This document shows, piece by piece, positions 1 through 64,000 of a stretch of 64,000 nucleotides of DNA. Location: the NCBI GenBank assembly GCA_947626815.1, contig CANQTN010000001.1, forward strand, positions 16,483 to 80,482, given 5' to 3'. The notes beneath the pieces are model-generated. The model was not told the origin of the DNA. It saw only the letters and a program-made list of their open reading frames with translations, and did not search any database. Positions within the stretch are counted from its first letter, which is position 1. Every line of letters begins with the position of its first letter. This DNA is from an uncultured Clostridia bacterium (GTDB lineage: Bacteria > Bacillota > Clostridia > TANB77 > CAG-508). The position numbers and the translations under genes were made by a program.

Positions 1-1113
1 TCCTGCATCATCATTTGGAATTTTACCTAGATATTTAGTGTTAAATATTGATGCTGTATCTGTAGCAAACTGGTCTAATACTCTAATTGTTTGATTTGAT
101 TTAAAATCTTCGCCCTTTTCAGTTGTTACTGTTACCAAACTATTTATATCTGTTAGAACTCTGACTTCATCTCCAACTTTATGTAGTACAAATTCTCCTT
201 TATCTATACAATCTTCTAGTTGTGTTTGAGTATAATCAGTTTTAACTGTATATTCTCCATCGTAAGTTTTATTAGTATTAGATTTATTTATTGCACATCC
301 AGCAATTATACCAGTTACCCAATAAATAATAGCAGTTTTACCTTCTTCTGTTTCATTTTTTACATTTACAACGCCTTCATAATCTGCAGCTTTATTAAAT
401 AAAACTACTTGGAATTTTATTCCTTGTTTATCTCTTAATCTTTTTGCATATTCCACATATAAATTAACTGTTGATTCATCTTCACTTAAACAGCCAACTG
501 CATTTATTTGATATGATTCAAGTAAATTCAAGAATTTTTGATGTGCCTCTCCATTTACTGCTTCCCCATTAGTTCCATTTTTCAAATTTTCTCCTGCAGT
601 TGCTTTTTCTTCTAGTGTTTCTATTTTAAATGTAACATAGTCATTTTCTACTAAATCTTGAGCTTCAGCAACTGTTTGTTTGTCTACTTCTTTACTGCCA
701 AAATAAGTAGATACATCATATTTAGATTGATCATCTACATTTTTAGCGATGACTATTCTTATGTCATTACCTCTTGTTCCACCATATTTAGCAGTTGCCA
801 AATCATTTGATGCTTTTACTCCAGTATTTAATTTATAAAAATATGCTTTTGTAATGTTCTTAAATAAATCTCTTAATCCAACTAATTTTGGATCTGTATA
901 TTCATATCCAAATATTTTTAGTGAGTCTCTTGCAAACTCTTCAGCTGTTACTTCTATAATTTGATCTTCTTTTCCCCAGTCCATTTCAATTGCCATTGCA
1001 GCAACGCCTCTTTCTCCCATTAGAGAAGATGCTTTTTGTGCTGATACAAAATTGATATATGTACCTGGAAGTTTTTTATTTTGACTTATAAAAGTTCCTC
1101 CACCTAGTGCCAT
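1..1113 (-). CDS. phage tail sheath protein (N-terminal part; gene continues past window start)
   Basis: Minus-strand ORF open to position 1; ATG at 1113 with AGGAAAGGTG RBS; N-terminus MALGGGTFISQNKKLPGTYINF typical of contractile-tail sheath proteins. Confidence 0.7.
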   Translation of the reverse strand, partial: MALGGGTFISQNKKLPGTYINFVSAQKASSLMGERGVAAMAIEMDWGKEDQIIEVTAEEFARDSLKIFGYEYTDPKLVGLRDLFKNITKAYFYKLNTGVKASNDLATAKYGGTRGNDIRIVIAKNVDDQSKYDVSTYFGSKEVDKQTVAEAQDLVENDYVTFKIETLEEKATAGENLKNGTNGEAVNGEAHQKFLNLLESYQINAVGCLSEDESTVNLYVEYAKRLRDKQGIKFQVVLFNKAADYEGVVNVKNETEEGKTAIIYWVTGIIAGCAINKSNTNKTYDGEYTVKTDYTQTQLEDCIDKGEFVLHKVGDEVRVLTDINSLVTVTTEKGEDFKSNQTIRVLDQFATDTASIFNTKYLGKIPNDDAG

Positions 1114-1114
1114 G

Positions 1115-1306
1115 TTAGTTCACCTTTCCTTTCATATAATTTTCAATTATTTCATTTACTTCTTTCAAAGTATATTTTTTTGTATCTTTTAATGTAGCAT
1201 TTAGCAAATCTACATTATTAGCAAACCTTTTTGATTTTACGATTTGTTCTTTTGTATAAGTATCTTCTATTGGTTGTTTTTCAACCTTTTTAGTTTTCGC
1301 CTTCAT
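1115..1306 (-). CDS. hypothetical phage protein (63 aa)
   Basis: ORF track; in structural operon. Confidence 0.35.
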   Translation of the reverse strand: MKAKTKKVEKQPIEDTYTKEQIVKSKRFANNVDLLNATLKDTKKYTLKEVNEIIENYMKGKVN

Positions 1307-1781
1307 CTTTTTTTACCTCCTCATTCAAATCATAATTATCCATATTATCAGCAACTGTGTTTTCTTTTTTTACAAATATTTTATAATCTATAAGAAAATG
1401 TAAAACTCCATCATCAATTTCTGGGTGTAATTTCATTGCTCTTAATAAAGTTCCGTCTGCTGCTGTAACATACTCTAATTCATATAGTCCTTCTAACATT
1501 TCATGAAGTATTGTTTCATCCCCATCTAATGTGTATCCAATAATAACAAAATTTAATGTATCTTTATAAAATCTATCTTTTAGTCCTATTTCCCTACTTT
1601 CTTCTCCAGTTAAATACTTAATAAAAAAACAAGGCTTATCAACACCTTGTTCTTCTCCATTTTTATATATAGGGTATTTGCTTTCTCCATTATCGTTTGA
1701 AAATATTTCCGACATTTTTGCTGCCATACCATATATTACAGCTTCAATTACATTCTTAACCATTATTAAAACACTCCTCAA
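1290..1781 (-). CDS. hypothetical phage head-tail/tail-completion protein
   Basis: ORF between head-tail connector genes and tail sheath; no recognisable motif. Confidence 0.4.
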   Translation of the reverse strand: MRSVLIMVKNVIEAVIYGMAAKMSEIFSNDNGESKYPIYKNGEEQGVDKPCFFIKYLTGEESREIGLKDRFYKDTLNFVIIGYTLDGDETILHEMLEGLYELEYVTAADGTLLRAMKLHPEIDDGVLHFLIDYKIFVKKENTVADNMDNYDLNEEVKKDEGEN

Positions 1782-2337
1782 TATATTTTTTCATCTTTCT
1801 TTCTATTATACTTGGAAGTTGTGATTCAAGTTCTTTTTCAGATATAGTAAGCATATATTTGCCTTCTACCCAAGATGCTTTTAATCTCTTACCAAGGACC
1901 GGAACAAATCTTCCCGGTTCTTGTCTATGTCCATGTTCCACATAAGAAGCATATTTTACAGGGTTTTCGACTATAATAATATAATCGTTCCCCATTCTAG
2001 CAATTCTTAGTGAATTTGCATAAGTAATTGCATCAGGTACAGAGCCACTTTCTGCTTGCTGTTCAGTATCAGCGGTCCATCCTCTTTTCAATGTTCCACC
2101 ATCTTTTAATTTATATTTTTTTCCGTCTTTTACTTCAAATGTTCCCTCTCCCGTTGGTGTCCTTGGAATTACCTTTGCCAATAGCCTAGCTGCAAGTTCT
2201 CGTGCGACATCTTGACAAAATCTACTGATATCCGTTTTAGATAATTTTTCAAACTTTTTTTGAAGTTTTTCAAATTCACTAAAATCACACTTTCCCCATT
2301 TTTTCGACATATTATGCCCAACCTTTCCATAATTCAA
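1756..2337 (-). CDS. HK97 gp10-like head-tail protein
   Basis: 193 aa; ...PRTPTGEG...YASYVEHG pattern resembles HK97 gp10 family; position between capsid and tail genes. Confidence 0.45.
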   Translation of the reverse strand: MNYGKVGHNMSKKWGKCDFSEFEKLQKKFEKLSKTDISRFCQDVARELAARLLAKVIPRTPTGEGTFEVKDGKKYKLKDGGTLKRGWTADTEQQAESGSVPDAITYANSLRIARMGNDYIIIVENPVKYASYVEHGHRQEPGRFVPVLGKRLKASWVEGKYMLTISEKELESQLPSIIERKMKKYIEECFNNG

Positions 2338-2677
2338 GTATTATTTCTTGATGAGTGTCATATACGGCAGCTTCTCCACTATTTTTATAAGTTGTGGTTC
2401 TGCCTCTACCCGTTACAACAATTTTGCTACCCGGTTTTATATTTATTTCTGGTGCAATGAATAATTTGATTTTTTGAGATTTTTTTGACTCCGTATTTGT
2501 TTCATTATTAGATTCAATATTCTCAAATGAAACTCTACAGTCCTTTTTTTCTTGTACAGTTACTTCTTGATTATTTTTAGTTATGTGATTTTCCGTTACA
2601 GGTTGGCGTTCTATAATATCACATTTTGCATCGTAGGTACTCTCTATTGCTGCTCTTGCTATTTTATTATAATCCAT
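2312..2677 (-). CDS. hypothetical phage head-tail joining protein
   Basis: 121 aa ORF in head-tail connector block. Confidence 0.35.
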   Translation of the reverse strand: MDYNKIARAAIESTYDAKCDIIERQPVTENHITKNNQEVTVQEKKDCRVSFENIESNNETNTESKKSQKIKLFIAPEINIKPGSKIVVTGRGRTTTYKNSGEAAVYDTHQEIILELWKGWA

Positions 2678-3152
2678 AGCTCCACCTCAATTTCCTATGC
2701 CTATATAAGTCTTTTTTGTACTTTTCAATTAAGGCATCCTCCGAATATTCAATAGTCCCTGTACTGTAAGTAACTCCATTGATTTCTACCTGTGAAGATG
2801 TATCCGCAAATTCTGTTGTTGTATCTCCTACTTGTAATTTTTTTACTTTTACATTTGCATCAGAATTGCTTTCTCCACCTGCGGAATTTTCAAAAAGTTT
2901 ATTGTATCCATTCAAATACCAATAATCTTTTGTCATTCTTAGCCAAGTGGTGTATAGCCCTTCCGGTACTTTAGGTTGATGTATTACATCTAAAATAAGA
3001 ACTAAAGTATCATATAAAGAATATTCAACTTGATTTACTGCATCTTCTTGTTTTTCATCTACTCCTAGTTCCTTTATTAGTCTTGTTTTTAACATATCAA
3101 CATCTATATTAGTTCTATTTTTAATTTTTTCTAAAACTGACATAATGACCAC
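2667..3152 (-). CDS. putative head-tail connector/DNA-packaging protein
   Basis: 161 aa ORF directly downstream of capsid block; order typical of SPP1-like gp15/gp6 position. Confidence 0.35.
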   Translation of the reverse strand: MVIMSVLEKIKNRTNIDVDMLKTRLIKELGVDEKQEDAVNQVEYSLYDTLVLILDVIHQPKVPEGLYTTWLRMTKDYWYLNGYNKLFENSAGGESNSDANVKVKKLQVGDTTTEFADTSSQVEINGVTYSTGTIEYSEDALIEKYKKDLYRHRKLRWSYGL

Positions 3153-3154
3153 CT

Positions 3155-3553
3155 CTATTCTTGTGGTGTACTTTCTCCATTGCTACCGACATCGGTGTCG
3201 CTACCATCTTCTGTATTTTCGCTTTTCTCGCCTTTTGCTCCATCATCTGATACTTCGTCTTTTTTATTTTCATATTCCTGGATAAGTTGCTCTAGTTTTT
3301 CTTTTCCCATAAAATGTGCATTTTTTATTCCTAGTTCTTTTCCTTTTTTTCTTAGTTCAATTAGTTCTTTTTCTTCCGGATCCTTGTCATTTTTGTTTGG
3401 AACTTGTGGTAGTTTCTCGCCCTCATCATCTTTTATTATATCTACATACTCCTTATTTTCTTCCCATTCTGTTTCGCTTATTTCTGCTTCTTCATTTTTG
3501 TATTTCCAAATTCCATTTAATTTGACACCTTTTCCTCTAACTTTAACTAACAT
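3155..3553 (-). CDS. acidic hypothetical phage protein
   Basis: 132 aa, highly acidic C-terminus; follows major capsid gene. Confidence 0.35.
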   Translation of the reverse strand: MLVKVRGKGVKLNGIWKYKNEEAEISETEWEENKEYVDIIKDDEGEKLPQVPNKNDKDPEEKELIELRKKGKELGIKNAHFMGKEKLEQLIQEYENKKDEVSDDGAKGEKSENTEDGSDTDVGSNGESTPQE

Positions 3554-3596
3554 ATTTCTCTCCTTTCAAAAAAGAGGCAAGATTTGCTCTTACCTC

Positions 3597-4616
3597 TTAT
3601 GATAATTTAATCTCAGCTTGGAATAACTCGTCTGCATAAGGACAAGTTGGAACAGCTGATGCAACAACTTTTTCCCAAGTAGCAACAGGATCTTTGCCTT
3701 CATCGTAAATCATGGCTAATATTTTTCCAGTCTCTACAATTTCAGTAGTTGGATCATTTGTTAGTCTTATTTCTTCTGCAGTAGGTCCATATAATGTTTC
3801 TCCTAATGCGTATCCTGGTAACATACAAAATGCGTTCTCTGGTAAATATCTTAATTTTGTGTATGTACCATCAGCATTTTGTTTTCTGTATTTTTCATCA
3901 TAAGTATAAATTTGTGGCAATTTTAATGATGCTAAATAAGTATTTAATTCTCCAACTGTTGCAATTCTTGTAGATTCTTTTCCAAATAAAGCATTTATAA
4001 CATTTGCATTTCTTAAAATCTTAGATAAAACAGTTGTTGATGTTAATACTCTTGCTGGTTTTGTATCCATTTTATTAACCCAAGAAGTAATATCTCCAAT
4101 TGGATCGCTACCTTCTTTGTCCCAATCAACATTAGTAACTTGTTGCCCCTCTGGTACACCATATTTTATAGTTGCCTTTATGCCATTTTCATCTAATGTA
4201 ACAGTACCTTTTGATACTATTTCCATTCTCATGACTTCAATTCTAGCTTTAACACTCATTACTAGATTATCAATATCTCTTGAATATACTCTTCTAACAA
4301 GTTGTTTTAATTCTTTTTCAGTTCTTGGATGCTCTAATTTTATAATTTCTTTTTCTTTTAATTGCATTTTTCTCTTAATCAAGCAAGCCTCAATTGCCAT
4401 TTCTTCAGCTTCTCTACTTCCGATTTCGGCTTCAGTATCAAAAGCATGTACACTTGCTATAACTGGTAGTTTGCTACCTTCTCTTAAAATGTCAAATTCT
4501 AAGTCATCTTCTTTTCTTTCTGGGAATAATTCCTCTCCCAACATTGCAGGATATTGTCTATCTTTTAAATAATCTAATATTTTTTTAGTGCTAAACAATT
4601 CTAATACACTACTCAT
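3597..4616 (-). CDS. phage major capsid protein
   Basis: 339 aa ORF after scaffold; size and position typical of a major capsid protein. Confidence 0.6.
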   Translation of the reverse strand: MSSVLELFSTKKILDYLKDRQYPAMLGEELFPERKEDDLEFDILREGSKLPVIASVHAFDTEAEIGSREAEEMAIEACLIKRKMQLKEKEIIKLEHPRTEKELKQLVRRVYSRDIDNLVMSVKARIEVMRMEIVSKGTVTLDENGIKATIKYGVPEGQQVTNVDWDKEGSDPIGDITSWVNKMDTKPARVLTSTTVLSKILRNANVINALFGKESTRIATVGELNTYLASLKLPQIYTYDEKYRKQNADGTYTKLRYLPENAFCMLPGYALGETLYGPTAEEIRLTNDPTTEIVETGKILAMIYDEGKDPVATWEKVVASAVPTCPYADELFQAEIKLS

Positions 4617-4684
4617 AATAAATTCCTCCTTATAATTTTATTTTTTTATTTAATTTATGCTATTTCATTTGTCTGTATTTATAA

Positions 4685-5113
4685 TTATCCATCTTGTGTT
4701 TTTAATTCAAGTTCACTTAAATTAAGTGTTCTTGTTTCTTTTCCCTCTTGTGTAATTTCAATAGTATTGTCTGTATTATGGACATTAAATACTATTAAAC
4801 CGTCCTTTTCATCAACTGCTACTGGTTTTTTAGTTTTAACACCAGTTCCTTTAAGTTCGCATTTTACTTTTCCCTTACTTGCACCTTTTGCCTCTTCAAA
4901 ATAAAGTGGTAAGAAGTTTCCTTTAGCATCTTTACTAAATTCAGGATAACTTTCAAGGTATTTTGATGTTCCTTTAATTTTATCCCCTTCAAGGCTTAAA
5001 TTTTCAACTAAGTCTGAAACCTTTTTTGTGCCTAGCAATTGAGTTTCACTACTTGGAACTGCCACTTTTGAGGTGGCTGGTTTAGGGTGATGTACTTTGT
5101 GCATCATAATCAT
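4685..5113 (-). CDS. hypothetical phage structural protein
   Basis: 142 aa ORF between scaffold and capsid genes. Confidence 0.35.
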   Translation of the reverse strand: MIMMHKVHHPKPATSKVAVPSSETQLLGTKKVSDLVENLSLEGDKIKGTSKYLESYPEFSKDAKGNFLPLYFEEAKGASKGKVKCELKGTGVKTKKPVAVDEKDGLIVFNVHNTDNTIEITQEGKETRTLNLSELELKTQDG

Positions 5114-5420
5114 CTTTAAATAAAATACCTGGCATTGTTTTCTTCTCTTCGTCTGTTACCTTTTTTGGTAATCTTGCGTTGTAAACAATTCCTTGATACA
5201 TAACTGCTGCCTCGTGATCTCCCTCTGTTACATCAACATCGTGGAATAACAATCCTATAGCAACGTCATTTTCATTTTTATAAACAGTACCAGCTGGAAC
5301 TATTTTTCTTCCATTTTTATCTGCTACTACTCCCTCGCTTTTTACCATACGAGTAAAATTTTGAAATTTTGATGAAGCTAAGAAATTAACTTCACTTACA
5401 CTATTTTGTTTTATGTACAT
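5082..5420 (-). CDS. hypothetical phage structural protein (possible decoration protein)
   Basis: 112 aa; ATG at 5420 with GGAGGT RBS. Confidence 0.35.
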   Translation of the reverse strand: MYIKQNSVSEVNFLASSKFQNFTRMVKSEGVVADKNGRKIVPAGTVYKNENDVAIGLLFHDVDVTEGDHEAAVMYQGIVYNARLPKKVTDEEKKTMPGILFKDDYDAQSTSP

Positions 5421-5439
5421 AATAAATACCTCCTATAAT

Positions 5440-6057
5440 TTAATTAAAAAATTGACTTTTTTGATTTCCTGCATTATTTTGAGCATTTAACTCTTTAGCA
5501 ATATCAGATGCAGAGCCGATGCCTTCTGTATCGTTATCGTCACTTTCATCACTGCCAGTACCACCTGCAGGTTTGTGGCCTTTTACACTTTTTTCAAAGA
5601 AATAACCATCTGTGTTTTTAATGCTTTCCAATTGTTCTTTTATTCCAACTAATGATTTTTGGTCTTTTGCAACAGATATTTTTTCCATATCTAATAACCC
5701 TTTTATAGAACTTCTAGCATTTTCATTTTTCAACACTTTTGCATCTTCTAGTGCTGCATCTAATAATTGATTTAGCACATAATCTTCATGTTCTTTTTTT
5801 GATGTTTCCTCTATTTCTTTGATTTTTTTGTCATATTCCTCTTTGCTTATTGTGTTTTTTTGCAAATCGTTATATGCCTTTTCTTTTTCCTCTTTTTCTT
5901 TTGTAATAACATTTTTGTCATTCTCTAATTGCGATTTTTCAGTTTTTAGAGTAGCATTTTCATCTTGTAATGCTTTTAAATCCTTTCCATTTTCTTGCAT
6001 TACAAATGTTATTTGCTCATCTGTTAAACCTTGTGCTTTTAAATCGTCAGTTTTCAT
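5440..6057 (-). CDS. phage scaffold protein (GP20-like)
   Basis: Coiled-coil, K/E-rich; likely start ATG at 6057 with AAGGAG RBS (track start 6114); position between gp7-like and capsid. Confidence 0.5.
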   Translation of the reverse strand: MKTDDLKAQGLTDEQITFVMQENGKDLKALQDENATLKTEKSQLENDKNVITKEKEEKEKAYNDLQKNTISKEEYDKKIKEIEETSKKEHEDYVLNQLLDAALEDAKVLKNENARSSIKGLLDMEKISVAKDQKSLVGIKEQLESIKNTDGYFFEKSVKGHKPAGGTGSDESDDNDTEGIGSASDIAKELNAQNNAGNQKSQFFN

Positions 6058-6464
6058 ATATACTCCTTTTCTTATAATACCCTTACAATTAGGCTTTTTT
6101 AGGCAGTTTTCCATCTTCCAATGTAAAAATATTATGAGGCAATTGTTCAGGTCTACCTCTTGACCAATTTTTTAATATAAAAAAATAGACACCTTTTAAG
6201 ATGTCTAAATTTAAAGACAATTTAATGTAGGTTAGGATTTGCACCTAACAAAAATGACTTTTGAGCTTTACTTAAACTTATCTCGGGAATATCTCCGCCA
6301 CTACTTTATAATCTATTTAAGGTCAATTATATTCGTGTGTCATTTTGCACCCCACAGCGTCTACTATTACCGTTTAGCGATTTATAACGCAAGATGCTAT
6401 CGCCATTCAGTTTTACCATATCTAATATCAAACTAGATATGTCTATTCCGCCACTACATTTTAC

Positions 6465-7691
6465 TTATTTATTCTTTGAATATTTTTCTTTTAGTTTTTT
6501 CCATTCATCCTCATTAGTATATTTTAGTTCTTGAAATTCGTTAAATGTTTTTGGAGCTTCTCTTCCTAAAACATCTCTGTATCTGTTATATTGTTTATAG
6601 TCTGATGATTTATTCTTATTCATTTTAATATCTAATTCAAATGCTTTTTTTGCTTCAGGATCGGAATATACATATTTTTCTAACCACTCATTATATTTAA
6701 TATTGCTTGGTATATAATATATTTTTCCACCAACATTTCTTGCAGCTCTTTCTCCAAATTCATATTCATCTTCGAAATACGGAGCATAGGTAGTCCTACA
6801 TCTTACATGAAATGGTGGAGCATTAACTCCCCTTTTTAAGTCTTTCATATTAAATACTGTACCATCAATTTCTCTACATATTTCAGATGTCCTAGAATCT
6901 AGCGTTGCAATATTTATATATTTTTCTACCCCTAAATTATTAAAGCATTGCTCCCTTGATGTACTTGTAAAAAATGCTGATTCTGTCATTACTAAAGTAG
7001 CTGCTTTATTTTTGCTTACATTAAAATCTTTTGCAATTTTATCTATTAATTTATCTGCATCTCCAATTATTGCTCTCTCTAAATCTTTTTGTAATGTATC
7101 TATTAATGCTTTTTTATTTTTCCATATTCTATCAGAAAAAGTTTGAGCATCTGTAGTCCATGGCTTAGATATAATTTTATTTATTGTTGCTGTATCTAAA
7201 ATCGCAAACTTAAATGCTATATTTGAACCTTTTTGTAATTCGTAGGCAGTTTTATAATATGTATCCTTATATGATTCAATAATAAATTCTCTTGTTGTTT
7301 GTTCTTCGTTATAATATAACTTTTCTAGTTCCTGTTGTATTTGTACTTCTAATGCCTCTAATCTTGATATATGAATTCTCGCACTAGCATTTTCTAGTTC
7401 TTTTTTCCAAATTAGATCTATTCCATTTTCTTGGCCATATTTTATATACTCCTCTACATTCCATTTTAGTTCTTTTAATTCTTGTGTATTTAGCCATTTT
7501 TTTGCCTCTGATAAACTAATTTGATTATTTACTGCAAATCTTGCTAGCCAGCTATTTATTTTGTTTTTTATTTCCATCAATGCTCTTTCGTATTGTTCCT
7601 GGAGCTCTTTTACATATTTTGATTCATTTAATACCTGTGCTTTCTCTAGTTCTTCAAATCTTTTAGCCCAATATTCTCCATTACTAGCCAT
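6465..7691 (-). CDS. phage head morphogenesis protein (SPP1 gp7 family)
   Basis: 408 aa; NAPPFHVRCRTT motif characteristic of gp7/F-like minor capsid proteins; directly after portal. Confidence 0.65.
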   Translation of the reverse strand: MASNGEYWAKRFEELEKAQVLNESKYVKELQEQYERALMEIKNKINSWLARFAVNNQISLSEAKKWLNTQELKELKWNVEEYIKYGQENGIDLIWKKELENASARIHISRLEALEVQIQQELEKLYYNEEQTTREFIIESYKDTYYKTAYELQKGSNIAFKFAILDTATINKIISKPWTTDAQTFSDRIWKNKKALIDTLQKDLERAIIGDADKLIDKIAKDFNVSKNKAATLVMTESAFFTSTSREQCFNNLGVEKYINIATLDSRTSEICREIDGTVFNMKDLKRGVNAPPFHVRCRTTYAPYFEDEYEFGERAARNVGGKIYYIPSNIKYNEWLEKYVYSDPEAKKAFELDIKMNKNKSSDYKQYNRYRDVLGREAPKTFNEFQELKYTNEDEWKKLKEKYSKNK

Positions 7692-9241
7692 TATTCATCA
7701 CCAACTTTTGCACCGTTATTTTGATCGTTAGGTTCCGTATTTAGTTCTTTTATCATTTTATCGTATTCGCTTTCTTTTTTCTTTTCTTCTTCTTCCTGCT
7801 CCGCTTCTAATTGTTCAAGTTCTGAGTCTACATCTTTGACAAAAGGATGATTTGCAAGTATTGTTTTTCTACTAACTTGACCTTCGCTATTTTTACAATC
7901 TGCAATTTTTTCACTTTCATTTGTTATCATAGACTTGTTAAATACAAATTCTACTTCTTTTTCGTGGTAGTCTTTTGACTCGGTCATTGTCAAATATGTA
8001 TTTACAAAATACATAAAATATTCCAAGCTGCTTTGGAATTCTGTTTCTATGTTAGAGCAATCAATATCTAAATCATTGAATAACTCCTCTAATGCTACAC
8101 CACTTTGTGCGGTTTTAAATTTTTCACTTTGAGTATCTACAGCATTTGCTGCTTCGTGTATATCCCTTCTTAGTATTTCAATAAATTCTCTAAATGCTTC
8201 TATATCTATTGTGGTATTTTCTCTTTTATATTCTCCATCTTCTTCTAAGAATATTGTATTTAGTTCGTGTAAGTTTTTATTGAATTTTCTAATATCTTCC
8301 GCATAATTTTTTACAACATTTACACCATTTGGTGTATCTCCTAAAACATCGGCCATAGTTGATGTTAATTCATCATAACAATCTACTAGCGATTTCAAAA
8401 AGTGAATTAAAGGTTTTTCGTCTAGGCCACTTTTCCAATAAACAAACGGAATTTTATCCCAATTTTCTTTTTGCCCATCATATATAAAATGGCTACACAA
8501 AGTCATTCCGTGTCCGTCATCACTTTGGAGGATTGTATCTTTGACTTCCTCTAGTCTTTCTACATCATCAATTAAATGCCCATCTTCATAAACAAGATAC
8601 CTAACTCCTTCTAAATCCCAATATTCTGCTTTCTTTATAGTTTTCTTTTCAGTTCCCTCATAAGAAATTAACTTATAAAGCATAATTATTGCATCAACAA
8701 CTTCATGTTCATCATCTTTCCAAAGAACAACTATTTTCTCTGCATTTACCCTTCTAGCTTTTAGTTTGCCATCTTCATCAATATACACCTGCCACCAAGA
8801 TATACCTTTATTTACTGCTTCGATTAAAGTATATTTTAATCTCTTATGCGTTCTATCATTAAATATTTTTTTCAATGCTTTTTTATAATCTATATCTTCT
8901 TTTTGATCCTTATCTTCCAAGACTTCTTTTACTGTTATATTTTTCTTAAGTAAAAATCCCGCCTTTTGGTTTACAAATTTTCTTGGAAAAGAATGTGCTA
9001 ATTTATAATTTGAAAAGAATTTATTTTCAGTTACTCTTGAATTATCATCAATATAGTATCTTACTTTCTTTGATATTTTTGTATCTTCATTTTCATAATA
9101 TTTTTGCCCTACAAGCATCAATTTTCTTTTATCAGAATCTTCAAATTCCGTTATTTGTGATTCTATAAATTCCTTTAAATTGGTACCTTTTATTGCACCC
9201 TCTTTTAATATAAAATCAATTTTTTCCATTTCAGTAATCAT
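7691..9241 (-). CDS. phage portal protein
   Basis: 516 aa ORF between terminase large subunit and gp7-like gene; ATGA overlap with downstream gene. Confidence 0.6.
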   Translation of the reverse strand: MITEMEKIDFILKEGAIKGTNLKEFIESQITEFEDSDKRKLMLVGQKYYENEDTKISKKVRYYIDDNSRVTENKFFSNYKLAHSFPRKFVNQKAGFLLKKNITVKEVLEDKDQKEDIDYKKALKKIFNDRTHKRLKYTLIEAVNKGISWWQVYIDEDGKLKARRVNAEKIVVLWKDDEHEVVDAIIMLYKLISYEGTEKKTIKKAEYWDLEGVRYLVYEDGHLIDDVERLEEVKDTILQSDDGHGMTLCSHFIYDGQKENWDKIPFVYWKSGLDEKPLIHFLKSLVDCYDELTSTMADVLGDTPNGVNVVKNYAEDIRKFNKNLHELNTIFLEEDGEYKRENTTIDIEAFREFIEILRRDIHEAANAVDTQSEKFKTAQSGVALEELFNDLDIDCSNIETEFQSSLEYFMYFVNTYLTMTESKDYHEKEVEFVFNKSMITNESEKIADCKNSEGQVSRKTILANHPFVKDVDSELEQLEAEQEEEEKKKESEYDKMIKELNTEPNDQNNGAKVGDE

Positions 9242-9254
9242 TTTATTACCTCTC

Positions 9255-10658
9255 CTATCTATTGAAATATGCTCCCTTTCTCTTAACTGGGAATATTGTC
9301 TGTAATAAATATCTTAATGCATCTAATGCGTGGTCATTTTCTTTAACAGGCTTGTCCTCGCCTTTTTCTTGTGCCTTTTCATCCCATATATAAGAATCAA
9401 ATTCTCTTAACAAGTTTGGACATTTTTCTGCAACTATATGGATTCTTTCTTTATCTAGCCAGTTCAAAACTAAATTTATTCCTTCGATAACTGCATTGTC
9501 TGCTTCTTTAACTTGTATATTATTTTGCTTAAATAAATTTATTAAAGATGTAGCCGATGGATCTATTATAGTTCGCTTAATATCAATACCCTCAATAAAT
9601 TTTTTATAATCATCTAAAAACAGTTGATCCGTTTTTGTGACTTTTTCTTCCTGGCCTTTACTATTCTTTTTAGTGCCTTTATTGTAGTACTCATCTAATA
9701 TCCAAACATGTGCTTCATTTTTTATGTACTTTATTCCACAAAGTAAAAATACCTGCGGATTTGTAATACCATAGTCAGATGTAACATAAAAATTATCAAA
9801 ACTTGTAGGAATATCGTTTATTTTTACTGTATGCTTTTTTCTGTCAAAGTTAGGATATATAATTCCTTCAGCTAATACCCACAATCCTAAAATGAATCTT
9901 TGAAAAAACACACCCACAAACATTTGTCTATATCTTTCTTTTACTTCTTCAGATAAACTTAAATTGTCATCCATTGTAAAGTGAAGATATAATATTCCTT
10001 TTTCTTTGGCTCTATCTATCCAATTTACTTTAAACCAGTGATTTGGTCCTTCCGGATTACAGTTAAACCAGTATTTACTTCCCGCAACTGAGCAACGAGC
10101 AATTGCTTGATTTACAAATGACTCAGGCATTAATGCAACTTCATCTAAAAACACACCTGCTGCAGTTATACCTTGTACTAGGTCCTGACTTCTCTCATCC
10201 TTTCCACCAAATATATAAAAATAATTGATAACTTCGCCTTTTGAAATTTCTACTAAGTTATCTGACCTTCTATCCTTAATTTGATATCCCTGGACTCTTA
10301 ACATTAGCTTAAGCCAAAAAAGAACATTCCTTCGAAATGCTCCTACTGTTTTTCCGGCCATAATAAAGTTCTGACCGTTAAATTTGGTCATGGCCCATAA
10401 TACAAATGACAAAGACATAGACAGAGTTTTACCAGCTCTGATACTTCCATCTGCTATTATTCCATTTTTATTTTTTACAGGACTTTTATCATTCCACCAA
10501 GTCAATATTTTTCTTTGCTTTTTGCTAAACTTTTTAAACTTGAATACAGTTCCATTTTTTATTTTTTTTCGTAAGGTTATAGCATTTTGCATAACCTTTT
10601 CCTTAAGATTAGAAATTCTTTCATCGATACTTATTTCTTTTTTATTCTTCATAATCAT
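9255..10658 (-). CDS. terminase large subunit (PBSX-type)
   Basis: 467 aa; Walker A DGSIRAGKT, FLDEV Walker B-like, nuclease domain; classic terL. Confidence 0.85.
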   Translation of the reverse strand: MIMKNKKEISIDERISNLKEKVMQNAITLRKKIKNGTVFKFKKFSKKQRKILTWWNDKSPVKNKNGIIADGSIRAGKTLSMSLSFVLWAMTKFNGQNFIMAGKTVGAFRRNVLFWLKLMLRVQGYQIKDRRSDNLVEISKGEVINYFYIFGGKDERSQDLVQGITAAGVFLDEVALMPESFVNQAIARCSVAGSKYWFNCNPEGPNHWFKVNWIDRAKEKGILYLHFTMDDNLSLSEEVKERYRQMFVGVFFQRFILGLWVLAEGIIYPNFDRKKHTVKINDIPTSFDNFYVTSDYGITNPQVFLLCGIKYIKNEAHVWILDEYYNKGTKKNSKGQEEKVTKTDQLFLDDYKKFIEGIDIKRTIIDPSATSLINLFKQNNIQVKEADNAVIEGINLVLNWLDKERIHIVAEKCPNLLREFDSYIWDEKAQEKGEDKPVKENDHALDALRYLLQTIFPVKRKGAYFNR

Positions 10659-20047: not shown

Positions 20048-20659
20048 TTACCTTGTTTTGGCTTTATTTAGTAATTTTGCTATATTAGCTCCTACTTTTG
20101 TGTGTTCTGCATTACTACTCATCAGCTTTCTTTGGTTCATTATTAGTTCTTCAGCATCAGATACCATAATCAAATTACTTAGATCAAAGTTTCTATTATT
20201 ACCATCTGCAAATATTACCTTGTATCCTTTTGGTATTTCTCCATGTGCTTGTTCATATAAATATCTGTGTTTTCTAGTCCAGTTTTTATTTTTATGGCCA
20301 TCTCGTGTTTTTATTAAAATGTATCCATTTTTATCTTCTCTTTCACTTCCTATTGGTCTGCGATTAGGTGGAATGCTGCCCTTTTTAAATGTAGTCTTAC
20401 GGGAATTTTCTTGTCCTTTTGGAGACATATATTCGCTCCATTTTTTACCTTTATTGAAGGAAGTTTGTCCTTTGACAAACTGTCCTCCAACTATTCCACT
20501 TTGAATATTTAATTTTACTTTTCTATTTGAGATGGATGATTCTGATAATTCCAAATTGAATTTATTATTAAACCTTTCAGTAAGTTCTTTCAATGTTATT
20601 CCTTTTACATTATCTATTAAAAATTGATCCTCTATTTTTGAATATTTGTGTCGTATCAT
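20048..20659 (-). CDS. HNH homing-type endonuclease
   Basis: 203 aa; YLYEQAHGEIPKGYKVIFADGNNRNFDLSNL HNH_3-like motif. Confidence 0.65.
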   Translation of the reverse strand: MIRHKYSKIEDQFLIDNVKGITLKELTERFNNKFNLELSESSISNRKVKLNIQSGIVGGQFVKGQTSFNKGKKWSEYMSPKGQENSRKTTFKKGSIPPNRRPIGSEREDKNGYILIKTRDGHKNKNWTRKHRYLYEQAHGEIPKGYKVIFADGNNRNFDLSNLIMVSDAEELIMNQRKLMSSNAEHTKVGANIAKLLNKAKTR

Positions 20660-20943
20660 TTTCCATCTCCTAATTGTAATATATCTGGCATTTTATCTTT
20701 ATTTCCATATTCATCATAGTGTTTAACTGCTTTTAAAGCTAATTCCCCATTATTTATTATTGTTTGTGCAATATTTGCCATAGCTTTTGCTCTTTCTCTT
20801 TCTTCTTCCAATGCTTCGCCTTTTAATTCATCATCGTTAAGTCGTTCTAATTCTTCAAATAAATGGTTGTTTAGATCTGATAATTTATTCTTTGTTCCCA
20901 TTTTCATTTTCCTCCTTTGTTTTTTGTAGTTGGTAACAAACAT
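20656..20943 (-). CDS. hypothetical phage protein
   Basis: 95 aa ORF. Confidence 0.3.
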   Translation of the reverse strand: MFVTNYKKQRRKMKMGTKNKLSDLNNHLFEELERLNDDELKGEALEEERERAKAMANIAQTIINNGELALKAVKHYDEYGNKDKMPDILQLGDGK

Positions 20944-21304
20944 TTTTTACTTCTTTGTATATTTCTTCCGTAGTCCATTTTTTACCACCAGTTTGTAGTT
21001 CTTTTGGAAGTTTTTCTTCATACCCTGCATAATCTCCATAGTGCGTATAATCCCATCCTATAAACCACCCATCTATCTTTTGATTATTTTCTATGTATAA
21101 ATTATTACTTGAATAAGTAATTCCCCCGTGTACATCAATGTCTATTTCTCCCATATCTTTTTTATAATATCTATGATTTTCCGGTATTTTTACATAAGCT
21201 GTAGGATAAGGTCCTAAATTCATAATGTAATATAATAAACCTAAGCAATAACCTGTATCCAGTATTTCTCTTTTGCGTTCTGCTTGGTAGACCATTTCTT
21301 TCAC
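20885..21304 (-). CDS. hypothetical phage protein
   Basis: 139 aa ORF. Confidence 0.3.
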   Translation of the reverse strand: MKEMVYQAERKREILDTGYCLGLLYYIMNLGPYPTAYVKIPENHRYYKKDMGEIDIDVHGGITYSSNNLYIENNQKIDGWFIGWDYTHYGDYAGYEEKLPKELQTGGKKWTTEEIYKEVKNVCYQLQKTKEENENGNKE

Positions 21305-21307
21305 TTG

Positions 21308-21715
21308 CTATTCCTCCTTTATCTTTAAATTAAATTTATCTTCAAAAACTTTCTTTTTGGCTATATATTCTTTGGTCTTGAAGCCTTTTGTATCAATTAT
21401 TTCTGCAGTTCCATCATTGTTAAATACTACAAAATCAGCTTTATATTTAAGTCCTGGCGCTAGTATAAATACAGGCTGCAAACAGAATCCTTTAATGTCT
21501 CCGCCTTGCAGCCTTATTTTTAACTCAGAATAATATTCTGCTTCTTTTTTGCTATCGAAAGTTTGTCCATCTATTGAAGTTTTTACCGCCCCATATTTGC
21601 TTCTTTTTGGTCCTTTTTTTTGATATTCTCTGTATTGATCAATTGACCAATGTTCTTGATTACTCATCTTTTTCCTCACAAAATTCACAATTTTTACACT
21701 CATCCACTTGCTCAT
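21308..21715 (-). CDS. DUF1064-like phage protein
   Basis: 135 aa; YGAVKTSIDGQTFDSKKEAEYYSELK...ADFVV pattern. Confidence 0.45.
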   Translation of the reverse strand: MSKWMSVKIVNFVRKKMSNQEHWSIDQYREYQKKGPKRSKYGAVKTSIDGQTFDSKKEAEYYSELKIRLQGGDIKGFCLQPVFILAPGLKYKADFVVFNNDGTAEIIDTKGFKTKEYIAKKKVFEDKFNLKIKEE

Positions 21716-21798
21716 CTATATCGTAACTATCTGATGGCACATCGCAATTATGATATACCGCTTCAATACATTCTTTTTCGTATCTGCTACAATACATG

Positions 21799-22131
21799 TT
21801 AATCGCCTCCCATTATTTCAATACTTTTGTATGCTTCCTTTACTGAGCCATGTTGTTTTACCATTGGAAGTACCTTCTTCACCCCTGGAAAGTTTTGCTT
21901 GATTGATTCAATTGTACCTTCTAAATACTCTACCATTATTGCTGCTTCAATACTTCCACCAGTTCCGTGTAATATTGAAACTGGCGATTCTTTTAATTCT
22001 TTAGGTATAACGATTTCGCATATTAAACACTCATTGTTTTCTTTAATTTTATTCATCTTTTGCATTTCCTGAATTTGCCTAAAATCCATATTATTTATCA
22101 TTTTTATTTTCCTCCTTCTTTTTTTTGGCAC
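21799..22131 (-). CDS. hypothetical phage protein
   Basis: 110 aa ORF. Confidence 0.3.
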   Translation of the reverse strand: MPKKRRRKIKMINNMDFRQIQEMQKMNKIKENNECLICEIVIPKELKESPVSILHGTGGSIEAAIMVEYLEGTIESIKQNFPGVKKVLPMVKQHGSVKEAYKSIEIMGGD

Positions 22132-22519
22132 ATTTTAAATTTTGTAATACTCTTGGTGTATATTGTCTATTTGCTTGGTTGTTTCTTAATGTTTCAATAT
22201 TTTTAATTGTTATATTTGTTTCTCCAGTAATTCCTTTCATTATGTATTTATTAGTATAAGGCTTTAATGTATTGATAAGTTCTATTTTGTCCTTTATAAT
22301 TCTTCGCTCCTGTAATACCTTTTCCAAATGCGAGTATATTCTACTTCGTTCTCCAATACTTAATTTGCTCAATTCTATTTCGTGAAGTAGATCGTCTCGC
22401 TCGCCCTCTTTGTTATATAAATCCGCCTGTAATTTTTTATCTATATCATCAATATTTTTAAAAAAATAGTTTATATTATTTAATAATTCTAGTGTCTGTT
22501 CCATATTGTCAATCTCCAT
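22091..22519 (-). CDS. hypothetical phage protein
   Basis: 142 aa ORF. Confidence 0.3.
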   Translation of the reverse strand: MEIDNMEQTLELLNNINYFFKNIDDIDKKLQADLYNKEGERDDLLHEIELSKLSIGERSRIYSHLEKVLQERRIIKDKIELINTLKPYTNKYIMKGITGETNITIKNIETLRNNQANRQYTPRVLQNLKCAKKKKEENKNDK

Positions 22520-22617
22520 TATAATTCCACCTTTCCTTTGTATATTTTTTAAGGTTGTGTTTGTTTCTAATATTTAGTAAGTAGCACGCAAATATTATGT
22601 TTACTTGTTTTACATAC

Positions 22618-22789
22618 TTATATGATTTCCTGTTCTTTGCCTAAAATGTTCACAACTTTGAAATAGTCCTTGCGGCTTTTTGGTTAATAAACAATGTGGG
22701 AAATTACTATTTAAAGTTGGTACGCACCACTCGCAATTTTCGCAGGATTTTAACATCCTTGACATTAGTTCGTTTTCTTGTACTGACAT
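22618..22789 (-). CDS. small C4 zinc-finger protein (57 aa)
   Basis: Hand-translated minus-strand ORF MSVQENELMSRMLKSCENCEWC...; below track cutoff. Confidence 0.25.
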
Positions 22790-22790
22790 A

Positions 22791-23744
22791 CTATATATCC
22801 CCCATTTCGTATATTGTATCTATATCAAATTGCGTACTTAATTCTGTTTGATCTAATGCTGATAATATACACTTTTTAAAATAAGCCTTTGGTATTTGTA
22901 TTTTTGATTTTGTATTTGCTATTGCAAAGTTCTTCAAAGCATACAATATATTCTGTATATTTATTGTTTCTATTTTTTCCCTCGTTTCCGGATTCATAAA
23001 CATTTCTTTTAATATTTCGGTAATTTCCATACATAGAGTAGGTTTAAGAATATTTACTATTTCCGCCTTAGATATAATCATTGCAAATTGCTTCTTGTCT
23101 GTCTCATCCATCAAATCATCTAAATTTTTATTTGGTTTATGCTCCTGATTAGAAGGATAGATTGATTTTATGTCATTTATTTTAATTTTATTTAATTTAG
23201 TTTGATTTGATTTTATTTGATTTAATTTGCATTTTTTTGCATATAGTTTTTTTATTTTTGCATTGCTTTTGTATGCACTTGCATTACTTTTGCATATACC
23301 TTTTATGCTTTTGCATTTTTTTGCTTTTTTATTATCACTGTTGTTTTTTTCTTTGGTTTTATTCCATCTTGCATTTGCAGCTTGACTTCTTTTTTCTTTT
23401 ATTTCCTCATATTTTTTCAATCTTCTTAAAAGACTTGCTGACCAAAACATCCTCCCATCGCTATTAAATAGCCCGTTTCCACTTTCATCATCTCTATATT
23501 CATTTATGCAGTCATTTAGGTACTTTTCTACATCAATTGTTGTTCCAGTTTGCATTTTTATTGCCCTATATGTATTTTTATGGAGAGGCAATTTAAAGTT
23601 TGACTCATTTCGTAACATTTCTATAATAGCCCAATATAATCCGTAACTTTCGAACCCATAATCGCATCTCATTGCTAGTATTTTTGGATCCGACAAAGCA
23701 TTTGCATCGTGACTAAAATAATAGACATCTTTTTTATTTGCCAT
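22791..23744 (-). CDS. phage replisome organizer / replication initiation protein (DnaD-type) with internal iterons
   Basis: N-terminus VYYFSHDANALSDPKILAMRCDYGFESYGLYWAIIEMLR typical of phage replisome-organizer N-domain; central low-complexity region with TTGCAT repeats. Confidence 0.55.
   Translation of the reverse strand: MANKKDVYYFSHDANALSDPKILAMRCDYGFESYGLYWAIIEMLRNESNFKLPLHKNTYRAIKMQTGTTIDVEKYLNDCINEYRDDESGNGLFNSDGRMFWSASLLRRLKKYEEIKEKRSQAANARWNKTKEKNNSDNKKAKKCKSIKGICKSNASAYKSNAKIKKLYAKKCKLNQIKSNQTKLNKIKINDIKSIYPSNQEHKPNKNLDDLMDETDKKQFAMIISKAEIVNILKPTLCMEITEILKEMFMNPETREKIETINIQNILYALKNFAIANTKSKIQIPKAYFKKCILSALDQTELSTQFDIDTIYEMGDI
23160..23320. repeat. iteron-like repeats (6 x TTGCAT plus TTTAATTT/GATTTGA repeats) inside replisome-organizer gene; putative phage origin
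   Basis: TTGCAT at 23227,23237,23258,23279,23290,23311. Confidence 0.45.
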
Positions 23745-23913
23745 TATTATTGCCTCCCTTCTCTCTTTCAGCTAATATCGAATACAAAGTAACTTGCTGA
23801 TTCTTATAAATATCATCTAAATATTTATTTTCACAAACCGGGCCAAAACCTCTTTGGATGCTTTTCCAATTTGTTAACTTTTTTCCACATAGTTTACACT
23901 TATAATTATCCAT
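23734..23913 (-). CDS. small zinc-ribbon protein (59 aa)
   Basis: Hand-translated MDNYKCKLCGKKLTNWKSIQRGFGPVCENKY...; RBS GGAGGAAAGG; overlaps organizer start. Confidence 0.3.
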   Translation of the reverse strand: MDNYKCKLCGKKLTNWKSIQRGFGPVCENKYLDDIYKNQQVTLYSILAEREKGGNNNGK

Positions 23914-23925
23914 ACCTTTCCTCCA

Positions 23926-24669
23926 TTAAAATGGATATAACTTTAATTCCATATTTAATCCCGGCTGTGCTATTGTAGTTGGTACCCCTGTATTTTTATA
24001 TACTGTAGATTTCATTATGTCTTGGTTTGAATTTGTATCAGATAAATGGCAAAGAATAATATTTTTCGCATAACTTAAATCGTTTGAAAGTAAAAACTTT
24101 ACCACATTTTCTAAACTAAAATGACTTTCCAAGAGTCTACTATGCCTGGTTTTATTTATTACTCCATTTTTCGAATTTTCTTTTGCAATTTCCTTGTTAT
24201 AGTTGCACTCTATTAGTAAATAATTCAATTTATTAAACTTGTACTTTATATAATATGTGTCTGTGGCATAGAGCAGTTTTTCGCCTGTCGGCTTATATTG
24301 TATTAAGAATCCTAGTGGCTCTGCTGCATCGTGTTGCGTATCGAAAGGAAGTATTGTAAAGTTATCTATTGAAAACTGCTCTAGCGCTTTTATAATTTTA
24401 AATCTATGGCCAGTTAAACTTAATTTTTCTAAAGTACCTTTGGAAGCATATACATTTATTCCATATAGAGCAAAGCTCGGCGCATATTTTAAATGGTCCA
24501 AATGCTCATGAGTTACTAAAACACCTTTGACTCCATCAAAATTAAAATTTAACTCTTTTTGAACATCTTTGAAATTGACACCCGCATCTAATATGAGCTT
24601 GTCTTTTTCCCCTGCTTCTATTAAATAACAATTTCCTTTTGAGCTGCTACCTAATACTTTAAGATTCAT
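23926..24669 (-). CDS. metallo-beta-lactamase-fold hydrolase
   Basis: 247 aa; THEHLDH motif; co-located with RecT. Confidence 0.6.
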   Translation of the reverse strand: MNLKVLGSSSKGNCYLIEAGEKDKLILDAGVNFKDVQKELNFNFDGVKGVLVTHEHLDHLKYAPSFALYGINVYASKGTLEKLSLTGHRFKIIKALEQFSIDNFTILPFDTQHDAAEPLGFLIQYKPTGEKLLYATDTYYIKYKFNKLNYLLIECNYNKEIAKENSKNGVINKTRHSRLLESHFSLENVVKFLLSNDLSYAKNIILCHLSDTNSNQDIMKSTVYKNTGVPTTIAQPGLNMELKLYPF

Positions 24670-25577
24670 TAAAACGATGGCTTTCTTTCTTCTGTATTTT
24701 CATCTATATCTATTGTGTTTTCTTCAGCAGTAGTTTCTTCGCTAGCAGCTGCATCTTCTTCATTATTTTCTATATCGATTAATTCTTTATTAGCCTTTTC
24801 TTCTATTTCGTACTCAACTTCCGCTTCTTTCATTTCTTCATCTGATGTTTCGTAGGCCATTTTTATCATATTTAAATTGCTGTCGTCTTTAGTATTTATG
24901 TAGTATTTACATATTTTATTTATAACTGTTCTTTTACACATATCTTCTGTAAACTGTGAATGAGTGCTATCTTTTCCTTCAGGATTTAGTTTAGATTTTT
25001 TCCATGATGTTTTTATTTGATCTATTGTCATTACAATACTTTCCTCAGTATTGTTTTTATATAAAATCGTTGCGTATGCTCCAACTATGTTGGCCTTATT
25101 TATATTTTCAAAACTTCTAGTATGCGAAGTAATTATTGTTTTTCCTTTATTTATTGATGTTTCTACCTTGTCTCCTTCATAAATTACTTCTGCAGTTATA
25201 TCTTTTATTTCTCCAAATTGTTTAGCCACCGCTATGGATCCGAAATACGACCTCATAAGTGTTAATTGATTTCCAAATGGTATAAAGTAGCATTGGTTCT
25301 TCATCGGATTTAGTCCTTGAATAACCATACTTAGTAAAGCATTTGCTATACTTGGTTGCGTACAGGTTTCTAATGCTAGCTTGCCATTTTTATCTTTAAC
25401 TTCTTGTAACTTTAACCATGCACTTTTTAAAGCATTTTCTGGGCTATAATTTTCCGGAAAGTATATTTGCCCATTGCTTTGAAATTGATGTATTTTATTT
25501 AATACATTGTCTGTAATATTCCTTTCTTCCTTTACAACTAATTGTTTTTCTTCTTTTTTTACTAATTCATTACTCAT
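24669..25577 (-). CDS. RecT-family single-strand annealing recombinase
   Basis: 302 aa; LNPMKNQCYFIPFG core; acidic C-terminal tail. Confidence 0.55.
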   Translation of the reverse strand: MSNELVKKEEKQLVVKEERNITDNVLNKIHQFQSNGQIYFPENYSPENALKSAWLKLQEVKDKNGKLALETCTQPSIANALLSMVIQGLNPMKNQCYFIPFGNQLTLMRSYFGSIAVAKQFGEIKDITAEVIYEGDKVETSINKGKTIITSHTRSFENINKANIVGAYATILYKNNTEESIVMTIDQIKTSWKKSKLNPEGKDSTHSQFTEDMCKRTVINKICKYYINTKDDSNLNMIKMAYETSDEEMKEAEVEYEIEEKANKELIDIENNEEDAAASEETTAEENTIDIDENTEERKPSF

Positions 25578-25579
25578 AA

Positions 25580-25792
25580 TTATTCAACCCCCAATTTTTT
25601 TAAAAATTTCATAAAATTCTCGGCCTGTTCGCCTTCTAATTTACCTACTATTACATTTTTTGAGCCTTCCTGTTTGCTTTCCTCAGTTTCATTATTTACT
25701 TCAGTATCAGCATTTTCCAATGCTGCTCCTGCTACTAACCCTGATATAAAAGCAAGCCCTATTTTTTCTAATTCATTTAAATTTTCTAACAT
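25580..25792 (-). CDS. hypothetical phage protein
   Basis: 70 aa ORF. Confidence 0.3.
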   Translation of the reverse strand: MLENLNELEKIGLAFISGLVAGAALENADTEVNNETEESKQEGSKNVIVGKLEGEQAENFMKFLKKLGVE

Positions 25793-25969
25793 TTACTTTT
25801 CCTCCACTTCCGCATTTTTCTTTATATAATTATAGATATCGTAATATAATTCTCTTAAAGGAATATCCGCTAAATAATCAAGATCTATTTTCTTAACCTT
25901 TACATCGTTTTCCTCCTCATAGTTCTTTATTACTTGTTTTACAAATTTTAAATATATTTCCTCTAGCAT

Positions 25970-26245
25970 TTACTTTTCATTCCTTACTATTAACTTTATG
26001 CCGGTTCTACTCTCTCCTTCTACTTCTACATCAGCAAAGGCCGGTACACAAACTAAATTTATTCCTGATGGTGCTACAAATCCTCTTGCTACTGCAACCG
26101 CCTTTACTGCTTGATTTAATGCAGCTGCTCCTATTGTTTGTATTTCAACATAATCCTGTTCTTTTATTAGCGAAGCTATTGCTCCACCTACACTATTCAC
26201 ATTACTTTTACCTGATACTTTTAAATTCATTTTCTTTTCCTCCAT
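25970..26245 (-). CDS. spoVS: stage V sporulation protein S homologue
   Basis: 91 aa; VGGAIASLIKEQDYVEIQTIGAAALNQAVKAVAVARGFVAPSGINLVCVPAF near-identical pattern to SpoVS; GC visibly above phage background. Confidence 0.75.
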   Translation of the reverse strand: MEEKKMNLKVSGKSNVNSVGGAIASLIKEQDYVEIQTIGAAALNQAVKAVAVARGFVAPSGINLVCVPAFADVEVEGESRTGIKLIVRNEK

Positions 26246-26247
26246 TT

Positions 26248-26574
26248 CTAATCTTCTGATACTGATAAATTGTTTTTATTGCCTCCATATCCGAAACATA
26301 ACTTTCCACCATCACATATTAATGCTAATTCATCGAGTGTAACCTCATCGGGACATTTATAAATTCTATATTCTCCGTGTCCATAGCAGGCCTTTCTTGA
26401 AAAAACTATATCATTTTTTTCTAGTTCCTCTTTTGTTGGAGCTCTATGTTTTGCATCACTAACTTTTAATATTTTGTATTTTTCTTTTAGTTCCTCATAT
26501 ATTTGCATATTGATTTTCATTTTTTCATCTTCATTTTCCGTAAAAGCCCATGATGAATATACTTTCTTTTCCAT
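26248..26574 (-). CDS. hypothetical phage protein
   Basis: 108 aa ORF. Confidence 0.3.
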   Translation of the reverse strand: MEKKVYSSWAFTENEDEKMKINMQIYEELKEKYKILKVSDAKHRAPTKEELEKNDIVFSRKACYGHGEYRIYKCPDEVTLDELALICDGGKLCFGYGGNKNNLSVSED

Positions 26575-28512
26575 CTATATCACCTCGATTCTTAGGCTAG
26601 AATCTGTTGTTACTACTAAACTAATAATTTGTGTGTCTATATTATAAAGTTCATTTATTGACTCTCTATTGTCTATAAATATTGGTGCCGATGTATCATA
26701 AAATTTTATTAAAGTATTTATAATGTCTAACCCTGCAAGTATTTTATGAGCATTATTTACATCTGAGTATGGTACTCCATTTACCAAAGTGTCGCAGCAC
26801 TCTACAAGTCCACCATTTATTTGGGTATCGAATAATCTAAACTTCACTATTTTAAACTTGCTATTTATAGCGCTTTCTAATAGTTCAACCTTGGCCTTTG
26901 TAAATTCTTCTATTGAATATTGCTCTCCTTCTAGTTCTTGTATTTGATTTGAAATACTTTCTTCTTCTTCCTGTAGCTCCGCAATACGCTCTTTTGTTTT
27001 TTCCTGTACATCTCTTTCATTCAAGGTTTTATTTAATTTGTTTATTGCCTCAGATATTTCCATTTTTTTATTTTGTAGAGCAGATGTATCCGCAACTTTT
27101 ATTTTTTTAACAACTTCTGATAGATTTTCAATTTGTTTTAATTTATTAGTATATTCAGGTAATGTTGTTATATCGAAGGAAATATCATTTGCTTTTGCAT
27201 TTTCTAATTCTGCTATTTTATTATTAATGTCTGTTAGCTTTACATTTGCTTCTTCAACTTCTTGTTGTATTTGCTCCCTAGCCTTCGTATTTTCTTCTAT
27301 CCTTAAGTTTATTGCCTGTCCTTCTTTATTTATTGCATCTTGCTGACTCTTTTTATGAGCATTTAGATTATCTTCAAATTGCTTTTTAATTTCCTCAATT
27401 TTGTCTGTTTCATACTCCCTTTTACAAGTTGGACATATAAATGACTCTTGATTAAATTCTAATTTTGTGTTACTAACTTCATCCCATTTTTTATAAAGTT
27501 CTTCCTTTCTGCTTTGATCCTGTTGTATTTTCAATAGTCTATCGTTATTTTCATCCTGCATATTTCTTAATTTTGACTCCAGTATGTTTTTTTCATTTCC
27601 TAAATTAATAATATCTAATGAATACTTTTGAGAGTGTTCGGTTTCTTTCTTTAATTTAAATTCTTCTAATTCACTTTGAGCAGCTGCTAATTCTCCCGCA
27701 ATTTTCATATTTTCTTGTGCCTTGGCCTGCACATTTGTCATTTGCTTTTCAATATCCTGTAGCTGCTGATTTAAATCTTCTTTTTGTTTTTCTATTTGCT
27801 CATAATCAATACTATGTTCCGTTATTAGTGTTTTAGTTAGTTCGTCAATTCTTACTGGGATAGTTTCCTTTTTATTATTTAGGTCCTTAATTTTTGCTTG
27901 CACCACTTTTTTATAATCATCAATTGTCCTTCCAGCTAGTTTATCTTTTAGTTTTTTAAATTCTGCTTTTGAATCCAGGATAGTATCGTCAGAAATTGTT
28001 GTCCCTGATATATTTATTAGTAATTCCCTTCTTTCTGTCCATTTTAATTGGTTATTAAAATATAATGGATCCGTTATCAATTTAAATAGGCTTTCCGGAA
28101 TTAAGTTATTGATTCTTTCTTCATAATCCTTTTTCTTTATAGGAACTTCATCTATTGAATATTCTGTTTCGTGTCCAGAAAACTCCTGGTCTGCCTGACC
28201 TCTTTTCTTTACCCATTTTTCTTTTAACACCTTCTTAAATGTCATATCTACACCATCTATGACTAATATTGCCTCTACTTCGTGTTCTAAAAAATGTATA
28301 GGTGTATTATCTTTATTTAGTGTTTTTATATTGAAGTCTTTTCTATCAGTGCTATCTTTGTCAAAGAATAGCCATTTAAATGCGTCAAATATGGTTGTTT
28401 TTCCTGTAGCATTTGCTCCATAAATATTAGTATTTTGACAATTAAAGTTTATTTCCAATTCTTTTATTCCCTTAAAGTTTTTCAATTTTAAATTAGATAT
28501 TTGTATTTTCAT
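26575..28512 (-). CDS. SbcC/Rad50-like AAA ATPase with coiled coil and zinc hook
   Basis: 645 aa; N-terminal YGANATGKTT Walker A, long coiled coil, CPTCKREY hook. Confidence 0.6.
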   Translation of the reverse strand: MKIQISNLKLKNFKGIKELEINFNCQNTNIYGANATGKTTIFDAFKWLFFDKDSTDRKDFNIKTLNKDNTPIHFLEHEVEAILVIDGVDMTFKKVLKEKWVKKRGQADQEFSGHETEYSIDEVPIKKKDYEERINNLIPESLFKLITDPLYFNNQLKWTERRELLINISGTTISDDTILDSKAEFKKLKDKLAGRTIDDYKKVVQAKIKDLNNKKETIPVRIDELTKTLITEHSIDYEQIEKQKEDLNQQLQDIEKQMTNVQAKAQENMKIAGELAAAQSELEEFKLKKETEHSQKYSLDIINLGNEKNILESKLRNMQDENNDRLLKIQQDQSRKEELYKKWDEVSNTKLEFNQESFICPTCKREYETDKIEEIKKQFEDNLNAHKKSQQDAINKEGQAINLRIEENTKAREQIQQEVEEANVKLTDINNKIAELENAKANDISFDITTLPEYTNKLKQIENLSEVVKKIKVADTSALQNKKMEISEAINKLNKTLNERDVQEKTKERIAELQEEEESISNQIQELEGEQYSIEEFTKAKVELLESAINSKFKIVKFRLFDTQINGGLVECCDTLVNGVPYSDVNNAHKILAGLDIINTLIKFYDTSAPIFIDNRESINELYNIDTQIISLVVTTDSSLRIEVI

Positions 28513-28675
28513 TACTAGCTTGCTCCTTTCTCATTTTAAATAATTTTTCTGCATCCTCCATAGCCTCTAAAAATCCACAGTTTGAGCATATATCTGTTTT
28601 ATTATCTCTTCTTGAAAGTGCAGGTCTTTCTCCAAGCGGTCCTCCACATTTAGGGCATTTTTCCATAAATATCAT
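28493..28675 (-). CDS. small zinc-ribbon protein
   Basis: 60 aa; CPKCGG...CSNCG. Confidence 0.35.
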   Translation of the reverse strand: MIFMEKCPKCGGPLGERPALSRRDNKTDICSNCGFLEAMEDAEKLFKMRKEQASNENTNI

Positions 28676-28680
28676 CCTTT

Positions 28681-29469
28681 CTATAAATACTTTTGGTATC
28701 TTTCACTTATACTACTAATCCATTCTTTATCTATTCTGTCTAGATATGTACTCCACGCATTTTCATAAGTATTCCACCACCATTTTCTACTTTTTAGTGC
28801 ATAAATTAATTGTCTTTGCGGCTTCATCATAAATTTTATATAGGCTCTATCTCCTTTTATATATGCTTCTAAGTTTTCATCTTCAAATATTGTTTCTTTT
28901 TTTATTTCTTTTATTTCTCCCGCAAGTGAAGCCTGATATAGCTTATATATATTGCTGTTTTTTCTCCATTTAAAAGTAGGATAATACTGTTCATATACCT
29001 CTATAAATTTTTTATTATCAATTGTAGCAAGGCTCATAATATCTTTTGTTGGATCTAAATTCAGCTGCATTAGCCTTTTTATTCCGTTTATTATATATTG
29101 GGCCTTTTCTTCTTTAGATTCTTCTTTTTTTGACTTTTCTACCTGTTTTCTTAAATCATCAAACCACTCACAAAACTCGCTTGATAATTTAAGTATTTGA
29201 TCGCTTTTATCCAATTTTTTAGGGTTATATCTAGCTGGTCCAGCTACCATTACACTAACATGTTGTGCTTCATAACTTAATATCTTCGAGCTTCTAGAAT
29301 ATATTTGATCTAATATTTTTTGCTTTTTTATATCAGATATATCCCATTTCATAACTTCTTCAGTATATGATTTATAGCTTGCTGCGGAAAGGTCTCCTCT
29401 GGTACCATTAAAGCTATTGCTATTTGCCATTTGTATTAGTTTTTCATCTAATTCATGTATTGTCAGCAT
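28681..29469 (-). CDS. hypothetical phage protein
   Basis: 262 aa ORF. Confidence 0.35.
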   Translation of the reverse strand: MLTIHELDEKLIQMANSNSFNGTRGDLSAASYKSYTEEVMKWDISDIKKQKILDQIYSRSSKILSYEAQHVSVMVAGPARYNPKKLDKSDQILKLSSEFCEWFDDLRKQVEKSKKEESKEEKAQYIINGIKRLMQLNLDPTKDIMSLATIDNKKFIEVYEQYYPTFKWRKNSNIYKLYQASLAGEIKEIKKETIFEDENLEAYIKGDRAYIKFMMKPQRQLIYALKSRKWWWNTYENAWSTYLDRIDKEWISSISERYQKYL

Positions 29470-29549
29470 TTTTACTCCTCTCTTGATTTCTTTAAATATA
29501 TGTGCTACAATACTTAAAGAAACACTTATATAATCTGTTTTTAATAGAA

Positions 29550-29843
29550 CTATTTTTTACTTTGACGGGTACTAGGTAGTTCTATTATTTTGGCTTTTTC
29601 TTTTTTGTAAAACTCATCAATTTCATCAATGCGTAATTCGTAAATGGTATCCGTACACATTTCTGATATTTTCCTTTTTCTTTGTGTTGGATCCCCACAA
29701 TCATTGCCTTCATTAAGGTCCCTTATTTCTTGTAGTCTGTCGGCCAAGCTGTGTTTTATGTCTTTTATTTCTTTGTCTCTTAATTTTATTGTTTCCTCAA
29801 GTTGCTTAATTTTTAGTGCCTCCTCTGTGTGTTTTCCTCCCAT
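29550..29843 (-). CDS. hypothetical coiled-coil phage protein
   Basis: 97 aa ORF. Confidence 0.3.
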   Translation of the reverse strand: MGGKHTEEALKIKQLEETIKLRDKEIKDIKHSLADRLQEIRDLNEGNDCGDPTQRKRKISEMCTDTIYELRIDEIDEFYKKEKAKIIELPSTRQSKK

Positions 29844-29980
29844 TTTAATTTCCTCCTTTCAATTGATTTAATTTATCTTTCATTGTTTCCAATGTTGATA
29901 ACATATCCTTATATAATTGCTTGTTTTCGGATAAGTCTATACATTCATTCAATAATTCTTGATAATACTTAATCATTAGT

Positions 29981-30247
29981 TTATCCTCCTAATCCTTTAA
30001 TGAAATTAACTATTCCTCGTTTTAGTTTTGTATTTTCAGCAGTTACTATATCTAACTTTAATCCAATTTGATGCCTTTCCTCATGTTCTTTTTTTGCTTC
30101 GTCATAAGACTCTTGTATTTCTTTTTTTAAAGCTTCAATATGAGCTTTCATATTTTGATATTCTTCAATAGTAATTATCATTTCATTTTCACTTATTCTT
30201 GCATTAAATACTACTGATTCTTCATCACATCTTTCATCTTCTTCCAT
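29981..30247 (-). CDS. hypothetical phage protein
   Basis: 88 aa ORF. Confidence 0.3.
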   Translation of the reverse strand: MEEDERCDEESVVFNARISENEMIITIEEYQNMKAHIEALKKEIQESYDEAKKEHEERHQIGLKLDIVTAENTKLKRGIVNFIKGLGG

Positions 30248-30249
30248 GA

Positions 30250-64000: not shown

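Follow-up and report, generated by a model that had tools for sequence, protein, structure and literature searches.

We found that a spoVS gene carried by a prophage of an uncultured Clostridia bacterium appears, judged by sequence comparison, to be a member of an old and widespread phage lineage and not a recent capture from the host. The gene is located on the minus strand of the window, that is the whole stretch of 64,000 nucleotides that was analysed, where it lies in the early operon of the prophage among recombination genes. This position suggests that SpoVS is probably made during lytic growth and not in the resting lysogen.

The gene corresponds to an uninterrupted ORF of 91 codons at 25970-26245 (minus strand), which is its maximal form. 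The true start is most likely the second ATG at 26230, giving a coding sequence of 86 amino acids at 25970..26230 on the minus strand, because a GGAGG motif at 26243-26239 is placed 8 nt upstream of this codon and is overlapped by the first ATG, because the proteins of the SpoVS family are usually 86-87 amino acids long, and because the identical gene in public assemblies was called at 86 amino acids. As read from the sequence, the 5' extension of the 91-aa ORF (26231..26245, minus strand) thus holds the Shine-Dalgarno GGAGG. An earlier reading of this DNA, made from the sequence only, had described a protein of 91 amino acids collinear with SpoVS. The ORF and the homology were borne out by the Pfam match (PF04232, E 2.9e-34) and by the predicted fold, whereas the length needs to be shortened, likely to 86 amino acids.

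The window ORF is a bona fide member of the SpoVS family, with a homology well past chance. It matched positions 3-82 of the 83-position Pfam profile PF04232 (SpoVS), scoring 117.1 bits where the cutoff is 24. PHROG 35646 ('sporulation protein') was matched as well, as was the sequence crystallised for SpoVS of Thermus thermophilus (2EH1/2EK0, E 8e-23), while no NCBIfam model matched the window ORF. The AlphaFold model, based on 35 homologues, had a mean pLDDT of 95.3 and a beta-alpha-beta-alpha-beta-beta topology. When this predicted model was searched with Foldseek, the SpoVS structures of Bacillus subtilis (9a7h_B, TM 0.94) and T. thermophilus (2eh1, TM 0.92) were retrieved, followed by Alba, Sso10b and Rpp20/25 at E 1e-4 to 1e-3 and TM 0.5-0.68. 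All but one of the 17 columns with at least 90% conservation among phage and canonical copies were kept, the sole change being Ala16 to Gly. The protein thus resembles chromosomal SpoVS in being a single domain of, most likely, 86 amino acids with a full-length Pfam match and the same fold, and in the Foldseek alignment with 9a7h_B it is 63% identical to the B. subtilis protein. PDB entry 9a7h led us to look for reports of a YunD-SpoVS complex, and none were found in the literature. The archaeal Alba proteins, which bind chromatin and RNA, have a related fold according to the predicted model (Foldseek E ~1e-4, TM ~0.6), but they share only 15-22% sequence identity with the window SpoVS, for which nucleic-acid binding is a prediction.

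The prophage is siphovirus-like and integrated; it occupies positions 1 to ~33800 and continues past the left edge of the window. Its structural genes include those for the major capsid (3597-4616), an SPP1-type portal (7691-9241) and the large terminase (9255-10658), and a tyrosine integrase gene (32634..33797, plus strand) is found at its right end. The remaining part of the window is the chromosome around the replication origin, with gyrA, gyrB, recF, dnaN and dnaA, and then rnpA, yidC, jag and mnmE. No rRNA, tRNA or Rfam elements were detected within the window. An INPHARED megablast returned no match for the window phage among deposited phages, and its portal was at most 41.5% identical to that of any deposited phage.

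SpoVS is indeed located inside the replication/recombination module of the prophage, as had been proposed from the sequence, between the genes for an SbcC-like ATPase and RecT. All genes of this module are on the minus strand. The first is the SbcC-like AAA_23/SMC_N ATPase of 645 amino acids (26575..28512), and it is followed by a 108-aa ORF directly upstream of SpoVS (26248..26574; PHROG 10455, unknown function), SpoVS itself, a 58-aa ORF whose first base directly follows the SpoVS stop codon (25793..25969), a 70-aa acidic ORF (25580..25792), the RecT single-strand annealing protein (24669..25577; Pfam RecT E 7e-40, PHROG 148), a metallo-beta-lactamase (MBL)-fold hydrolase (23926..24669) and the replication initiation protein (22791..23744; Lin1244_N / PHROG 2562). 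The early genes of the prophage also include an HNH endonuclease and a Holliday-junction resolvase. The 108-aa ORF was 84% identical in two IMG/VR relatives (L111 and L120), and the 58-aa ORF matched no family among the Pfam and PHROG profiles. Homologues of the 70-aa ORF adjoin SpoVS in two unrelated types of phage modules, with E values of 1e-21 to 1e-6 against the SpoVS neighbours in loci L092/L095, L064/L065 and L078.

Within this operon the genes are closely packed. The stop of the upstream ORF is 17 nt away from the second ATG of SpoVS (2 nt if the maximal ORF is taken), and the downstream gap is 0 nt. Between 22500 and 31200 we counted 43 promoter-like sites against 47.6 expected from shuffled sequence, and no terminator-like sites on the minus strand. 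No sigma-H motif was found in the 675 nt upstream of SpoVS with a B. subtilis-type consensus, which may not be that of the host. SpoVS therefore has no promoter of its own above chance and no terminator, and in this respect it does not resemble the autonomous transcription unit of a moron, although a weak internal promoter may be conceivable in DNA of 30% GC.

A putative early leftward promoter of the sigma-70 type (TTGACA-17-TATAAT, 12/12 matches) was identified at 31023..31051 on the minus strand. It is located between the gene for an S24-peptidase (LexA/CI-type) repressor of 257 amino acids, which is divergent from the early operon (31136..31909, plus strand), and the first gene of that operon, encoding a Cro-like HTH protein (30767..30982, minus strand; its HTH_19 match, E 4e-5, does not reach the gathering score). 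Four operator-like palindromic repeats of the form TGTG-N9-CACA start at 30732, 31000, 31059 and 31083; those at 31000, 31059 and 31083 flank the promoter, and the 31059 copy overlaps its -35 hexamer. The promoter, operators, Cro-like gene and divergent repressor together appear to form a classical genetic-switch layout. SpoVS is found ~4.8 kb downstream of the promoter, and neither within nor beside the lysogeny module, the att end or the lysis cassette. Based on the packing of the operon and the operator-flanked promoter facing the S24 repressor, we infer that the operon with SpoVS is repressed in the lysogen and turned on after infection or induction.

To follow the module in other phages, IMG/VR was scanned with the ATPase alone, independently of SpoVS, which yielded 30 loci. 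SpoVS was located between the ATPase and RecT in 27 of the 27 informative loci; the three loci without SpoVS end at or just past the ATPase and were counted as uninformative. The slot is kept despite ATPase identities down to 58% and a swap of the RecT family, the two RecT families of these loci being only 26-28% identical to each other. Two more distant cultured phages, phiCp-D of Clostridium perfringens and AP45 of Aeribacillus, have the same module with ATPases 38-40% identical to that of the window, and there RecT directly follows the ATPase with no gene in between, so that SpoVS is not obligate for the module machinery. Across the wider module the SpoVS slot is thus an accessory one, while SpoVS is fixed in it within this phage lineage.

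A profile-guided scan of IMG/VR showed that at least 576 viral contigs encode SpoVS. A recognised recombination or replication gene was present on the same strand at a distance of three genes or fewer in 28 of 56 dereplicated viral loci, with neighbourhoods annotated on cluster representatives. The arrangements seen were, besides that with the ATPase, RecT and the MBL hydrolase, YqaJ-DUF1351-SpoVS-RecT, Sak4...SpoVS-DUF669-primase, primase-x-SpoVS-SSB, Cas4-like exonuclease...RuvC- or RusA-type Holliday-junction resolvase-SpoVS and PDDEXK...SpoVS...Enc34 SSB, and, in another phage from the same metagenomes, Toprim...SpoVS...DNA polymerase A. Four of the 56 loci had SpoVS between the large terminase and the portal and three had it beside an integrase, while the neighbours in the other 21 were HTH regulators, sigma factors, replisome organisers or unannotated genes. 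The viral loci were mostly low in GC (37/86 below 30%), and SpoVS was also carried by two phage contigs with a GC content of 61-64% and by a phage of the Herelleviridae/Spounavirinae. The Spounavirinae are a strictly virulent group. 'Stenotrophomonas phage TS-12' was considered as a SpoVS phage of a non-spore-former and dropped, since the GC content of its locus (34%) clashes with the host genus; that of S. maltophilia is roughly 66%.

Among 777 database homologues, the best non-identical matches to the window protein were 74-78% identical. Three of the best homologues (P0002, P0005 and P0010) were all located in early regions of phages or prophages, of differing types; their contexts comprise repressor/Gp157/Sak4...SpoVS-DUF669-primase, integrase-repressor...PDDEXK...SpoVS...Enc34-type SSB...VapE primase, and a 62-kb phage contig. 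The canonical rny-ymdB context was seen in none of 85 viral loci examined, compared to 26 of 52 loci from bacterial genomes, in which RNase Y and/or YmdB are encoded directly upstream of spoVS and recA is frequently close by. Whereas chromosomal spoVS is thus found in recA/rny-ymdB-spoVS neighbourhoods, the window copy lies in a phage early operon and has phage ATPase, RecT and MBL genes as its neighbours. In a neighbour-joining distance tree of 87 columns, with a sample picked by pattern matching, the window SpoVS fell in an all-phage clade of 30 sequences, and bootstrapping of the columns gave a phage copy as its nearest neighbour in 923 of 1000 replicates, compared to the 59% that the make-up of the sample would predict.

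The window protein was 66-73% identical to cellular SpoVS overall. The identity was 72-73% to Clostridium frigidicarnis, and 69% and 66% to a pair of canonical copies found in the same series of metagenomes, which belong to rny-ymdB-spoVS loci of AT-rich bacteria (P0081 and P0113) in samples other than those of the host contigs; these values give no sign of a recent capture. Among related phages the identity was 57-70% for SpoVS, while the ATPase, the MBL hydrolase and the replication protein were 58-81% identical, and SpoVS diverges in step with these neighbouring phage genes. The dN/dS ratio was 0.07 against near-identical copies, with only 5 differences, and 0.16-0.45 against distant copies, and the phage SpoVS is under purifying selection. 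No convincing residues discriminating phage from canonical SpoVS were found; the phage proteins are more basic, with a median pI of 8.4 vs 6.2 for the canonical ones.

The GC content of the gene had been taken from the sequence to be closer to host genes than to the phage background, which did not hold. The SpoVS ORF has 36% GC and lies above both the phage part (30%) and the host flank, the rest of the window (24%), with host core genes at 25-31%. Its GC3 of 0.16-0.19 differs from the 0.20-0.29 of adjacent phage genes by no more than the sampling error of 87 codons, and the GC content of canonical chromosomal spoVS is also raised in AT-rich bacteria of this metagenome series (~39% GC, neighbours 29-33%). 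The raised GC is therefore an effect of a protein rich in Gly, Ala and Val and is uninformative on origin. By composition, SpoVS showed none of the deviation from the phage backbone that would mark a moron.

Our best explanation, which we put forward tentatively, is that this phage-lineage SpoVS, co-expressed with early recombination genes, serves DNA or RNA transactions of the phage. SpoVS is a fixed accessory of the ATPase-RecT-MBL recombination/replication module of this phage group, and it would be switched off in the stable lysogen and expressed together with the recombination genes upon infection or induction. It would then carry out the biochemistry of cellular SpoVS, binding either nucleic acid, as the Alba fold predicts, or a conserved partner, and its targets may be recombination-dependent replication or early gene expression. 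An effect on sporulation would, in this case, be incidental to an untimely SpoVS dosage during lytic development, or a secondary use of it, and not a lysogenic-conversion trait. Early regions of temperate phages consist mostly of replication and recombination genes, so a location among such genes says little by itself about functional coupling. The phage SpoVS, with no discriminating residues, would fit a mimic of the host protein equally well.

Possibly, though with less probability, the target is instead the dormancy programme of the host. An untimely or excessive dose of a near-native SpoVS, delivered by the early operon, may derail the initiation of sporulation (polar septation, expression of spoIIE and pro-sigE) and so block the escape into a spore before lysis, or alternatively it may steer the cell toward entrapment of the phage genome in a spore. 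SpoVS is dosage-sensitive in Bacillus thuringiensis, where plasmid-borne spoVS1 almost abolished spore formation, and a second SpoVS paralogue is partly redundant with the first and can partly substitute for it (PMC8510167). Other phages are known to carry sigma factors that cut spore yield (SigF/SigG-like) and a truncated spo0A (PMC10294663), and phage phiCp-D has a Spo0E-like gene in its equivalent early module. The conservation of 16 of 17 positions and the identity of 66-73% to clostridial copies are compatible with an entry into the host pathway, and the mostly low GC of the viral loci points in the same direction. However, SpoVS is fixed in its lineage (27/27), whereas host-manipulation accessories of phages are usually patchy. 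SpoVS-bearing phyla also include ones lacking endospores, and the gene is carried by high-GC phage contigs as well. Moreover, spoVS is outside the 31 genes for which a systematic survey reported an enrichment in phages infecting spore-formers (PMC10294663). Our best explanation and an attack on dormancy share all the steps that were shown and differ in the target only.

The sequence-only reading had proposed a lysogenic conversion, in which SpoVS is expressed from the resident prophage and tunes the timing of host sporulation. SpoVS is dosage-sensitive and a second copy can influence sporulation in B. thuringiensis (PMC8510167), which makes an effect on sporulation plausible, and the gene is prophage-borne and intact. 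A function acting in lysogeny is improbable, since the gene has neither a promoter or terminator of its own nor intergenic space, is located inside an early operon facing the repressor and lacks a compositional anomaly; expression upon infection or induction appears more likely. The presence of SpoVS in a Spounavirinae phage also speaks against it, as conversion is impossible in a virulent group. SpoVS does adjoin the integrase in some IMG/VR prophage predictions (L102, L107, L108, L122 and L130-L135), but these cases resemble the chromosomal spoVS2 of the B. cereus group just outside a prophage. B. thuringiensis SpoVS2 is comparable to the window copy as an extra SpoVS, with ~72% identity to the primary one (PMC8510167), but it is chromosomal and sigma-H-dependent, whereas the window copy is phage-borne and lies in an operon that appears to be repressor-controlled. 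That the gene is a recently captured host gene and a neutral passenger is highly improbable despite its ~70% identity to chromosomal SpoVS, given the all-phage clade, the fixation in 27/27 relatives, the divergence in step with phage neighbours, a dN/dS well below 1 and same-series canonical copies that are no closer (66-69%).

SpoVS has been known since 1995 through sporulation phenotypes. B. subtilis mutants show a stage V block and altered sigma-D- and sigma-K-dependent expression, and both an Alba fold and nucleic-acid binding have been predicted for the protein (PMC2732212, PMC11621453); a relationship between Alba and SpoVS was reported at the HHpred level (PMC11621453). The family reaches phyla without endospores (PMC2732212, PMC11621453), and our scan of genome contigs with SpoVS again found members in phyla taken to lack endospores. 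Cellular SpoVS is conserved beside recA, rny and ymdB and is present in non-sporulating phyla. Phage SpoVS as such is already known from GenBank phages, from a PHROG family and from reports on auxiliary genes of soil and marine viruses. Members of the same family are found in tailed phages (PHROG 35646; Lysinibacillus phages vB_LfM_LysYB1/2; Bacillus phage vB_BauM_KLEB27-3), and SpoVS has been mentioned as a viral 'AMG' in soil and oxygen-minimum-zone viromes (PMC6172770, PMC8940887). These earlier records are annotations or mentions only, and the nearest SpoVS of a cultured phage is 62% identical to the window copy. In our literature search we found no description of the recurrent placement in recombination/replication modules or of the scale of the phage lineage, and these two aspects are a modest new lead. 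On a more speculative note, which we regard as unlikely, SpoVS-like Alba-fold proteins may be an unrecognised recurrent accessory of phage modules with RecT, Sak4, SSBs and Holliday-junction resolvases, acting as a small DNA/RNA-binding cofactor, and cellular SpoVS may be a general factor of nucleic-acid metabolism with a secondary sporulation phenotype.

The phage-carried sporulation regulators described so far are, like SpoVS, homologues of host sporulation genes in Bacillota phages and often lie in early regions. They differ in that SigF/SigG-like factors, truncated Spo0A and Spo0E-like phosphatases have defined regulatory activities, and spoVS is not in the list of the systematic survey. 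Our results therefore add a widespread gene, encoded on at least 576 IMG/VR contigs and absent from that list, to the sporulation genes carried by phages. An effect of the present prophage on sporulation should be sought after induction or infection and not in the resting lysogen. The position of SpoVS, fixed among recombination genes in this lineage and recurring in many unrelated phages beside annealing proteins, SSBs, primases and resolvases, provides a testable lead on the role of the protein.

Based on the Foldseek comparison, the best structural match of the modelled prophage SpoVS was the B. subtilis SpoVS in PDB 9a7h, which is an integrative cross-linking model of a complex of SpoVS with YunD, a protein of the metallophosphoesterase type. 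A search of the literature library for the YunD-SpoVS complex turned up no paper on it.

Among the compared loci, spoVS was also encountered in several other contexts. In a subset of viral contigs (L101, L103, L105, L127 and L141, with L137 nearby), the gene has a GC content of 39-47% and lies between a large-terminase gene and that of a P22-type portal, a packaging-module setting that is unlike the other viral SpoVS contexts. A 91-aa SpoVS is encoded just outside a prophage integrase in the IMG/VR 'prophage' predictions L130-L135 (at about 5989-6264), L102, L107, L108 and L122, the two genes being on opposite strands in L130-L135. These integrase-side copies are probably the chromosomal spoVS2-type paralogue of the B. 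cereus group, located at a prophage integration site. Additionally, a Peptococcaceae MAG carries a tandem spoVS pair (L041, 7596-7895 and 7974-8252). In L165 (GCA_947624655.1), a canonical rny-ymdB-spoVS locus from the same metagenome series as the window, a HEPN/nucleotidyltransferase pair sits between rny (1462-3007) and ymdB (4091-4862). Each of these two genes was called as two overlapping ORFs, indicating frameshifts, and the adjoining spoVS is intact; the frameshifts could be assembly errors or mark real pseudogenes.

Two records of named phages were also considered. The genome of Stenotrophomonas maltophilia has a GC content of approximately 66%. As the SpoVS-bearing region of 'Stenotrophomonas phage TS-12' (L156, MW302330.1) has only 34% GC, the host stated in this record looks doubtful. 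The C. perfringens phage phiCp-D (L159) encodes a Spo0E-like aspartyl-phosphate phosphatase (9680-9811) in its early region, downstream of an ATPase-RecT-MBL-DnaD module.

In the window prophage, four TGTG-N9-CACA palindromic repeats (30732-31098, starting at 30732, 31000, 31059 and 31083) are placed around the divergent promoters separating the repressor and Cro-like genes, and are probable operators. The integrase end of the prophage is directly adjoined by a second integrated element (34659-40068, plus strand, approximately 20-23% GC), which encodes a TraG/VirD4-like coupling protein, a DnaB_2/DnaD-like initiator and an IstB/DnaC-like ATPase. Further along, gyrA (40120-42588) and gyrB (51082-53010) flank a low-GC island (42713-50241, minus strand, 13.5-22% GC) that encodes an AAA_15/AAA_21+DUF3696 (OLD/AbiEii-like) ATPase, a ParA-like ATPase and a TraG-P-loop/HerA-like ATPase, together with three ORFs that had no Pfam match. 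This island, parting the usual gyrB-gyrA pair, may be a defence island or the remnant of a mobile element.

The SpoVS gene is adjoined by a gene for a small acidic protein in the window (25580-25792, minus strand) as well as in L064 (4285-4509), L078 (5592-5807) and L092 (6258-6461). The four proteins are 67-74 aa long and share the conserved motifs LExIGLAFxSG and KxEGExAxEFxKF. The pairing was found in two unrelated module types, the ATPase/RecT arrangement of the window prophage and the Sak4/DUF669 arrangement, and the small acidic protein may be a partner of SpoVS or form a co-mobile cassette with it.
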